Part shown: positions 1-64,000 of the stretch, one piece after another
How the letters are laid out: every line of letters begins with the position of its first letter
Numbering within the stretch: position 1 is the stretch's first letter
Source: an uncultured Gammaproteobacteria bacterium
GTDB taxonomy: Bacteria > Patescibacteriota > Microgenomatia > CAZETR01 > Amesbacteraceae
Length of the DNA: 64,000 nt
Direction of reading: 5' to 3'
Assembly: GCA_964518565.1 (NCBI GenBank)
Contig: CAZFGX010000001.1
Coordinates: 460,470 to 524,469 of the forward strand
Position numbers and translations under genes: made by a program
The notes under the pieces: generated by a model
Told to the model about the DNA's origin: nothing
Database searches by the model: none
What the model saw: only the letters and a program-made list of their open reading frames with translations

Positions 1-5
1 TGGCC

Positions 6-356
6 ATGGTGGGGGATGGCATAAACGATGCTCCAGCTCTGGCAACTGCTGATGTGGGCATAGCAATGGGTGCTGGTACAGATGTAGCCATCGAAGCCGC
101 AGATATTACGCTCATGAATAAAGATTTACACTCAGTAGTCTCGGCTATCGAGCTATCCAAAAAAACTATGAACACCATCAAGACAAACCTATTGTGGGCT
201 TTCGGCTACAATATTATTCTCATCCCCATCGCCGCCGGTTTATTGTATCCCGCGTTTAATATACTTTTGAGTCCAGTCTTGGCCGGTGCCGCCATGGCGA
301 TCAGCTCCGTGTCTGTGGTGACCAATTCACTCCTCCTACGCAAGGCAAAAATCTAA
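6..356 (+). CDS. P-type (heavy-metal type) cation-transporting ATPase, C-terminal fragment (5' end outside window)
   Basis: Hinge motif [13 protein letters not shown], then C-terminal TM helices typical of P1B-ATPases (CopA/ZntA-like). Confidence 0.85.
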
Positions 357-1061
357 TATTTCTGTTGCATAAGCCGGAAAAAAATGTTTAAAACTATGTC
401 CGGCCCCTTCTATCACTTTTTTATGGCTATCAGCATTTGTGTATGCCTCTAATAGTTCGTCTTGTGCAGACAGGGGAACAATATCGTCTAAGCTACCTTG
501 TAGTAATAAAATTTCGCCCTGGAATTTTTTAGCAGATTCTCTAAGTACTTCTTTTGGTGGACAGGTCGAAAGAATTGGCTTGGTAGACGAGCTCGATCCA
601 ATTCCACTACCACACAAAACTATCTTTTTGATTTTGGGTAAAATTCCAGACAAAGTACTCAATACAGTTCCACCAATAGAATTTGCCAATACCCACAAAT
701 TTACATCATCCCTTTTTATACCAAACAGCTCATTACTTTGATCCAAAATAAGATGAATAGCATCACAAATATCAGCGGCTTCTTGTTGAAAAGTTTTGTT
801 TTCAAAAGCCAAGATTTGAGTATTTCTACCTTCGATTGAATAAACAGACCAATCTCGAGATGAAGAAAATTGCACCGAATGTGCCATGCCACTTTTAATA
901 ATTTTATTATTCAAATATCTAGACTTTGAACCCTTATCACCGGTGATTCCGTATGCTCCATGAATTTGGAACAAAATATTAGTAGTTGGCTGCTTAGATT
1001 TCGTAACGATTAATTTCGTAAAAGACTTGTAGTTTCCTTTAATAAAAATGGTTGAACTCAT
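336..1061 (-). CDS. alpha/beta-hydrolase fold protein
   Basis: Nucleophile-elbow-like LANSIGG, GSGIGSS and a C-terminal His in a hydrolase-like context; 241 aa. Confidence 0.55.
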
Positions 1062-1486
1062 TTTCCACTTTTGTTTTCCAGATACTTCTCAATCAAAGCA
1101 ATATGTTCGACATCTTTTGGTCTGTTCATCATCTTCTTCCATTTTAATACTTGTTCCAGTTGCACAAACCGAACACCTTCCACTACTTCAGCGTTATCAA
1201 TCAATTCATTTATATTCCATTCTCCTGGACCCCAAGAATTAAAAATTTCAATCTCTCCTTCAAATAGTTCGACTACAAGTGCATTTCCAGATCTGGCAGC
1301 TACAGGAGTAGCCAGTGTAGTAGCTTTTTCCCATGCCTGGCCTCGAGCAACGATATCTATATCATGACCCAAATCTTTTAATCCGTGAGCAAACATCGAC
1401 CCACTACCAAAAATTGCAAAGTCTTCGGTTGGCAAACCCAGTGTTATCAGTTTGTTAAAAATAGGATTACTTGCCAAAACAGCCAT
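1058..1486 (-). CDS. nucleotidyltransferase-fold protein (minimal NTase)
   Basis: FGSGSMFAHGL...DIDIV resembles the GS-x(n)-DxD polymerase-beta NTase motif; 142 aa. Confidence 0.4.
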   Translation of the reverse strand: MAVLASNPIFNKLITLGLPTEDFAIFGSGSMFAHGLKDLGHDIDIVARGQAWEKATTLATPVAARSGNALVVELFEGEIEIFNSWGPGEWNINELIDNAEVVEGVRFVQLEQVLKWKKMMNRPKDVEHIALIEKYLENKSGK

Positions 1487-1499
1487 TTATACGAACCTA

Positions 1500-1910
1500 T
1501 TATAATCCACTTTCATTAACAAACTGTTTTAAAAACTCTCTGTCTTCTTTTACAGCCATTTGATTTATTGCATCATCAATATCAAACCAACTATATTGTT
1601 CTTCGGCTTTTTGATGAAAATCGATTCTGTCAGAGTCAATTAGATACATATGAATATCTTTTTCCACAAAAGTACCATCCCTCTCTGTCGAAGTTCTACT
1701 GTAGACTCCTATCTTTTTAACGATTTTCAATTCGGTTAATCCTGTCTCTTCGGACACCTCCCTCAATGCTGCTTGTTCAGGACTTTCTCCTTCTTCAACA
1801 TGGCCTTTGGGAAAGCCCAATCCTTTGATATGGGTATAGATAGTTAAAAGTATTTGTTTGCTTGGCTTATATCTAATAACGATCCCGCCTGCAGATGTTA
1901 CTTTTTTCAT
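1500..1910 (-). CDS. NUDIX hydrolase
   Basis: Nudix box GHVEEGESPEQAALREVSEETGL. Confidence 0.85.
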   Translation of the reverse strand: MKKVTSAGGIVIRYKPSKQILLTIYTHIKGLGFPKGHVEEGESPEQAALREVSEETGLTELKIVKKIGVYSRTSTERDGTFVEKDIHMYLIDSDRIDFHQKAEEQYSWFDIDDAINQMAVKEDREFLKQFVNESGL

Positions 1911-2016
1911 ATTACCTTTGGGGTCGTTTACCGAACGACGTTAGAACTTATTACAGCAATATATCAGGCAAAGAATCAGAGTTCTACAAAAACGCATTCA
2001 GCAGTTTGTAATAATA

Positions 2017-2463
2017 ATGTCCGATAATGATAAAATTCGAGCTATGGCAAAAATTGATGCTGTTCAAAGATTTAAATACCTGATCTTCTCGGAGAATCCT
2101 GACACTCTTCTAAAGTTCTATACGGATGGTTTGGGATTTGAAGTAGAAAGAAAGGTAGAAGAACCGTTGGACTATGGTTACTTCATTCGGCTATCAGCTC
2201 GTCTGCAGCTGTTCATCGGTCGACACTCGGAAATACTAGGTCAAAATAAAGACTCACTTAGACACATTTTTGATCTATGTGTAGATTCGGTGAATCAAAC
2301 TTGGGAAAAGATAAAAGACACTCCAGGATTACAAGTTATAGCTGAGCCATTTGACGCTCCTTGCTCTCGTGTAGCAACCTTTGCTGATCCAGAAGGCAAT
2401 ACCTGGCAAATATCAGAACTTATGGCCTGTGAGCTTTGTAAGCCTGAGGAAAAGAAGAACTAA
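2017..2463 (+). CDS. VOC/glyoxalase-bleomycin resistance family protein
   Basis: YTDGLGFEVE-type VOC fold start; 148 aa. Confidence 0.55.
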   Translation: MSDNDKIRAMAKIDAVQRFKYLIFSENPDTLLKFYTDGLGFEVERKVEEPLDYGYFIRLSARLQLFIGRHSEILGQNKDSLRHIFDLCVDSVNQTWEKIKDTPGLQVIAEPFDAPCSRVATFADPEGNTWQISELMACELCKPEEKKN

Positions 2464-2554
2464 CTGGGAAAGATAAAAGAAATATAGAATGCTGGGACAT
2501 TGTTTACTAAGTGTGAACTTAGCCTATATTCTTTTACCTTTCCCTTCGGTCGTA

Positions 2555-3166
2555 TTACGGCATATTCATTTCGGACATGTTGTGATGATGAAGATTTGGG
2601 GTTGAATCTGTCTGGGGAAGAGCCATGCTCATCATAGCTGCGAACATAATTGCCATAGCAAATCCCATTGCGACATGTGCAATGTCTCCTAACTTTCCTG
2701 GATAGCTCGAGCCCTTGGTGAAGTCTTGAATAACTTGGTAGATATAGAAAGCAGTGAAGGGGAGATAGAAGGCGATACCAGCCAAGTAAAAAAGAGCGTC
2801 AACACCAGGCACGAACATCACAGTCATCAAAACATTTAAGATCCAATGAACTGGATCCCACCAGGTTGGATAATTGTGTTTTGATGAATGTCGAATGAAA
2901 ACCCGCACGGCAAAGAAGATGGCGCAGAAGCCATAGACAGCTGCCCAGATTTGCCAAGGTCCATACGACTTGAGCACTCCAACCATGTTCAATCCCATAA
3001 CTGCCATTCCGATTCCATGACCTCCATGCCCCAACCAATCAGCCCAGAAATCAAAATGCTTCAATTCCGAGCGCATAAACAATCGACACACATAGATCAC
3101 CGTGACTGCAACAGACAAAAGAGCTGCAAGGCGTAAGAAAAACAATTCCAAGGGTGTTGTTCCCAT
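2555..3166 (-). CDS. integral membrane protein with His-rich motifs (possible metal-related)
   Basis: Multiple TM segments; HGGHGIG and C-terminal HHH. Confidence 0.45.
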   Translation of the reverse strand: MGTTPLELFFLRLAALLSVAVTVIYVCRLFMRSELKHFDFWADWLGHGGHGIGMAVMGLNMVGVLKSYGPWQIWAAVYGFCAIFFAVRVFIRHSSKHNYPTWWDPVHWILNVLMTVMFVPGVDALFYLAGIAFYLPFTAFYIYQVIQDFTKGSSYPGKLGDIAHVAMGFAMAIMFAAMMSMALPQTDSTPNLHHHNMSEMNMP

Positions 3167-3269
3167 TTAAAATCTCCTATTTGAATTTCGACCGAATTTT
3201 TAAGGTGCCGAAAGCGCCAGTCACTCGCAATGAGTGCGTTAACTTAAAGCGCCTTACCAATAAAGATGG

Positions 3270-4466
3270 CTAGTCTGAATCCCAGTTCAGATAAGTATCT
3301 TTATGGCTTGTGCTGGGCAGGACAATTTCTCGAAGAGAGCGTATCAAACGATCAACATCTTCTTTTGAAGTATAAATTTGCATGCTTACTCGAACTGAGT
3401 CTGCAAACTCGCTATTGGGATCCATACACATCTTTCCAGTTCGGACATAAACCCCGAATTCACTCAATCCAAACCCAATATCATCACTAGACAGACCAGT
3501 TATTTTGAATGACACAATTCCATATCCAACTGCACATTTTGCAAGTGCTACTCCTGGCAAGAATTCAATCGCATTAATGGTCCTTAATTGCTCAACCAAA
3601 TAATGAGTAAGCTCAAATTGTTGCTGAGATATGGCTTCAACTCCAATCCTCTCCATAAAGCTGATTGCTGCTTTCAAACCAATAATTCCAGACAGGTTGA
3701 GAGTGCCAACTTCTTTAAACAATCTTTCATCACGTCTGGAGTAAAGTATTCCAATTCCAGTGGGGGCAAACATCTTGTGTCCAGAGAAATATACAAAATC
3801 AGCTCCAAGATCATCTACACGAACCACTACCTTTCCTATACTTTGACTACAATCAACAATAATTCTAATCGATGGATCAATCTGATCTTTTATGTCTTTA
3901 AAAGTTGTCTTAGTTCCAAAAACATGATGAATATGTGTACCAATAATAAGACGTGTTTTGGAACTTACTTTCTTTAGCAGGTCATGTTTGTCTACTTCAC
4001 CTATGGCATTCGTCTTGTAGGCAACGAGATTTATATTAGCTCCATAACTATTTAAAATATTTTGTACTTCAATCCATGGTTCAATCGTCGATTTATGATC
4101 CTGATCACAATATAAAATCTCATCTCCATCTTTCAAGTTAGTAAGACCCCATTTGCAAGCAATTAAATGTGCACTTTCGCTTGCTCCAGAAGTAAAAAAT
4201 ACATGAGTTTGATCCTCAGATCCAATGAAATTATCCACCATCTTTCTTGTCTCTAATACTTCTTTCGTAATTTGATTTGCCCAACTATAGCTTCCACGGT
4301 CTGCGTTGGCGGTTTCACTTGTTAAATAAACAGAAACAGCATCCGAAACTATCTTTGGAACTTGTGTCAGCGCTCCGCTGTCTAAGTAGCAAATACTCGA
4401 ATCGGCAATTGCTGGAAAGTCTTGTTTCATGATGTTTTCTCCATAACCAGTCCAGCATCTCGCCAA
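3270..4466 (-). CDS. cysteine desulfurase (class V aminotransferase, SufS/CsdA-like)
   Basis: FSGHKMFAPTGIGILY PLP-lysine motif; 398 aa; overlaps the upstream gene by 40 nt (operon). Confidence 0.85.
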   Translation of the reverse strand: MARCWTGYGENIMKQDFPAIADSSICYLDSGALTQVPKIVSDAVSVYLTSETANADRGSYSWANQITKEVLETRKMVDNFIGSEDQTHVFFTSGASESAHLIACKWGLTNLKDGDEILYCDQDHKSTIEPWIEVQNILNSYGANINLVAYKTNAIGEVDKHDLLKKVSSKTRLIIGTHIHHVFGTKTTFKDIKDQIDPSIRIIVDCSQSIGKVVVRVDDLGADFVYFSGHKMFAPTGIGILYSRRDERLFKEVGTLNLSGIIGLKAAISFMERIGVEAISQQQFELTHYLVEQLRTINAIEFLPGVALAKCAVGYGIVSFKITGLSSDDIGFGLSEFGVYVRTGKMCMDPNSEFADSVRVSMQIYTSKEDVDRLIRSLREIVLPSTSHKDTYLNWDSD

Positions 4467-5728
4467 GAGGTAATTCCGCCAGATAAATTAACTGCCATAT
4501 ACGACTTATCAATAAAGCGTGCAGCTATCTTTCTAGAAAGCTCGCCGGTAGGACAAACAAAAAGCAATTCAGTCGATTTGGGGAAGGGTAGTCCACGAGA
4601 CAGCATTTCTTCTAATGTGTCATTTGGAATGTTGATAGAGCCTGGTACATGTCCCATGCGATACCCCAGATTGGTACGGATATCTATTACAAGTTTGTTT
4701 GGTACTTTTAACCATTCTTCAACTTGCAATGGCAGTAGTTCCTTGACTGCAACATTGCTCAAATCATTTATTTGCTCTTTGCTAATCCCACCAAATAAAT
4801 CTGGTCTTCTCTTTTGGTAATAAGACATGTACCATTCAAACCGATCACTGACAATAAATACTGCCTTCTTTCGAGAAACTAAATTTCGATCCAATTTGCT
4901 TAAATACTCAAGAGCGCCTGCATATCCTGCCCCACTAGTCGGTCCTCCCATGATGCCACTTTTACGAATTAAATTTACAGAGGCTTCAATGCTTATCTTC
5001 GAGTTTATTATTAGTATCTGATCATAAAATTCTTTCTCAAACAGACCTACTTCCCACATCTCACTTTCAGATCGAATGCCTGGAATAAAGTCGTCACTTC
5101 CAGAGACGATTCCTATCGTCTCCAGTTGAGGATTTTTCTCCTTTAAGAATTGCGCAGTTCCACGAGTAGATCCAGAAGTACCTAGACCTCCAAAGAAATA
5201 ATCAACATTTCCTATATCAGCATAAATCTCAGGACCAGTCGATTTGTAATGGGTTTTAATATTCTTTTCATTGGTATATTGAGAAGCATGATAATAGTGA
5301 TCAGGATTTACAGAAAGCTTTTTGGCTATGACCGAACTGACATCATTTTCTACTGTAGGATCAGGACACTCTGACAGGCCTGGCAATTCTTCAAAAGTAG
5401 CTCCAATAAATTGAACAATTTGTTTCACTTCCAAGACCTTAAATCGGTTTGTCACAATCTCAAGGTGCAAACCATAAATTGATGCTAAGGCTTGAAGTGC
5501 CTTTGCAGTATTTCCACTGGAAGCTTCAATAAAAGTTCTTTTTTCTTTTTGAATCTTTTGAATATCATCTTTAATCATCCCCCATGCGATACGATCTTTT
5601 ACAGATCCAAATGGGTTGTAATACTCAAGTTTGGCGTACAAATCAATATTTTTTAATCCGTGGACAGCTGGATCAATAAGCAAGAGTGGAGTATTTCCAA
5701 TAAGTTCAGTTATGTGTTTGTAAACCAT
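4427..5728 (-). CDS. cysteine synthase-family PLP enzyme fused to a C-terminal rhodanese domain
   Basis: N-terminus LIGNTPL...KLE..NPFGSVKDR...SSGNT (CysK/CysM fold); C-terminus VIDIRTN...FVCPTGELSR rhodanese active-site loop. Confidence 0.8.
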   Translation of the reverse strand: MVYKHITELIGNTPLLLIDPAVHGLKNIDLYAKLEYYNPFGSVKDRIAWGMIKDDIQKIQKEKRTFIEASSGNTAKALQALASIYGLHLEIVTNRFKVLEVKQIVQFIGATFEELPGLSECPDPTVENDVSSVIAKKLSVNPDHYYHASQYTNEKNIKTHYKSTGPEIYADIGNVDYFFGGLGTSGSTRGTAQFLKEKNPQLETIGIVSGSDDFIPGIRSESEMWEVGLFEKEFYDQILIINSKISIEASVNLIRKSGIMGGPTSGAGYAGALEYLSKLDRNLVSRKKAVFIVSDRFEWYMSYYQKRRPDLFGGISKEQINDLSNVAVKELLPLQVEEWLKVPNKLVIDIRTNLGYRMGHVPGSINIPNDTLEEMLSRGLPFPKSTELLFVCPTGELSRKIAARFIDKSYMAVNLSGGITSWRDAGLVMEKTS

Positions 5729-5731
5729 GCT

Positions 5732-7144
5732 TTAAATAGGTAAATAATGTTCGTCTAAATACCAACAGAATCTGTCACCATCCTCAACGACAGCAACCTT
5801 TTTTAATTTTGGTTGCATCAATGCTTCACTGGCTGAAAGATCCATTTGGTAAGCTGCTGTATTTATAAACATGACTAGATCGCCTGGCTGAGGGATTTTT
5901 GATACAAATGTCTTGTGACTGTAAATAAGATTTTTTTCCAAGCAAAGATTTCCAGCAAAAAAGATGCCATGTTCACCTGATTCATATTCTTCGTCTGGTT
6001 GCCGATAGAGGATGACTGGATCTAACAAAATAGCTTGATCGGCTGGTACCAAGTCGTCTCGTTTGATATTGAGATGAACAAGAATCTCTCCTGAAGTGCC
6101 GTATTTTATTGATTCAACTTGTGAGACTGTAATTCCCACATGATCCAACAAGGCCTTACCCGGCTCGATATAAAGGTTAGCCATCGAGTCTTTAAGAAGT
6201 GATTGAGTATCTCCAGAATGCGTGTTTAATTGGCTTGTAAGAAGCGTAGTCAATTGTTCGTAACCTTTTGACTGATTGGCATAACGATGGAAGGTTGGAA
6301 TACCTTCCAAACGATCGTTTGTCTGTCGATATCCAAATGTTACCCCTGGCCAATGTAGAGCTTCAGATTGGCCCAGAATCCCTAATTTGAGAGCTGTTGA
6401 ATATTTATCTAGATCATTTGTATCTTCTAAGAAGACTTGCCTAAACCCTCCACCAATATCAATAATTGACGGTGAAAATCCTCTGTTTTGAAGCTCTTCC
6501 AAAACAGAAAAACATTGTTCAATTGCAGTAAGTCTCTCCTTTGCCTCAGAGGTATCTAAATGAAATGACAACCCTTTGAGATCAATACAATTAGAGTAAG
6601 TATTTAATAGAGTAATTGCAGCATCAAGATCTTTTATTGGAATCCCAAATCGACTGGGTTTATGGGAAGAAGAAAAGCCTGATAGACGCAAAAGTAATGG
6701 CTGTTTTGTTTGAAGTTTGCTCGCTAATTTAGAGACGTACTCCAACTCAATAAGACTGTCTATGCTGATCAGAACGGAGTGAGAAACTGCGAGATATAAA
6801 TATTCTTTATTCTTGGGGCCAGTCGCCAATATCTTGTTTCCTCTAAATCCGCACGACAGTGCATGTTTTAATTCGTTGGCCGACGCAACGTCTACATAGA
6901 TTTCATCTAAATGAGCCTGACGAACAAGAGCTGACGACTGATTGGCTTTGTGGGCATAATAAACCCTTCCTGACAAAGCAAGATTATTGAAGACACTTTT
7001 AAACTCCTCAATATTCTCAGAAAATATCTGAGGGAAAACAATATTTAGGGAACCACCCATGCATTGAACAAGGTTAATAAGTGCCTCTTTTTCAGCAATG
7101 AAACGAGAAACAATAGAGTGAATTTTGGGTTGCAAACGCAACAT
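5732..7144 (-). CDS. PLP-dependent decarboxylase, Orn/DAP/Arg decarboxylase (alanine-racemase fold) family
   Basis: YAHKANQ (PLP lysine), IDIGGGF glycine-rich motif; 470 aa; 3 nt upstream of the CysK-rhodanese gene. Confidence 0.75.
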   Translation of the reverse strand: MLRLQPKIHSIVSRFIAEKEALINLVQCMGGSLNIVFPQIFSENIEEFKSVFNNLALSGRVYYAHKANQSSALVRQAHLDEIYVDVASANELKHALSCGFRGNKILATGPKNKEYLYLAVSHSVLISIDSLIELEYVSKLASKLQTKQPLLLRLSGFSSSHKPSRFGIPIKDLDAAITLLNTYSNCIDLKGLSFHLDTSEAKERLTAIEQCFSVLEELQNRGFSPSIIDIGGGFRQVFLEDTNDLDKYSTALKLGILGQSEALHWPGVTFGYRQTNDRLEGIPTFHRYANQSKGYEQLTTLLTSQLNTHSGDTQSLLKDSMANLYIEPGKALLDHVGITVSQVESIKYGTSGEILVHLNIKRDDLVPADQAILLDPVILYRQPDEEYESGEHGIFFAGNLCLEKNLIYSHKTFVSKIPQPGDLVMFINTAAYQMDLSASEALMQPKLKKVAVVEDGDRFCWYLDEHYLPI

Positions 7145-7202
7145 ATGACAAACAAAATAAATAAAACCTACTTAGGTTAATAAGATCTGACGAAGTTGAT
7201 AG

Positions 7203-7667
7203 TTAGGAAGAAAAAGGAGGAGATCTGGGACTTTGAAGAGAGAATAATGGCTCAATAAATAGTTCAGGTGACTCATCTGTCACGTCAGGGTTAAAACTTT
7301 GTTCTGGAAGCTCAAGCAGGGCTATATTAGTATCAGTCGTTGCTGGTGCACAGCAAGGATGAGAAGTTGCATGGTCGCCATGGTCGGCATGTGCATCTAC
7401 TCGAGATAATAAGTAGCCTGGGATAACATGAGTAGTCAGAATGCCAGCAAGAATCAGATATGTGGTGACCTTCTTTGGAGATTTAAACGCCAATATGGCA
7501 AAACCGCCCAAAATAGCTATAGAAGTCATTAAAGCTAGTACTGACGACTTTGAACTTTGGGTAGTCGAAACAGTATGCATCTGGCCATGCTCCATAGCAC
7601 TGGCCTGAATAGGAGAGATGAAGAAGAGTCCAAAAAGTGTCAATAATAGTGCCAGTTTCTTATTCAT
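7203..7667 (-). CDS. secreted/membrane protein with a His-rich region
   Basis: Signal peptide MNKKLALLLTLFGLFFISPIQASA, internal TM, HADHGDHATSHPCC. Confidence 0.4.
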   Translation of the reverse strand: MNKKLALLLTLFGLFFISPIQASAMEHGQMHTVSTTQSSKSSVLALMTSIAILGGFAILAFKSPKKVTTYLILAGILTTHVIPGYLLSRVDAHADHGDHATSHPCCAPATTDTNIALLELPEQSFNPDVTDESPELFIEPLFSLQSPRSPPFSS

Positions 7668-7788
7668 GCTAACGCAATTGTATCTTATTGAAGCAATTTA
7701 TACAGAAAATCGGGTTCGTCTACTAATCGATGTTTAGAAGCTATTTATAGCATATATCTATAACAAAGATGGCAATGCTTAAGGCTGG

Positions 7789-8538
7789 CTATGCTTCTCT
7801 GATACCGAACATCTTAACAATGCGACTCTCGTCAATACCCAATACGTCATAAACCGTAATTTTTGAAAGCTTGCCAGTCTCTTCGTATGTTATTTCGGAA
7901 GTACGACCACGTACAAGCACAACTCTAGGCGGAACTTGCATCTTAGAAAGATTTGCAGCTATGTCAAATTGTTTTGGCGCAAGTAATGTGGGGTAAGACA
8001 TTGAGATGAGATAAACATTATCAGGTGCCTGGTCGGGTTTGCCCACGACACACAAAGAAGCCTTTGCACATATAGACTTTAATGCTTCGTTAACCTGCAC
8101 GTCAGTAAATTGTGCTGGTGTGTTAACACACAAAACTATAAGGTCATATTCAGAATAACATTTGGAATCCGAATATTTGGTTTGTTTTAGAAATTCAACA
8201 ATATCCCTAGTGCTTGCATGGTCATCTAGTGTAACTATTTCCATTTGCAATATTTTCAATCCTACTTGACCATCAATTACCACTTGTTTTGCAGCCATCA
8301 CATCTGGAGTGTTCGACTGTTTATTTGACTGCATAAAATACCTACTGTCGGGATCATACTCAATAACTCCCAGCAAGGCGATTGCTGCTTTAAACATTTC
8401 AAAAGCCCTCTTAAATTCTTGGTCCTTTAACTCTATCTCAGAATAAATCTGTGTCAGATACCAAAACGATTCAATTACCTGGCGAGGAGAATACCAGGAG
8501 TCTACCTCAAAAAGCACCTCCAGGTTATAGAAATGCAA
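7789..8538 (-). CDS. hypothetical protein
   Basis: 249-aa ORF with no recognisable motifs; overlaps the start of the recombinase remnant. Confidence 0.3.
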   Translation of the reverse strand: MHFYNLEVLFEVDSWYSPRQVIESFWYLTQIYSEIELKDQEFKRAFEMFKAAIALLGVIEYDPDSRYFMQSNKQSNTPDVMAAKQVVIDGQVGLKILQMEIVTLDDHASTRDIVEFLKQTKYSDSKCYSEYDLIVLCVNTPAQFTDVQVNEALKSICAKASLCVVGKPDQAPDNVYLISMSYPTLLAPKQFDIAANLSKMQVPPRVVLVRGRTSEITYEETGKLSKITVYDVLGIDESRIVKMFGIREA

Positions 8539-9678
8539 TGGAAAAACGACAAGGGGAAAGAGATATTGTTCCAGTAGACGGGCAGTTTGTGTTAGTAAGA
8601 AAGCTTTTTGAAGAATATTTAACAGAGAAATATTCTGTTCAAAGTCTTTGTAGATATGCTGAAGAAATAGGTGTCAAAAACACCAGAGGCAATCCAATAA
8701 GCAAGACTCAGCTTTACAAGGTCCTTAGCGACCCATTTTATACGGGGGTCAGGTATGTTTATAAATAAAAACTCTACACGAACGGCATTCATGCCAGGAT
8801 GATAACTGATCAACAATTCGATCGAATACAAGAAATACTTAATCAAAGATCGCATCCGAGAGGATCTATTAGAAAAGATCTTTTAACTGGGATAATGAAA
8901 TGTGGTCAATGTGGAAGATCGATAATTGCAGATGTAAAGGTTAAAAAATATAAAAATGGTAAATCCCAAACATTCATTTACTATCGATGTAGTAAAAAAT
9001 GGAATGGGCAGAAGTGTCTTCAAAAGTATGTCACGTCTCAAGATTTAGACCGACAAATAAATGAGATTTTGGACAATATTCAGCTACCCACTCAAATTGT
9101 TGACTGGGCATTAAAGTGGCTAAAAGTTATCCATTCCCATCAGATTGAATCCAAAATGGCTCAATACAAATCTTTAGAGCAGTCATATCAACAGTGCAAT
9201 CTTAAATTGTCCAGGATAGTCGACCTCGCATTAGCAGAATTGATTACCACAGAGGAAGCTATGGAAAAAAAAGAAGGAGCTAGAATCGAAAAAGGATGAT
9301 CTAAAAGAAAAGTTGGATAACATTGATTTGAGAGTAAATGAATGGAATAGTCTCGCTATAAATTCCTTTGAATTGGTAAAAAATATAAAACAGAAGTATG
9401 TCGAAGGAACCCCAGAACAAAAGAGAACAATTTTGCGGATTATTGGCTCGGACTTAAAGATCGTTAATAGAAAATTGGAAGTACAGCTCAGAACTCCATT
9501 TGAGTTAATTTCCAATAGTTTTAAAGAGATCGACAAAAATTTCAAGTTAGGACCCGATGATTTGGCCGATATGTCGGCCAATAGATTCGTTTCAGGAGAT
9601 CAAAAAAACATATGGGGTGGAAGACGGGACTTGAACCCGCAACCCCCAGATCCACAATCTGGTGCTCTAACCAATTGA
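8451..9678 (+). pseudogene. large serine recombinase (phage-integrase type) remnant: catalytic resolvase domain missing, one in-frame stop and one frameshift
   Basis: Three consecutive ORF fragments (8451-8768, 8799-9299, 9313-9678). They carry the recombinase domain (NPISKTQLYKVLSDPFYTG), the zinc ribbon (CGQCGRS...YYRCSKK) and a coiled-coil tail; ends at tRNA-His. Confidence 0.6.
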
Positions 9679-9690
9679 GCTACATCCACC
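9613..9690 (-). tRNA. tRNA-His (anticodon GTG)
   Basis: Cloverleaf read on the minus strand; anticodon loop ttGTGga; extra 5' G; one acceptor mismatch; CCA encoded. Confidence 0.75.
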
Positions 9691-9734
9691 GTAATGACCA
9701 ACTAGTCTATTTTACTAAAAAAACCCCTCTTTGA

Positions 9735-10676
9735 CTACGAAACTGCCTCGGCTTGCCGCCGTCGACTCCGCCAAACTATCAATATCAATATAAATATCCC
9801 TAAAACCAATGCGCCAATAATGGCTACAGAAGTCTTAGAAAACATCTGATTTTTGGCTTGAATAGTAATATTTAGATCTACTCGTTTCACATCTCCAGAC
9901 AAAAATACCTTTTGTTCGCCTGTATAACCCTGATAGGCAATGGTCACCGTATGCTCACCAGCTTCTACTTGATCAAACACCACCTCACCTAGACTATTTG
10001 TCTTGCCTGTGCGCGGTTCGGAATGCAATGTCACCTCTGCTTGGTCTACTGGTTTTTGCTGCTGATCTTTTACTGAAATTTTTACCTGATAGTCATTGGT
10101 TACGGCAGGAGAGACGGTAGGTGTGGTAGAAATAGGAATAACTGGCCCAGGTGTTGGGGTGGGAATGACCATTTCCGAAGTCAGTTCTAATTGATTATTT
10201 GCGGTATATGACCGAGTTTTGGTTGACAATTCATTTGACCAACCACCAACTGCACAACCATTACCGCCTCTGACTCTAAAATAATACGTGGAATTAGCGT
10301 TTAACTTTGACACGGTATAAATATGAGTATTTTTATCGCCGATATTTTCACTTCCATATTGATACGCGCCAGTAGAGGTACCATATTCCAATACATAGTG
10401 GTCGATTGGATCATCTGCCGAAGTGAAATACAGTTGCACGGTAGATGTACTCGTAACTATTGCCCCATACAACCACGGCACCTTTCCACCTGGAGTCGCA
10501 TCTAAACACCCTGGTTTGCTGGGTGTATTGTTTGACGATGTGGTAGTGGAAGAGGAGCTGTCGTATGTGCTTCCTGAGTATGTTCCACTACCATATGTGC
10601 TAGCTAAAACAGAATTTGGACCACTAAATACCCACAACCCAAAAAACATCAGACTGGTAAGTAGTATTTTTTTCAT
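9735..10676 (-). CDS. cell-surface protein with Ser/Thr-rich region, fibronectin-III-like domain and C-terminal membrane anchor
   Basis: Signal peptide MKKILLTSLMFFGLWVFS, STYYFRVRGGN (Fn3-like), C-terminal TM plus RSRRRQ. Confidence 0.55.
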   Translation of the reverse strand: MKKILLTSLMFFGLWVFSGPNSVLASTYGSGTYSGSTYDSSSSTTTSSNNTPSKPGCLDATPGGKVPWLYGAIVTSTSTVQLYFTSADDPIDHYVLEYGTSTGAYQYGSENIGDKNTHIYTVSKLNANSTYYFRVRGGNGCAVGGWSNELSTKTRSYTANNQLELTSEMVIPTPTPGPVIPISTTPTVSPAVTNDYQVKISVKDQQQKPVDQAEVTLHSEPRTGKTNSLGEVVFDQVEAGEHTVTIAYQGYTGEQKVFLSGDVKRVDLNITIQAKNQMFSKTSVAIIGALVLGIFILILIVWRSRRRQAEAVS

Positions 10677-10700
10677 CACAGGTATAAAATAAAACAAGCT

Positions 10701-10880
10701 ATGTTCGGAATCGGCTTGCAAGAACTCATTGTTATTTTACTCATTATCTTACTCCTTTTTGGAGGCAAAAATTTGCCTGAATTATCCAAAAATATTGGCG
10801 CCGCACTAAAAGAACTGCGCAAAGGTCTAACAGGTGAATCAGACAATGACAGTAGTAATAAAAACAAAAAAACCAAATAA
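10701..10880 (+). CDS. tatA: twin-arginine translocase subunit TatA/E
   Basis: MFGIGLQELIVILLIILLLFGGKNLPELSKNIGAALKELRKG; 59 aa, below the cutoff of the supplied ORF track. Confidence 0.8.
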   Translation: MFGIGLQELIVILLIILLLFGGKNLPELSKNIGAALKELRKGLTGESDNDSSNKNKKTK

Positions 10881-11652
10881 CCGCCAGACACTTCTTTTTC
10901 ACCTTCTCGAACTTCGTAGCCGAATATTTCACTATATTATTACTCTTTTAGTTGTATCTCTGCTTGCATACACCCAGCACGAAAAAATCTTGAAATTTAT
11001 CGTGCTGCCATTAAACCAACCTTTATTCTATTCCACCCCTACTGGAGCGTTTGATTCAATAGTAAAAGTTTGTTTGTTTACAGGGTTTATTTTGACAATA
11101 CCAGTTTTAATTTATCAAATTCTTAGCTTTGTCACCCCTACAATTTCCACTTCAAATAAAAAAACTTTGATCAAAATAATTATTTCTTCATGTGTGTCAA
11201 TGGTTATCGGCATTGGTTTTGCCTTTTTTGTGACTCTACCAGCCGCATTAAAATTTTTAAACACATTTGGTACATCTAATATTCATTCACTCATCACCAC
11301 CGATGCATATCTAAATTTTATCGTTCGCTATTTATTAGGATTTGGCATCTATTTCCAATTACCGATCGTACTCTGGATAATCGACAGTATTCACCCCTTG
11401 CCTCTAAAAATATTATTTTCAGCTCAACGTTGGGTCATTTTAATCAGTGTTATTTTTGCCGCAGTAATTACGCCTACTCCAGATATCATCAATTTGGCAC
11501 TTATGGCAGTGCCTTGCATTATTTTGTATCAAATATCTGTAGTAGTTTTATGGCTAATTCATAGAAAAAAATTGACAATACAGCCACAAAAATTTAAACT
11601 AAAAAAGTATGCAAATTCAAAAGTTATTAAGCAAAAAAATGACCCGGCGTGA
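10846..11652 (+). CDS. tatC: twin-arginine translocase subunit TatC (start uncertain, overlaps tatA)
   Basis: FHLLELRSRI, six TM segments, ITPTPDIINLALMAVP. Confidence 0.8.
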   Translation: MTVVIKTKKPNNRQTLLFHLLELRSRIFHYIITLLVVSLLAYTQHEKILKFIVLPLNQPLFYSTPTGAFDSIVKVCLFTGFILTIPVLIYQILSFVTPTISTSNKKTLIKIIISSCVSMVIGIGFAFFVTLPAALKFLNTFGTSNIHSLITTDAYLNFIVRYLLGFGIYFQLPIVLWIIDSIHPLPLKILFSAQRWVILISVIFAAVITPTPDIINLALMAVPCIILYQISVVVLWLIHRKKLTIQPQKFKLKKYANSKVIKQKNDPA

Positions 11653-11782
11653 ATTTTTGATATTTGCTGGAGTATCTCTTATTGGTCTTACTGGATTTGG
11701 TCAGTTACTCAGTCCTTCACCTGCGAAAAAGAAATCTGCAGATTTCGGGTATGGTACCTACGGAGGAACCTCAAAAATATAA
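11639..11782 (+). CDS. 47-aa ORF that is a twin-arginine (Tat) signal peptide, in frame with the downstream beta-helix gene and separated only by a TAA
   Basis: MTRREFLIFAGVSLIGLTGFGQLLSPSPA-KKK (T-R-R-x-F-L plus h-region plus AxA-like site); same reading frame as 11786. Confidence 0.5.
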   Translation: MTRREFLIFAGVSLIGLTGFGQLLSPSPAKKKSADFGYGTYGGTSKI

Positions 11783-11785
11783 CCT

Positions 11786-13285
11786 ATGTCAGCTAGATTG
11801 CCCACCGTCGGAGGGGATGACGGTAACTGGGGAACTATTCTCAACCAGTTTCTTCAAGTTGCTCACAATACCGACGGTACGCTCAAAAACTATCTCTATA
11901 ATGTCAAAGACTATGGTGCGGTCGCGGACGGCTCTACAGACGATCGCTCCGCCATTCAGTCAGCTATAGATGCAGCCGCTACTGCTGGTGGGGGTATCGT
12001 ATTCCTCCCTGCAGGTACGTACATAGTAGGTGCCAACTCTTCTACCCCGACTAATAATATTGCCTGTGCTTTACGTCTAGGAAACCATGTTTGGCTTGTT
12101 GGCGCAGGAATGTATAGCACTATTATCAAGTTGGCTGCCAGCGCCAACGTGAGTGTTATCTCCAACTACATCTCTACCAATGGGACTGAAGCCAATGCAG
12201 AATTTTGTGCCATTCGGGATCTACAAATTCACGGTAACAAATCGAGCCAATCAGGCACGAGCCATGGAATATATTTTAGTTGTTACCCTTCTGGGTCAAA
12301 AGCCACGAATGACGACGATTTTGATACTCATCAGCTTTTTGACAATGTCATGATTTACCAGTGTCTAAACAATGGCTTTTATATGACCAATCGCAGCTCT
12401 TCTATACTCAACAACGTCTTCAGTTACAAATGTGACGGCTATGGTTTCAATCCTACATATGACACAGTACTTACTGGCTGTGTTTCAGGCTGGTCAGGTG
12501 TCCAGGGATTTTATGTAGATCATGCCAGTGTGACCTTGGAAGGTTGTAAAGCGTTTTATTCTGGCCAATCAACCGCCGCATCAGGAAACGGCTTTCATAT
12601 TCGCAATAACACCAATGGCGGCGTCTCACTTACTGGTTGTATAGCTCAAGACAATAAAAATTGTGGCTTCACACTAGATACCTCAAATCGAACTACCTTA
12701 GTAGGCTGCGTCGCCGACTCAAACTCTACTCGATCTGCGTCAATCTCACCTGGTTTTGATTTATACGCCGCTACATATAGCACATTATCTGGATGTCTGG
12801 CATTTGAACGAAAAGCCGACAATAGCAACTCATACCAACGCAACGCCTTACGTGTTCGTTCCAGCAGCACGAACAACCGAATTGAAATTACTCATTCTGC
12901 TGCCAATTCTGCCACGATTAGTACGGCTATTATGTCCAGCTCAGATAGTCTGGAAGGCAATACTATTATGATCAATAACCAAGGTTTCAATAGTTCTCAA
13001 AGTGTGACCTATGCTTCCAGTATCACTCCAGACCCATACGCCGGCAGTACACTCCGATTGACGCTCACTGGAAACATCACCATTGGTGCTACCACCAATC
13101 ATCATGCCGGTTCACGTATGACATTTATTTTTACACAGGGCGGCAGTGGGGGATATACCGTTACCTGGAACGCAGTCTACAAGGTGAGTTGGTCGCCGGA
13201 CACCACATTGGGGAAAATTAATACCATTACTTTTCAATACGACGGTACCAACTGGGTGCAAATTGGTGCCGCCACCGGCCTGTAA
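11786..13285 (+). CDS. right-handed parallel beta-helix protein (pectate-lyase superfamily / tailspike-like glycosidase fold)
   Basis: YNVKDYGAVADGSTDDRSAIQSAIDAAATAGGGIVFLPAGTYIV followed by repetitive N/G/S/T-rich beta-helix turns; 499 aa. Confidence 0.7.
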   Translation: MSARLPTVGGDDGNWGTILNQFLQVAHNTDGTLKNYLYNVKDYGAVADGSTDDRSAIQSAIDAAATAGGGIVFLPAGTYIVGANSSTPTNNIACALRLGNHVWLVGAGMYSTIIKLAASANVSVISNYISTNGTEANAEFCAIRDLQIHGNKSSQSGTSHGIYFSCYPSGSKATNDDDFDTHQLFDNVMIYQCLNNGFYMTNRSSSILNNVFSYKCDGYGFNPTYDTVLTGCVSGWSGVQGFYVDHASVTLEGCKAFYSGQSTAASGNGFHIRNNTNGGVSLTGCIAQDNKNCGFTLDTSNRTTLVGCVADSNSTRSASISPGFDLYAATYSTLSGCLAFERKADNSNSYQRNALRVRSSSTNNRIEITHSAANSATISTAIMSSSDSLEGNTIMINNQGFNSSQSVTYASSITPDPYAGSTLRLTLTGNITIGATTNHHAGSRMTFIFTQGGSGGYTVTWNAVYKVSWSPDTTLGKINTITFQYDGTNWVQIGAATGL

Positions 13286-13315
13286 AATAGCTTCGATCGC
13301 GTATAATAGGATCAG

Positions 13316-13441
13316 ATCACTTAACAATTTGCCCCTGTAGCTCAATAGCGACCGAGTCTGCGAGGGAGATATACCTGGAGACCCTCGCGCACAAGCGACG
13401 AGGAAGAGGTCGCCAGGTATGGATCAGATATTTAACAATTT
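13316..13441 (+). repeat. partial 5' duplication of tRNA-Arg (10 nt of upstream sequence plus tRNA nt 1-16) interrupted in the D-loop by an 83-nt structured insert, then tRNA nt 17-24
   Basis: ttaacaatttgcccctgtagctcaat occurs twice (13321- and 13432-); the insert contains hairpin gcgaggg...ccctcgc and an outer gcgacc/ggtcgc stem. Confidence 0.7.
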
Positions 13442-13514
13442 GCCCCTGTAGCTCAATGGATCAGAGCGTCGGTCTTCGGAACCGTAGATGAGGGTTCGAT
13501 TCCTTCCAGGGGCA
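13442..13514 (+). tRNA. tRNA-Arg (anticodon read as TCG)
   Basis: Acceptor gcccctg/caggggc, anticodon loop ctTCGga, T-loop ttcgatt; no CCA encoded. Confidence 0.7.
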
Positions 13515-13543
13515 CAGATTTGTCTTATCACGATAAATAGATT

Positions 13544-13918
13544 ATGGCTGTAATAAAGCTAAAAAGACTGTTTATATTAATCAGTCTCGTGATTATTATT
13601 TTTATATCTGCTCTAGCAGGGCTAATTTGGTATTCGGTTTACTCAGACGGGCCACAAAGCTGGAATCCCTGGATTAATGTATACGATGCACAGTCCTGCC
13701 ATGAAAAAATGGGGAATGCTCAGTGCAACATAAAAAATTGGGGCGAAACACAAGAAGTCTCGCTAGAAAATACATTGCAAAAAAATCTTGGTTCGTCAGT
13801 TACCGTACAAGATATAATTTGTGAGGATCACTCGCGAACATCAGACAAGGTTTCTTTAATTTCTTTACATTCAAAAGTTAAATTTGGTCATGTTTACCAT
13901 TGCTGGTTTAAAAGTTAA
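13544..13918 (+). CDS. small membrane-anchored Cys-containing hypothetical protein
   Basis: N-terminal TM LFILISLVIIIFISALAGLIWY; 124 aa. Confidence 0.35.
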   Translation: MAVIKLKRLFILISLVIIIFISALAGLIWYSVYSDGPQSWNPWINVYDAQSCHEKMGNAQCNIKNWGETQEVSLENTLQKNLGSSVTVQDIICEDHSRTSDKVSLISLHSKVKFGHVYHCWFKS

Positions 13919-13936
13919 TGCTGCTAAAATAGCAAT

Positions 13937-14677
13937 GTGCCTATCTCTCTCCGAGCCAATCTGTTAAAAGCAGAAGTCGCTCAGGTATACAAAACTCTTA
14001 TACACGAAGGCGTCGAAATTCAGCCGGTCTCTTGGTATGCCTCAGCCTTTATAGTACACAACAAATCCACCTCCGAACTCACTCAGCTCCAAAGTTACAA
14101 AGACGGCCTGTTTTATATTCAAAATCTGTCCAGTATGTTACCAGTTCTTGCGCTCGATCCTCAGCCAGAGGAAAAAATACTCGATTTATGTGCTGCTCCC
14201 GGTAGTAAAACCACGCAAATTGCTTCAGAAACATTTGGTAAATCATTGATCACAGCTGTAGATATTAGTCGAGATCGTCTGTACAAACTCAAAGCAATTC
14301 TAGAAAAACAGAATGTCACCAATGTGCAAATACTAAATACTCCTGGCGAATTTTTGTGGAAAAAATATCCAGATTATTTTGACAAAGTCTTAGTCGATGC
14401 ACCGTGTAGTATGGAACAGGGGGATGGGACTCAAGAAAAGCGCGCCAAAATCCTAGCTCAAAAACAAAAATATCTGCTCCGCTCCGCTGTGTCCTGTTGT
14501 CGGCCTGGAGGGACAATCATATACTCTACCTGCAGTATTACCAGAGTAGAGAACGAAGAAAATATCGACTGGATATTGTCCAAAGAACCGGATAAAGTCA
14601 TTTGTGAATACGCCGTCCGTGTTTGGCCAGACGAACTTGCGGAAGGATTTTTCTTGGCCAAGCTTATTCGAAAATAA
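13937..14677 (+). CDS. rRNA cytosine-C5 methyltransferase, NOL1/NOP2/Sun (RsmB/RsmF) family
   Basis: ILDLCAAPGSKTTQIA (SAM binding), VLVDAPCS, TIIYSTCSI. Confidence 0.8.
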   Translation: MPISLRANLLKAEVAQVYKTLIHEGVEIQPVSWYASAFIVHNKSTSELTQLQSYKDGLFYIQNLSSMLPVLALDPQPEEKILDLCAAPGSKTTQIASETFGKSLITAVDISRDRLYKLKAILEKQNVTNVQILNTPGEFLWKKYPDYFDKVLVDAPCSMEQGDGTQEKRAKILAQKQKYLLRSAVSCCRPGGTIIYSTCSITRVENEENIDWILSKEPDKVICEYAVRVWPDELAEGFFLAKLIRK

Positions 14678-14679
14678 AA

Positions 14680-15825
14680 ATGAAAAAATATTTGCTTATT
14701 GGTCTGGGAATTATTTTAATTTTGTTGGGATTGCGAATCTATAAAACGTACAAAGGCTTTGCGCCCATACTCTCAAACTCACCCACAAAACCAATAGATA
14801 ATACTCCACAAAACACCACAGGCCTGCCACTCACAATAGTCCCAGGTTACAAAATATCTCTGTTTGCCACAAATTTGGGCAACCCACGAGACTTACAATG
14901 GGATCCTCAGGGAGTGCTTTTGGCTTCAATACCAGACCAAGGCCGAGTAGTCGCGCTGCCAGATGAAAACAAAGATGGCCAAGCAGACAAACCAGTTACA
15001 GTAGTATTTGGCCTGCACAAACCTCACGGACTAGCCTTTGCCAAAAATACTTTATATATTGGCGAAACGGATAAGGTGGTGAAATATGAATATGACGGCA
15101 AATTGTTTAAAGCCAACAAGCCACAAAAAATTCTGGATTTACCTGGCGGTGGAAATCATTGGACTAGACAACTACTCATAAAAGACAACCAGTTATTTAT
15201 CGCAATTGGATCTAGCTGTAATGTCTGCAAAGAGACTGATACTCGTCGTGCAACGGTTCAAGTAGCCAATTTAGACGGTACCAACCTTCACACTTTTGCC
15301 TCTGGACTCAGAAATTCACCCTTTTTAATAGAAAATCCCTACACCAAGGATATTTGGGCTACGGAAATGGGCAGAGATAATCTTGGCGACGACACACCGC
15401 CAGACGAAATAAATATCCTTAAAGCAGACAAAAACTATGGCTGGCCGATTTGCTATGGTCAAAATATTCATGACCAAAATTTTGATAAAAATACCTATAT
15501 TCAAAACCCCTGTAGTCAAACCCTACAGGCTACGGTAGATCTACCAGCTCACTCAGCACCTTTAGGCCTGGCCTTCGCATCAAAAGATACACTTCTGGTA
15601 GCTTTTCATGGTTCTTGGAATAGAAGCGTCCCAACAGGCTACAAAATCGTTTCCATCGATATAAAAACCAAACAAATTTCAGATTTTGTCACTGGCTGGC
15701 TGGTATCTCCAAAAAATGCCATTGGTCGACCGGTAGATTTATTGTTTGACTCACAAAAGAATTTATATGTCTCAGATGACAAATCCGGAAATATCTACAA
15801 GATCACTCCACTTTCGCCCCAATAA
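14680..15825 (+). CDS. secreted beta-propeller sugar dehydrogenase-like protein (sorbosone/glucose dehydrogenase family)
   Basis: N-terminal TM/signal, HGLAF, repeated propeller blades, C-terminal NLYVSDDKSGNIYKI. Confidence 0.55.
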   Translation: MKKYLLIGLGIILILLGLRIYKTYKGFAPILSNSPTKPIDNTPQNTTGLPLTIVPGYKISLFATNLGNPRDLQWDPQGVLLASIPDQGRVVALPDENKDGQADKPVTVVFGLHKPHGLAFAKNTLYIGETDKVVKYEYDGKLFKANKPQKILDLPGGGNHWTRQLLIKDNQLFIAIGSSCNVCKETDTRRATVQVANLDGTNLHTFASGLRNSPFLIENPYTKDIWATEMGRDNLGDDTPPDEINILKADKNYGWPICYGQNIHDQNFDKNTYIQNPCSQTLQATVDLPAHSAPLGLAFASKDTLLVAFHGSWNRSVPTGYKIVSIDIKTKQISDFVTGWLVSPKNAIGRPVDLLFDSQKNLYVSDDKSGNIYKITPLSPQ

Positions 15826-16096
15826 AGTCCAAGTATGGCAAGACCTTTTTAACTTCAGCTCTAAATTTTTCTGCCAGACCTGCAGAATATTTTGCCTTGC
15901 CACCTGACTCCATTTTGGAACACAGTTTACGCTCTGCGTCTTCCACGGCACGTAAAATTGGTCTTCCTAGACGGTTAAATTCTTCTTGTACTGTAATCTG
16001 ATCTTTCCCGTATAAATCATGGATGGGTTTAAATGCATCAAAATCCTGCTTATGTAAAGAGATCAATTCTTCGACTGCTTTTTTGTATAAAGTCAT
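15803..16096 (-). CDS. hypothetical small protein
   Basis: 97-aa ORF downstream of the vWA gene on the same strand. Confidence 0.3.
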   Translation of the reverse strand: MTLYKKAVEELISLHKQDFDAFKPIHDLYGKDQITVQEEFNRLGRPILRAVEDAERKLCSKMESGGKAKYSAGLAEKFRAEVKKVLPYLDFIGAKVE

Positions 16097-16097
16097 A

Positions 16098-17321
16098 TTA
16101 TTGTAAAAACCGTTTAAAATTCAATTTTGCGCTGGTGGCGCTAGTAATAGACGTCTCTATTACATCAGAGAATACATTTGCCAATGAATAAGAGTCAGGA
16201 GCAGTATACGTCTTCTTGACAAAGATTTTGTCCCCATTTAATACGGTATTTAACATTTGAATAGTTTTATCATAAATATACTGACTATTCGGTACATAAT
16301 CTTCTGGTCGAGGAGCCATCAAAACCGCATAAGAGTCTACTTCATCGGGTTTTTGTCCAAAGCGAGCTGAACCTTGATTAATCTGCCATGTACCAGGAGA
16401 CCACTGATAGGTTTGTGGTGCCAGACTGCATGCCAAATAATTCAAAGCTTGGTTACTGCAACCACCATTGTTTTCATCCAAACTACAATCAGACGTCCCA
16501 CAATTGGCATTCGTCAAAGCAGTATTTGGTAAACCGTCTGTGATAAGTACAAAAATCTTTTTTACCATTGGAGAAACACTATAGTAGCCGTCAGCTACCA
16601 TTCCCGGAGCTCCTAAATTCGTACCTGCACCATTTTGTGCCACAGGTGGTAATAAATTTGGCGAATCGCAAATCCAGGCATCGTCCTGGGTGTACCATGT
16701 TTGTGCGGTCAATTTATTCAGAGTAGTTTGATGATCGTTTGTTGGATACTGAGTCCAATCAGCCGCTCGCCGGGTCGCAATAATACCCAAATAATATTTA
16801 TCTTTGCTGGTTTGATCTAGATTTGTAATATTTGTCACCAAAGACACAAAGGCTTGTTGGGCACGTGTGATCCGATGTGTGGAGTCGCTAGGGGAGACTG
16901 GATCATTCATAGACGGTGAACAATCAAATCCTACAATAAATTCCACCTTATTAAATTTTTCTAGACTTCCTGAAATAAGTTCAGATTCAACCTTCATATT
17001 ATTAGACGCATATGGCCATTTGGCCAAAAAGGTAATCAGTGTTCCTCCGGGTGTTGCTGTAGTATTTACATCTAGAGTTTTTCCCGCCCCGATATTTTGA
17101 GAATAAGTACCTGGTGTATAGCTAGGATAAAACAACATTTTTGTCACCACATCCACTGTTTCAAATTCAGCTCGATACGACGCGTTGGTCAAATCATAGA
17201 AAGACTGTTTTCGATTAATAGCCAGTAGTAAACGAGACTCCCAGGCTAACAACAAAAAAATCATCACTACTGACACCATAACCACGACAACAAATGAAAC
17301 AATGCCTTTTGTATTTCTCAT
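16098..17321 (-). CDS. pilus-associated von Willebrand factor A (vWA) domain protein with N-terminal TM anchor (module A)
   Basis: MIDAS DxSxS (GFDCSPSMN), VLITDGLPNT, many extracellular Cys; paralog of 20936-22150. Confidence 0.7.
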   Translation of the reverse strand: MRNTKGIVSFVVVVMVSVVMIFLLLAWESRLLLAINRKQSFYDLTNASYRAEFETVDVVTKMLFYPSYTPGTYSQNIGAGKTLDVNTTATPGGTLITFLAKWPYASNNMKVESELISGSLEKFNKVEFIVGFDCSPSMNDPVSPSDSTHRITRAQQAFVSLVTNITNLDQTSKDKYYLGIIATRRAADWTQYPTNDHQTTLNKLTAQTWYTQDDAWICDSPNLLPPVAQNGAGTNLGAPGMVADGYYSVSPMVKKIFVLITDGLPNTALTNANCGTSDCSLDENNGGCSNQALNYLACSLAPQTYQWSPGTWQINQGSARFGQKPDEVDSYAVLMAPRPEDYVPNSQYIYDKTIQMLNTVLNGDKIFVKKTYTAPDSYSLANVFSDVIETSITSATSAKLNFKRFLQ

Positions 17322-17818
17322 AGAGTGACTGCCTGTTTTCGATTAGATACAACAATATCAACAGTATCAGTAGTAGTGGACACATTGCTCCGCATGGTCA
17401 ATGAAATTTTATAGCTTGGATATACAGTGCCATTAGAGTCTACTGCAGTAGTAAACGCAGTAATTTTAAATGCGTTTACCACGACATTTGAACCACTAAT
17501 GGGGGATTCGGTATTGGCTGCAATATCCTTTTTTACCAATACGCCATTGGAAATATAATAAGAAGTTTGGGTATTTATAGTCAGAGTTGCATTACTGTTT
17601 CCATCGCAACTCGTACAAGTAAATGTATTACCCCACTTGATCGCATTTGTTAGTTCTACTGCTGCATCGTTTTTAAATTGTTCTAGAGATTCTTGGTTGA
17701 CTCCTTGAGAATTTTTTGTTGCTGCAGACACAAAAATAAACGTAGATACCGACAAGACAATAGCTGCTAGCCCCATAGACAAAACCAGTTCGATGAGTGT
17801 AAAACCCTTTTGTCTCAT
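17318..17818 (-). CDS. type IV pilin-like (minor pilin/pseudopilin) protein
   Basis: Prepilin N-terminus MRQKGFTLIELVLSMGLAAIVLS; paralog of 22147-22662 (both end ...SNRKQ). Confidence 0.7.
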   Translation of the reverse strand: MRQKGFTLIELVLSMGLAAIVLSVSTFIFVSAATKNSQGVNQESLEQFKNDAAVELTNAIKWGNTFTCTSCDGNSNATLTINTQTSYYISNGVLVKKDIAANTESPISGSNVVVNAFKITAFTTAVDSNGTVYPSYKISLTMRSNVSTTTDTVDIVVSNRKQAVTL

Positions 17819-18339
17819 AAGTTAGAAATAAGTAAAGAGTTACTAATACATTTTGTTTGTTTATTTTCATCCCACTTCACAATTGATGTCAAAACCCTAC
17901 TATGAGTGTCAGCCACATATCCAGAATTGCAAGTTAAAGTAAAACTAGGTTCAGTTACACATGCATCTGTTTGAGCTGGTTTTTGTAGCGTCCCATCATT
18001 AGTATTCCGACACCAAGCAGACACGATCAGTGCTCGGCTATAACGATTTTTTACTAGTTCAGTAGCTCCAGCCGCCAAAGACTGCAGCTGCCAAGCATTT
18101 TGTGGAGAAGACACAGAAGTTACTGTATATCTCCCAGTAGAATAGGCATTCCAGTTCGTCAAAAAAACATTGTAGGCAGATTCCTGTGTTTGTTGCAACA
18201 ACAATGCAGCCTCAGTACCGTATTGTGCTTGTCGATTTCTTACAATCATCAGAGCAATAAGCGGATAGATAGAACTGACTAAAATAGCAATAATCCCAAT
18301 AGAAATCAGTGTATCGATGAGTGTAAATCCTGGTCTCAT
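17815..18339 (-). CDS. type IV pilin-like (minor pilin) protein
   Basis: MRPGFTLIDTLISIGIIAILVSS; paralog of 22659-23186 (shared AYNVFL..W motif). Confidence 0.7.
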   Translation of the reverse strand: MRPGFTLIDTLISIGIIAILVSSIYPLIALMIVRNRQAQYGTEAALLLQQTQESAYNVFLTNWNAYSTGRYTVTSVSSPQNAWQLQSLAAGATELVKNRYSRALIVSAWCRNTNDGTLQKPAQTDACVTEPSFTLTCNSGYVADTHSRVLTSIVKWDENKQTKCISNSLLISNL

Positions 18340-18391
18340 ACCCTATACCATACTAGCACTTTTTGCGTTTGTTGACTAAAATACGCATACT

Positions 18392-18425
18392 GCGGGTATA
18401 GCTCAATGGTAGAGCACCAGTTTTC
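18392..18425 (+). repeat. duplicated 5' portion (nt 1-34, through the anticodon 5' stem and loop start) of tRNA-Gly(TCC)
   Basis: gcgggtatagctcaatggtagagcaccagttttc is identical to the start of the full tRNA at 18745. Confidence 0.8.
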
Positions 18426-18487
18426 TCCGCCAATAGTTTCACAATTTGGCGGATCCGCCTGAATGCAAAGCTTTCGGCGGACAAACT

Positions 18488-18754
18488 ATGTATTACACAT
18501 ACGTACTACATTGTGAGTCTTTAAAAAAGCAAGTTTTTTATACCGGGTATTGTGAAGATCTAAAAAACAGAATAGAAGAACATAAATCTAAAAAAGTACA
18601 GACTACTAAAGTATTTGATAAAATCACTTTGGTCTACTATGAAGCCTGTTTAAATAAAACAGATGCTCGTAAACGAGAAATTCAGTTAAAAACTGGCTTT
18701 GGTAGAGGATATTTGAAAAATAGATTAAAATCCTATTTACAAATGCGGGTATAG
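18488..18754 (+). CDS. GIY-YIG nuclease superfamily protein (UPF0213/YhbQ-like)
   Basis: YTYVLHCES...FYTGYCEDLKNRIEEH...LVYYEA...ARKREIQLK; the last 10 nt overlap the 5' end of tRNA-Gly. Confidence 0.75.
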   Translation: MYYTYVLHCESLKKQVFYTGYCEDLKNRIEEHKSKKVQTTKVFDKITLVYYEACLNKTDARKREIQLKTGFGRGYLKNRLKSYLQMRV

Positions 18755-18818
18755 CTCAATGGTAGAGCACCAGTTTTCCAAACTGGCTACAGGGGTCCGA
18801 TTCCCCTTACCCGCTCCA
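18745..18818 (+). tRNA. tRNA-Gly (anticodon TCC)
   Basis: Acceptor gcgggta/tacccgc, anticodon loop ttTCCaa, CCA encoded. Confidence 0.85.
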
Positions 18819-18847
18819 AGAGTTGCATTAAGGCGTATAGTAAAGAT

Positions 18848-19231
18848 ATGACAGGGTATGTAGCAGATATCGAAAAGTTAACAGAAGAAAACCAAAACTT
18901 TAGACAAGTCTTGTTTACCAGTCAACATGTCCAAGTCGTTGTCATGCACCTTCAGCCAAAAGAGTCTATTGGAGTAGAGGTTCATGAAGTGGTGGACCAA
19001 TTTCTACGCATCGAGCACGGAGAGGGAGTAGTAATAATGAACGATCAAGAACATTCTATTAAATCAGGCTATGCAATAGTTGTGCCTGCCGGCACAAAAC
19101 ACAATGTCATAAACACATCTTCTACCGAGTCGTTGAATCTCTACACAGTCTACTCACCTCCACACCACAAAGATAAGATCATCCACAAAACAAAACAAGC
19201 GAGCCAGTCAGACACGACCGATCATATCTAA
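18848..19231 (+). CDS. cupin domain protein
   Basis: Two-His cupin motifs (HEV...H...G, PAGTKHNVIN). Confidence 0.6.
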   Translation: MTGYVADIEKLTEENQNFRQVLFTSQHVQVVVMHLQPKESIGVEVHEVVDQFLRIEHGEGVVIMNDQEHSIKSGYAIVVPAGTKHNVINTSSTESLNLYTVYSPPHHKDKIIHKTKQASQSDTTDHI

Positions 19232-19234
19232 CTT

Positions 19235-19813
19235 CTAAAATAGTGTCTTAATAAAAGCTAGAAACGTTTGTTTATGATGATAAAACACATATCCATTAAG
19301 AAATAATAGTCCTGGAAATATAAACGCTTTCTCTGCTAGTGCTCCGGTTGTCACTCTCAAACTACGAATAGGTGGAAAGCCCAATTTCCATTGAATAGGA
19401 AACACCCAAGGCACCCCTTCTTTTGTCAGACTATCTGCCACCAAATGAGATAAAAAGCCGATCATAAATGCCCACCATACAACATTCATATCTACTAAAA
19501 TTACGCCCTGCACTTTGATTAATAGCCACCATAGAGCTTTGCCTACGAGCCACATACCCAAGAGTGAATGTGTAATAAACCGATGGCTACCAAACGTAGG
19601 GTGGACTACTCGTCCAAGAATCGATCCCGATCCAGCTGGCATTCGCTGCCAAAGCTCTGAAGAAGGTTCATCTAGATCCGGCGCCAATCCTCCGAGAAAC
19701 AATGCTATCACTCCAGCGATAGCCGTCGCTATACTCATAGCAGGAATTGGGAAGTAGGCAATGGCCAATACACCTAACGTAGCTGCAAACAGATCATGGG
19801 TTCGGGCAGTCAT
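19235..19813 (-). CDS. membrane-bound metal-dependent hydrolase-like protein (DUF457/YdjM-like)
   Basis: Polytopic membrane protein with an N-terminal HD...G pattern resembling YdjM-family proteins. Confidence 0.45.
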   Translation of the reverse strand: MTARTHDLFAATLGVLAIAYFPIPAMSIATAIAGVIALFLGGLAPDLDEPSSELWQRMPAGSGSILGRVVHPTFGSHRFITHSLLGMWLVGKALWWLLIKVQGVILVDMNVVWWAFMIGFLSHLVADSLTKEGVPWVFPIQWKLGFPPIRSLRVTTGALAEKAFIFPGLLFLNGYVFYHHKQTFLAFIKTLF

Positions 19814-19819
19814 GTGAAG

Positions 19820-20935
19820 TTATTTTTTACAGTCAGTACCCAGACCTCCGACGCAATTTTCAGTCGGAGCCTTACCTCGTTCAGGACATTTTTCCGAGTA
19901 AATACAGGCCTTGTCAGATACCAATGCCAGTTGAGTAGCTGTCAGTTCTGTATTAGACAATGCCAATTTATCAGCATCTTTAAACTCATATGCTTTCCAA
20001 TCACCATCATATTTGCTCCCATTTATATATAGCAGAGTAGGGGTTTTACTTTTTAGACTCAAGGAGTCATAAAATGTGCCCAATGTTGCGGCAGATTTAT
20101 GTTTATGAATCATTTCTCCAAAGCCGTCATGGATATGGATGTCTGGATTTTTTTCGTTATACATTGCAAAAGACAGTGACATTTTTCTGCCATCTACAAA
20201 CAAAACAAAATCCGCATGTTCATGGACTTTTTGATCAGAAATTGGTGTAGGCGTAATTTTTTGTTTGAAATCTCGAACTAGCGATGCAAAAGCATCGTAA
20301 CTTCCAGGCAATTCAATTAATCGGCCGTTAACAAAAAATGTCGGAGTCCCTGTAATCCTTAAAGCATCACCTGACAATTGATCATCGTGAACTTTTTTCT
20401 CGATTTCAGTTGAGGCAAAGTCTTTTTTAAATGTTTCGACATTTAAATTTAGTGATTTTGCATAGTCAGAAAAAGTCGCTAGCTCATCTTTTGTCTTGTT
20501 CCATTCATCTTGCTTGTCATATAGTAGTTCATGCATTTCCCAATATTTGCCTTGCTTATTAGCCGCTTCGGCCGCTTTTGCAGCACCCCAGGCATGTTGA
20601 TGAATTTGTGTTAGGGGATAATTTCTATACACCAAGCGTGCAGAATCTTTAAATTCATCCAAAAGTCTTTTTACAATCGGCTGATATGCCTTACATGATG
20701 GACATTGAAAATCTCCATACTCCACTATAGTAATCTGTGCATTTTGTGGACCCACTACGTGATCCATCGAACCAACTTCCAATTCCTTTGGCATGACAAA
20801 ATTTGTATCGTTCAAATTTGCCGTTGGACTGGGTTTAATTCTACCTGCAGACCATATACCAATACCGATTAACACCAGACAAAAAGCGGCTACTGCCAAA
20901 ATTATCCGTTTATCCATGACCGAATTGTAGCACAA
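19820..20935 (-). CDS. DsbA-family thiol:disulfide oxidoreductase with N-terminal TM anchor and Cys-rich C-terminal extension
   Basis: CPSC active site in a thioredoxin fold (DFQCPSCKAY...RNYPL); C-terminal KACIYSEKCPERGKAPTENCVGGLGTDCKK. Confidence 0.7.
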   Translation of the reverse strand: MCYNSVMDKRIILAVAAFCLVLIGIGIWSAGRIKPSPTANLNDTNFVMPKELEVGSMDHVVGPQNAQITIVEYGDFQCPSCKAYQPIVKRLLDEFKDSARLVYRNYPLTQIHQHAWGAAKAAEAANKQGKYWEMHELLYDKQDEWNKTKDELATFSDYAKSLNLNVETFKKDFASTEIEKKVHDDQLSGDALRITGTPTFFVNGRLIELPGSYDAFASLVRDFKQKITPTPISDQKVHEHADFVLFVDGRKMSLSFAMYNEKNPDIHIHDGFGEMIHKHKSAATLGTFYDSLSLKSKTPTLLYINGSKYDGDWKAYEFKDADKLALSNTELTATQLALVSDKACIYSEKCPERGKAPTENCVGGLGTDCKK

Positions 20936-22150
20936 CTATGGTGTAGGTGTCGGATCCAGCGTCCGATTAAATGTGATGGTAAATGCTGATGTAAAAATAG
21001 ATTGAAATATGGATTTAAATGATTCAGCCAATGATTCTGCATTCGCATTTACAAAAGGTGGTTGTTTGACATAGTCCGGATTACTAAATACATCCATGGT
21101 CAATTGATAAGCATTTTTAATAGTAGATGGGTCGTATGCATTTTGCTCAGCTACTGTCACGGCATAGACGTCTACTTGTGGTAAACGAGTTCCAAATATA
21201 CCCGTACCACTCCAATCTTTATTCGTAGTTGCCAAACTACACTTTAAATTATTTACCGCCTGAATCGTACATGCACCAGTATCTTCTGGCTCACTACATT
21301 GGGTTACTCCACAAGCCAGATCCGTCCTTGTCGTGTTTGGAAGTCCATCAGTAAATAAGATATATGCTTTTTTGACCCGAACATTATCGGTAAAATATGT
21401 CCGATTCAAAATAAGACCCGAATCGCCCAAATTTGTCCCAGCATTTCCTGGAATATCCATAAGACCTGTTGTGCGACAAAGCGGACTATTGGAAACAGAG
21501 TTCCAAGTACCAGAATTATCTACCAAATTTTGCAAACGAGAAAGATCATTGGTTGGCTTTACTTGTCCCAAACTATCAGTCGCCCAAGCAGCTGTACGTT
21601 GAAATGGCATGAGTCCTAAATAAAATTTGTCTCGAGTCGCAACAGGAGTAATGTTTGTAATCTCTCTAATAAATGCGCTTAACGCCTTTTGCAATTGGTA
21701 TATTCTAGATGTTCCACAGGTCGGACATGCTTTACTATTCATACTTGGTGAACAATCAATCCCCATGGCAATCTCTACTTTGTCAAAGTTTACAGTGCCT
21801 TCACCAGAATTTGTTTTGGTCAGTTGAAAACTTGTAGATGCATATGGCCAGCGAGCCAAAAAATCTAATGTCCGATTTTCAGATGTGCCAGTGGCTGTGA
21901 CTTGGAGTGATTGTCCTGGGCCAAAATTACGCAAATAATTTGAACCCATATCAAAATTGGGATATTTTAAATATCGGTGCACCAAATCAAATACTTCTGA
22001 TTCAGCAGCGTAGTCTGCTGCCAAAATGTCCGACAAAGAACGATGACGATAAACTGCCAACAATAGACGCGACTGCCAAGTAAACACGATGAACAACGCG
22101 ACAATCGAAATCATAATGACAATAATGATTGTGGCAATTCCTTTTTTCAT
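20936..22150 (-). CDS. pilus-associated vWA domain protein with N-terminal TM anchor (module B)
   Basis: MIDAS GIDCSPSMN, ILFTDGLPNT; paralog of 16098-17321. Confidence 0.7.
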   Translation of the reverse strand: MKKGIATIIIVIMISIVALFIVFTWQSRLLLAVYRHRSLSDILAADYAAESEVFDLVHRYLKYPNFDMGSNYLRNFGPGQSLQVTATGTSENRTLDFLARWPYASTSFQLTKTNSGEGTVNFDKVEIAMGIDCSPSMNSKACPTCGTSRIYQLQKALSAFIREITNITPVATRDKFYLGLMPFQRTAAWATDSLGQVKPTNDLSRLQNLVDNSGTWNSVSNSPLCRTTGLMDIPGNAGTNLGDSGLILNRTYFTDNVRVKKAYILFTDGLPNTTRTDLACGVTQCSEPEDTGACTIQAVNNLKCSLATTNKDWSGTGIFGTRLPQVDVYAVTVAEQNAYDPSTIKNAYQLTMDVFSNPDYVKQPPFVNANAESLAESFKSIFQSIFTSAFTITFNRTLDPTPTP

Positions 22151-22662
22151 TGTGTGATTGTTTGTTTACGGTTAGATGCAATAAATGAAAAAGTATCCTT
22201 CAAAATACTCGAGCCCTTTGCTTGTAATTCTATATCGATTGAATAACTAGGATAAGGTGAAATCCAAGCAGATCCATCCCAACTGCGTACGGCTGACCGA
22301 TCGCACACCAAAAATCTATTTACTTGTACATTGGCAGAGGTCAGAGCAGATCCTGCCCTTTGTAGAGACTGATTATTTACAGCATATACAACCGTATCAA
22401 TCGTCAGCGATGAGTTTTGCATTGAGCTCGAATTGCAATCACAATTCTGACAACTAAACACCTTTCCCCAGCGTATGGCATTTGATAAATCTGTAGAAAT
22501 ATCATTCTTAGTCTGCTCAAAGAGTTCCTGAGACTTACTGGATTGATTCGTCCCAGTAATATTTAACAAAAATCCTGAAACCACCAAGAACACGATACTA
22601 GACATGGCTAATGCCACCAATATTTCAAGTAGTGTCATACCTGGTTGTAGAGTAGTTTTCAT
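22147..22662 (-). CDS. type IV pilin-like (minor pilin) protein
   Basis: GMTLLEILVALAMSSIVFLV N-terminus; ends SNRKQTITQ like 17318-17818. Confidence 0.65.
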   Translation of the reverse strand: MKTTLQPGMTLLEILVALAMSSIVFLVVSGFLLNITGTNQSSKSQELFEQTKNDISTDLSNAIRWGKVFSCQNCDCNSSSMQNSSLTIDTVVYAVNNQSLQRAGSALTSANVQVNRFLVCDRSAVRSWDGSAWISPYPSYSIDIELQAKGSSILKDTFSFIASNRKQTITQ

Positions 22663-23186
22663 AATTTTGTAATGAGTAAAGTAGCCTGAATATGTTTAGG
22701 TGCCAATTTTTCCCGCCAATCAACAGACGTAGTGACCAATTTACTGTCTGGATCGATTGCGTATCCAGCATCACACCCAGGATTTGGTTCAGGTGGTGAT
22801 TGCAATTTGCCCTGATCTTCGCCAGTCCCATTAACCAACCTACATACAGGCGATACACGTATAGTTCGGCCAAACATACCTACTTCATCCACTTCACCTA
22901 CTGCCATTGGCACCAGCGTCCAACCATCTGGAGAAGTACCGTCCCCAGGATCAGTCCGCGAAACTGCATAACGATAATTACCTTCACCAAAACTATCCCA
23001 ATCATCTAAAAATACGTTATAAGCCACCTCTGCCCCTTGCTGCAAAATTATCGCCGCCTGACTATCGTATTGGAGTTGTTTACTTCTGGTAATTAGCCAA
23101 CCCACAACTGGATACACACTCACAAAAATGACTACAAGCATTGCCACAGACAAAACCACTTCCAACAATGTCACACCTGATTTCAT
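22659..23186 (-). CDS. type IV pilin-like (minor pilin) protein
   Basis: MKSGVTLLEVVLSVAMLVVIFVSV; homologous to 17815-18339. Confidence 0.65.
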   Translation of the reverse strand: MKSGVTLLEVVLSVAMLVVIFVSVYPVVGWLITRSKQLQYDSQAAIILQQGAEVAYNVFLDDWDSFGEGNYRYAVSRTDPGDGTSPDGWTLVPMAVGEVDEVGMFGRTIRVSPVCRLVNGTGEDQGKLQSPPEPNPGCDAGYAIDPDSKLVTTSVDWREKLAPKHIQATLLITKL

Positions 23187-23629
23187 GGACCCACCTCCAC
23201 AATACCCGTTGCGCTGATACGCACCTGAATGGTTTTTGCATTTGGTGCCCGTAAAATAATTGTTTTCGCCGTAGTGTTACCTGTCCCTTTCTCAAACCAG
23301 ATGCTAAACATAGCTCCAGAAAAAACCAGTGGATTTTCTATCGAATATTCAGCCTGATTAGATGGAGACGGATCAGAGCTAGAGGTACGCGAACGGAATC
23401 GGTATGTAGTTGCATCCTGCTGGGTGACACCCCACTCCTTATTATCTTTGGCTTCGCGAGCAAAAATATGTGCCTGTGTCAAAACGTTTTTCAATTTTTC
23501 TGCCGAAGAGTTTAATGCCTGGTTGTTTCGCATTGAAGAGATGACAAAAAAACTTGGCACACTCACAATTCCAACAATTGCAATTACAATCAGTAACTCA
23601 ATGAGGGTCATGGCAGCAGCAAATTTCAT
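23183..23629 (-). CDS. type IV pilin-like protein
   Basis: MKFAAAMTLIELLIVIAIVGIVS, a class III signal-peptide-like N-terminus. Confidence 0.7.
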   Translation of the reverse strand: MKFAAAMTLIELLIVIAIVGIVSVPSFFVISSMRNNQALNSSAEKLKNVLTQAHIFAREAKDNKEWGVTQQDATTYRFRSRTSSSDPSPSNQAEYSIENPLVFSGAMFSIWFEKGTGNTTAKTIILRAPNAKTIQVRISATGIVEVGP

Positions 23630-23638
23630 AAACTAATA

Positions 23639-24106
23639 CTAGCGTATCAAAACTTCAGCTCTGGTGCTAATAATAGGCAAATCTGGCACGATTGTTTTGA
23701 TACTCTCTGCAGGAATAGATACATGATACGTTCCAGGTACATCAGCTACACCCTCAATACTCCCTAGGCGAACTGTACCTGAAAATGCCTGTGAATACAT
23801 GAGTGTACTAGAAGTCAAAGAAATAGCTGGGTCAGCCTTAATTGTGCCTGACACTTGCGGAATAATCCCATACTTATCTTTATATTGACCCATGATATAA
23901 AAATGAAACTTTTGCCCAGGCGCAGCAACTACTGCTGGTGGATCAAACCAGATCCGTAATTTACCTGCTTCTTCGTCTGCTTTTACAAAAAAAGGTAGAT
24001 CACCTTTATTTAATACTCCTGCAATCAAGACCGGTAAAAACGCCGCAATTCCCACTACACCAAAAAACATGCTTTTCGCTTTTGATTCAGCCCGAAACAT
24101 ATCCAT
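23639..24106 (-). CDS. membrane-anchored hypothetical protein (first gene of pilin/vWA module B)
   Basis: N-terminal TM FFGVVGIAAFLPVLIAGVL; 155 aa. Confidence 0.4.
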   Translation of the reverse strand: MDMFRAESKAKSMFFGVVGIAAFLPVLIAGVLNKGDLPFFVKADEEAGKLRIWFDPPAVVAAPGQKFHFYIMGQYKDKYGIIPQVSGTIKADPAISLTSSTLMYSQAFSGTVRLGSIEGVADVPGTYHVSIPAESIKTIVPDLPIISTRAEVLIR

Positions 24107-24147
24107 ACCGTATATAGTTATACAGTATTTTTAGCCCTCAAAACTAG

Positions 24148-24222
24148 TCGGGGATAGAGGACTCGAACCTCCGACCTCACGCTCCCAAAGCGCGCGCTCT
24201 AAGCCAACTGAGCTAATCCCCG
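24148..24222 (-). tRNA. tRNA-Pro (anticodon TGG)
   Basis: Minus-strand cloverleaf cggggat...atccccg, anticodon loop ttTGGga. Confidence 0.8.
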
Positions 24223-24244
24223 GCAAGACAAATTTTACTACAAA

Positions 24245-24622
24245 TTACAATTGCGCGTATAAATCCACTTGATAACCGTCTGGATCAGCCACCACAGCAT
24301 ATCGCTGACCCCAAAACGCATCCCATGGCGATTTGACTACAGTATAGCCAAATTCAGCTACTTGAGCTGCAATACGGTCTACTTCTGTAGCAGAGTCGTA
24401 TTGAATGGCAAAATGTGAATGGTTTCCCGGTTTTGGATCTTGGCCTATCAAAGACTCTACCAAATTCCGACTATCAATCATCAATCGTGCCGCACCCGAA
24501 TTGGTCGCCTCGACGTGCTGTTCATCGGTTGCAAGTTGGGGAAATTCAAATCCCAATACTCGATAAAACGCTACCGTCTTGGCCATATCCGACGCACACA
24601 CTCCTACAGCATTTAGATTCAT
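24245..24622 (-). CDS. VOC/glyoxalase family protein
   Basis: FYRVLGFEF... VOC fold; 125 aa. Confidence 0.6.
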   Translation of the reverse strand: MNLNAVGVCASDMAKTVAFYRVLGFEFPQLATDEQHVEATNSGAARLMIDSRNLVESLIGQDPKPGNHSHFAIQYDSATEVDRIAAQVAEFGYTVVKSPWDAFWGQRYAVVADPDGYQVDLYAQL

Positions 24623-24630
24623 AATCTCAG

Positions 24631-24701
24631 AGCGGGTGAGGAGAATCGAACTCCCGCATCCTCCTTGGCAAGGAGGTGTTCTACCATTGAACTACACCCG
24701 C
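24631..24701 (-). tRNA. tRNA-Gly (anticodon GCC)
   Basis: gcgggtgtagttcaatggtagaacacctccttGCCaaggagg...; acceptor gcgggtg/cacccgc. Confidence 0.85.
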
Positions 24702-24752
24702 AGGTCGGCTTATTTTACACGAGTCTGTTTCCGCGATAAAGTACAAGCACTG

Positions 24753-26189
24753 ATGAGCTGGAAATTGTTAGGTTTTTTTGTGCTTGGTTTACTCATTCGT
24801 TTTCTCTATTTTCCCAACGATATTTCATTTATTTACGACCAGGCCAGAGATGCATATGCCGCTCAAGAGCTGCTTCATGCAAACCTAAAAATAGTCGGTC
24901 CACCCACCGCTATTCCTGGCTTGTACCACGGCAGTCTTTTTTATTATCTACATGCACCGCTATTATTAGTCTCTCACGGTAATCCAGAATTTATCTCCGC
25001 GTGTATGCGGCTCTACAATGCATTGGGGATAATTCTTATATTTTTTGTAGCCAAAAAGATTTTCGACTGGCGCACAGGACTTATTTCCTCTCTAATATTT
25101 ACCACCTCCTTCGAACAAACCCAATTTGCTATGTTTCTTGGCCACCCTGCATTTGCTGTTCTGTCTGTATTGGGCTTTTATTATGGTCTCGCTATCTCCC
25201 TACCATTGGCTGCATTTTGTTTGGGCATGGCAATCCAATTTCACTTTGCCATGATCAGCCTCATACCTGTGTTTCTTATTTGGCTCATCTTTCATCGCCA
25301 GACATACTCAAGGAAAATATATCTTCAGACACTTCTTGCCGCTGTTATATCGCTGAGCACTTTTATTCTCGCCGAATTCAAATTTCATTTTCGTACACTA
25401 AAAACACTCTCCACCTTAGCTCATACATCATCTGGTCAAGGGCTTCACATATCAAATTTATTTCACATTTTCGTTCGTTATATCCAAGACAATCTAGCGA
25501 CTACATCAATAATTGTTTACCTAGTAGCCATTGTGTTACTTTTTGCCTTTGCATATACGAGAAAAAAGATCTTAATTTTGTGGCTATTAGCAGGTCTAGT
25601 GCCGTACGTGTTCGATCATTCATCTATCCCTATTTACTATTACACGATTGGCGGTTCATTGAGTGTAATTATTATGTCTGCCTATCTGATCAATAAACTT
25701 CCTCAAATTGCTCGAACTTTAATCCTATTTTTCATCATCTATACAAACCTGATCCACATCACTCAAACAAATAGAATTGGCGTCATGCCAGAAATTACGG
25801 TCCAATCTGGCATGCTACTTTCAGATCAAAAACAGCTCATTGATGCTGCGTACCAGCAAAGCGATGGTCAACCATTTGCGATAAATGCTGTCACAATTCC
25901 ATATCAAATAAATACTACGTGGAGCTATCTATTTGAATGGTATGGTAAATCAAAGTATGGATATCTACCAATCTGGTCCAGTGAAACAGCAATAGGCTAT
26001 GCAGGCAATCTACCACTTCAAACAAACAGATCACTCCTACCAGCAAAACGCTTTACCATTATCGAGCCAGATAGGGGACTAGACTCTCGACTAAAAAAGC
26101 AATATCTAGAAAAAGAAAATATTTTTACGACAGTAGTTTCAGAAAAAAAAATCGGCCGCCTGACACTCCAGATCAGGGAAAAGAAATAA
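24753..26189 (+). CDS. polytopic membrane protein, possible GT-C fold glycosyltransferase (ArnT/PMT-like)
   Basis: About 11 TM segments, N-terminal loop with D/E-rich FIYDQARDAYAA; the ORF-track start at 24579 overlaps tRNA-Gly, so the start is placed at ATG 24753. Confidence 0.45.
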   Translation: MSWKLLGFFVLGLLIRFLYFPNDISFIYDQARDAYAAQELLHANLKIVGPPTAIPGLYHGSLFYYLHAPLLLVSHGNPEFISACMRLYNALGIILIFFVAKKIFDWRTGLISSLIFTTSFEQTQFAMFLGHPAFAVLSVLGFYYGLAISLPLAAFCLGMAIQFHFAMISLIPVFLIWLIFHRQTYSRKIYLQTLLAAVISLSTFILAEFKFHFRTLKTLSTLAHTSSGQGLHISNLFHIFVRYIQDNLATTSIIVYLVAIVLLFAFAYTRKKILILWLLAGLVPYVFDHSSIPIYYYTIGGSLSVIIMSAYLINKLPQIARTLILFFIIYTNLIHITQTNRIGVMPEITVQSGMLLSDQKQLIDAAYQQSDGQPFAINAVTIPYQINTTWSYLFEWYGKSKYGYLPIWSSETAIGYAGNLPLQTNRSLLPAKRFTIIEPDRGLDSRLKKQYLEKENIFTTVVSEKKIGRLTLQIREKK

Positions 26190-26287
26190 GAATACGAACT
26201 ACTTTTGACACTGAGTGTATATTTATAAAGTTGGCACATTAAAACGAAACAAGTAAGAGAAAATGCAGTAAAAAAAGGAAACTAGAA

Positions 26288-26521
26288 ATGGCGAATAATC
26301 AACAAATTTCGCTTGAAGGGGAACTAATAACCTTTGGCGATTGTGAAGATCCGGATTACGAAGGGTGTAGTTTTGTGTCGATCGGTACAAGTTATAACCA
26401 TACGACCTTTATTGTAGATAATGAGGAGGCAACTATAGAGCAAATATACTCACGAGGAACAGACAGACAAGCGTGGGGTTTGATAGCAATAGCTATTACA
26501 ACTGGATATTGGGACGACTAA
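26288..26521 (+). CDS. hypothetical small protein
   Basis: 77-aa ORF followed by a strong terminator. Confidence 0.3.
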   Translation: MANNQQISLEGELITFGDCEDPDYEGCSFVSIGTSYNHTTFIVDNEEATIEQIYSRGTDRQAWGLIAIAITTGYWDD

Positions 26522-26541
26522 AACAAAAAATGTGCCACACT

Positions 26542-26575
26542 GCTCTCCGCCAAAAAAGCGGAGAGCAACTTTTTA
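26542..26575. terminator. rho-independent terminator (possibly bidirectional)
   Basis: gctctccgc-caaaaaa-gcggagagc hairpin followed by a T-run. Confidence 0.55.
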
Positions 26576-26911
26576 TATTTCAAACAAATAAAATCTCAAA
26601 TCAAACCGATGAACAGTGGATTGGTCTTTTTGATCAGGAAAAATAAGGGCATGTTTCACTCCAATTGCTGTTTTTAACTGTTTCTCCCAATCAAACTTTT
26701 TTGAATTCCACCAGAAATCATGTAGTAAATCACTTTCAGCATTAACTAACAAAAATAATCCTTGATTTGTTTCAATTATTTCTCGCTGCATCTCGATATG
26801 TTTCGAGTTGTAGATGAGTGTGACTGGTTCAAGATGGTATGCTTTACCCATCAATCCAATTGAATAACTATCGAGAACCGATTGAATTTGTGTATTAGTT
26901 AAAGCTTGCAT
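26573..26911 (-). CDS. hypothetical protein (trimmed from the ORF-track call to avoid two tRNA genes)
   Basis: The longer 178-aa reading overlaps tRNA-Leu(TAA) and tRNA-Leu(GAG); the first ATG clear of them is 26911. Confidence 0.3.
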   Translation of the reverse strand: MQALTNTQIQSVLDSYSIGLMGKAYHLEPVTLIYNSKHIEMQREIIETNQGLFLLVNAESDLLHDFWWNSKKFDWEKQLKTAIGVKHALIFPDQKDQSTVHRFDLRFYLFEI

Positions 26912-26912
26912 G

Positions 26913-26997
26913 TGCCGGGGGCGAGACTCGAACTCGCACGCAGTGTTAGCTGCGCGGGCTCTTAAGGCCCGTGTGTCTACCATTCCACCACCTCGGC
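26913..26997 (-). tRNA. tRNA-Leu (anticodon TAA)
   Basis: Long variable arm, anticodon loop ctTAAga; acceptor has one mismatch. Confidence 0.8.
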
Positions 26998-27026
26998 TTG
27001 GTATAATTCGGATTATATATCGGAAT

Positions 27027-27108
27027 GGGCCGGTGGTGAAACTGGTATACACGTACGCTTGAGGTGCGTATGCCGCAAGGTGTGGAGGTTCGAGTCCTCT
27101 CCGGCCCA
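27027..27108 (+). tRNA. tRNA-Leu (anticodon GAG)
   Basis: gggccggtggtgaaactgg..., anticodon loop ttGAGgt, long variable arm. Confidence 0.8.
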
Positions 27109-27167
27109 CACAACTTCCTCACGATTTTCCAAAGCACGTAAACAATTTGTAAAGGAGTGTTATAGAT

Positions 27168-27665
27168 ATGAAACAGGCAACAGATAATGTATGGTCAAAA
27201 GTAGTCACAGACCCTTCGTACGGCCAAATGTCAAAGAGAACTCAAGCAGCCACAAAGCCCTACATCAATCGACTTCCGGAAGTTCTAGCTCCAGTAAAGG
27301 ATGATCCATTTTCCTACAAATCACTCATAAACGCCAAGCTGTTGTTTCTCCAGTTTTCACTCAGTAGCGGCATGCTCGATGCTCATGTAAAAACCCTAAC
27401 CAAGGCCGAGTTGGGATTTTTTACACAACAAGGAGTGATTGAAGTGATTAAGGGCACACTCACTGATTTACTAGACAGATATGCGTCTACTGCTCGTGAT
27501 TTTGAAGAAATGCTCAAATCAAGTGGCATAACAGAACGCGACATGATCCTGTCTCCAGCTTTAGGCCTCGTCCCCGAAGCCAAAGCCTTATACCTCAAAG
27601 GTGAACTAACAATCGGCAAGCTGATCGAGATTCAGCCCATTCTGATTGTGAAAAACACCAAGTAG
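27168..27665 (+). CDS. hypothetical protein
   Basis: 165-aa ORF followed by a canonical terminator. Confidence 0.4.
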   Translation: MKQATDNVWSKVVTDPSYGQMSKRTQAATKPYINRLPEVLAPVKDDPFSYKSLINAKLLFLQFSLSSGMLDAHVKTLTKAELGFFTQQGVIEVIKGTLTDLLDRYASTARDFEEMLKSSGITERDMILSPALGLVPEAKALYLKGELTIGKLIEIQPILIVKNTK

Positions 27666-27677
27666 TTTTCAATCCCT

Positions 27678-27707
27678 GCGCCGGCTAAAACCGGCGCATT
27701 TTTTTTT
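27678..27707 (+). terminator. rho-independent terminator
   Basis: gcgccgg-ctaaaa-ccggcgc followed by T9. Confidence 0.7.
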
Positions 27708-27738
27708 GGTATATAATTACATGTAGTTCAAGTAGTTC

Positions 27739-27821
27739 GGGCCGGTGGTGAAACTGGCATACACGTACGCTTCAGGTGCGTATGCCCAAAAGGCGTGGAG
27801 GTTCGACTCCTCTCCGGCCCA
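27739..27821 (+). tRNA. tRNA-Leu (anticodon CAG)
   Basis: Near-identical backbone to tRNA-Leu(GAG); anticodon loop ttCAGgt. Confidence 0.8.
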
Positions 27822-27840
27822 CCGAAACCTTTTACAATTT

Positions 27841-27914
27841 GGACGATTAGCTCAGCTGGCTAGAGCATCGCTTTTACACAGCGGGGGTCGGGGGTTCAAG
27901 TCCCTCATCGTCCA
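27841..27914 (+). tRNA. tRNA-Val (anticodon TAC)
   Basis: ggacgattagctcagctggctagagc...; anticodon loop ttTACac. Confidence 0.8.
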
Positions 27915-27978
27915 CACATTTGACTACAAACTTCAAGGGCTTTTTTTGTTTAATGATATAATTTTTTTGCCACAACAA

Positions 27979-28054
27979 GCCGAGTTAGCCAAGGTGGTCA
28001 CGGCGGGCGCCTGAAGAGCGTCAAATGGGGGTTCGACTCCCTCACTCGGCACCA
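27979..28054 (+). tRNA. tRNA-Phe (anticodon GAA)
   Basis: 76 nt with CCA; acceptor gccgagt/actcggc perfect; anticodon loop ctGAAga; T-loop ttcgact; one extra D-arm nucleotide. Confidence 0.65.
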
Positions 28055-28059
28055 AACCA

Positions 28060-28641
28060 ATGTACAAAGCCATCTGGACTGCAATATTTGTCATCGGAGC
28101 GCCTGCGTTGATAGGAATAAGTCTATTTGCCCTCTCCACTTTTAGTCCCGTAATTCGGCCTATACCTACTGTATTAGGATCTAGCACCCAAGAAGTCGAT
28201 CAAACACCTAGCCAAATTTTGTCTGCCATTTCTGCCTCAGTCACCACTGCCGATGCCCGAGAATTAATTATTTCTCAATATTTGACCAAATACAATTCGC
28301 CACTAGTTCCATACGCCAAAAACATTGTCGACATTTCTGATCAATATAGTTTAGATTTTCGTCTATTAGTCGCCATAGCTCAGCAAGAATCCAATCTGTG
28401 TAAAAGAATTCCCGAAAATTCTCACAATTGTTGGGGCTTTGGCATTTATGGGGACAAGGTTACCCGGTTCGACAATTATCCCCAGGCTTTTGCTACGGTC
28501 GCCAAAACGCTCAAGCGTGATTACATAGACAAAGGCTTAGATACCCCCGAAGAAATCATGCGTAAATACACCCCTCCATCCATCAAACTCGGTGGACCGT
28601 GGGCCAAGGGTGTAAATCAATTTTTATCTGATTTAGAGTAG
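28060..28641 (+). CDS. membrane-anchored secreted protein, possibly lysozyme-like/transglycosylase-like
   Basis: N-terminal TM; AIAQQESNL resembles the catalytic E-S motif of SLT-type lytic transglycosylases. Confidence 0.35.
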   Translation: MYKAIWTAIFVIGAPALIGISLFALSTFSPVIRPIPTVLGSSTQEVDQTPSQILSAISASVTTADARELIISQYLTKYNSPLVPYAKNIVDISDQYSLDFRLLVAIAQQESNLCKRIPENSHNCWGFGIYGDKVTRFDNYPQAFATVAKTLKRDYIDKGLDTPEEIMRKYTPPSIKLGGPWAKGVNQFLSDLE

Positions 28642-28650
28642 AATAGAGTC

Positions 28651-29400
28651 ATGTCAGTCGCACATTACGATGATCCAGAATTTTCCTACGAAAAATATTG
28701 GCACAATCGTGCCTACGAACACGCAGCCGAAGAAATAGCACTAACAAAACTCCTCAAAGGCAAAAAATTTACAAATGCCGTAGATATCGGTGGGGGATAT
28801 GGCCGTTTGTCTACTGTTCTACAACGATATGCCAACCATGTAACATTGGTCGAACCCTCTCAAAAACAGCGCACAATAGCCAAACGTTTTCTAAAAGATT
28901 TTCCTCAAATCACTATTAAGTCAGGCCTTTCAGACAAAACTCAACTAGAAGACAATTCTCAGGACTTAGCCATGATGGTTCGGGTCACCCATCATTTACC
29001 CGACCTCAAGCCCACTTTGGCTGAACTGTCTCGTGTTCTCAAGCCCAAAGGGCTACTTATTTTAGAGGTTGCCAATTCTCGCCATTTCAAAGCCTGGATA
29101 AAAAGTTTGGCCACAGGTCAACCTATTTTGCCTATGCCCGTAGAGCGTCGCAGTAGCGCCAATATTCGCAAAAATACTATTGCATTTGTAAACCATCATC
29201 CTGGTACAGTCTCTAAACTTTTAGCTCAATCTGGCTTCAAAATATCTCGATCATTATCGGTATCTAATTTTCGTTCACCTCAATTAAAAAAATTCCTACC
29301 AAAATCAATCCTACTAAACCTGGAGTCCGCTACCCAAACCCCCTTAGCCAGAATAAACTTTGGTCCCAGTATCTTTCTTTTGTGTCACAAGTCTACCTAA
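28651..29400 (+). CDS. class I SAM-dependent methyltransferase
   Basis: AVDIGGGYGRLS (motif I), LAMMVRVTHHLPD. Confidence 0.75.
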   Translation: MSVAHYDDPEFSYEKYWHNRAYEHAAEEIALTKLLKGKKFTNAVDIGGGYGRLSTVLQRYANHVTLVEPSQKQRTIAKRFLKDFPQITIKSGLSDKTQLEDNSQDLAMMVRVTHHLPDLKPTLAELSRVLKPKGLLILEVANSRHFKAWIKSLATGQPILPMPVERRSSANIRKNTIAFVNHHPGTVSKLLAQSGFKISRSLSVSNFRSPQLKKFLPKSILLNLESATQTPLARINFGPSIFLLCHKST

Positions 29401-29414
29401 TAACAAGGCTCAAA

Positions 29415-29443
29415 TTGACAAACCAAACACCCCATAGTACAAT
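29415..29443 (+). promoter_or_regulatory. near-consensus sigma70-type promoter (TTGACA-17 nt-TACAAT)
   Basis: ttgaca aaccaaacaccccatag tacaat. Confidence 0.45.
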
Positions 29444-29449
29444 ATATGT

Positions 29450-29526
29450 AGGTTTCGTGGCTTGGGCTAAAACCCAGGCTGTGGGATTTTAAAGCCTCGA
29501 CATTGGGCAGGAGTCGGGGCTTTTTT
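29450..29526 (+). ncRNA. candidate small RNA of about 75 nt, between the consensus promoter and a hairpin plus T6 terminator
   Basis: Internal hairpin cttgggctaaaacccagg and terminator gcctcgac...gtcggggc tttttt; no ORF. Confidence 0.3.
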
Positions 29527-29534
29527 AGTTGTAT

Positions 29535-30092
29535 TCAATCTTCATATCCCATATTTTCTTCATCTGGATCTGTCAAAATTTTGCTTCGAGTAGATCTCTT
29601 AGGTAAACGGACAGCGCGAGGTCTATCCCAAGGTGCATCAGAAACTACAACCTTGTCTTCTTTAGTTATGTGTGGTCCGGGTTTTAAAACGTAATCCAAA
29701 TGTGTCGAAAATGCTTGAATTTGTTTTTGCCGCTGCATCCTCAATACACCCAACCCACCTCGTTGTTCGGTGGACTCACTAGTCAAATATTCATTTACAA
29801 TTTGGTCATTGTCCTTATGAAGCTTCGCCAATGTTTGCCTACATTCAACTTCAGAAATTTTCGGAGAAAGAGCTACAGACCATGGTAATTCCGATTTGTG
29901 TTCCAGTTGTCTACCCAAACAATACGCCTTTGCCAAAGCCGAATATAAATAGTTGCGATAGACTGTCCGCATGATTTTTTTCTCATGTGGTTTATTTAAC
30001 ATTTGTCGTAAATTGTCTACCTCTTTCCATTGATCACTTAATTCATGCCTAAGCCGCACTTCTTCAGACTCTGGGGCAACCGAAACCTCCAT
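29535..30092 (-). CDS. hypothetical protein
   Basis: 185-aa charged ORF. Confidence 0.4.
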   Translation of the reverse strand: MEVSVAPESEEVRLRHELSDQWKEVDNLRQMLNKPHEKKIMRTVYRNYLYSALAKAYCLGRQLEHKSELPWSVALSPKISEVECRQTLAKLHKDNDQIVNEYLTSESTEQRGGLGVLRMQRQKQIQAFSTHLDYVLKPGPHITKEDKVVVSDAPWDRPRAVRLPKRSTRSKILTDPDEENMGYED

Positions 30093-30127
30093 TAAAAAAC
30101 TATAACATATGAGATAATACTAATATT

Positions 30128-30413
30128 GGGCTGGTGGTGAAATTGGTATACACGCAGGTTTTATAACGAGCGAAGTACAACGAAGCGAGATATATGAAAG
30201 GATCCAAGAGCGAATGCGATTGGGAGGTTTCCTTTCATATGAACCTGTGGGAAAATAGGCTGGTAAATCTGGGCTGGTGGTGAAATTGGTATACACGCAG
30301 GTTTTATAACGAGCGAAGTACAACGAAGCGAGATATATGAAAGGATCCAAGAGCGAATGCGATTGGGAGGTTTCCTTTCATATGAACCTGTGGGAAAATA
30401 GGCTGGTAAATCT
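30128..30413 (+). repeat. two perfect tandem 143-nt repeats; each is tRNA-Leu(TAG) nt 1-35, then a 74-nt structured insert, then the anticodon 3' stem, then 22 nt of non-tRNA sequence
   Basis: Units 30128-30270 and 30271-30413 are identical; the insert contains a 12-bp perfect stem catatgaaagga/tcctttcatatg. Confidence 0.85.
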
Positions 30414-30496
30414 GGGCTGGTGGTGAAATTGGTATACACGCAGGTTTTAGGAACCTGTCTCCAAAAGAGGTGGAGGTTCGAGTCCTCTCCAGCCCA
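30414..30496 (+). tRNA. tRNA-Leu (anticodon TAG)
   Basis: gggctggtggtgaaattggtatacacgcaggttTAGgaacctg...; long variable arm. Confidence 0.8.
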
Positions 30497-30506
30497 CAAA
30501 AAAAAC

Positions 30507-30547
30507 GCCCCTTTGGTTGGATACTCCAACCTCCGGGGCTTTGTATT
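30507..30547 (+). terminator. rho-independent terminator-like hairpin after tRNA-Leu
   Basis: gcccc tttggttggatactccaacctcc ggggc, then T-rich tract. Confidence 0.45.
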
Positions 30548-30581
30548 AAATTGTTTATCGATTCAAAACCTTTCGGTTTCA

Positions 30582-30806
30582 CTATTTCACTACTGAAATA
30601 GAGCTTTCTGAATATGGAATATTCAAATGGATCAGCGCTGCGCGAAATTTCATTTCGGCGTCAACATCTGGAAAACTCACTTCGGTATTAAACCCATTCG
30701 ACTTCTGATAAGCCATCGGTATTGCCTTTTTTTCCTCCAATCGCTTTTTCCACATCTCCATCATTCCGTCTTGCACTTTTAACGTATCCAAAACAAAAAA
30801 AACCAT
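30582..30806 (-). CDS. hypothetical small protein
   Basis: 74-aa ORF. Confidence 0.3.
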   Translation of the reverse strand: MVFFVLDTLKVQDGMMEMWKKRLEEKKAIPMAYQKSNGFNTEVSFPDVDAEMKFRAALIHLNIPYSESSISVVK

Positions 30807-30968
30807 AAATCCTCCAAAAAACTAGAATCGATTGTCAAACAGCGTTTGTAAACACAGCGCAATAAATGCGAAATGCACAAATGTAACTGTGCTTAAAAAC
30901 TAAGACTAGTTATAACACAAAATAAGACAAATTACAACTATAGGCCTATATTTGAGGCTAGATTAGCA

Positions 30969-32438
30969 TTGATCTCACTTGAATATGGGTATATCATAGC
31001 CAAAGATATGTCAACCCTTTTTTCTGCTGTTCGCCTGGCGGATATAGCCGATGTGGCTATTGTCGCCATTATTATCTACAACATCTTTATCCTTTTTAAA
31101 CAAACCCGTTCATACCTAATTTTTGTCGGCATTAGTCTCATGGCCGCTCTGTATGCCTGTGCAAAAATCTTTAATCTCTATTTGACCACACTCGCCTTAC
31201 AAAGCTTTTTTAGTGTTCTATTTGTCATTTTAGTGGTAATTTTCCAAAACGAACTCCGACGATTCTTTGAGTTTATTGCCTTACTTGGTACGCGTAGAGT
31301 AAAACTCAAAACCTCTATCACCCTTCCCATTCACGTCTCAGAACTCGTCCAGGCCAGTGCCCATTTAGCTCACGAAAAAATTGGCGCTCTCATTGTCATT
31401 CAGGGTAAAGATTCCCTCGATCGTTTTATCCAAGGTGGCCAACTCCTAGATGGCGTTATTTCCGAAAATGTTTTAGCTAGTATTTTTGACCCTAATTCAG
31501 CCGGTCACGACGGAGCTGTAGTCATAAATCAAAACCGCATCACTCAATTTGGTGCCCAACTGCCTCTGTCTACAAATTTCAAAGAAATTGGCAAGCATGG
31601 TACACGACACAGTGCAGCCGTAGGACTGTCAGAACGAACTGACGCACTCTGTATTATTGTGTCTGAAGAAAAAGGTACCATATCACTTGCCCGAGATGGC
31701 AAACTCAAAACACTTACAACTGCTGAAGATTTAGAAAAAGACTTGGGGAAATTCTTACGCGACAAACATTTGATAGCCAACAAAAATTTTGCCCAGGATC
31801 TGATTCAAAAAAATTCTAAGCTCAAACTCATTTCAGCGCTTTGTGCCATTGGACTTTGGCTTACAGTATCTGCCCGGACAGAAACCATTCAAAAAGATTT
31901 TTCTTTACCAATCACCATCAAAAATCTACCTGAAAACACCTTGATCGAAGATAGCAGTCCAAGAATGCTCACCGTTTCATTACAAGGTAGGGGAGAAGTT
32001 GCGTTTTCCAACATAGATGCTTCATCCTTAGAAATCAGTCTCGATGCAGACAATCTAAAAAGCGGCCTAAACACCGTCAACATCCCCACCTCCGCTATCA
32101 AGCGTCCTCTAAATCTAAATCTCGTAAGTGTTCAACCATCCACTGTCTATCTATTGGTAAAAAAATATAAACTCGTCAAGGTTCCAGTCAATCTTAAAAC
32201 AAAAAATTTACCCAAAAAACTAACTATCTCTAGTACCACAATTACTCCTTCAGAAATTGAATTTTGGTTGCCAGAAGAAGCTACAAAACCCGACACATTA
32301 GATACAAAAACTATTGATTTCAGTTCACTTACTGACTCCACGATTATTGAAACCGAAGCCATTATGCCCCCAGGCGCAAAACTAAAAAAAACCGACGATA
32401 GTAAAATCACCATTGCTATTACTATCGATAAAAAATAA
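30969..32438 (+). CDS. cdaA: diadenylate cyclase CdaA fused to a C-terminal YbbR-like (CdaR-type) region
   Basis: Three N-terminal TM helices; DAC domain GTRHSAAVGLSERTDALCIIVSEEKGTISLARDGK; then another TM and a roughly 200-aa YbbR-like domain in one uninterrupted frame. Confidence 0.8.
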   Translation: MISLEYGYIIAKDMSTLFSAVRLADIADVAIVAIIIYNIFILFKQTRSYLIFVGISLMAALYACAKIFNLYLTTLALQSFFSVLFVILVVIFQNELRRFFEFIALLGTRRVKLKTSITLPIHVSELVQASAHLAHEKIGALIVIQGKDSLDRFIQGGQLLDGVISENVLASIFDPNSAGHDGAVVINQNRITQFGAQLPLSTNFKEIGKHGTRHSAAVGLSERTDALCIIVSEEKGTISLARDGKLKTLTTAEDLEKDLGKFLRDKHLIANKNFAQDLIQKNSKLKLISALCAIGLWLTVSARTETIQKDFSLPITIKNLPENTLIEDSSPRMLTVSLQGRGEVAFSNIDASSLEISLDADNLKSGLNTVNIPTSAIKRPLNLNLVSVQPSTVYLLVKKYKLVKVPVNLKTKNLPKKLTISSTTITPSEIEFWLPEEATKPDTLDTKTIDFSSLTDSTIIETEAIMPPGAKLKKTDDSKITIAITIDKK

Positions 32439-33043
32439 TGTCATTTTTATTTGCTATTTTGCTCGCTCTTGCAACGTTTGCTCGTCAAAATGGATCTCTA
32501 AAACTCTCCCCACCATCTATTATCACCCCAGTGAATATAGATCAGTCACCTCTGTATCCCCGGCCTACTACTCAGCCTATACCAACTGATTCAGGCGAGT
32601 GGGGAATTGCTGTAAAAACTGGCGAACATACATATCAAATCAAAGTAAACAACGATGCTCAAATGGGTACACCTGCTCAAATTCTTAACGCTATTAATGA
32701 TCTACGGATTCGTAATGGTGCCCAACCGTTAAAAACCAATGAAAAAATTTGTGCTTACGCGCAGAGTAGAGCTGAATATTTCACAAAAATCCGTCAAGTA
32801 GACGAACACAAAGGCTTCAAAGAATTTTTAGAAAACGACGACGGTTTCGAAAAACTGGGATTTGGTTCATTAGGTGAAAATTCTTCGTATGGCTATATCA
32901 TGTCTGGAGTTCATTTAATTGAATTTGTATATATGCGCTCTCCAGAACACAACAAAAATCAGCTCGACCCCAAATGGGACCACGGATGTGTAGGAGTGTC
33001 AGAATCTGCAACAAATATTATTTTTGCTACCTCACCGCTGTAA
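32438..33043 (+). CDS. secreted hypothetical protein
   Basis: Signal peptide MSFLFAILLALATFA; 201 aa. Confidence 0.35.
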   Translation: MSFLFAILLALATFARQNGSLKLSPPSIITPVNIDQSPLYPRPTTQPIPTDSGEWGIAVKTGEHTYQIKVNNDAQMGTPAQILNAINDLRIRNGAQPLKTNEKICAYAQSRAEYFTKIRQVDEHKGFKEFLENDDGFEKLGFGSLGENSSYGYIMSGVHLIEFVYMRSPEHNKNQLDPKWDHGCVGVSESATNIIFATSPL

Positions 33044-34213
33044 AGTCAGTTGATAGTATTTATCTCCTAGGTATCCAGTGACTTCTGGACGAATCAATAA
33101 TCCGCCCATCAGTTGAGCTGGATACAAGGTAAAAACTCCAAAACGTTTATTTACCAGATCTGTGGCGTCCAGCAATGCTCGACGTCGTGGAAAAAGTTCA
33201 CACTGACCATCAAAAGCTAAATTGCTTATATGTACGCCAGCAAAACGCACAGCTGGAATCGGGCGCTGCAGATATTCTCGCCACAAAATATCAAAAATAA
33301 TCAATGGGTCTGCAGTCGGCGCTGCAATGGTTTTCCTAGCCCAAAAATCATCCAACCGTAGACTAAAAGTTCTTCCAGCCATTTTCATATCTCGCAGTTT
33401 AACGCAAGCCTCTTCCAACAAGTTCCGGGCTAAATCACGAATTTGTTTCTGATCTTCTACCAATTTAAATGTCGTAAATGTCCGCGACACACTCTTTGCT
33501 GGCTCTAAATCTTGAATTGGTGACAGAGGTTGATCCAATCTTAACCACACCAAATCATCAATATCAGAAGGTAAATCAGTCAACAATCTGGCCTGACCCA
33601 GAGTATAAGCACTTCGTTTGTGTAAATAGGCCGCACGAGCCCAACCAATACCACAAACTTCACCTACAGCTACATCATGAGTCACCGACAAATAATTTTG
33701 TCTGTTTAAAAATGTCAGACCATCTGGTTTTTGCAACTCAGAACCTAGTTTTGCCAAAAGTTTGGTAAAAGAAATACCAATAGAACACTTAAGCCAATCG
33801 CCCAGCTCTTCCCGAATACGCTGTTTGATAAGCATTGCAATTTCCCAAGCACCACCAGCAAATAAATGTTGGGTATTTGTAATATCAATAAAACATTCAT
33901 CAATGGAAAACACTTCCATATCTGGCGAATAGTCAGAAATAATCCGAGTCAAACCTTTAGTGACGCTAAAATATTTATCCATATCCGAAGGTACCAAAAT
34001 AATCTGTGGACACAGTTTTTTGGCCTCCCATACTGTAGTGCCAGTTTTTACTCCATATCTTTTTGCTTCGATAGAAGCCGCAATGACACAGCCCCGATCC
34101 TTCGCTTTAATAATTCCTACTGGTTTTCCACGCAAAGCCGGATTTGCCTGTTGTTCCACAGTTCCAAAAAAGGAATTCATATCTACATGCAAGATTGTCC
34201 GTTCAGTCTCCAT
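33032..34213 (-). CDS. dinB: DNA polymerase IV (Y-family, DinB)
   Basis: ILHVDMNSFFGTVE...LRGKPVGI and SIDECFIDIT. Confidence 0.85.
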   Translation of the reverse strand: METERTILHVDMNSFFGTVEQQANPALRGKPVGIIKAKDRGCVIAASIEAKRYGVKTGTTVWEAKKLCPQIILVPSDMDKYFSVTKGLTRIISDYSPDMEVFSIDECFIDITNTQHLFAGGAWEIAMLIKQRIREELGDWLKCSIGISFTKLLAKLGSELQKPDGLTFLNRQNYLSVTHDVAVGEVCGIGWARAAYLHKRSAYTLGQARLLTDLPSDIDDLVWLRLDQPLSPIQDLEPAKSVSRTFTTFKLVEDQKQIRDLARNLLEEACVKLRDMKMAGRTFSLRLDDFWARKTIAAPTADPLIIFDILWREYLQRPIPAVRFAGVHISNLAFDGQCELFPRRRALLDATDLVNKRFGVFTLYPAQLMGGLLIRPEVTGYLGDKYYQLTLQR

Positions 34214-34425
34214 AGTAGATCAGTCCGATCAAAAGCTAATTCAGCTAGCATTCCACCAGTGTCTACTGCAAAACATAAATATTTTCTGCCGGCATTTTTT
34301 CGTTCAAATTTCATAGTAATCCGTTTCACTTCATACCGTCTGCCATTCCAAGTAAACCGAATTGGGTAAATTTTTGTGCCCCAAAATGCTACATCTACTC
34401 CAACTGAATCTGTACTATCAACCAT
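34183..34425 (-). CDS. hypothetical small protein upstream of dinB
   Basis: 80-aa ORF overlapping the dinB start. Confidence 0.3.
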   Translation of the reverse strand: MVDSTDSVGVDVAFWGTKIYPIRFTWNGRRYEVKRITMKFERKNAGRKYLCFAVDTGGMLAELAFDRTDLLWRLNGQSCM

Positions 34426-34487
34426 AAACTAGTTCTACCCGAATATTACCCGAATGTCAATAAGAAATTTGGTAAAATAATTTAATT

Positions 34488-34781
34488 ATGGAAGCACCTC
34501 GTCTCTGGCGCACCAACAAAAAACGTCTAGAAATAGACTGTCAAGAAAGCGAAGTATATTCATATACAACTATTCATTATCCACCGACAGAATATACAGA
34601 TCAAACGCCACTCCTGATGGCACTTATTAAAACTGGGACAAGGCTTATCATGGCTCAACTTACAGATGTAGATGCAAATGATGTATATATCGGCATGCCT
34701 ATTGAACCTGTTACTCGAATTCTTCGCCAAGATAAAACTGGTATTGTTGTGTATGGCAAAAAATATCGACCCAAAATATAG
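34488..34781 (+). CDS. hypothetical protein
   Basis: 97-aa ORF. Confidence 0.3.
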   Translation: MEAPRLWRTNKKRLEIDCQESEVYSYTTIHYPPTEYTDQTPLLMALIKTGTRLIMAQLTDVDANDVYIGMPIEPVTRILRQDKTGIVVYGKKYRPKI

Positions 34782-34793
34782 TAAGATACACCA

Positions 34794-35408
34794 ATGAAAC
34801 AAGTAATTATTATTTGTATCATTGCTGCAGTCGGCGTCGCAGGATTTATCCTGCTAACACAAAAACCCAAAGATGAGACCTTGCAAATGAGCTATAATAC
34901 GACTACAGACACAACAACAACGCCAATACCCACACCCATGTCAACCACACCCACCATATCCTCCACACCAATTACTGGCAAACCCCATGTGGAATTTACA
35001 ACCTCCAAAGGCAAATTTGTTATCGAAATGAATCCTAGTGTGGCTCCAAAAACAGTCGCCAATTATCTAGACAAATGGACCACAGGATATTGCGAAGGCT
35101 TAACGTTTCATCGAGTAGAAGATTGGGTAGTTCAAGGTTGTGACCCATTAGGTAACGGCACAGGAGGAAATAGCACCTTACCTACAGAAACATCCCAAGA
35201 ATCATTTACAGTTGGTAGTGTAGGTGTAGCACGCAAGGCTTTTCCCAAAGAAATCTCCAACGACTCTCAATTTTTTATCGTCAAAACAGACGCCACATTT
35301 TTGAATGGAGATTACACCTGGTTTGGTAAAGTCATTTCAGGGATGGATGTAGTGAATAAAATCGCAGTTGGTGATAAAATCCTCAAAACCTCACGTGTCG
35401 ACAAATAA
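34794..35408 (+). CDS. cyclophilin-type peptidyl-prolyl cis-trans isomerase, membrane-anchored
   Basis: N-terminal TM, Thr/Pro-rich linker, HVEFTTSKGKFVIEM...FHRV...QGCDPLGNGTGG. Confidence 0.8.
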   Translation: MKQVIIICIIAAVGVAGFILLTQKPKDETLQMSYNTTTDTTTTPIPTPMSTTPTISSTPITGKPHVEFTTSKGKFVIEMNPSVAPKTVANYLDKWTTGYCEGLTFHRVEDWVVQGCDPLGNGTGGNSTLPTETSQESFTVGSVGVARKAFPKEISNDSQFFIVKTDATFLNGDYTWFGKVISGMDVVNKIAVGDKILKTSRVDK

Positions 35409-36114
35409 TTCTTCCCCCATTACCCGGCATCCAAACGGCAATATTGAATTGTCGCTCTCTTTGGCATGGCCAGATATTAAATCTGGATACGAAAAAGAAG
35501 TACTAATTGCTGTAGAAAACACACAATTGCCGGGATTTCGTAAAGGCAAAGCTCCTAAAAATATGGTTGAAGCCCGCTTGGACAAAACTAAGGTCTACTC
35601 CGCGGCTATTCAAAAACTTTTACCATCTATATACTCAGCTGCAATCACCGAGCACAAACTCAAGCCAATTTTATCTCCCAATATTTCCCTTAAAAAGGGT
35701 GACGAGGGGACAGACTGGGAATTTACTGCCGTCGTCTGTGAAATGCCTGAAGTCGTCTTACCAAAAGATTGGGAGGCAGATCTGAAAAAGTTAAAAATTG
35801 TCGAAAAAGACGATAAATTGACCAAAATTATTGAACAATTAAATCAAAAAATCACCATTACGGTTCCCGATCTATTAGTAGAAGAAGAAGCGGAGCATCG
35901 ATTGTCACATTTAGTAGAAAATCTTACTCAATTAGGCGTAAATACCGAGACATATCTGGCCAGCAAAAAAATGACAGCGGAAGATCTGCGCGCTCAAACA
36001 GCGACTCAAGCAAGAAATGATCTGGCAACTCAATTTATTTTGAGTCAAATTCAAACCGAAAAAGAATTCAAAACCCGTCAGGAAACTCTAGATTTTTTGA
36101 TCAGTTTGCTATAA
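35368..36114 (+). CDS. tig: trigger factor-like chaperone, short form lacking the PPIase domain
   Basis: Ribosome-binding signature LPGFRKGKAPK, then a C-terminal arm-like region; only 248 aa. Confidence 0.55.
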   Translation: MVIKSSKPHVSTNNSSPITRHPNGNIELSLSLAWPDIKSGYEKEVLIAVENTQLPGFRKGKAPKNMVEARLDKTKVYSAAIQKLLPSIYSAAITEHKLKPILSPNISLKKGDEGTDWEFTAVVCEMPEVVLPKDWEADLKKLKIVEKDDKLTKIIEQLNQKITITVPDLLVEEEAEHRLSHLVENLTQLGVNTETYLASKKMTAEDLRAQTATQARNDLATQFILSQIQTEKEFKTRQETLDFLISLL

Positions 36115-36145
36115 TAAACTCACGAAAAATAGACCCATAGTATAT

Positions 36146-36739
36146 ATGGCAAACAAATCTCAATCCAAACGAACCCAACCAGTCAACTTTCTCGAAGCCT
36201 TGCGCGATCTAGGTCAGGGTGTAACTTCCGAAGCGAAAGTTCAGATCAAAAATATTGTAACAGACGATATTCCTGAATCATTTGGCTTTCCCACATCTGG
36301 CACACTCCACCCGAATGAATCTTTTTCTCCCCACAAAAAAGAGGCTTACGAAAATTCATATACATCTAGTCGTCTCATGCAAGTCAAAGAAGAAGAACAG
36401 GCCCAACTACGCCGAAACGAAGCCCAATTACGAGAACAGATCACCAGTCTGCAACAAGAAATTCGTAAATTAGCCAGTTCAATGGGTGAATTCGCCCAAG
36501 AGGTTCAAGCTGCAACCTCGCAAGCAGTTATCAATCCAGGTATATATCACAAAAACTTCTTTCACCAATTGCGATCAGTTATTGTCACAATGCAAAAACG
36601 CGTAAATGAATCAAAACACTGGCTGGCAGAATGTAATAGCCGCGGAAAAAAGAAAAGTTATTATTGGTCAAATGTTCAAAAATCGGGGACTAGCTACATG
36701 CTCTCATCTGAGCGGTATATGGTAACCAGTACAGGATAA
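36146..36739 (+). CDS. hypothetical coiled-coil protein
   Basis: 197 aa with a central coiled coil (EEEQAQLRRNEAQLREQITSLQQEIRKL). Confidence 0.35.
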   Translation: MANKSQSKRTQPVNFLEALRDLGQGVTSEAKVQIKNIVTDDIPESFGFPTSGTLHPNESFSPHKKEAYENSYTSSRLMQVKEEEQAQLRRNEAQLREQITSLQQEIRKLASSMGEFAQEVQAATSQAVINPGIYHKNFFHQLRSVIVTMQKRVNESKHWLAECNSRGKKKSYYWSNVQKSGTSYMLSSERYMVTSTG

Positions 36740-36812
36740 CTATGGCAACGATTCTTGGCACACTTCTCTTCGTACACCTGCTTCTACTTTCGTACGATAT
36801 AATAAGCCACAA

Positions 36813-36886
36813 GGAGCTATAGCTCAGTTGGCTAGAGCGTGGCATTGACATTGCCAAGGTCACAGGTTCGAGCCCTGTTAGCTCCA
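36813..36886 (+). tRNA. tRNA-Val (anticodon GAC)
   Basis: ggagctatagctcagttggctagagcgtggcattGACattgcca...; acceptor ggagcta/tagctcc. Confidence 0.85.
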
Positions 36887-37031
36887 CTAGTTGCGAAAAG
36901 TTTTTCAAGGTCGTAAAATAACTTCAATCTATTCTAGTTTGGTCTACCAAACCAAATAAAAAAACTAGACGCCTCCGCGAAACCAGAGATTATATAAGCC
37001 ACCATAGTAATTACTTGGAACCCTGGGAGTA

Positions 37032-38294
37032 ATGAACGAGTGGCCTTTTATGTGTATGAACCAAAACGATCACAAAATACTTGGCAAAGAACTAGACCTT
37101 TTTACCTTTTCAGACGTAGTCGGCAAAGGTCTGCCTCTTTGGACACCCAAAGGCGCCACAATTAGACGAGAATTAGAACGTTGGGTAGTAGACGAAGAAC
37201 TCAAGGCTGGATACCAACATGTCTATACTCCAGATATTGCCAAATTAGAATTGTATGAAAAATCTGGACATTATCCTTACTACAAGGATTCAATGTATGC
37301 ACCAATTGAAATAGACGAAGATCGTTTTATGTTGCGTCCCATGACTTGTCCACATCATTTTGAATTATTTCTGTCTCGTCCTCACAGTTACAAAGAATTA
37401 CCTTTGCGATATGCTGAATTAGCAAAGCTCTACCGATACGAGCAATCTGGTGAATTAATGGGCTTACAACGTGTAAGATCATTCTGTTTAGCTGATGCTC
37501 ATATTATCGCCCGCAAAGACCAGGTCGAACAGGAAATCCACCAAGTTCTAGACCTAATCGAAAAACTGAGTCATACACTAGGATTAAAACAAGGCGAAAA
37601 TTATAGCTACCGTTTATCTCTAGGTGACCGAAAAGATACCAAAAAATATTTCAAAGACGATGCCGCCTGGGATCATGCCGAAAATGTCTTGCGCACCGCC
37701 CTAAAACAACGTCAAGCAATATTTGTGGAAGCAGAAGGCGAAGCTGCCTTCTATGGACCAAAAATCGATATCCAAATGAAAAATGTAAATGGCAAAGAAG
37801 ACACTGCTTTCACTGTTCAATACGACTTTGTTATGCCAGGACGTTTCAATTTGGTGTATATCAACGAATCAGGAGAGCAAGAACCCGCAGTAGTCATTCA
37901 CCGCTCGTCTATTGGCGCTATCGAACGAGTAATTGCCTTTTTGATCGAACATTTTGCAGGTGCATTTCCGTTATGGCTCGCTCCAGTCCAAGTCATCGTT
38001 TTGCCGATTTCTGACAAACACCTCGATTACGCCAAACAAATAGAATCTAGCCTCAAATCAGCCAACATTCGGGTAGAACTAGACGGCCGGAGTGAATCCC
38101 TTAGCGCCAGACTCCGAGATGCCCAACTTCAAAAAACGCCCTATGTGTTTGTAGTAGGGGATAAAGAAGTCTCTGCCCAACAAGTAGCAATCAGAAAATT
38201 TGGCAGCAACGAATTAAAAACTATAAGCCAAACTGATGCTCTAAATATGTTAGTAGACCAGATTCAGTCAAAACGGTTGTCTGATATCAAATAA
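37032..38294 (+). CDS. thrS: threonine--tRNA ligase, short form (catalytic plus anticodon-binding domains only)
   Basis: DHKILGKELDLF, RPMTCPHHFELF, class II motifs, C-terminal anticodon-binding domain; 420 aa with no TGS/editing N-terminus. Confidence 0.85.
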   Translation: MNEWPFMCMNQNDHKILGKELDLFTFSDVVGKGLPLWTPKGATIRRELERWVVDEELKAGYQHVYTPDIAKLELYEKSGHYPYYKDSMYAPIEIDEDRFMLRPMTCPHHFELFLSRPHSYKELPLRYAELAKLYRYEQSGELMGLQRVRSFCLADAHIIARKDQVEQEIHQVLDLIEKLSHTLGLKQGENYSYRLSLGDRKDTKKYFKDDAAWDHAENVLRTALKQRQAIFVEAEGEAAFYGPKIDIQMKNVNGKEDTAFTVQYDFVMPGRFNLVYINESGEQEPAVVIHRSSIGAIERVIAFLIEHFAGAFPLWLAPVQVIVLPISDKHLDYAKQIESSLKSANIRVELDGRSESLSARLRDAQLQKTPYVFVVGDKEVSAQQVAIRKFGSNELKTISQTDALNMLVDQIQSKRLSDIK

Positions 38295-38316
38295 ATTGCT
38301 ATAATACCCAAATCTA

Positions 38317-38847
38317 GTGAGTACACCCCAATATCGCATTAACCATCAAATTCACGCCGAACAAGTCCGACTGTTACGTGAAGATAATACCCAAATTGGC
38401 GTTGTAGCACTCACAGAAGCACTTTCACAGGCAAAATCCCTTGGAGTAGACGCAGTCGAGATTGCCCCTATGGCAAATCCACCTGTAGTCAAACTTGTCG
38501 ATTTCAAAAAATTTGTCTACCAGTTAGCCAAAAAAGAACGAGCCTCAAAAGCTCAAACCAAAAAAGTCGACATCAAAGAAATTCGCTTGACACCATTTAT
38601 GGCTGACAACGACTTTCAAACTCGCATGAATCGAGGACAGGAATTTCTAGATGAAGGCCACAAGTTGCGCATCACAGTAAAATTTTCTGGCCGCCAACTC
38701 AGTCACAAAGAATTTGGCGACCAAGTCTTCCAAAAAGCCGTCGAATTTTTGAAAGATTCGGCTGCTATCGATCAAACTCCAAAGTGGATAGGTCGCCAAT
38801 TTATTGGCACACTTACACCTGTTAAAAAAACCAAACCAGCATCATGA
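38317..38847 (+). CDS. infC: translation initiation factor IF-3
   Basis: EIRLTPFMADNDFQTRMNRGQEFLDEGHKLRITVKFSGRQ; the true start is likely a non-ATG codon. Confidence 0.85.
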   Translation: MSTPQYRINHQIHAEQVRLLREDNTQIGVVALTEALSQAKSLGVDAVEIAPMANPPVVKLVDFKKFVYQLAKKERASKAQTKKVDIKEIRLTPFMADNDFQTRMNRGQEFLDEGHKLRITVKFSGRQLSHKEFGDQVFQKAVEFLKDSAAIDQTPKWIGRQFIGTLTPVKKTKPAS

Positions 38848-39041
38848 AACAAAAAACACGTAAATCAGTCGCCAAACGAATTAAAATTAGTGGCAGCGGA
38901 AAAGTTCTCCGCCGTCTAGCTTTTGGTCGACATTTGCGTGGAAGCAAATCTGAACGTCAAAAACGTCGATACAAACACCAACAACAGATAACCAATGCTC
39001 GAGTAGCTCGAAGAATTAAAAGATTATTAGCTATTGCCTAA
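38844..39041 (+). CDS. rpmI: 50S ribosomal protein L35
   Basis: MKQKTRKSVAKRIKISGSGKVLRR. Confidence 0.85.
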   Translation: MKQKTRKSVAKRIKISGSGKVLRRLAFGRHLRGSKSERQKRRYKHQQQITNARVARRIKRLLAIA

Positions 39042-39044
39042 CTT

Positions 39045-39389
39045 ATGCGCGTCAAATCAAATACTAGATATCGCCACAAAAAACTTCTAAGCCAAACTAA
39101 AGGCTTCAGAATGACCAAAAACCGTTTAGTCACTGTCGCCAGTGATGCCTTATTACATGCTGGTCAATACGCCTTCGCAGGTCGCCGCCTTCGCCGTCGC
39201 GATCTTCGTAGTCTATGGACTGTTCGTATCAACGCAGCACTCCGCGCTCTTGATAATAAATACTCAACATTTATTAGCGATCTAAAAAAATCCAACATTA
39301 CTCTCGACCGAAAAGTACTTTCAGAACTAGCTACAAACCATCCCAAAGTCTTCCAGGCAGTAGTCAAAGCCACAAAATCCAAGGCTTAA
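39045..39389 (+). CDS. rplT: 50S ribosomal protein L20
   Basis: MRVKSNTRYRHKKLLSQTKGFR... Confidence 0.9.
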   Translation: MRVKSNTRYRHKKLLSQTKGFRMTKNRLVTVASDALLHAGQYAFAGRRLRRRDLRSLWTVRINAALRALDNKYSTFISDLKKSNITLDRKVLSELATNHPKVFQAVVKATKSKA

Positions 39390-39462
39390 AATAAATTCTT
39401 AAAAGAAAATAGCCTCCATATAGGAGGTTTTTTTATGGGACTTAGTATAAAATAAATATGTT

Positions 39463-40488
39463 ATGTACGATAAACTAATAAATATTAAAACAGAAGCAGT
39501 GGCTAGAATTCTAAGTAGTCAAACAGCTAAAGAATTAGAAGAAATACGAATATATTACCTTGGCAAAAAAGGACAAATTGCCAAACTCGCAAAACAATTA
39601 CCAAATCTTGATACGGAAGAAAAGGCCAGATTTGGTCAATTATTCAATGATACCAAAACCGCCATTGAAACAGCATTATCCACCAAAACAATTACCAAAC
39701 CAAAAATAAAACATAACGACTATTCCGATACGCTTCCTGGTATATTGCCCCACATAGGCCATCTTCATCCAGTGACCCAAGCAATTGATGAGATATCCTC
39801 AATATTTGAAAAATTAGGCTTTACACGTGTTCAATATCCTGAAGTAGATTGGGATTGGTATGCGTTTGAAGCTCTAAATATGTCCAAGGGTCACCCCGCA
39901 CGTGACGAATGGGAAACATTTTTTATAGATCAGGAAGAAAATTCTCGTTTTGGCAAAATGGTTCTAACTCCTCACACCTCAAATGGCCAGGTTCACGAAA
40001 TGCAAAGAGTTGGTGAACCTCCGATTCGCATGATCAATATTGCTAAATGTTATCGTCGCCAATCCGATGTTTCACACACACCAATGTTTCATCAGTTTGA
40101 AGGATTGGTAATAGACGAAAATATCGCAATAACTCACCTAAAAGGCACCATAGACTATTTTGTAAAACATTTTTTCGGCTCAGATCGTCAGAGCCGCCTA
40201 CGCCCATATCATTTCCAATTTACTGAACCGTCATTTGAAGTAGATATATCCTGTGATATTTGTGGTGGCACAGGTTGCCGACTTTGCAAAGAAGGTTGGC
40301 TAGAATTAGGTGGTGCCGGCATGGTTCATCCAAATGTTCTCACTTCAGGAAACATCGATCCTAAAAAATATTCTGGCTTTGCTTTTGGTTGGGGTGTAGA
40401 ACGAACATATATGATGAAATCAGGTATAAAAATAGACGATTTACGTTTACTCTACGGCAACGATATCCGTTTCTTAAACCAATTCTAA
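39463..40488 (+). CDS. pheS: phenylalanine--tRNA ligase alpha subunit
   Basis: Class II core FQFTEPSFEVD..., GWAFGWGVER. Confidence 0.9.
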   Translation: MYDKLINIKTEAVARILSSQTAKELEEIRIYYLGKKGQIAKLAKQLPNLDTEEKARFGQLFNDTKTAIETALSTKTITKPKIKHNDYSDTLPGILPHIGHLHPVTQAIDEISSIFEKLGFTRVQYPEVDWDWYAFEALNMSKGHPARDEWETFFIDQEENSRFGKMVLTPHTSNGQVHEMQRVGEPPIRMINIAKCYRRQSDVSHTPMFHQFEGLVIDENIAITHLKGTIDYFVKHFFGSDRQSRLRPYHFQFTEPSFEVDISCDICGGTGCRLCKEGWLELGGAGMVHPNVLTSGNIDPKKYSGFAFGWGVERTYMMKSGIKIDDLRLLYGNDIRFLNQF

Positions 40489-40490
40489 TT

Positions 40491-42329
40491 ATGAATATTC
40501 TTATTCCAGATTCCTGGTTGCGTGAATACTTACACACGAATGCAACACCCAAAGATATTCAACACTGTCTATCTTTATGTGGACCTTCTATCGAACGAAT
40601 GCACGAAAAAGATGGGGAAATAATTTACGATATCGAAGTCACTACAAACCGAGTCGACTGCATGTCAGTTATTGGTATAGCCCGCGAAGCCGTAGCTATT
40701 TTGCCCCAATTCGGTTTTGAAGCCAAGTTGACCAACAACCCTTACTCCCAAACAAAAAAAATCCAAACTGCTGAAAAAGTCGAATATCTTCATACATCCA
40801 TAGATCAACAACTATGTTCCAACTTTACAACAGTCCTCATCAAAAATATCTCAAATGCTACCTCTCCAGAATGGTTGGCCAAAAAACTTAATCAAGTAGA
40901 TATGCGACCAATCAATGTTGCAGTTGATATCACAAATTATTTAATGCACACTTTGGGCCAACCCGTTCATGTTTTCGATTACGATAAAATAGCCAACCAC
41001 ACCATCAAGCTCCGAGAAAGTAAAACAGGGGAATCAGTCATTACCCTAGACCAAAAATCCTATACGCTTTCAAATCACGACATTATTATCGAGGATGGAG
41101 ATAAAAATATTATAGATTTATCCGGTATTATGGGCGGATTAAATTCCAGTGTGGACAACGCTACAAAAAACATTCTCTTATATGTTCAAATTTACGAACC
41201 TACCCATATTCGTAAAACATCTATGAATTTAGCTATTCGCACCACGGCTGCATCGTTGTTCGAAAAATCTTTACCTACAGAAAATGTTCTACCTACATTG
41301 CAAATGGGAATTCAATTATTTAAACAGCTAGCTAATGGCACAGTTGAAAAAAACATTTTATCTATTAGCACACCATCGCCAGATAAATATGTTGTTCAAT
41401 TCACCGAATCAATCACTGAATTCACCAACAAACTTTTAGGCATAGAACTGAGCAAAAAGGAAATTAAATCTATTTTGACCAATCTGGAATTTATCATGCT
41501 CTCAGACACGCAAATTCAAGTACCCTGGTATAGATATCATGATATCCAAATTCCCCAAGACGTTGTAGAAGAAATTGCTCGAATATATGGGTATCACAAC
41601 TTGCCTTCTACAATTATGATCGGGTCAATTCCTAAATCGATATACTCGCATCGCTTTAGTCAGATTTCAAAAATGAAATCAATGTTGAAATATTCAGGAT
41701 TAACCGAAGTATATTCATACTCCCTAGTCTCTCAAGCTGCTGGTCTAAAAATCAAAAATCCACTTTCTAGTGAATGGGCATATTTACGCACTTCAATTCT
41801 CCCATCTCATCAAACAATAATAAAAGAAAATCTTGGACGAGTAGAGGAGATTAAAATATTTGAAATCGCCAATGTGTATTTGCCTGAAAAAAACACACTA
41901 CCTAAAGAACAGCCACATTTAGCAATTTCATCTACAAACAAAGACAAGCGCCACCTGAAAGGCCTTATCGAAGCTCTAATGCTAGACAGTGGTTTACCAA
42001 TGCAATCCATAACAATTGAAGAATTCACAGATAGTATCGGCTGTGAAATCGATCTTTTACCCTTACTTGAAAACGCAAATCTAAACAAAACATTTACTCC
42101 GATATCTAAATTTTCTCCAATAATTGAAGATATAAATCTACAACTTAGTCAGCCATATCCTAGTCTCGTTCACAAAATAAAAGCCGTCAGCCCCCTGATC
42201 GATAAAGTGGAATTTAAAGATTTCTATGAAGGTAAACTTACTCTTCGCATTTATTTTCACTCAAACGACAAACAGCTCTCTGTCGAGGATATTGCTTCAA
42301 TTCGAACTATTCTTTCCAATCTTGATTGA
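40491..42329 (+). CDS. pheT: phenylalanine--tRNA ligase beta subunit (short form)
   Basis: MNILIPDSWLREYL..., B3/B4 and B5 regions; ATG 3 nt after the pheS stop. Confidence 0.8.
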   Translation: MNILIPDSWLREYLHTNATPKDIQHCLSLCGPSIERMHEKDGEIIYDIEVTTNRVDCMSVIGIAREAVAILPQFGFEAKLTNNPYSQTKKIQTAEKVEYLHTSIDQQLCSNFTTVLIKNISNATSPEWLAKKLNQVDMRPINVAVDITNYLMHTLGQPVHVFDYDKIANHTIKLRESKTGESVITLDQKSYTLSNHDIIIEDGDKNIIDLSGIMGGLNSSVDNATKNILLYVQIYEPTHIRKTSMNLAIRTTAASLFEKSLPTENVLPTLQMGIQLFKQLANGTVEKNILSISTPSPDKYVVQFTESITEFTNKLLGIELSKKEIKSILTNLEFIMLSDTQIQVPWYRYHDIQIPQDVVEEIARIYGYHNLPSTIMIGSIPKSIYSHRFSQISKMKSMLKYSGLTEVYSYSLVSQAAGLKIKNPLSSEWAYLRTSILPSHQTIIKENLGRVEEIKIFEIANVYLPEKNTLPKEQPHLAISSTNKDKRHLKGLIEALMLDSGLPMQSITIEEFTDSIGCEIDLLPLLENANLNKTFTPISKFSPIIEDINLQLSQPYPSLVHKIKAVSPLIDKVEFKDFYEGKLTLRIYFHSNDKQLSVEDIASIRTILSNLD

Positions 42330-44904
42330 TTGAAAACTTCAACAAACGTGTTCCCTCAAAGCCTTTATCATCATGGGCTTTAATATCTAATTGATGTACG
42401 CCATCAGTCAAATTTGTCAGAGTGTATTCCCATGGCGCAGCAGTCAACCGTTGAATAAGTGTGCCGTCCAAACTGATTTCTGTCCAAGAAATTGTGTTTG
42501 GAGTAGCAATATCCAAACGGATTTTAACACTCGATTCATTTATTCGAACTTTATCTTTTGGCTCCAAAACAGTAATCCATACAGGGTTACTCGAACCACA
42601 TAGTTCAGTTGGTGGATGGTATTTCGGATCTTGCTGATCCTTCAACCAATTTAATATTCCCTCCTGCCACTTATTTGTCCAATTGCCCGCCTCAAATGGA
42701 TCTTGCTCAGAAAAATAAAACCCTTCTCGTTGATCATAATTTCCAGATTGAATATCAGGAACCGTAGCCAATTTCCCTTCACCTTTACACACTTTTACCA
42801 TTTTATGAATTGGGTCTTGACCAGTTGGCTCAGTACCTTTAATAAAAAATTCTTTACGCGAAACAAATCCATCATGAGCTGGATAACCTGAAAGTTTATC
42901 TACATCTAAAGAAATAATTCCAGATGGAGTCGCAAACTGATTTGCGGATCTGCCATTTTCAGCAGTTTGCATAATTCGTTTCCAAATAGGGGACGCTCCT
43001 GTAATACCAGAGGCCACTTGTGTCATAGGTGAATTATCGTTATTGCCGACCCATACACCTGTAATAGGTCCATTTGCTTCCCAGCCGACGGTCCAGTTAT
43101 CTCGCTTGTCATTCGTCGTTCCAGTTTTTACTGCAATAGTACGGCCAGGTAAAGTGAGTGATGTTGCAGCACCAAAAGTAATCGTTCTAGCTGAAGGATC
43201 TGACAAAATAGAAGACATGATAAATGCCGCTTCAGGCGAAATAACTTGGATATGTGTTTCATCACGCCACTGTTCAAGCACATTTCCATCTTTGTCCTGT
43301 ACCGTTAAAATTGCGGTAGGTTCAACCTTTTTTCCTCCATTAGCAAATGAGCTATATGCCCCTACCATATCAATTAAACGCACTTCACCGCCACCTAATG
43401 CTACCGACAAACCAAGTCGCTTTAATAGCTCTGGAGTGGGCTTCAAGGTTGTAAACCCTAAATCATATGCCTGTTGCAACATGTTTGGTATTCCGACCAA
43501 TGCCACCATTTTTACTGCAGGAATATTAATAGAATTCCCCAAAGAGTCACGAACGGAAATCGGCCCACGAAACTTACCGTCATAATTTTCTGGCACATAT
43601 TCGGGTTTGTCACCGCCTGGAAAAGCGGTTTTTACATCCATCAACATAGAAGCTGCTGTGTATCCTTTTTGTAAACCGGTTAAATATACGACTGGTTTTA
43701 TTGTAGAACCTGGCTGCCGATTAGCCGTAACGACATTGAACTTACCATCATAGTTTGGATCTGACCAACCCCTACTACCTACCATAGATAAAATTTGGCC
43801 ATTGGTGGTATCCAGGACTGCTGCTGCCCCATTGGTAATCTTTAAATGTTTTACCTTTTCTATCTCTTCAGCCACTATTTTTTCAGCCGCTTCTTGCAAA
43901 TCCAAATCTAAAGTCGTCGTAACACGCAGTCCGCCTTGCTCTACAACTTGTTCACCATACCGATCGATAAGTTGTTGTTTCACATAAAATACAAAATGTG
44001 GCGCCTTTAGTAAACCCGTCGTTTCCTGAATGGGCCAAGTTTCCAACTGTTCGTCGGCCTCTTTCTCTTGATCAGCAGTAATATAGCCATCTTCCCTCAT
44101 ACGACGCAAAACATCTTTTGTTCGTGGAATATAATTTTTTCCTGCATGGGGCGAATAATAGGGCGGCCACTGAGGTAAACCTGCCAAAATTGCTGATTCC
44201 ACTAGAGTAAGCTGTGATACTGGTTTACCAAAATAGATTTCAGCAGCCGAACCCACACCATATGCCGAGCCACCATAAGGCGCCTCATTCAAATACATTT
44301 GCAAAATTTCATCTTTACTATACTTTCCTTCGACTTGAAGTGCCAAAATAAATTCTTTCAATTTACGTACAACGGTACGCTCGGAGGTAAGCAGAGTATT
44401 TTTGACCAGTTGTTGTGTCAAACCAGATCCACCGATTACTCGATGTTTCGTAATTACATTCCAACCAATTCGTAAGGGAGTCAAAGGATCTATACCGGGA
44501 TTTTTATAAAAATTTTTATCTTCAATTGCTACAGTTGCTTGGCGAAGAGTCAAGGGAATTTGTTCAAAAGTAACAGGTGTACGTCGCTGATCGGCAAACA
44601 CATCGTAGAGCAATTTGCCATTTCGATCAAAAATCTTGGTCGAAAAACCCTCTCGTCGAACAACTTTATTAGGGTTCGGCAGATCACGTGATACGTAAAT
44701 AGCCAAACCAAAAAACCCAATGATTCCAACCACAAGACAGACAAACAAACCAGTAGATGCCCAAATAAAAATTTTTTTCCAAGCAATAGTTCGTTTCTGT
44801 ATAGGATACACGCTATAATCATACCAAATGCTAGATCGCAACAAACACAAACCATTCGTCAGGGTTTTGATCATTATTAGTAGCCTGGTACTTATTGCAG
44901 CCAC
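42307..44904 (-). CDS. bifunctional class A penicillin-binding protein (PBP1A: glycosyltransferase plus transpeptidase) with C-terminal extension
   Basis: GT51 motif RQATVAIEDKNFYKNPGID, STIKP (SxxK), KTGT; N-terminal TM. Confidence 0.85.
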   Translation of the reverse strand: MAAISTRLLIMIKTLTNGLCLLRSSIWYDYSVYPIQKRTIAWKKIFIWASTGLFVCLVVGIIGFFGLAIYVSRDLPNPNKVVRREGFSTKIFDRNGKLLYDVFADQRRTPVTFEQIPLTLRQATVAIEDKNFYKNPGIDPLTPLRIGWNVITKHRVIGGSGLTQQLVKNTLLTSERTVVRKLKEFILALQVEGKYSKDEILQMYLNEAPYGGSAYGVGSAAEIYFGKPVSQLTLVESAILAGLPQWPPYYSPHAGKNYIPRTKDVLRRMREDGYITADQEKEADEQLETWPIQETTGLLKAPHFVFYVKQQLIDRYGEQVVEQGGLRVTTTLDLDLQEAAEKIVAEEIEKVKHLKITNGAAAVLDTTNGQILSMVGSRGWSDPNYDGKFNVVTANRQPGSTIKPVVYLTGLQKGYTAASMLMDVKTAFPGGDKPEYVPENYDGKFRGPISVRDSLGNSINIPAVKMVALVGIPNMLQQAYDLGFTTLKPTPELLKRLGLSVALGGGEVRLIDMVGAYSSFANGGKKVEPTAILTVQDKDGNVLEQWRDETHIQVISPEAAFIMSSILSDPSARTITFGAATSLTLPGRTIAVKTGTTNDKRDNWTVGWEANGPITGVWVGNNDNSPMTQVASGITGASPIWKRIMQTAENGRSANQFATPSGIISLDVDKLSGYPAHDGFVSRKEFFIKGTEPTGQDPIHKMVKVCKGEGKLATVPDIQSGNYDQREGFYFSEQDPFEAGNWTNKWQEGILNWLKDQQDPKYHPPTELCGSSNPVWITVLEPKDKVRINESSVKIRLDIATPNTISWTEISLDGTLIQRLTAAPWEYTLTNLTDGVHQLDIKAHDDKGFEGTRLLKFSINQDWKE

Positions 44905-44940
44905 AGTCTTGCCGTATCTAATCGCTCTGAGTTAATACCA

Positions 44941-46920
44941 ATGGACTACAGTGCTCCGATTCAACACATAAATGGCGTAGGAGAGATATATGCAAAAAAA
45001 CTAGCAAAGCTCGGGGTAATAACAGTTTTCGACCTACTCTATCACATTCCTTTTCGCTACGAGGATCGTAGCCAAATATCCCAAATTGGTCAAGTTCAAG
45101 CTGGTGAAACAGTCAGCATAATCGGTCGAGTAGAAAAAACAAAAAGTGATTACACTAAAAAAGGCAAAGCGATTCAGACAATTAATATTTCAGATGCAAC
45201 TGGCTCGATAATAATTACTTGGTTCAACCAACCATATATCACCAAAACCTTATCGGTCGGCAAGCAAGTAGCAATATACGGCAAGATAGAACTATTTGCC
45301 GGAAAAAAAACACTTATTTCCCCAGAATACGAAATAGTTAACCCCGCTAAACAGTTAATTCATATCGGCAGAGTTACCCCAATTTATCCTGAAACTGCTG
45401 GAGTTTCTTCAAAATGGCTTCGAACAAAAATATCTCAACTACTCGAGCTATTACCAGCCTCAGATCTCTTACCATTCTACAAAGTTTCCTGGCGACATGC
45501 ATTAAAAACAGTTCACTTTCCAGAAACAATTGGAGAGATAGGAGAAGTCAAACATCGTCTAGCCTTTGACGAGCTACTCATCTATCAACTTAAAGGTCTA
45601 CATCGCAAAAAAAGCTGGGACCGAAAAATTCACGGTGAAGCATTAAACATCTCCGACAAAGATTTTGATCAATTTACCAACTCACTACCATTTCAACTCA
45701 CTACCAGTCAAATCCAGGCCATCAGTCAAATCCGCCAAAATCTAAACATGACTATCCCCATGAATCGATTATTAGAAGGTGATGTAGGCAGTGGAAAAAC
45801 CATTGTAGCCGCAGCTGCTGCCTACATTTCCGCCAAAAACCACAAACAAACCCTAATTCTTGCACCAACGCAAATACTTGCTCAGCAACACGCCCAGACA
45901 CTTTCCAGTGTCTTTTCACATCACAATATGACTGTGGGACTCATCACTGGGAGTACGAAAACCGCCAAAGTTTTCGAACAAGACATAATCGTTGGCACCC
46001 ACGCACTGCTTCACACTCAACTAATCACCAAAAACATTGGTCTCGTAGTGATCGATGAACAACATCGCTTTGGTGTTTTACAACGAACACTTGCTACCAA
46101 TCTTGGTCAATCTCCCCACATTCTTACAATGACTGCAACCCCCATCCCTAGAAGCATTGCCCTAACTATCCATGGTGATTTAGATGTTTCAGTATTAAAC
46201 AGTCCACCGTCTGGCCGCCAAATAGTAAAAACCTGGGTTATACCCCAAACAAAACGAGATCATGCATACCAATGGATCAGTGAGCAAATCGATAGTACTT
46301 CTTCTCAAGTCTTTATCGTCTGCCCGTTTGTTCAACCCAGCGAATCAGCAGAAACAATCAAATCTGCAACTCAAGAAGTAGAAAAAATCAAACAACTTTT
46401 CCCAAACCACTCTGTTGGCCTACTCCACGGCAAACTTTCAGCCAAACAAAAGAATGAACAAATCGACAAATTTAAATCAGGCCAATTCCATATTCTAGTC
46501 ACTACGCCAGTAGTTGAAGTCGGCATCGATATTCCCAATGCAACAATTATGCTAATCGAAGATGCTGACCGTTTCGGTCTGGCACAACTCCATCAACTTC
46601 GAGGTCGTGTCGGTAGGGGATCCAAACAATCCTACTGCCTGCTGTTTACCAACAAACCCTCTCCACGTCTCCAAGCCTTGGAGCAGTATCATTCTGGACT
46701 AGAACTGGCAGAAATAGACCTAAAATTACGTGGACCAGGTGATATATACGGTATATCTCAACATGGAATACCTTTATTCAAAGTGGCAGATTATTCAGAT
46801 TTTAGCCTCATTTCTACAGCCAAAGACATGGCAATTAGCCTCCAAAACCAACTCGAAAATTACCCCATATTGAGAAAACTGCTTGAAAACGATAAAATAG
46901 CGTCTGTTCAACCAAATTAA
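44941..46920 (+). CDS. recG: ATP-dependent DNA helicase RecG
   Basis: Wedge domain, Walker A DVGSGKT, DEQHRFG, QLRGRVGRG. Confidence 0.85.
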   Translation: MDYSAPIQHINGVGEIYAKKLAKLGVITVFDLLYHIPFRYEDRSQISQIGQVQAGETVSIIGRVEKTKSDYTKKGKAIQTINISDATGSIIITWFNQPYITKTLSVGKQVAIYGKIELFAGKKTLISPEYEIVNPAKQLIHIGRVTPIYPETAGVSSKWLRTKISQLLELLPASDLLPFYKVSWRHALKTVHFPETIGEIGEVKHRLAFDELLIYQLKGLHRKKSWDRKIHGEALNISDKDFDQFTNSLPFQLTTSQIQAISQIRQNLNMTIPMNRLLEGDVGSGKTIVAAAAAYISAKNHKQTLILAPTQILAQQHAQTLSSVFSHHNMTVGLITGSTKTAKVFEQDIIVGTHALLHTQLITKNIGLVVIDEQHRFGVLQRTLATNLGQSPHILTMTATPIPRSIALTIHGDLDVSVLNSPPSGRQIVKTWVIPQTKRDHAYQWISEQIDSTSSQVFIVCPFVQPSESAETIKSATQEVEKIKQLFPNHSVGLLHGKLSAKQKNEQIDKFKSGQFHILVTTPVVEVGIDIPNATIMLIEDADRFGLAQLHQLRGRVGRGSKQSYCLLFTNKPSPRLQALEQYHSGLELAEIDLKLRGPGDIYGISQHGIPLFKVADYSDFSLISTAKDMAISLQNQLENYPILRKLLENDKIASVQPN

Positions 46921-46929
46921 TTTAAAAAT

Positions 46930-47100
46930 ATGACACCACATCCAAAACGTCGCCGATCCACAATGCGTCAAGGTCGTCGCCGATCCACTCAATCAGTGAC
47001 GCTTCCAAAACTTGTGGAATGTACAAATTGTCACAAGCCAACAGTGGCTCATAAAGCCTGTAAATATTGTCATTTCTACAAAGGCAAAAAAGTAAAATAG
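46930..47100 (+). CDS. rpmF: 50S ribosomal protein L32
   Basis: MTPHPKRRRSTMRQGRRRS...CTNCHKPTVAHKACKYCHFYKGKKV (Zn-ribbon CxxC...CxxC); absent from the supplied ORF track (56 aa). Confidence 0.8.
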   Translation: MTPHPKRRRSTMRQGRRRSTQSVTLPKLVECTNCHKPTVAHKACKYCHFYKGKKVK

Positions 47101-47104
47101 GGGT

Positions 47105-47464
47105 ATGAAAACCGCCACAGATCCTCGTCACCGGCATCGCATCGAGCTTGTACAAAAGCTGTTTTCGTCTCAATTCCAAAACCAAGCCGATTCAAGCGTT
47201 AAAGATATCTGGTCAAATTTAGATAAAATTGATCCATTAATTAGCAAAATTGCCCCAGAATGGCCGATAGACAAGCTAAATCCAATAGATTTAGCCATCT
47301 TGCGTTTATCTATCTATGAATTAATCATTGACAAAAACGCCCCCTATAAAGTTATTATTGACGAAGCAGTCGAAATCGCCAAAGAATATGGCGGAGAAGG
47401 CAGTCCAGCCTTCGTCAATGGCGCTTTAGGCCACTTGGTTCAACTGGAAAATATTACGGAGTAA
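47105..47464 (+). CDS. nusB: transcription antitermination factor NusB
   Basis: RHRHRIELVQKLF N-terminus; ...AILRLSIYELI...KVIIDEAVEIAKEYGGEGSPAFVNGALGHL. Confidence 0.7.
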   Translation: MKTATDPRHRHRIELVQKLFSSQFQNQADSSVKDIWSNLDKIDPLISKIAPEWPIDKLNPIDLAILRLSIYELIIDKNAPYKVIIDEAVEIAKEYGGEGSPAFVNGALGHLVQLENITE

Positions 47465-47467
47465 TAT

Positions 47468-47713
47468 ATGCAATCAAATATCAAAACCGCTATCCTTCAT
47501 TTTTTGGCCAACGAGTTCCAAATGGAACCCGAGACCATTCATGAAGATCTAAATTTTCAAATAGACCTCGGTCTATCGCCTGAAATGACCATCGATTTGT
47601 TCCAACGACTCCAAGAGGCGTTAGACTTGCCATTACCAGAAGAGAAATTCGCTCAGATTCACACTCTAGAAAATCTTTTTCAGATTCTAGACATCGAAAC
47701 TGAAGAAGAATAA
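47468..47713 (+). CDS. acyl-carrier-protein-like small acidic protein
   Basis: DLGLSPEMTIDLFQRLQEALDL resembles the ACP helix II attachment region (DLGLDSL), but the Ser context is atypical. Confidence 0.35.
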   Translation: MQSNIKTAILHFLANEFQMEPETIHEDLNFQIDLGLSPEMTIDLFQRLQEALDLPLPEEKFAQIHTLENLFQILDIETEEE

Positions 47714-47723
47714 TATTCAACAA

Positions 47724-48395
47724 ATGAAATCACCCAAAGAATATTTCAAAAATCCTCAGAATTACCACGCCGCCCTCATACACCGATCTTACTGCAATGA
47801 ACACCCAGGTACTGTCTCCAACGAGCGCTTAGAGTTTTTGGGCGACTCTATACTGTCATTGATCACTTCAGATAGACTTTACAAACTCTTTCCAGACCTT
47901 CCAGAAGGAGAATTAACAGCTCGTAGGTCACTCATAGTGCAAACCACCACACTTGCTGAAAAAGCAAAGATTTTACAGCTCGACGAAGAACTACTTTTAT
48001 CCAAAGGTGAACAAGATTTAGGTGGTCGAAAAAACCCCGGCCTTCTAGCCAATACATTTGAAGCTGTCTTGGGAGCGTTATATTTAGATTCGGGTTTAGA
48101 TGTCTGCACTGGTTACCTAACAGATATATTTACAGACCAAGAGATCATCTCCCACGAACACATCAAAGACCCCAAAAGTCTATTGCAAGAACACGCCCAA
48201 GCCAAAGGCTTAGGCACGCCTATCTACCAGTTGGTCGATAGCATCGGCCCAGATCATGCCAAAAACTTTACCGTCTCTGTAATCATTCAAAATTCAGCTG
48301 TAGCTACAGGTACAGGTGCTAGTAAACAAAAAGCAGAAATTGATGCAGCCAAAGTGGCTCTTGAGAAGCTATTTAGCCAAAATATGGTAAAATAA
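47724..48395 (+). CDS. rnc: ribonuclease III
   Basis: ERLEFLGDSIL signature; dsRBD at the C-terminus. Confidence 0.85.
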   Translation: MKSPKEYFKNPQNYHAALIHRSYCNEHPGTVSNERLEFLGDSILSLITSDRLYKLFPDLPEGELTARRSLIVQTTTLAEKAKILQLDEELLLSKGEQDLGGRKNPGLLANTFEAVLGALYLDSGLDVCTGYLTDIFTDQEIISHEHIKDPKSLLQEHAQAKGLGTPIYQLVDSIGPDHAKNFTVSVIIQNSAVATGTGASKQKAEIDAAKVALEKLFSQNMVK

Positions 48396-48399
48396 TCCC

Positions 48400-48621
48400 A
48401 TGCTAAAAATCAAACTTAGTCCTACTGGAAAGAAAAACGCCAAACACTATCGTATAGTGGTAATGGAGGAACACTCAAAATTAACCAGCGATGTTGTAGC
48501 CAATTTGGGTCATTACCACCCTCAAGAAAACCATCGTATCGAAATTGACAAAGCTACCTACGAAGCTTGGATCAAAAAAGGCGCACAACCAACCGACAAA
48601 GTCCGCCGCCTAGTCAAATAG
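48400..48621 (+). CDS. rpsP: 30S ribosomal protein S16
   Basis: MLKIKLSPTGKKNAKHYRIVV. Confidence 0.85.
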   Translation: MLKIKLSPTGKKNAKHYRIVVMEEHSKLTSDVVANLGHYHPQENHRIEIDKATYEAWIKKGAQPTDKVRRLVK

Positions 48622-48624
48622 TTT

Positions 48625-48861
48625 ATGATGAAAGATTTTCTTCATTTTATTATTGCTCCACTTTTGGATCAGCCAGAAAGCCTAAATATTTCCGTGAACG
48701 AAAATGCAGTTACAGTTGAAGTTGCCGAAAGCGATACTGGCAAAGTAATTGGCAAGCATGGCTCAGTAATTCATAGTCTTCGCGTATTGCTCAAAACATT
48801 TTGTATCAACAACAATTTGCCTCAAGCTGCCCTAATTCTTAACGCTCCTAAAAAGGATTAG
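48625..48861 (+). CDS. KH-domain RNA-binding protein (YlqC-like)
   Basis: VIGKHGSVIHSLRVLL KH GxxG loop; conserved position after rpsP. Confidence 0.7.
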   Translation: MMKDFLHFIIAPLLDQPESLNISVNENAVTVEVAESDTGKVIGKHGSVIHSLRVLLKTFCINNNLPQAALILNAPKKD

Positions 48862-49525
48862 TTACTCCAAAATTTCCACTTCCACTAGCGGCCTGTTCTA
48901 CTGATACCAAGACATACTTTTCCATTTGACTTCTGACACCAGCAATTGTAGTTCCATATTCTTGGAGCGGAGTATTTTTAGGTGTCTCGTGAACCATACG
49001 AGACCAACCACCCTCAACTGTCAATTGCATGGCCCCACCGCTAAATGATAATCGCAACAATCGAACTAACGGTTTTTGAGTCATTAGCACATTCAAAAAT
49101 CGTCGCAATCGCACGATATCAGGTACCCGGGCTGAGATTGTCAACACTACACCCGACTCATCTGCCAACACCGCTCCTGCCGTGGCCTGTTTTACATTTC
49201 CAGCATTGCTTTTGTACTCTTTTAATTCAACTTCAGATTGGGCAGCAGCATTTTTAATTTCTGAAATCAGTGACCAAGCCAATCGTGCATCAGGTAGAGT
49301 GTCCAACATTTCGTGTAAATCTATCTGAGCCTTATTTGTATCAAAATTAGACAATACTACCAACTTATTTCGCAAAAGTGCTGCTTTTTCTTGTTGTACT
49401 TGAACATCCTCACGTTTTTGAGTAATTTGAGCCCAGGTATCTACGTTTGATAAAACTGTAACCCCGGTATAAATTACAAATACCGCAACAAGAATAGGGT
49501 AGAGAACCCAACCCCATTTATTCAT
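48848..49525 (-). CDS. type IV pilus assembly protein, PilO-like
   Basis: N-terminal TM plus coiled coil; position downstream of the pilM/pilN-like genes. Confidence 0.45.
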   Translation of the reverse strand: MNKWGWVLYPILVAVFVIYTGVTVLSNVDTWAQITQKREDVQVQQEKAALLRNKLVVLSNFDTNKAQIDLHEMLDTLPDARLAWSLISEIKNAAAQSEVELKEYKSNAGNVKQATAGAVLADESGVVLTISARVPDIVRLRRFLNVLMTQKPLVRLLRLSFSGGAMQLTVEGGWSRMVHETPKNTPLQEYGTTIAGVRSQMEKYVLVSVEQAASGSGNFGVTNPF

Positions 49526-50034
49526 GGTTTAAGCCCTCCTACTGTAATTACTCCTAACCACCCAGTATCTTTATTTGAAGTAAGAGAGTCGATCTTTACT
49601 GAAGAATAAGATTTAGATACTGTTTGCACAAAGGCACTAATTTCTTCAGCAGATTCACCATTTACGGTAATAGTTTGAGTGGAAGGATTCTTATATTCCC
49701 ATGCCGTAGCAGGTGGAGTGGCTAGCAATATCACATCCAGATGTTTGACCACATCTCCTCTAGAATCCAAAAATTGTTTTACAGCCAAACTCCGACCGGA
49801 CACAGTTCGATACAGCACCTCATCTTCCGATCGCGCATCCACTTGTGATTGCAAATTTCGAATTTCAGCCTCTACTCGACTACCAGAAAAATTTACATAC
49901 CACGACCAACCAAAAAACCCCCCCACAACCAAACTCCAAAAAACCAACAATGCGGTAGTGCTTTTAATCACGCCAGATTTTATTTTTACAAACCGAGAGT
50001 CTTCTTTATGCTGGGCAGAAGCAAGATTGATCAT
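49522..50034 (-). CDS. type IV pilus assembly protein, PilN-like
   Basis: Short cytoplasmic N-terminus, single TM, coiled coil; immediately follows pilM. Confidence 0.5.
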   Translation of the reverse strand: MINLASAQHKEDSRFVKIKSGVIKSTTALLVFWSLVVGGFFGWSWYVNFSGSRVEAEIRNLQSQVDARSEDEVLYRTVSGRSLAVKQFLDSRGDVVKHLDVILLATPPATAWEYKNPSTQTITVNGESAEEISAFVQTVSKSYSSVKIDSLTSNKDTGWLGVITVGGLKP

Positions 50035-50037
50035 AGT

Positions 50038-51054
50038 CTAAAGTGGTCTCATCCCTAAGCCCACTGCTACGCCATAAATTGGCGCTTGGCCAGCAAGAGC
50101 TTTTGATTGCTTATCATCCATAGATACGTGAATAAATGGATTACCCACAGCCATCTCCACACCTACCATACCAGACAAAATTCCAATTGCGTCTGGCAAC
50201 ATAGCAATACCACCAGTCAACATAACTGAACTTACTACTTCATTCGGATGCTTTGATGTATAAAAATCTATTGTTTTCCTAATCTCACCAGCAATGACTG
50301 TCAATACGGGTTTCATCGCTTCCAACAATTTTCCATCTAGTTTATCCGCTGCAAATCCATAAGAATTTTTATATTGTTCGGCTGTAGCCGTGTCCAACCC
50401 CAAAGAAGTTTCGATAGCTCGAGTAAACGCACTACCAGCTGTAGGAATTGTGCGAGCAAACACCATTTGTCCTCGGCGCACCAAACCCAAATCAGTTCCA
50501 TTTGCACCAATATCTACTACTAATGCAAGAGGAGTATTAGAAGGAATAATTGCTCGGGCAGTTGCCATCAATTCTGTTTCCACTGCAACCAATTCCAAAC
50601 CCAATCCCTCAACGGCTTGCGTATATGTATCCACCAAATTTTTTGCCGCAGCTACCAACAATACTTCTACGCCACTATCATCCTTTTTAATAATTTCATG
50701 ACTCCATACTGCTCGATCTGCAGGAATAGGAATATATTGTTCCACTTGCCATTGTAAGGCTTGAGACACCTCACTCTCTTTCATGGGTGGAAGTTCAACA
50801 ATATGTGAAGATACTTGTTCTTCTGGAATTGCCAACACCACACGCTTACTCTTTACACCAGCCTCTTTCATCAACTTTACCAAGGATTGAGATACAGCAG
50901 CCACATTCATCGGTCCACCCATCAAGCCACCAACAGGAGAGGCAACAGAACCAGCTGTCAAAAGCTTCCAGGCATTATTTCCAGTTGGACTTATTTCCAC
51001 CAGCTTAATACTCGTTGATCCAATATCTATTCCTATTTTGGCAGCATCAGACAT
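50038..51054 (-). CDS. pilM: type IV pilus assembly ATPase-like protein PilM (actin fold)
   Basis: IGIDIGSTSIKLVEI..., actin-like ATPase motifs. Confidence 0.8.
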   Translation of the reverse strand: MSDAAKIGIDIGSTSIKLVEISPTGNNAWKLLTAGSVASPVGGLMGGPMNVAAVSQSLVKLMKEAGVKSKRVVLAIPEEQVSSHIVELPPMKESEVSQALQWQVEQYIPIPADRAVWSHEIIKKDDSGVEVLLVAAAKNLVDTYTQAVEGLGLELVAVETELMATARAIIPSNTPLALVVDIGANGTDLGLVRRGQMVFARTIPTAGSAFTRAIETSLGLDTATAEQYKNSYGFAADKLDGKLLEAMKPVLTVIAGEIRKTIDFYTSKHPNEVVSSVMLTGGIAMLPDAIGILSGMVGVEMAVGNPFIHVSMDDKQSKALAGQAPIYGVAVGLGMRPL

Positions 51055-51072
51055 AAAAAATATTATAGTACA

Positions 51073-51552
51073 CTAACGACCAGCATACCATCTACATTTT
51101 ACCGAAAGCGCACACTCAACTGTCAAGTCAGATCGACTGTCTTTATCACCACGATATTCCAAAGCCGAATAAATTTTATAATGCTGACGGTCACTACTTA
51201 CCTCATAAATATAGCGATACCCAAAGTCAGCAAATGGATCATTAGGAACATGTTCCAGATATGCAATATTGTCTTCATCGACAATTCTGTCGTCACCCCA
51301 TACACAATTCCTTACCCCTTTTGACCCACAACTGACAATCACCCCACCATCACCAGCTAGGGGATACACACGATAATCTTGATAATAAGCTTCTAGAGAT
51401 TTTGCCACCAGTTCTGTATCAGATTTTCTCTGCGCGTCACGCGTTTTCATCCGCGAAATTTGTAGCTGATAAAAAGATATACCAAAAACAACCAATATAA
51501 CACTTGCTACCACACCTAGTTCAAACTTATCCCATTTAAGCAAATCAAACAT
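51073..51552 (-). CDS. pilin-like protein with divergent N-terminus
   Basis: N-terminal hydrophobic helix followed by RKSDTELVAKSLEAYYQDYRVYP, a pattern typical of GspG/ComGC-type pseudopilins; lacks the canonical G-FTLIE. Confidence 0.45.
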   Translation of the reverse strand: MFDLLKWDKFELGVVASVILVVFGISFYQLQISRMKTRDAQRKSDTELVAKSLEAYYQDYRVYPLAGDGGVIVSCGSKGVRNCVWGDDRIVDEDNIAYLEHVPNDPFADFGYRYIYEVSSDRQHYKIYSALEYRGDKDSRSDLTVECALSVKCRWYAGR

Positions 51553-52258
51553 GCCAATATCTTATCACCCAATCACCCACAAAATAAGCAAGCCAGCTAC
51601 CAAGCACCAAAAACGGCCCAAACGCCATTTCTGATTTCAAACCGACTCCTTTCTTCTTTTGTAAAAGAATTGCTACACCCACAATTCCTCCCAAAACAAA
51701 CGCTAACCACAATGCAACCAATATTCTTGGCCAACCTAACCACAACCCCATAACTGCAGCAATCTCTACATCCCCAAACCCCATCGCTCGTCCTCGCGAA
51801 ATAGCCCAAATACTTCCAATAGCTAAAACACCAACCACTAGTCCTATGATCATGGTAATAGAAAAATTCCCATACAATTGCCCCAACACAAACAACCCCC
51901 ATAAAACCACAAAAACCTCTGACACCAACTTAGTCTCCCAATCCATAAACGCAATTACCAATGTCACCCAAAAAATCGCCATCAACCACGCTTGGGGAGC
52001 TAGAAACACAAACCCAAGTGCCGAAAGCAATTCAATAACAAAATATCTAACCCCGATTTTTTTATGACAGTAACGACACTTACCTCTCAAAAAACAGTAA
52101 GAAAAAATCGGAATCAGATCAATACTTGCCAGTATATGTTTGCAATGAGTGCAAATGGAATGGCCACGAGTCCACGAAATTTGTCTTGGCAACCGATAGA
52201 TCAATGCATTAGCCACACTCCCCGCAACAGCTCCTAATACAAACCAAAAAAGACTCAT
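51545..52258 (-). CDS. pilD: prepilin peptidase (A24 family)
   Basis: N-terminal CxxC...CxxC (CTHCKH...CRYCHKK); polytopic. Confidence 0.8.
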   Translation of the reverse strand: MSLFWFVLGAVAGSVANALIYRLPRQISWTRGHSICTHCKHILASIDLIPIFSYCFLRGKCRYCHKKIGVRYFVIELLSALGFVFLAPQAWLMAIFWVTLVIAFMDWETKLVSEVFVVLWGLFVLGQLYGNFSITMIIGLVVGVLAIGSIWAISRGRAMGFGDVEIAAVMGLWLGWPRILVALWLAFVLGGIVGVAILLQKKKGVGLKSEMAFGPFLVLGSWLAYFVGDWVIRYWHV

Positions 52259-52282
52259 CGCTCAAGTATAAAGTTTCTCAAA

Positions 52283-52310
52283 GAAAAAAACACCGCCCTT
52301 GCGAGCGGCG
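52283..52310 (-). terminator. rho-independent terminator downstream of pilA
   Basis: On the minus strand: cgccgc-tcgcaagg-gcggtg, then T7. Confidence 0.5.
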
Positions 52311-52336
52311 TAGAAATCTTACGATTTTTTAAAACA

Positions 52337-52801
52337 TTATGGACAAGCTGTTGTCGTTGTAGCGACAGTACAAGTCTTTCCTGTACTAGATTCCCAACGC
52401 CAAACAGGCGTAGCAGGGGTAGCACCAGCATACTTCTTAGATTTAAGAGTTCCAGTGATAATCACAGACGTACATGTAACACCAGCTGAACAACCTGCAG
52501 GAGTAATTGCAAAACCATACGCTGCTCCGTATCCAGTTGGAGGTGTTGGCGCAGAGCCTAAATCTCCAGAAGTAACTAAATCAGCCGCAGCTGCTGGGAA
52601 AAAACCATTATGAGTAGCTGCATAAGCTTGAGATCCAGTAGCTAATTCACCGATATCACTTTGTACTTTTGAATCGTTTGCTGCATAGAGCTTGTCTTGT
52701 GGATTGATCAAAGCAACCACACCAGCAGCCAAAACAGCCAAGATACCAATAACTACGAGCAACTCAATTAAGGTAAAGCCTTTAAGCATTTTGAAGTTCA
52801 T
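52337..52801 (-). CDS. pilA: type IV major pilin
   Basis: MNFKMLKGFTLIELLVVIGILAVLAAG (class III signal, E5); strong SD ggaggtga upstream. Confidence 0.8.
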   Translation of the reverse strand: MNFKMLKGFTLIELLVVIGILAVLAAGVVALINPQDKLYAANDSKVQSDIGELATGSQAYAATHNGFFPAAAADLVTSGDLGSAPTPPTGYGAAYGFAITPAGCSAGVTCTSVIITGTLKSKKYAGATPATPVWRWESSTGKTCTVATTTTACP

Positions 52802-52825
52802 TTGTTGCTCACCTCCCTCAAAGAA

Positions 52826-54031
52826 TTATACTTTATTAATAATTCCATAAATTGGCATAATAATTGCATACATCAACGCACCTACTCCAACCGCTAATAC
52901 AATCAGTATTATTGGTTCAATAGCGGTTGTCAAGGCTTTGACCTTCTCACCAGACTCCGATTCATAATATGCAGACAGTTTGGCCAACACCTCATCGATC
53001 TTCCCCGTTTCTTCACCTACTGCCATCATTTGACCTACCAGAGCAGGAAACACTCCGCTTTCAGAAAAACTGATCGACATCGGAAAACCTTTTTCTACTT
53101 GCTTGCCGATTCTTTTTACTTCTTCGCGAACAACCGAATGGCCCACGACACCAGAAACAATGTTCAATGCCTCGACCACAGATACTCCAGCGGACAATAA
53201 CAATGACAAAGTTCGAGTCAATTCGGTCAACATAACTTGTTGTGCCAGTGGACCAATAACCGGCAAACGATAAAAAATCGTATCTTGGATTTGACGACCT
53301 CTAGGTGTAGCCACAAATGATTTATAGGCAAAAGCTATTCCAATAAGCCCTGCTAATACGATATACCAACGTTGTGTAGCAAAATCAGATATTCCCACCA
53401 ATATCCGAGTAGGCAGTGGTAATCCTTCCCCAAAATCCGCATACAGTCCGATCAACTTTGGCACCACCACCAAAATCATCAGCACAAATACTAAGACCAT
53501 ACCAATCAAAATAATCACCGGATAAATCATCGCCCCGACAACCTTGGCTCGAAACTCACGACTTTTTTCCGTATTTTCAGCCAAACGAGCCAAAATTTTG
53601 TCCATAATACCCGCGGCTTCTCCAGCTTTTACCAAAGACAAATAAACTGGGCTAAAAACTTTGGGAAACTTACCCATACCAGTAGACAAAGCTTGTCCAG
53701 ACTGCACATCACCTAAAATAGATGAAACAACTGGAGACAAATTAGGAGGGGATTGTAATCGCAATAAATTCAACGCATCAGTCAGTGGTAATCCAGCTGT
53801 GATCATTGTAGACAATTGCCGAGTAAAATTGGCCATGTCACTCACACTTACCGTTCCAGTAATCTTTCCAACCAAAGATGCCAAGCCTTGTCCATCATTT
53901 CTGGCAGTTATTTTCACCGGAATCAACTGTTTGTCACGCAACAAACTCGCCGCACCGTTTATATTGGTCGCTTCGGCTACACCTTTTACTGTCTGACCTG
54001 TCGCATTTTTTGCTTCATATGCAAACTTCAC
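52826..54031 (-). CDS. pilC: type IV pilus inner-membrane platform protein PilC (GspF family)
   Basis: Two GspF repeats; 401 aa. Confidence 0.85.
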   Translation of the reverse strand: MKFAYEAKNATGQTVKGVAEATNINGAASLLRDKQLIPVKITARNDGQGLASLVGKITGTVSVSDMANFTRQLSTMITAGLPLTDALNLLRLQSPPNLSPVVSSILGDVQSGQALSTGMGKFPKVFSPVYLSLVKAGEAAGIMDKILARLAENTEKSREFRAKVVGAMIYPVIILIGMVLVFVLMILVVVPKLIGLYADFGEGLPLPTRILVGISDFATQRWYIVLAGLIGIAFAYKSFVATPRGRQIQDTIFYRLPVIGPLAQQVMLTELTRTLSLLLSAGVSVVEALNIVSGVVGHSVVREEVKRIGKQVEKGFPMSISFSESGVFPALVGQMMAVGEETGKIDEVLAKLSAYYESESGEKVKALTTAIEPIILIVLAVGVGALMYAIIMPIYGIINKV

Positions 54032-54032
54032 A

Positions 54033-55139
54033 CTACATCTCTCCTTTCACAAAACGGGCGATGTCTCCCGGTCTGGATGCATAAGCCTGAGCAAATTCAT
54101 AAGAAATTTTCCCACTTTTAACAAGTCTTGCCAAAGTACTTTCCAATGTAGTCATTCCCATATCACCAGATGTCAAAATTATATTGTCCAACATATGTGT
54201 TTTACCTTCGCGCACGGCCGTCTTTACCGCGGGAGTTCCCAACATGACTTCATATGCCACTGCACGACCAGAGGAAATCATCGGCACTAATCGTTGAGAA
54301 AATACTGCTTGCAAAGTGTTCGACAATTGCAATCTGACTTGAGGTTGCTGGTTCTCTGGAAAAACATCCACAATACGATCAATAGTCTGTGAAGCAGAAT
54401 TTGTATGTAATGTCGCAAATACCAAATGACCAGTTTCAGCAATGGTCAATGCCGCCGCAATCGTCTCAAAATCACGCATTTCCCCAATCAAGACCACGTC
54501 AGGGTCTTCACGCAAAACTGAACGCAATGCAATATCCCACGAATGCGTATCGTTATGTACTTCACGCTGAGAAACAATTGCTCGTGCCGATGTATACATA
54601 TACTCAATCGGATCCTCAATTGTCACCATATGTACCCGTCGATTTTGATTGATTTCATCCAAAATTGCCGCCAATGTAGTAGATTTTCCTTGACCAGTAG
54701 GTCCTGTGACAAGTACAAATCCTTGTTTCATGTTGGCAAATTCATGACAAATACCCGGCAAACCTAATTCGTCAATTTTAGGAATACGTACTGGAATCAA
54801 ACGAAAACTCGCTGCCAAAGACCCTTTTTGAAAATACGCATTTACGCGAAAACGAGCCGCCTCAGCCAAAGAAAAAGAAAAATCCAACTCTTTATTCACT
54901 TCCAATACCTGTCTTTGATCAGCAGCAACTACCGGTTCCATTAATTGGCTTATGGTGTCATGCAGCAAAACATTTTCTCCTGGTACTGGCAACAATGCTC
55001 CATCAATACGCACAATTGGCGGAGACCCAACCAACAAATGTAAATCCGAAGCATTTTTATCGACTACATATTGCAACAGTTGTGAGATATTCATGAGCAG
55101 TACATTTATATTAAAGCACCCCTTATTCTTGCGCAACAC
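54033..55139 (-). CDS. pilT: type IV pilus retraction ATPase PilT
   Basis: Walker A GPTGQGKST, His box, LVFATLHTNSA. Confidence 0.85.
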   Translation of the reverse strand: MLRKNKGCFNINVLLMNISQLLQYVVDKNASDLHLLVGSPPIVRIDGALLPVPGENVLLHDTISQLMEPVVAADQRQVLEVNKELDFSFSLAEAARFRVNAYFQKGSLAASFRLIPVRIPKIDELGLPGICHEFANMKQGFVLVTGPTGQGKSTTLAAILDEINQNRRVHMVTIEDPIEYMYTSARAIVSQREVHNDTHSWDIALRSVLREDPDVVLIGEMRDFETIAAALTIAETGHLVFATLHTNSASQTIDRIVDVFPENQQPQVRLQLSNTLQAVFSQRLVPMISSGRAVAYEVMLGTPAVKTAVREGKTHMLDNIILTSGDMGMTTLESTLARLVKSGKISYEFAQAYASRPGDIARFVKGEM

Positions 55140-56865
55140 GCAAGACCTCTTCCATAGTAGTGATCCCTTCTACCACCTTCAAGAAGCCATCCTGTTTCAT
55201 AGTAATCATCCCTTCAGAGACTGCTTGATTTTCAATAGTAGAAGCAGGGGAGTGTTCTAAAATAAGTCGACCGATCTTTTCTGATACAGGCAACACTTCA
55301 AATACGCCCACCCGACCTTTATACCCCGTTCCACCACAAATCGTACATCCTTGACCTTTATATAATTCCACGGGTTTGTCCGACGTGACAGTCCACAATT
55401 TACCTAATGCATTTTGTATCTCTGCTATGACTTCTGGTACTGGTTGATACGCCGATTTGCAATTGCTACAAATTTTGCGCACCACCCGCTGAGCCACAAT
55501 CGCCGTAATAGTAGAAGCCAATAAATATGGCTCAGCTTTCATATCCAACAAACGTGGCAAAGCTCCAGCTGCAGAATTAGTATGCAAAGTAGAAAACACC
55601 AAATGGCCAGTCAACGATGCCTGAACCGCCAACTCAGCCGTCTCTTCATCCCGGACTTCTCCCACCATAATAATATTTGGATCTTGTCGCAAAAACGATC
55701 GCAAACCTGAAGCAAATGTCAAACCCGCCTGGGGATTAATTTGTACTTGATTTACTCCAGGAATTTGATATTCCACCGGATCTTCCAAGGTCACGACATT
55801 TACCTTGACAGTACTAATTCTCGACAAGACAGCATACAAAGTCGTAGTTTTACCTGAACCCGTTGGTCCTGTCACTAAAATAATTCCATGTGGCCGTGTA
55901 ATAGCTTCTTCAAGATTAGCCAATGCTCGACCACGAAAACCTAGCTCAGTCAACGTGGGCACTACACTTGTTTTCTTTAAAAGCCGCATAACGATTTTTT
56001 CCCCATGCACAGTAGGCAAACTAGATACACGCAAATCCACCTGTTCTTCGTCTGTTTCAAAATTAAACCGACCATCTTGTGGCACTCGCTTTTCGTCAAT
56101 TTTCATATCCGACAAAATTTTGATGCGCGAAGTCAACGCGTCATGTATCTTTTTTGGCAAAATCAACTTTTCATGCAAAATACCATCAATACGGTATCTG
56201 ACTCGAGTTCGATCTTCCAGAGGCTCAATATGAATATCTGATGCTCGAGATTTAGCCGCAAATTCCAAAATAGTGGTCACGATTTTTGCAATTGGCGCTT
56301 CACGAATCAACTCGTTTACCTTACGAATGTTTACAGTTTTTACCTCCATCGGACCACCCACACCATTTTCTTTCAAAGCAGCAGTAACCTCAGCCGATAA
56401 GCTCTGTTGATAACGAGCTGCAATAGCTGCATCCACTTCCCCAGGTAGTGCTGCAAATGATTTTACGCGAAGACCAGTCTTTTTCTCTAAAAATTCGATG
56501 GCTGCCAAATCCAATGGGTTAGACATTGCTACTTGTAACTCACCATTTTTAGGATCGTAATCAAATGGAATTACTCGCAAACGTTCCGCCACAGCTCGAT
56601 CTACATATCCTAAAGCAATAGGGGATAACGCTTTATCCGCCAGAGAAATAAAGGGGACATTCAAATACTCAGCTTTTGCTTGCATCAAATCATCTCCACT
56701 GATCAATTTTTGCTCCACCAACCAATCAGAAATACTCACTCCAGTGTTTACAAATTCTGCTTTTGCTCGATCTGCATCCTGTTGTGTCAATTTCTTTTTC
56801 GTCACCAAAATGCTCAAAATTCCATTTGTCTGATTATCCATGATAGGTACAACCGGGGCAGGCAT
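55123..56865 (-). CDS. pilB: type IV pilus assembly ATPase PilB (GspE family)
   Basis: N-terminal GSPII domain, Walker A GPTGSGKTTT, tetracysteine CSNC...CTIC. Confidence 0.85.
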   Translation of the reverse strand: MPAPVVPIMDNQTNGILSILVTKKKLTQQDADRAKAEFVNTGVSISDWLVEQKLISGDDLMQAKAEYLNVPFISLADKALSPIALGYVDRAVAERLRVIPFDYDPKNGELQVAMSNPLDLAAIEFLEKKTGLRVKSFAALPGEVDAAIAARYQQSLSAEVTAALKENGVGGPMEVKTVNIRKVNELIREAPIAKIVTTILEFAAKSRASDIHIEPLEDRTRVRYRIDGILHEKLILPKKIHDALTSRIKILSDMKIDEKRVPQDGRFNFETDEEQVDLRVSSLPTVHGEKIVMRLLKKTSVVPTLTELGFRGRALANLEEAITRPHGIILVTGPTGSGKTTTLYAVLSRISTVKVNVVTLEDPVEYQIPGVNQVQINPQAGLTFASGLRSFLRQDPNIIMVGEVRDEETAELAVQASLTGHLVFSTLHTNSAAGALPRLLDMKAEPYLLASTITAIVAQRVVRKICSNCKSAYQPVPEVIAEIQNALGKLWTVTSDKPVELYKGQGCTICGGTGYKGRVGVFEVLPVSEKIGRLILEHSPASTIENQAVSEGMITMKQDGFLKVVEGITTMEEVLRVAQE

Positions 56866-56894
56866 ACCTTAGTATAATACAAAAAATCAGCCCT

Positions 56895-57476
56895 ATGCAT
56901 GCCTTCATTAGCGCCACCCAACCAAATATTTCAGACAATAGAAATATTTTATACATTCAATCCGACACCTCGATAGGTATCGACGAAATTCGCCAAATTC
57001 AACACACCCTCAGTCGTAAATCCACTTCAGGTGCCAACATCGTCATTGTCCTTAATGCCCACACCATGACCATTGCCGCACAAAATGCATTTTTAAAAAC
57101 ATTGGAAGAACCGCCAACAAATAGCGAAATCTACTTAATTACCACACAACCTGATGAACTATTACCAACCATAGTCTCACGTTGCCAAATTATTACCACT
57201 GCAAACAAAACAATACCTGTCATAGATTCGACACCAATCGAGTTATTGTTAACCGCTCAAACTCCAATGCAAAAATTAAAATGGACCGATGCACAAGAAT
57301 TTGATCGAGCCTCAGCCTTAGAATTTTTGAACACCTGTGAGATATACATTCACCTACAAATCACCAAACATACAACACCAAACCTAGCCTATCAAACAAT
57401 TATTACGGTAAGAAAATTCTTAAAATCCAACTGTTCTGTCAGACTTTGTATGGACTATTTTGCTCTGAAAATATAA
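56895..57476 (+). CDS. holB: DNA polymerase III delta-prime (clamp-loader) subunit-like, short
   Basis: AQNAFLKTLEEPP and TIVSRCQ (SRC motif); 193 aa. Confidence 0.6.
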   Translation: MHAFISATQPNISDNRNILYIQSDTSIGIDEIRQIQHTLSRKSTSGANIVIVLNAHTMTIAAQNAFLKTLEEPPTNSEIYLITTQPDELLPTIVSRCQIITTANKTIPVIDSTPIELLLTAQTPMQKLKWTDAQEFDRASALEFLNTCEIYIHLQITKHTTPNLAYQTIITVRKFLKSNCSVRLCMDYFALKI

Positions 57477-57563
57477 CACTACTTCCATTCAAAAATTCAT
57501 TTTTCAGCTCTTCCGCGTCTTGTTCATTTCCTGCGATCATCACCAAAAGAACACCTAAAGATT

Positions 57564-58727
57564 TTGGTTGCATTTGAAAAAACATTTCTAGAGCATGAGT
57601 CTCGCCCAAATCTCGAGCTATTTCTTTGCGCATTCTATTGCGTTCCTGGCTACCCATGCCAGAAATTAACTATAGCATATAATCGCCTAGTGGTAGAACA
57701 ATTGACGGCGCGTGAACAAAAACAAAATGTCGAAATTCTCTCACCACTCGGATTCATCCTCGACCTTCGCCAACATATCTATCAGGCAAAAGATCATATT
57801 TACATCCAAAGTATGAAAATTGACTGGTACGGCCATGCTGTAGGATTGTTATATCCAGCATTATTAGACGCTGCCAAAAAAGGTATTCATATTGAGCTAA
57901 ACTACGATCAAATAAATGAGGTCCTCATCGAAAATTCCCTGCGTCATTTACGGCATGAAAAATATTTGGATATGCGCAACCAGCAAAATCAACAAATATT
58001 TGAACAACTTTTACAAGCCGGCGTAAAAACGAACATATCCCACCCATATCGATCCACCAGTGAACGATTAAGTATTTTTTCAGGTCGAAATCATATCAAA
58101 GCGTTTTTAGTAGACCAGACTGCTTGGCTTGGCGGACTCCAATTGAGCGAAGATCTCGTATCTCGATGTGATTTTATGCTTAAAATTACCTCTCCCTCCA
58201 TCATTTCAACGCTCAATCGTCTCACAACGTCTCCTTGGCCAAACAAAAACACACATATTCAATGTGACTCACAATCATCTCTTATTCTCGACAGTGGACG
58301 AGAATCTTCCTCTCGAATATTGGATCACATGTGTGCTTCTATTGGCAAAGCAAAAAGCACAATTGATTTTGTCAGTGCCCACGATCTCGATGATCCACTC
58401 GGTAAAGAGTTGGTCTCAGCTCAAAAGCGTGGAGTCAAAGTTCGTTATTATTCTTCAGACCCTTTTATAAAACGGAGTGGTATTGAGACATGGCACTTTC
58501 CCTCATCAGCCAACAGAGACATTGCCAAATATTTCTATCCAAACCAACGTGTTCACGCAAAAGTATTACGCGTCGACGATTCGGTCTATATCGGTTCTCA
58601 CAATGGCACCAGCAAATCGCGCTTCCTACACACTCGTGAAATGCAGCTAGTAACCACGGAGTCAAGCATTGTTTCACTCGTTCAAAAATGGGTAGATCAA
58701 AGACACCATCTTGCCTACAAATACTAA
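57564..58727 (+). CDS. phospholipase D family protein (two HKD motifs; cardiolipin-synthase-like); start uncertain
   Basis: HIKAFLVD and HAKVLRVDDSVYIGSHN (HxKxxxxD x2). Confidence 0.7.
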   Translation: MVAFEKTFLEHESRPNLELFLCAFYCVPGYPCQKLTIAYNRLVVEQLTAREQKQNVEILSPLGFILDLRQHIYQAKDHIYIQSMKIDWYGHAVGLLYPALLDAAKKGIHIELNYDQINEVLIENSLRHLRHEKYLDMRNQQNQQIFEQLLQAGVKTNISHPYRSTSERLSIFSGRNHIKAFLVDQTAWLGGLQLSEDLVSRCDFMLKITSPSIISTLNRLTTSPWPNKNTHIQCDSQSSLILDSGRESSSRILDHMCASIGKAKSTIDFVSAHDLDDPLGKELVSAQKRGVKVRYYSSDPFIKRSGIETWHFPSSANRDIAKYFYPNQRVHAKVLRVDDSVYIGSHNGTSKSRFLHTREMQLVTTESSIVSLVQKWVDQRHHLAYKY

Positions 58728-58737
58728 GCTTTGCTAA

Positions 58738-60666
<1,929 letters not shown>

Positions 60667-60668
60667 AT

Positions 60669-60881
60669 ATGCACGAAAAAGATATCGGTCGCATTGTCGT
60701 CAAACAAGATATCAAAGAACCGCTTCCAGGTGGGGGATATGAGCGCAAACGTGTCCGCCTAGCCACCTGGACCACCAATGTTCCAGAAATGCTGCGTATC
60801 TTAATAAATAGTGGACTACATGTCAGAGCACACATCTTTCGCAAAGATGGTACCAAAACCGTTAAATTATCCGACGAATAA
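60669..60881 (+). CDS. hypothetical small protein
   Basis: 70-aa ORF starting 3 nt after the gyrB stop. Confidence 0.3.
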   Translation: MHEKDIGRIVVKQDIKEPLPGGGYERKRVRLATWTTNVPEMLRILINSGLHVRAHIFRKDGTKTVKLSDE

Positions 60882-60898
60882 TTTGTTATAATACCCAT

Positions 60899-61438
60899 AT
60901 GAATTTCCTTCACGACATCCCCGCAGGTGACCCAAAAAAGCTCCTCAACGCCATCATTGAAATTCCAGCTGGAGCTAAAATCAAATACGAGTACGACAAC
61001 AAACTCCAAGTTATTAAAGCTGACCGTTTTCTCTACACTGCCTTTGCATACCCGTTCAACTATGGCTTCATTCCAGGCACTTGGAGTGAAGATGAAGATC
61101 CACTCGATGTTGTTGTCGTAGCTAGTGAAAAAATTGAACCGTATATGCTTGTTGAGGTTCGTGTTATTGGAATGCTCGAAACAGAAGATGAGGAAGGTAA
61201 AGATGCCAAACTTATCACTGTTCCAAAATCAAAAATCGATCCCGTCTATGCCAATGTTGAATCAGTGGAAGATCTGGGAGATGCCCTCAAAAACAAAATT
61301 AAGCATTTCTATGAAACCTATAAAAGTATTGAGCCTGGAAAATGGGTCAAGGTGACTGGCTGGCTAGACAAAGCTGCAGCAATTAACACTGTTGAATCTG
61401 CTATCGAGCGCTACAATGCCCACGTTAAAACATCTTGA
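60899..61438 (+). CDS. ppa: inorganic pyrophosphatase (family I)
   Basis: AIIEIPAGAKIKYEYD..., DEDPLDVVV. Confidence 0.9.
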   Translation: MNFLHDIPAGDPKKLLNAIIEIPAGAKIKYEYDNKLQVIKADRFLYTAFAYPFNYGFIPGTWSEDEDPLDVVVVASEKIEPYMLVEVRVIGMLETEDEEGKDAKLITVPKSKIDPVYANVESVEDLGDALKNKIKHFYETYKSIEPGKWVKVTGWLDKAAAINTVESAIERYNAHVKTS

Positions 61439-61970
61439 TAAATTTGGTGCTACCTTAGTCGTAGTTTGTCTTATCTTTGTTGCGATTGGCCTTTCCCGCG
61501 GATTAGGATCCATGTTTTCATCTTCTCCTACTGGGTCATCCGGCCCAGCTACTAGCCCAACGCCTAGTCGCCCAACCCCTACACCCGGCCCAGGTCCAAA
61601 AGTTTTCACCAGCGTCTCCCAAACGTTTGCCTTTGGCTATGTTGACAACTGGACAGAACTGCCAAGCCAAATTGATGGCGATGTGACTCTTACAGCTTTT
61701 AAATCATGTGACCAAGTCGCCCTTGTGTTGACCGAAACCAAAAACCAAACACTGACCAAAAATACCAAACTCGAAATGTCAAAAGTCGACGGCCAGGATG
61801 CCTATATCACCACAGAAAAAGATAAAAGTACCACCATTGCTATAAACGATGCTATCAGAAACCAAGTAATTCAACTCAAATTCACCCCAACCTGCGGACA
61901 AAGTTTGGATGAGGCCAAACAAAAAGAACTGACGCCGTTATTACACTCGTTTACGTTTGAATCCAATTAG
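61392..61970 (+). CDS. membrane-anchored hypothetical protein with Pro/Ser/Thr-rich linker
   Basis: TM LVVVCLIFVAIGLS, then SSSPTGSSGPATSPTPSRPTPTPGPGP. Confidence 0.35.
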   Translation: MNLLSSATMPTLKHLDKFGATLVVVCLIFVAIGLSRGLGSMFSSSPTGSSGPATSPTPSRPTPTPGPGPKVFTSVSQTFAFGYVDNWTELPSQIDGDVTLTAFKSCDQVALVLTETKNQTLTKNTKLEMSKVDGQDAYITTEKDKSTTIAINDAIRNQVIQLKFTPTCGQSLDEAKQKELTPLLHSFTFESN

Positions 61971-61994
61971 GGCTTCTGATAATATAACTGCGGC

Positions 61995-64000
61995 ATGAAT
62001 GATAATTCTGAAAACACATCCATAGGCAAACTTCGACCAGTCGAAATTACGACGGAAATGCAAAAAAACTTCTTGGACTATGCCATGTCCGTTATCGTCG
62101 CCCGAGCTTTACCAGATGTTCGTGACGGTCTTAAGCCTGTACATCGTCGAATCTTGTACGCCATGTGGGATACAGGCCTACGCGCCAGTGGCAAACCGAA
62201 AAAGTCAGCTACGGTTGTAGGAGAAGTATTGGGTAAATATCACCCGCATGGTGATGCGCCAGTCTACGAAGCAATGGTTCGTCTGGCCCAAGAATTTTCC
62301 ATGCGCTACCCACTTATTGATGGCCAAGGTAACTTTGGCTCCATAGATGGCGACCAACCTGCTGCCATGCGCTACACCGAGGCCAAACTGAGCCGCATTT
62401 CCGAAGAAATGCTTTTTGATATTGAAAAAGAGACCGTGGAAACTGGTCCAAATTTTGATGGCTCAATCCAAGAGCCACTTATCCTTCCGGCCAAACTTCC
62501 CAATCTTTTACTTATGGGTTCCGACGGTATCGCAGTCGGTATGGCAACCAAAATTCCACCACACAATTTGACCGAAGTTGTCGACGCCATCACTCATCAA
62601 ATCGACAATCCAGATTGTTCTGTCGAAGATCTGATGGCATTTGTCAAAGGACCTGACTTCCCAACATACGGCAATATTTACGACACTAAAGCAATCGCCG
62701 AAGTCTACGCCACTGGACGCGGTCGAATAGTGGTCCGTGGTAAAGCAGAAATCGAAGAAACAAAATCCGGCAAATCAGCGATTATCATCACCGAAATTCC
62801 TTATCAAGTAAACAAAGCTGACATGATAGTCCGGATTGCCAATCTAGTTCATGAAAAAAAGATCGAAGGCATTTCAGATCTTCGCGACGAATCTGATCGC
62901 CACGGAATTCGTGTCGTTGTCGAGCTAAAACGTGACGCCAAACCCAAAAGTATTCTTAACAATCTCTACAAACACACATCACTTCAAACCACCTTTCCTG
63001 CCAATTTTGTGGCTCTTGTAGATGGAACTCCTCAGACACTTGGTCTAAAAACTATTTTGGCTGAATATATCAAACACCGACAGCTCGTCGTCACTCGCCG
63101 TACTGAATACGAATTAAAAATTGCCCGTGCCAGAGCACATATCTTAGAAGGACTAAAAATTGCACTCGATCATTTAGATGCTGTAATCAAAACAATTCGT
63201 GAATCCAAAGATTCCGAGGAAGCTCGTCAAAACTTAATGTCTCGATTTGGTTTATCAGAACTTCAAGCCGTTGCAATTTTAGACATGCAACTTCGTCGAC
63301 TTGCAGCTCTAGAACGACAAAAAATCGAAGAAGAATACAAAGCTATTATGAAATATATCGGCGAATTAGAAGATTTGCTCGCTCATCCAGAAAAAATTCT
63401 CGCAGTAATCAAAAAAGAATTAGCCGAAATCAAAGAAAAATTTGGTGACGAACGTCGTACAAAAGTCTACAAGCTCCCAATAGGGGAGTTCTCTGAAGAA
63501 GACCTTATTCCAGCAGAAGATGTTGTCATTACCGTCACAGCAACTGGTTATATCAAACGCCAAAATCCCTCAGCATTCCGCACTCAGGCTCGTGGAGGCA
63601 AAGGAGTAACAGGCATGACCACCAAAGACGAAGACGAAATTGCTCATATTCTGACCGTCAACACCCACGACGACATGTATTTCTTCACCAATCGCGGCCG
63701 AGTCTTTAAAATCAAAGCCTACGATATTCCCGAAGGTTCTCGCCAAGCCAAAGGCCAAGCAATTGTAAACTTGATCAATATTGAACAAGACGAAAAACTC
63801 CAAACTGTTCTAAATTTGGGCAAAGGTGATGATTTCAAATTCCTACTCATGGTCACTGACAATGGCACAATCAAAAAAACCAAACTGACAGAGTTTGACA
63901 GTATCCGACAATCTGGAAAAATCGCCATCAAACTTGAGTCTGGTGATAGTCTCAAGTGGGTCAAGCCAACTACTGGATCTGACCAAGTCTTAATCGTTTC
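61995..64000 (+). CDS. gyrA: DNA gyrase subunit A (3' end outside window)
   Basis: [40 protein letters not shown]; ORF runs off the window, so it is absent from the ORF track. Confidence 0.9.

Follow-up and report, generated by a model that had tools for sequence, protein, structure and literature searches.

Organization of the locus

The window (the whole stretch of DNA that was analysed, 64,000 nucleotides) contains, in this order, an orphan 5' copy of a tRNA-Gly(UCC) gene, two hairpins, an ORF encoding an 88-aa GIY-YIG protein and an intact tRNA-Gly(UCC) gene. The two tRNA sequences belong to a direct repeat (18391–18425 and 18744–18778; 35 nt, 100% identity, spacing 353), the only one reported by the repeat finder; its 34-nt tRNA part has two exact occurrences in the window, whereas none was expected (100 shuffles). 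ARAGORN and Rfam recognize only the second copy as a tRNA gene (tRNA-Gly(TCC), 18745–18818, plus strand, 71.4 bits). It is the sole tRNA-Gly(UCC) of the window, and its 5' 34 nt constitute the second copy of the repeat. The first copy (18392–18425, plus strand; 35 nt with T18391) is 100% identical to 18745–18778 and its last nucleotide, linear nt 34 or canonical nt 35, is the middle base of the anticodon. It probably represents the 5' part of the resident gene, which would have been displaced while keeping the resident promoter ahead of it. A consensus scan detected no sigma-70 promoter or terminator serving the cassette, the only two promoter-like matches not exceeding the shuffle level.

The next 62 nt (18426–18487) hold two 28-nt hairpins, H1 (18426–18453, TCCGCCAA...TTGGCGGA) and H2 (18454–18481, TCCGCC.GAA.GC...GC.TTCGGCGGA), which together form a double-hairpin element (DH). 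The last six of these 62 nt, CAAACT (18482–18487, plus strand), are identical to 18779–18784 of the intact tRNA. Thus, tRNA-Gly sequence (linear nt 35–40) resumes downstream of the DH and abuts the ATG of the ORF, as it also resumes in most members of the family described below. The upstream relic is thus not a bare half but nt 1–40 of a tRNA carrying a 56-nt insertion, and the DH lies between anticodon nt 35 and 36. The ORF (18488–18754, plus strand) ends with LQMRV followed by a TAG codon (18752–18754) that corresponds to U8-A9-G10 of the intact tRNA. The initial annotation had described a 34-nt half tRNA-Gly stopping in the anticodon loop, a 62-nt leader with two strong hairpins and a GIY-YIG ORF reading into the tRNA. 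The first and last of these claims hold; the second holds only in part, as the hairpins are confirmed but the last six bases of the leader are tRNA sequence.

From the spacing of the repeat, the inserted unit is inferred to be 353 bp long (18426–18778, plus strand) and to comprise the DH, 6 nt of tRNA, the ORF and a replacement 5' part of the tRNA; because of the repeat, 18392–18744 is an equivalent parse. Deleting 18426–18778 gives back the flank and an uninterrupted tRNA. The window carries a single copy of the cassette. The flanking pilin-like modules are paralogous, as had been proposed (407 versus 404 aa, 35% identity, E 7e-70; 174 versus 175 aa, 34% identity). Elsewhere in the window, the tRNA-Leu(UAG) gene has perfect tandem partial copies without any nuclease gene.

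The double-hairpin element

The 62 nt fold as DNA with an energy of -17.4 kcal/mol (z = -5.4), a value matched by none of 200 shuffles. H1 is supported by this fold, the family alignment A2, the pair counts and the covariance model R1, and H2 by the fold, the pair counts and the covariance model. Across the family, H1 has a 6-bp GC base, a bulge on its 3' side and an invariant A.A mismatch. H2 has its bulge on the 5' side and a nearly invariant T.T mismatch, and is therefore the structural reverse complement of H1, so that the DH displays a conserved two-fold symmetry. A DH was found in 76 of the 81 loci, always upstream of the ORF and 6–70 nt from its ATG. Depending on the locus, it interrupts the tRNA at positions 12–17, 21|22 or 35|36, or lies at a tRNA 3' end. 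Three loci (L022, L025 and L028) have two DH copies within one relic.

Pairing is maintained in 97.7% of cells of the alignment, with changes on both sides at 19 of 22 pairs, which was not reached by any of 500 shuffles. The 963 DH cells include only 6 G.T pairs, about as few as A.C pairs (4). Furthermore, R1 gives similar scores to both strands of the window DH (69.9 bits on the plus strand, 71.9 bits on the minus strand). This strand symmetry and the rarity of G.U pairs suggest that the DH probably acts as a DNA hairpin or cruciform rather than as an RNA element, an inference drawn from sequence alone. The covariance model finds the DH only once in the 64 kb, i.e., it is not dispersed, and neither the leader nor the rest of the window has any Rfam match other than tRNA. 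Two further structures were considered and discarded. A long palindrome pairing H1 with H2 was rejected as the functional fold, since the H1 and H2 stems vary independently and their apical parts are not complementary. Selection for a tRNA stem that would enclose the DH in a three-way junction was dropped, as the flanks pair over a mean of 4.5 bp versus 4.0 bp in shuffles.

The GIY-YIG protein

The ORF product matches the Pfam GIY-YIG domain PF01541 over residues 1–72 (E 1.9e-10, 41.3 bits for a cut-off of 22.6 bits). In 30 homologues, no change is seen at Y5, Y18, R28 or E64, and H32 is almost invariant; the first four would be the GIY-YIG catalytic and metal-binding positions, as inferred from the Pfam and 1ZG2 alignments without residue-level superposition of structures. 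The AlphaFold2 model (pLDDT 89) comprises strands 2–10, 15–22 and 45–54 and helices 25–33 and 57–68, a predicted beta-beta-alpha-beta-alpha core such as is expected of the GIY-YIG superfamily. Foldseek ranks the UPF0213 protein BH0048 (1ZG2) first and also retrieves At-HIGLE (7WME, TM 0.62), Slx1 (Slx1-Slx4) and UvrC, I-TevI appearing only at rank 41; the E-values are weak because the protein is small.

The initial annotation had labelled the protein UPF0213/YhbQ-like. Similarity to this group is supported by this top fold match and by profile matches to 1ZG2 (E 8e-5) and 1YWL (EF2693, E 0.0036), but no NCBIfam or PHROGs family matches the ORF. The family has 24 invariant columns and a specific, invariant C-terminal motif, QLKTGFGRGY. 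It is therefore best regarded as a probable distant sister group of UPF0213/YhbQ rather than as a clear member of it. No relatives of the ORF were found in viral contigs. The 88 aa correspond to the catalytic domain alone, without any DNA-binding module for a long recognition site. The product is thus likely to be a bare SLX1/UPF0213-like catalytic domain; both its nuclease activity and its cleavage target are inferred, in the absence of biochemical data.

A family of tRNA-linked cassettes in Patescibacteria

The same layout recurs in 80 other Patescibacteria genomes. Its distribution appears patchy, a search of 185,579 species genomes, albeit with strict patterns, having given 105 matches. 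A tRNA gene lies just 3' of the ORF in 74 of 80 homologous loci (tRNA-Gly in 64; tRNA-Val, -Ile, -Ala, -Thr or -Asn in 10), and more distant paralogues show the same layout with tRNA-Gln, -Leu, -Thr and -Ser, so that the three-part order is shared by about ten different tRNA species. The stop codon of the ORF lies within the tRNA in 60 of 75 loci, exactly on nt 8–10 in 45 of them. A 5' copy of the downstream tRNA is kept beside the DH in about 50 of the 70 scorable loci and is exact over 33–37 nt in 13. Some relic halves are perfect whereas others have decayed, suggesting that they are under no selection. Motifs resembling a -10 box (TATAAT) precede the relic in filled loci and the tRNA in empty loci. 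The literature searched, limited to open-access papers and preprints, yielded no description of the DH or of GIY-YIG cassettes linked to tRNAs; within these limits, the family is large and apparently undescribed.

The cassettes of loci L001 and L004 are 87.5% identical, while their flanks are inverted and only 63–68% identical. By contrast, in one syntenic group the cassettes (68–75% identity) are as diverged as their flanks (63–78%), which fits long vertical persistence. In many lineages, the cassette is thus probably now an old resident that is inherited mostly vertically.

Evidence for insertion and tRNA replacement

A block made of PolX, tRNA-Asp, LysM, tRNA-Gly and pyrG allows filled and empty sites to be compared. 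Its tRNA-Gly(CCC) gene is filled in L051, L029, L064, L030 and others, and empty in L087, L089 and L090, where neither a DH nor a GIY-YIG gene adjoins tRNA-Gly. Furthermore, tRNA types found at empty sites are also seen in filled loci, some of which have them as upstream relic and others as intact copy. In L033 and L027, the 5' piece upstream of the cassette and the 3' piece downstream of it can be joined into a valid tRNA-Gly, distinct from the intact one that the cassette carries. The resident tRNA also appears split in L014, where, as judged by eye, the upstream acceptor strand GCGGGAT pairs with the downstream ATCCCGC. At the level of the family, these data show that the cassette has been inserted, that sites occur both empty and filled, and that resident tRNAs have been replaced. 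The initial annotation had proposed a tRNA-replacing mobile cassette, to be refuted if the ORF were a housekeeping gene without presence/absence polymorphism and if the half tRNA were absent elsewhere. The proposal is supported at the family level, loci with and without the cassette having both been found, and the combination that would have refuted it was not observed.

An empty allele of the lineage to which the window belongs was not found. Metagenome scans with the 3' 45 nt and the 5' 32 nt of the tRNA gave no match, the ORF has no record in the contig index, and the cupin homologues are at most 72% identical, none of them adjoining tRNA-Gly. The Logan contigs of the same organism end within the 35-nt repeat, as would be expected of any repeat, and are thus uninformative on polymorphism.

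Proposed lifecycle of the cassette

The reading that we favour, with a probability of about 0.65, is that the locus is a copy of a family of site-specific selfish DNA cassettes of Patescibacteria. The cassette combines the symmetric DH, a few nt of tRNA, a minimal SLX1/UPF0213-type GIY-YIG gene and a replacement tRNA segment fused to the ORF. In the window, it lies at 35|36, within the anticodon-loop sequence of the resident gene for tRNA-Gly(UCC), with the resident 5' part stranded upstream. As an intact tRNA is rebuilt downstream (18745–18818), the host retains its tRNA. The promoter of the resident tRNA would drive read-through transcription of the nuclease gene and the tRNA, and RNase P, by cutting at tRNA +1, would remove the stop codon of the ORF and keep the output of nuclease low. 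Spread would involve a break made by the nuclease, followed by homology-directed copying or by Campbell-type recombination through the tRNA sequences of the cassette. Transcription, competition with RNase P and every cleavage step are inferences.

The proposed cut in the tRNA gene, close to the anticodon loop, is rather doubtful, as cleavage itself is only inferred, the protein is reduced to its catalytic domain and the rebuilt tRNA has the very sequence presumed to be the target. With a classical homing enzyme, the host of the cassette would therefore be cut again, and the immunity of the filled allele remains unexplained. The lack of a DNA-binding domain in this 88-aa protein also speaks against site specificity. 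With an enzyme made of the catalytic domain alone and a DH that would form a hairpin or cruciform in DNA, cleavage of the DH is just as likely as cleavage of an uninterrupted tRNA gene. Structure-directed cutting and classical homing are thus given equal weight, cleavage being inferred without biochemical data in either case. Long persistence also counts against the selfish reading, because a purely selfish nuclease gene should decay over that time. So do the lack, in the sequences searched, of an empty allele for the window's own lineage and of viral relatives, the presence of a single copy in the window, and the failure of the three-way-junction idea in its shuffle test.

A bolder reading can be put forward only tentatively, as we would rather bet against it than for it. 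The DH and the minimal SLX1-like nuclease would constitute an unrecognised mobility mechanism, in which a structure-specific cut, made at a hairpin or cruciform and not at a homing site defined by sequence, drives homology-guided copying of the cassette with its own tRNA allele. The family would then be a tRNA 'gene drive' that overwrites resident tRNAs across Patescibacteria, and the dosage of the nuclease would be held down by RNase P, which takes away the stop codon of the ORF.

If the selfish-cassette reading is correct, a compact element (~350 bp) would be able to occupy an essential single-copy RNA gene without splicing, by rebuilding the gene at the DNA level and borrowing its promoter. 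It would account for orphan tRNA 5' fragments, and probably for some assembly breaks, in Patescibacteria genomes, and would make horizontal replacement of tRNA alleles possible. It would also place stand-alone GIY-YIG proteins of the UPF0213-like type, which are poorly understood, in a biological context for the first time, and would provide a natural pair, a minimal GIY-YIG nuclease and a defined DNA hairpin partner, that is open to direct in vitro testing.

Alternative explanations

The most serious alternative is a domesticated operon, in which an ancient duplication would have produced a pseudo-tRNA leader, and the GIY-YIG gene, hairpins and tRNA-Gly would now be a host transcription unit that is no longer mobile and serves housekeeping repair or RNA-level regulation of the tRNA or the nuclease. 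In its favour, syntenic cassettes diverge about as much as their flanks, the ORF is intact and retains its invariant columns, compensatory changes maintain the hairpins and 45 loci share a precise ORF-tRNA junction. Moreover, the closest solved relatives are stand-alone UPF0213 proteins, and L087 has a GIY-YIG paralogue near uvrB that is not linked to a tRNA. However, this hypothesis does not agree with the empty syntenic sites, the resident tRNAs interrupted by a cassette whose own tRNA differs from them, the relic halves at all stages of decay, the many tRNA targets and varied DH sites (from 12–17 to a tRNA 3' end) or the patchy distribution (obtained with strict patterns). The symmetry of the DH on both strands and its lack of G.U pairs also speak against an RNA element. 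Domestication is therefore unlikely. An untargeted history, in which a tandem duplication of tRNA-Gly would have been followed by unrelated insertions of a hairpin repeat and of a nuclease gene into the first copy, without any dedicated mechanism, is less probable still. Tandem tRNA duplications are common, the tRNA-Leu(UAG) of the window provides an example without a nuclease gene, and the doubled DH of L022, L025 and L028 indicates that a DH can be inserted without the ORF. Nevertheless, the same three-part order at about ten tRNA species, the stop codon on tRNA nt 8–10 in 45 loci and the constant placement of the DH 6–70 nt ahead of the ATG make a repeated coincidence implausible.

The locus might also be a decayed group I intron with its homing endonuclease gene, the hairpins being leftover intron helices. 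GIY-YIG genes are classic passengers of introns, and 35|36 is also the site of the introns of Patescibacteria tRNA-Asn and tRNA-Asp genes (PMC13011429). However, Rfam detects neither a group I nor a group II intron between 18200 and 19000, even at E <= 10, nor any at gathering score window-wide, and only 62 nt are non-coding, too few for a ribozyme core. Furthermore, the 3' 'exon' would be a whole tRNA rather than a half, the DH also occurs in D loops and past a tRNA 3' end and is strand-symmetric, and the endonuclease genes reported for these introns are HNH, LAGLIDADG and PD-(D/E)XK, GIY-YIG being unmentioned (PMC13011429). This origin is thus very improbable. The scar of an integrative element, i.e., an att-site duplication produced at a tRNA gene by an integrase with the GIY-YIG gene as cargo, is largely ruled out by size and gene content. 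tRNA genes, including their anticodon loops, are classic integration sites at which part of the tRNA is duplicated, and the hybrid flanks around two DH copies in some loci (L033) are those expected of a Campbell integration. However, no integrase or recombinase ORF was found within the 353-bp unit or nearby, the duplicated portion is 5' (34 nt) and not 3', and the same tiny unit, far below the size of any known island, is present in 80 genomes. Two other types of element were rejected: an IS or MITE, because the DH palindrome lies at one end only, the sole flanking repeat is the 35-nt tRNA segment and the window has one DH copy, and a REPIN-RAYT system, because the enzyme is GIY-YIG rather than HUH/Y1 and the DH is not dispersed.

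Comparison with known systems

SegB of phage T4 is a free-standing GIY-YIG homing endonuclease of a tRNA gene cluster, which recognizes 27 bp in tRNA-gene sequence (a T-psi-C stem-loop motif) and carries nearby tRNA genes along as it spreads, so that the tRNA region of the recipient is replaced (PMC2330249). The cassette resembles it in having a GIY-YIG gene among tRNA genes and outside introns. SegB is about 220 aa long and has DNA-binding modules. The 88-aa catalytic domain, in contrast, has no module for a 27-bp site, and the abstract of PMC2330249 mentions neither a double hairpin nor a partial tRNA duplication nor an ORF-tRNA overlap. In addition, SegB is encoded by a phage, whereas the search of viral contigs gave no relatives of the ORF in the window. 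Islands and prophages encoding a tyrosine integrase also insert in tRNA genes, often in the anticodon loop; the part of the tRNA that they carry keeps the gene intact, leaving a partial copy at the other end. These elements restore the 3' part, encode an integrase and span kilobases, whereas the cassette restores the 5' part within ~350 bp, its only gene encodes a predicted hydrolytic nuclease and transcription of its tRNA has to cross the element.

Group I introns of Patescibacteria tRNA genes often lie at 35/36, some with homing endonuclease genes (PMC13011429). They share with the cassette the phylum, the point in the anticodon loop and the fact that the tRNA stays functional. They differ in that introns rescue the tRNA by RNA splicing, while the cassette would do so by supplying DNA for an intact copy, and no ribozyme core was detected. 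In CPR rRNA genes, GIY-YIG ORFs were reported in insertions that are neither group I nor group II introns (PMC11270868). They belong to the same phylum and also associate GIY-YIG with insertions in structural RNA genes, but homology to the cassette family is not established and PMC11270868 does not mention tRNA.

The best fold and sequence matches to the window protein are SLX1, At-HIGLE and UPF0213 proteins (YhbQ, BH0048). SLX1 cleaves branched or hairpin DNA rather than specific sequences (see also the title of PDB 6SEH), so that a hairpin or cruciform such as the DH would suit an enzyme of this type. None of these proteins is known to be linked to tRNA genes or mobile DNA, and the window family differs from SLX1/UPF0213 by its own C-terminal motif and by the absence of an NCBIfam model. 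Lastly, REPIN-RAYT systems consist of inverted pairs of hairpin repeats beside one small gene of nuclease type and are long-lived and largely vertical, with hairpins maintained by compensatory change. Their RAYT enzymes are of the HUH/Y1 type, and a genome holds tens to hundreds of REPINs. The cassette, on the contrary, has a GIY-YIG enzyme and a DH that is present at the cassette only and tied to tRNA genes.

Organization of the cassette in the window

The tRNA-Gly(TCC) locus of the window contains a perfect direct repeat of 35 nt (18391-18425 and 18744-18778, spacing 353), the sole long repeat of the region. Its 34-nt tRNA portion occurs exactly twice in the 64 kb and never in 100 shuffles. 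Of the two copies, the second alone is part of a complete tRNA-Gly(TCC) (18745-18818; ARAGORN; Rfam, 71.4 bits). The first one, the relic, breaks off after the middle anticodon base (canonical 35|36) and is followed by two 28-nt hairpins (18426-18453 and 18454-18481; DNA fold of -17.4 kcal/mol, z = -5.4), referred to below as the double hairpin (DH, composed of H1 and H2). Then come CAAACT, the same six bases that come next in the tRNA, and an 88-aa ORF (18488-18754) that matches the Pfam family GIY-YIG (E = 1.9e-10) and whose TAG stop codon is nt 8-10 of the intact tRNA. A scan with a DH covariance model found one copy in the window. The initial annotation had described 18392-18818 as a GIY-YIG gene placed between a half-copy of tRNA-Gly and the intact gene; repeat, tRNA, hairpin and ORF analyses showed this description and its coordinates to be accurate. 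The feature is real and non-random.

Distribution of the family

The window ORF has at least 940 homologues, nearly all from Patescibacteria. An exhaustive profile search retrieved 749 clusters (50% identity level) at E <= 1e-10, and the tight subfamily comprises only two clusters at the same level. A scan of one genome per species provided 80 loci. A tRNA gene lies directly downstream of the ORF in 74 loci, encoding tRNA-Gly (CCC, TCC or GCC) in 64 and tRNA-Val, Ile, Ala, Thr or Asn in 10. The ORF stop codon is located within the tRNA in 60 of 75 loci (exactly U8-A9-G10, as in the window, in 45), and an upstream 5' copy of the downstream tRNA is retained in about 50 of the 70 scorable loci, its state ranging from exact (13 loci, 33-37 nt) to strongly decayed. 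No cassette relative was found in the viral contigs searched. Family members are over-represented on contigs of about 1 kb.

Family loci also include distant paralogous ORFs (37-58% identity) that are arranged in the same way at tRNA-Gln, Leu(CAG), Thr(CGT) and Ser(CGA) (L020, ~1860-2274; L007, ~2330-2865; L023, ~3650-4178; L080, ~3780-4267). In the first three, one long GC-rich hairpin (CCCGCC...GGCGGG) takes the place of the DH and breaks the partial 5' tRNA copy in the D loop; in L080, the partial copy was seen and this hairpin was not. A genome can harbour several cassettes, frequently at adjacent tRNA genes.

The double hairpin

Of 81 loci, 76 have a DH, 48-105 nt in length and 6-70 nt upstream of the ATG. 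In an alignment of 44 sequences, 97.7% of the cells are paired and both sides have changed in 19 of the 22 pairs, values that were not approached by any shuffle or slid register. H1 has a bulge on its 3' side and an invariant A.A mismatch (44/44), H2 a bulge on its 5' side and a T.T mismatch (41/44). As bulge sides and mismatches mirror each other, H2 is the structural reverse complement of H1. With the covariance model built from this alignment, each DH scores equally on either strand (69.9 and 71.9 bits for the window copy), and G.T pairs (6 of 963 cells) are no commoner than A.C pairs (4). Selection for pairing on both strands is inferred, and the DH would therefore be a DNA hairpin or cruciform element and not an RNA motif. 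No Rfam family matched it. This strongly conserved DNA double hairpin is so far unexplained.

The position of the DH within the relic varies from locus to locus. It lies between nt 35 and 36 in about 38 tRNA-Gly(CCC/TCC) loci, in the D arm or D loop (nt 12-17) in about 22 tRNA-Gly loci, at 21|22 in tRNA-Val, Ile, Ala and Thr, and immediately 3' of a complete tRNA-Pro in four loci. Past the DH, the tRNA sequence picks up again for 3-17 nt, up to the ATG. Three relics (L022, L025 and L028) contain two DHs, at nt 12 and nt 35, implying that the DH can insert independently of the ORF. The hypothesis of a three-way junction, in which a tRNA stem around the DH would be under selection, failed a shuffle test.

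In the four tRNA-Pro loci, which belong to one clade (L010, L074, L056 and L073), the DH (about 2916-2983 in L010) starts right where a complete tRNA-Pro(UGG) ends, without partial tRNA copy, and L056 and L073 have no tRNA after the ORF. This form might be a simpler version of the cassette.

Four other loci carry arrays of DH-flanked tRNA fragments (L005, 3346-3610; L019, 3336-3540; L047, 2790-2985; L072, 3345-3460) made of tandem units of a DH plus a tRNA 3' half, nested partial copies and ORF-less units, such as tRNA[1-21]-DH-GAGCA directly before an intact tRNA-Val; they could point to repeated events at one tRNA locus. Locus L077 (2907-3566) successively carries a complete tRNA-Ile, an ORF without upstream DH, tRNA-Val[1-22]-DH-tRNA-Val'[23-76], whose acceptor stem does not match and which is thus a hybrid, and an intact tRNA-Val. 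This order resembles what an alternative recombination product of the standard layout might be.

The nuclease

The confident AlphaFold2 model of the window ORF (pLDDT 89) consists of a bare GIY-YIG core with three short basic helices; the protein has no DNA-binding module. The closest structures are UPF0213 BH0048, the catalytic domain of At-HIGLE, Slx1-Slx4 and UvrC, I-TevI ranking 41st, and the ORF profile matches UPF0213 structures weakly (E = 8e-5). Invariant positions comprise Y5, Y18, R28 and E64 together with a C-terminal motif specific to the family, QLKTGFGRGY.

In L087, from a genome whose tRNA-Gly site is empty, a GIY-YIG gene of 94 aa (6506-6790; Pfam E = 1.1e-17) separates a UPF0102 gene from uvrB. 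Its product shares 38-44% identity with the cassette ORFs, and ARAGORN called no tRNA for several kb around it. This gene may belong to a branch of the family that is non-mobile and has a housekeeping role.

Evidence for insertion and tRNA replacement

In about 15 loci, a second DH lies just 3' of the intact tRNA and is followed by a tRNA 3' part. In L033 and L027, the upstream 5' part and the downstream 3' part join into a valid tRNA-Gly with complementary acceptor and anticodon stems, which differs from the intact tRNA lying between its pieces; the resident gene has thus been split by a cassette bringing its own tRNA. By eye, the downstream ATCCCGC of L014 pairs with the upstream acceptor strand GCGGGAT, and L026 and L045 fit this pattern partially.

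In one group of loci, PolX, tRNA-Asp, LysM, tRNA-Gly(CCC) and pyrG follow one another in the same order. Three more genomes with this order, reached through pyrG homologues (77-81% identical), provided empty sites (L087, L089 and L090): the DH covariance model gave 0 hits at their tRNA-Gly and no GIY-YIG ORF was found beside it. The initial annotation had proposed a mobile tRNA-replacing cassette, to be checked by looking for tRNA-Gly(TCC) loci with and without it; both exist in this group, at tRNA-Gly(CCC). The tRNA-Gly types of the empty sites recur in filled loci, in some as upstream relic and in others as intact copy: the L087 type is the relic of L028 and L011, and the L089 type is the intact copy of L022, L028 and L029 and the relic of L035. 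TATAAT-like -10 motifs are located 8-14 nt upstream of the relic in filled loci and likewise precede the tRNA at empty sites, which places the cassette downstream of the resident promoter. Furthermore, the cassettes of L001 and L004 are 87.5% identical while their flanks, inverted relative to the cassette, are only 63-68% identical: the cassette is younger than its flanks.

Taken as a whole, these data show that the cassette lies in a tRNA loop, with the 5' part of the resident gene left upstream, and supplies an intact tRNA, that related genomes have filled or empty sites and that resident tRNAs have been replaced. A GIY-YIG cassette that splits and restores a tRNA gene, by insertion and replacement, is the best reading, with a probability of roughly 0.65.

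Alternative explanations and known systems

Several data weaken the case for a selfish, active element. In the PolX-pyrG group, the cassette is about as divergent as its flanks (68-75% versus 63-78%), which reflects either long residence or repeated insertion at one site, the two being indistinguishable. Some relic halves in L029, L051 and L064 are identical to the local tRNA though tRNAs differ between genomes, which requires gene conversion or re-invasion. No relatives at all were found for the window's own lineage. In two further samples (SRR29476910 and SRR16481186), short-read Logan contigs of the window's organism break off to either side of the cassette, inside the duplicated 5' half of the tRNA (L081, 1-120; L086, 1-81); the 35-nt repeat would by itself cause such breaks.

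The cassette works like a free-standing homing endonuclease gene, the nearest characterized case being SegB. However, T4 SegB recognizes 27 bp in tRNA genes (PMC2330249) whereas the window protein has no DNA-binding domain, a defining feature of such genes. Like tRNA-targeting integrative elements, the cassette rebuilds its target, but it lacks an integrase, and the part of the tRNA that it restores is the 5' one instead of the 3' one. The group I intron and the insertion sequence or MITE readings were rejected for lack of a detectable ribozyme core and of a TIR/TSD pair, respectively. Group I introns of Patescibacteria tRNAs likewise favour 35|36 (PMC13011429), and GIY-YIG ORFs occur within non-intron insertions of CPR rRNA genes (PMC11270868); neither paper describes a tRNA-linked GIY-YIG cassette, and no published description was found in the open-access literature searched by full text. 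The cassette is a variation on the theme of homing or selfish nuclease genes.

Putative mechanism

Under the insertion and replacement reading, the cassette would be transcribed by read-through from the tRNA promoter, and RNase P cleavage at +1 would remove the ORF stop codon, thereby limiting nuclease synthesis. Spread would be set off by a nuclease-made break and would proceed by homology-directed copying or Campbell-type recombination through the cassette-borne tRNA segments. If cleavage occurs, the DH is considered at least as likely a substrate as the naked tRNA gene, since the restored tRNA equals the presumed target in sequence, the protein is similar to structure-specific nucleases and the DH, a pair of DNA hairpins with strand symmetry, marks the cassette boundary. 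The hybrid flanks of L033 (T_A-DH-T_B ... T_B-DH-T_A, T_A standing for the resident tRNA that was split and T_B for the intact tRNA of the cassette) fit recombination at or beside the DH, but no other case is clear. Any specific cleavage mechanism deserves much less confidence than insertion and replacement.

Neighbourhood of the cassette and tRNA-Leu array

Two minus-strand gene modules (16098-18339, encoding 407/166/174 aa, and 20936-24106, encoding 404/171/175/148/155 aa) flank a region containing the cassette, a cupin gene, a YdjM gene and a 371-aa ORF, whose counterpart in Logan contig L081 matches DsbA/thioredoxin Pfam families. The N-terminal sequences of both modules are pilin-like by eye. 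Their paralogy, already claimed in the initial annotation, was confirmed: identity is 35% (E = 7e-70) between the two large proteins and 34% within the 174/175-aa pair.

Two perfect tandem 143-nt units (30128-30270 and 30271-30413) precede tRNA-Leu(UAG) (30414-30497). Each successively contains nt 1-36 (linear) of tRNA-Leu, broken at canonical 35|36 precisely as the tRNA-Gly relic, a ~78-nt insert with a long hairpin, AACCTGT, where the 3' strand of the anticodon stem resumes, and 22 nt touching the next copy. They contain neither a GIY-YIG ORF nor a match to the DH model. A 29-aa ORF there ends within the tRNA 5' end, and its tail (ENRLVNL) faintly resembles a GIY-YIG C-terminus (KNRLKSYL). 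This array is possibly a relative of the cassette that has lost the ORF. In all, 12 tRNA genes are present in the 64-kb window. The three for tRNA-Leu (GAG, 27027-27109; CAG, 27739-27823; UAG, 30414-30497) look like recent paralogues, as their 5' and 3' ends are nearly identical (<=2 mismatches over 20-22 nt).

Follow-up and report, generated by a model that had tools for sequence, protein, structure and literature searches.

Archaeal and eukaryal tRNA introns interrupt a complete tRNA, canonically at position 37/38, and carry a bulge-helix-bulge (BHB) at the exon-intron junctions. Bacterial group I introns of tRNA genes have a ribozyme core (P3-P9), span at least ~200 nt and are recognised by Rfam models. 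Several types of short dispersed repeat have also been described. MITEs have terminal inverted repeats, a fixed-length target-site duplication and multiple dispersed copies; REP/REPIN sequences are extragenic imperfect palindromes whose conserved head is of the GTAG type and whose host genome encodes a cognate RAYT; and the IS200/IS605-derived PATEs, which have neither terminal inverted repeats nor target-site duplications, bear subterminal hairpins at both ends, insert 3' of a short motif and are associated with Y1 TnpA. Genomes of the candidate phyla radiation (CPR) are tiny and have been regarded as repeat-poor. Partial gene copies are known from two further settings, since partial tRNA genes are scars left by integrated mobile elements (PMC9897764), and free-standing homing-endonuclease cassettes at atp6 and cob of fungal mitochondrial DNA carry a duplicate of the end of the target gene (PMC6279837).

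Here we analyse a tandem array upstream of tRNA-Leu(TAG) in a 64-kb stretch of a Patescibacteria genome, which as a whole we call the window. An original prediction had read the array as pseudo-tRNAs with an insert close to the archaeal/eukaryal intron site; the units are indeed pseudo-tRNAs, and the analogy with introns does not hold. The main interest of the locus lies in the family to which the insert, here called E, belongs and in the repeated pairing of a partial tRNA copy with an insertion, neither of which we found described in Rfam or in the searchable literature.

The 143-nt array upstream of tRNA-Leu(TAG)

Tandem Repeats Finder reports positions 30127-30449 as a tandem array with a period of 143 nt, 2.26 copies, 100% matches and no indels, and a repeat search resolves it as X-Y-X-Y-X-Z, in which X is 37 nt and Y is 106 nt long. 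The two tandem 143-nt units that had been predicted to be identical are indeed identical. X is composed of one T followed by tRNA nt 1-36, and its three identical copies begin at 30127, 30270 and 30413. The last copy together with Z constitutes the intact tRNA-Leu(TAG) gene at 30414-30497 (ARAGORN and Rfam, 56.5 bits); the array is located upstream of this gene and runs into it.

All parts of the array are read on the + strand. The leftmost cut-off tRNA copy, X1 (30127-30163, delimited by the repeat search and by Logan contig ends), has a left flank U (30093-30126) that is unlike the left flanks of X2 and of the intact-gene copy. It is followed by the first copy of E (30164-30240, defined by covariance models, fold and homologues), which consists of a leader at 30164-30191 (TAACGAGCGAAG...GCGAGAT) and a 49-nt hairpin at 30192-30240, and then by a relic of tRNA-Leu positions 37 to ~60 at 30241-30263 (GAACCTGT, a degenerate variable arm and the T-stem TGG) and by a spacer, TAAATC, that we read at 30264-30269 ahead of the next tRNA 5' copy. 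The second unit repeats this order with X2 (30270-30306, repeat search), an E copy identical to the first (30307-30383, string search and the covariance models R1 and R2 described below) and a second relic plus spacer (30384-30412, Tandem Repeats Finder and repeat search). A further hairpin at 30499-30547 follows the intact gene. The 78-nt insert string has exactly 2 occurrences in the 64-kb window, compared with 0 expected.

The evidence supports the proposal that the units are non-functional, cut-off copies of tRNA-Leu(TAG) split in the anticodon loop. We infer that they are unable to fold into tRNAs, and the ORF list holds no credible ORF in them, only spurious overlapping ones. Some details of the prediction required correction. 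Its tRNA-derived head of nt 1-35 holds for standard positions 1-35, but as a linear count the head is 36 nt; the insert measures 77 nt (30164-30240) rather than 74 nt; and what had been described as a perfect 12-bp stem consists of 11 Watson-Crick pairs (30192-30202 with 30230-30240) plus a T.G wobble (one G.U), with a left arm that reads TATATGAAAGGA (starting TATATG...) instead of CATATGAAAGGA.

Independent Logan assemblies of two samples (SRR29476927 and SRR29476910) end exactly 30 nt inside the 37-nt repeat, from the left as well as from the right. Graphs built with k=31 break in this manner at a true repeat that has two left and two right contexts. The X-Y-X structure is therefore real; the Logan data bear on this topology and are compatible with 1, 2 or more units.

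A tRNA relic downstream of E

The 22-nt tail of each unit had been considered unrelated to the tRNA. Taken together with GAACCTGT, however, it aligns to 3' parts of tRNA-Leu(TAG). Specifically, the 30 nt located 3' of the hairpin align to positions 37 to ~60 of a tRNA-Leu(TAG) of the type found in L020, a relative described below, with p=0.001 against shuffles (GAACCTGTGGGAAAATAGGC-TGG in the unit versus GAACCTGTGGCCTAATAGCCGTGG), and the aligned segment spans the anticodon 3' stem, the variable arm and the start of the T-stem. Each unit is thus comprised of tRNA 1-35, E, a degenerate tRNA 37 to ~60 and a spacer, with the break located after A35 and one loop G missing. The T-arm and acceptor 3' strand are absent, as had been stated, given that the units end at ~60, but a degenerate variable arm is present where none had been recognised. 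Two other possible sources of the 22-nt tail, the upstream flank U and the region upstream of tRNA-Leu in the relative L019, gave no significant match (p=0.88 and 0.10, respectively). A search of L019 for a tRNA relic upstream of its tRNA-Leu(TAG) was likewise not significant (p=0.69).

The relic holds a possible extended -10 element (TGnGAAAAT) ~15 nt before the 5' end of the next tRNA. Judging from this predicted element, the array could supply the tRNA-Leu promoter and give rise to long leaders that would be trimmed by RNase P.

Syntenic relatives and the age of the arrangement

The best foreign matches to the CdaA protein of the window have 49% identity and come from Patescibacteria of WWE3- and Amesbacteria-like lineages. 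Two relatives, a Logan contig (L019, CdaA 49% identical) and a locus from GCA_034680565.1 (L020, CdaA 48% identical), have the gene order of the window, namely methyltransferase, a conserved small-RNA-like element with terminator, tRNA-Leu(TAG), cdaA, CAP and dinB; the CdaA-neighbourhood loci L024-L028 exhibited neither synteny nor E. The intact tRNA-Leu(TAG) of the window is identical to both orthologues outside the variable arm.

In L020 the order is E, GAACCTGTGGGAAAATAG, 14 nt and then tRNA-Leu(TAG), with no tRNA 5' half upstream of E, and the 18 nt GAACCTGTGGGAAAATAG are identical to those that follow E in the window. The presence of both E and this relic ahead of tRNA-Leu(TAG) in L020 shows that the arrangement is old. 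The E-disrupted copy would predate the split of lineages whose CdaA proteins are 48% identical, or else it would have been exchanged between them. The original prediction of a recent origin thus applies to one part of the arrangement: identity of the units does indicate recent duplication or homogenisation, but the recent part is the two-fold amplification only. Specific to the window are a retained or regenerated 5' half, the segment to the left with ORF185 (see below) and the perfect two-fold amplification. The joint of X to Y (GGTTTTA/TAACGAG) resembles the joint between the terminator T-run and E in L020 (CTTTTTTA/ATGGCGAG), a likeness suggesting that short TTTTA homology may have mediated deletion or duplication events.

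E belongs to an apparently undescribed family of structured repeats

The insert had been treated as sequence private to the units, and it proved to be a member of a dispersed structured family that is found at unrelated loci in other Patescibacteria genomes. Six Patescibacteria genomes, including that of the window, contain the ~12 copies that we know, which are spread over 10 distinct loci. A stem-arm scan of one genome per species, in which two exact arms could enclose any 20-40-nt interior, returned 14 places, half of which (7/14, in 4 genomes) share the 27-nt interior of the window copy. These homologues are located in two Amesbacteria genomes (L004, L010), at four sites of the MAG CAZIVL01 (L006, L009, L011, L016) and at one site of CAYHNU01 (L017), and all seven have the leader AGCGAG ... 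CGAGAT on one side of the hairpin. Covariance models R1 and R2, built from the stem-scan copies, recover the known copies at 67-92 bits and score the first window copy at 80.6 bits (R1) and 85.9 bits (R2). The models also detect E upstream of the L020 tRNA-Leu(TAG) (L020 3817-3895, 61-76 bits), a degenerate E directly after the L020 tRNA-Pro (L020 118-195, 56 bits) and a diverged E at window positions 13344-13423 (R2 25.3 bits, E=0.002 for the whole 64 kb with filters off).

E appears to be an undescribed repeat with a leader of ~28 nt and a 49-nt hairpin that exhibits compensatory changes. Across nine sequences 97% of the hairpin cells are paired and 4 pairs show compensatory changes, with one pair seen as C-G, G-C, A-U, U-A and U.G; the observed covariation score was reached by 0 of 500 shuffles, and slid-partner controls were 31-50% paired. 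These patterns show that the hairpin is under structural selection. The fold of the first copy has a free energy of -20.7 kcal/mol on the + strand versus -15.8 on the - strand, 9 of 10 copies fold more stably on the + strand, and the wobble pairs can form solely on the window's + strand. Besides the one conserved hairpin there is a second that varies among copies. An AGCGAG-like motif occurs three times in E, and a TTTCAT-like motif forms the left flank of 3-5 copies and recurs at E's own end. E has no terminal inverted repeats, as its inverted repeat is the internal hairpin at one end and the AGCGAG... end is not complementary to it. Flanking duplications vary from an ambiguous AT (2 nt) at L009 and in the window to 10 nt at the L020 tRNA-Pro or tens of nt, and at copies other than these three no fixed-length target-site duplication is visible.

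Only tRNAs pass the Rfam gathering threshold in the window, with nothing relevant at E<=10 in 29300-31000, and neither Rfam nor literature searches turned up a description of an E-type element. A pattern scan of JGI metagenomes gave one chance match (L018), a scan of viral contigs gave no match, and BLAST against phages and plasmids gave nothing relevant. A six-frame E peptide profile matched a single ORF, that of L009, among 5.8 billion proteins. We rejected the idea that the hairpin encodes a peptide (MKGNLP...GSFHIS), as the compensatory changes alter residues radically (C/H/L/P) and the frame to the next gene is unconserved. A promoter within E was also rejected, since the weak minus-strand candidate cTGACg-16-TATATC, present in about half of the copies, falls short of the promoter-scan criteria. 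The original prediction had named a match of the insert to an IS or MITE as evidence against itself; as a dispersed repeat family E comes near to this, but the family is not a described one.

E is located near tRNA genes and varies at orthologous sites

E is enriched at genes for tRNAs and tmRNA. At 6 of the 10 distinct loci it lies no more than 40 nt from such a gene or a piece of one (tRNA-Leu and tRNA-Arg in the window, tRNA-Leu and tRNA-Pro in L020, tRNA-Thr in L010 and tmRNA in L006), and at all six it is co-oriented with it. Read on the strand that is complementary to the window's + strand, E often spans the entire gap between a stop and a start codon, as between rnhB and an ASCH-like gene (L004), pilB and pilT (L009), and mreB and a 555-aa gene (L017); in L011 it lies upstream of fusA. 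No transposase, integrase or reverse transcriptase is located within 3 kb of any E copy, so the case for mobility of E is the comparative one of presence versus absence.

Filled and empty orthologous sites could be compared at three places. The window's pilB-pilT-pilC region is orthologous to that of L009 (75% aa identity by tblastx), and its pilB stop/pilT start junction (55100-55200, - strand) is empty, with neither E nor the duplicated pilB 3' end that occupy the L009 orthologue. Likewise empty is the 3' end of the window's tRNA-Pro(TGG) gene (24147-24222, - strand; ..ATCCCCGAC/TAGTTT), the L020 orthologue of which is filled by the degenerate E flanked by a 10-nt duplication, TATCCCCGAC. 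At tRNA-Leu(TAG), E is present in the window and L020 and absent in L019. These comparisons indicate that E has been gained or lost at orthologous sites.

Partial copies recur at tRNA-Arg, tRNA-Gly and pilB

When the flanks of all 12 tRNA genes in the window were scanned for fragments, cut-off 5' copies were found upstream of 3, which suggests that the process is common. The second case, at tRNA-Arg(TCG) (13331-13441, + strand; R2 match, fragment scan and fold z=-4.15), consists of tRNA nt 1-16 (13331-13346), the diverged E (13347-13420), tRNA nt 17-24 (GGATCAGA, 13421-13428) and a copy of the upstream flank (13429-13441), followed by the real tRNA-Arg(TCG) at 13442-13515. This architecture is the same as at tRNA-Leu, but the break is in the D loop.

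The third case is tRNA-Gly(TCC) (18392-18818, + strand; fragment scan, Pfam and fold z=-5.1). Here tRNA nt 1-34 (18392-18425), broken at the anticodon, are followed by a 62-nt double hairpin and then by an 88-aa ORF (18488-18754), the end of which is overlapped by the intact tRNA-Gly(TCC) at 18745-18818. The ORF encodes a GIY-YIG nuclease (Pfam PF01541, E=1.9e-10) that consists of the catalytic domain alone, a DNA-binding domain not being evident, and an exact look-up of the protein with its start codon gave no record. The string AAACTGGCT within this ORF might be taken for a relic of tRNA-Gly, which we do not claim, as its chance expectation is estimated at ~0.08 and it sits in a conserved protein motif. 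Further small cases in relatives are a tRNA-Val 5' fragment in L020 and a tRNA-Cys 3' fragment in L025.

At L009 the order is pilB ... A-B-A-E-B', with a duplication of 75 nt plus a perfect 15 nt. B' differs from B in 25% of bases and in 2 of 25 residues, and each is as distant from the window orthologue as from the other copy. This implies that one of the copies evolved as a working gene elsewhere, and it points to import of a pilB end by recombination rather than drift in place. Partial target duplications adjoin E at tRNA-Leu, tRNA-Arg, pilB and tRNA-Pro (10 nt), and wherever E is inside gene sequence this is a redundant partial copy beside an intact one. In three cases 8-24 nt separate the insertion point from the border of the duplicated stretch, a hint that insertion is coupled to duplication.

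Comparison with introns and small repeats

The insertion in the anticodon loop of a tRNA sequence is what E shares with tRNA introns, and the original prediction had linked the two. E, however, breaks the tRNA at 35/36 and not at 37/38, the 3' exon is incomplete, Rfam gives no intron or ribozyme match, and the same element occurs in a tRNA-Arg D loop and in intergenic DNA. A BHB-type intron is rejected in that the units end at ~60, the break follows A35 and the fold shows no BHB; a group I intron is rejected in that the 77-nt insert is well below group I size and 29300-31000 has no Rfam match at E<=10.

E is closer to the small bacterial repeats. Like a MITE it is dispersed, with presence and absence at orthologous sites, but it has no terminal inverted repeats. 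In common with REP/REPIN, Correia (NEMIS), ERIC, RUP and PATEs it is 75-80 nt long, has a stable hairpin and no gene of its own, and is intergenic, right after stops or before starts, and variably present at orthologous sites. Like IS200/IS605 derivatives it has neither terminal inverted repeats nor regular target duplications, and several copies stand 3' of the TTTCAT-like motif. In contrast to PATEs derived from IS200/IS605, E has only one conserved hairpin, the second being variable; unlike REP it has no GTAG head, and unlike Correia no TA duplication. It also differs from these repeats in its low copy number (at least 4 in one genome) and in its strong ties to tRNA and tmRNA genes and to partial target duplications.

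Origin of the array

The reading that we favour, and hold to be somewhat probable, is that E is a non-autonomous element, either mobile or recombinogenic, and is tolerated in redundant copies only, and that the array is a recent tandem amplification produced by unequal recombination of the 37-nt repeats. E would prefer tRNA and tmRNA genes and gene boundaries, and inside a gene it would survive only if a partial duplication keeps an intact copy, as it appears to have done at tRNA-Arg in the window and at pilB in L009. At tRNA-Leu the disrupted copy is directly upstream of the intact gene, so that the cell keeps a working tRNA-Leu. In the window lineage, a segment comprising E, the relic and the first 36 nt of the tRNA would recently have been amplified to two perfect copies, probably through unequal recombination or slippage between the 37-nt tRNA 5' repeats, and the relic may now supply the tRNA promoter. 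An enzyme that moves E, and insertion and duplication in one event, are presumed parts of this reading.

Some observations run counter to it. The lack of terminal inverted repeats and the inconsistent flanking duplications match no standard transposition chemistry, and about a dozen copies are known. Deeply diverged genomes share E and its adjoining 18 nt at an orthologous site, which suggests a local function and speaks against a purely selfish element. Furthermore, the three X copies are 100% identical despite the old arrangement, which requires either that gene conversion is still going on or that the X-E junction was recently formed anew.

A more speculative reading, which we judge improbable, is that E and the small GIY-YIG cassette belong to a class of mobile element, so far undescribed, targeting the D loop or anticodon loop of Patescibacteria tRNA genes, with the gene kept alive by a promoter-bearing 5' duplicate that the element brings or creates. 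This would amount to intronless homing, a substitute for splicing at the DNA level, and E would be a gene-less form moved in trans. A family of structured repeats that homes on tRNA genes and is accompanied by partial duplications of genes would add a new source of change to CPR genomes; it would cause mis-annotation of tRNAs as well and could mark horizontal exchange between distant lineages.

We consider it unlikely, but worth weighing against the mobile element, that E is a functional cis-acting RNA or DNA module, either an RNase III-type processing or stabilising hairpin or a leader co-transcribed with tRNAs and operon mRNAs. The array would then be a tandem duplication of the control region ahead of tRNA-Leu together with the gene's first 36 nt, joined at TTTTA microhomology between the anticodon loop and the T-run upstream of E, and the likeness of the X-Y junction to that of L020 agrees with this. 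A module of this kind would account for structural selection on the hairpin, for the more stable + strand fold with its strand-specific wobbles, for the co-orientation with tRNA and tmRNA genes at six of six loci, for the stop-to-start gaps that E occupies on the opposite strand in L004, L009 and L017, and for the retention of E and the next 18 nt at the orthologous L020 site while the neighbouring spacer diverged. It does not account for a nearly identical hairpin beside genes as unrelated as fusA, pilT, mreB/PBP, rnhB and tRNAs that is absent from orthologous sites of relatives; a plain upstream duplication cannot produce the tRNA pieces that precisely flank E at two tRNA genes; and the promoter scan found no canonical promoter in E. 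If the hairpin is a functional RNA, it would be a candidate for a new RNA family linked to tRNA and operon expression.

A further proposal, which we regard as quite doubtful, is that the units are site-specific integration scars, in which an element or nuclease cassette with its own tRNA 5' part displaced the resident half and then lost its gene, leaving E as a conserved end and a scar that was amplified. Integrated elements usually leave partial tRNA genes as their footprint (PMC9897764), and like such att scars the cut-off tRNA copy is a direct repeat (37 nt) beside an intact gene with its break in the anticodon loop, a classic crossover sublocation. Here, though, the duplicated part is the 5' part rather than the usual 3' part, 106 nt and not kilobases separate the repeats, and E splits tRNA parts that integrase scars keep contiguous around the crossover. 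No integrase or remnant of one is found near the units, where the neighbours are the methyltransferase, orphan ORFs, CdaA, the CAP-domain protein and DinB, and no integrase or nuclease gene is in or near any E copy. The AGCGAG-like motif, present three times in E, is reminiscent of recombinase arm sites.

The nuclease form of this proposal draws on free-standing GIY-YIG and LAGLIDADG genes in fungal mitochondrial DNA, which are flanked by partial gene duplications (PMC6279837). As in those cassettes, a partial copy with an insertion leaves the host gene intact while the displaced copy decays alongside. The divergent pilB 3' ends of L009, one of which must then be imported, resemble an imported and selectively maintained gene end, and tRNA-Gly, with nt 1-34, a GIY-YIG ORF and an intact gene, has the same topology in the same window with the nuclease in the corresponding position. 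The tRNA-Leu units differ in having no nuclease gene and in that the targets are tRNA genes on a bacterial chromosome; the 88-aa GIY-YIG protein of the window has no evident DNA-binding domain, E has no sequence similarity to the leader of its cassette, and a restored tRNA equals the target sequence, so that a homing nuclease would recut it. Neither frame fits fully, because the tRNA-Leu units have no recombinase or nuclease, E splits the tRNA and the duplications range from 2 nt to tens of nt.

It is very unlikely that the second unit is an assembly artefact, in which one genomic X-Y-X loop was traversed twice by the assembler, for although the units are 100% identical and short-read graphs cannot count loop passes with a 37-nt anchor (the Logan contigs end at the repeat), the whole record is one 1.0-Mb contig, a sign of long reads or careful finishing, comparable partial tRNA duplications elsewhere in the window sit in unique context, and one unit alone would still leave a disrupted pseudo-tRNA with E.

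An orphan gene divergent from the array

To the left of the array, and divergent from it, lies ORF185 (29535-30092, - strand), which synteny and protein searches characterise as an orphan gene. Neither of the syntenic relatives, L019 and L020, has this gene, and it has no homologue other than itself among 5.8 billion proteins and no Pfam, PHROG or NCBIfam match. The promoter scan predicts a minus-strand promoter for ORF185 with its -35 element (TTCACC) inside X1, the leftmost tRNA fragment.

Genes beside the tRNA-Leu(TAG) locus

Between a methyltransferase gene and the tRNA-Leu locus lies a conserved small-RNA-like gene of ∼85 nt (29415–29527 of the window, plus strand), which is also present in the two syntenic relatives, at 1575–1680 of Logan contig L019 and at 3725–3822 of L020 (GCA_034680565.1). 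The gene carries a promoter close to the consensus (TTGACA-17-TACAAT, 11/12), an intrinsic terminator, and a hairpin that shows compensatory changes among the three genomes, and a search of Rfam at E≤10 returned no match to it. ORF185, the orphan gene that diverges from the tRNA-Leu array (29535–30092, minus strand), is absent from the syntenic relatives and has no homologue among 5.8 billion proteins. Its predicted −35 element is contained in the leftmost tRNA-Leu fragment.

Partial tRNA copies at other tRNA genes

At 18392–18818 (plus strand) a truncated 5′ half of tRNA-Gly(TCC), comprising nt 1–34, and an intact tRNA-Gly flank a GIY-YIG nuclease gene whose 88-aa product is a bare catalytic domain. 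This gene is preceded by a 62-nt double hairpin and the end of its ORF overlaps the intact tRNA. Upstream of tRNA-Arg(TCG) (13302–13515, plus strand) we found a short tandem array in which GGATCAGA, flank and tRNA nt 1–16 occur twice, the first copy carrying a GC-rich hairpin element similar to E, the ∼77-nt repeat; a consensus TATAAT (13302–13307) stands immediately ahead of the array. Two more small partial duplications were observed in relatives: at tRNA-Val(TAC) of L020 (1868–1920), where a 5′ fragment of 15–19 nt precedes the gene by 38 nt, and at tRNA-Cys of L025 (1107–1350), a further CdaA-neighbourhood locus, where the 19-nt 3′ end recurs downstream at a distance of 150 nt, the two copies enclosing a hairpin-rich insert.

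Repeats in other genomes

The MAG CAZIVL01, which holds E sites L006, L009, L011 and L016, is labeled “uncultured Gammaproteobacteria”. Its gene content looks Patescibacteria-like, its pilB/pilT/pilC are 62–75% identical to those of the window, and the label is probably wrong. Downstream of the displaced pilB fragment at L009 (4640–4700, read on the minus strand) we found agatccttcgcttttgctcaggatgac, which resembles a palindromic repeat that is common across many bacterial metagenomes. This spacer therefore contains small repeats of two kinds, E and this one. In the Amesbacteria genome L004, the 3′ terminus of the rnhB coding sequence lies within E, since the first bases of the E hairpin (ATATGA, 7112–7117) provide the TGA stop codon of rnhB.
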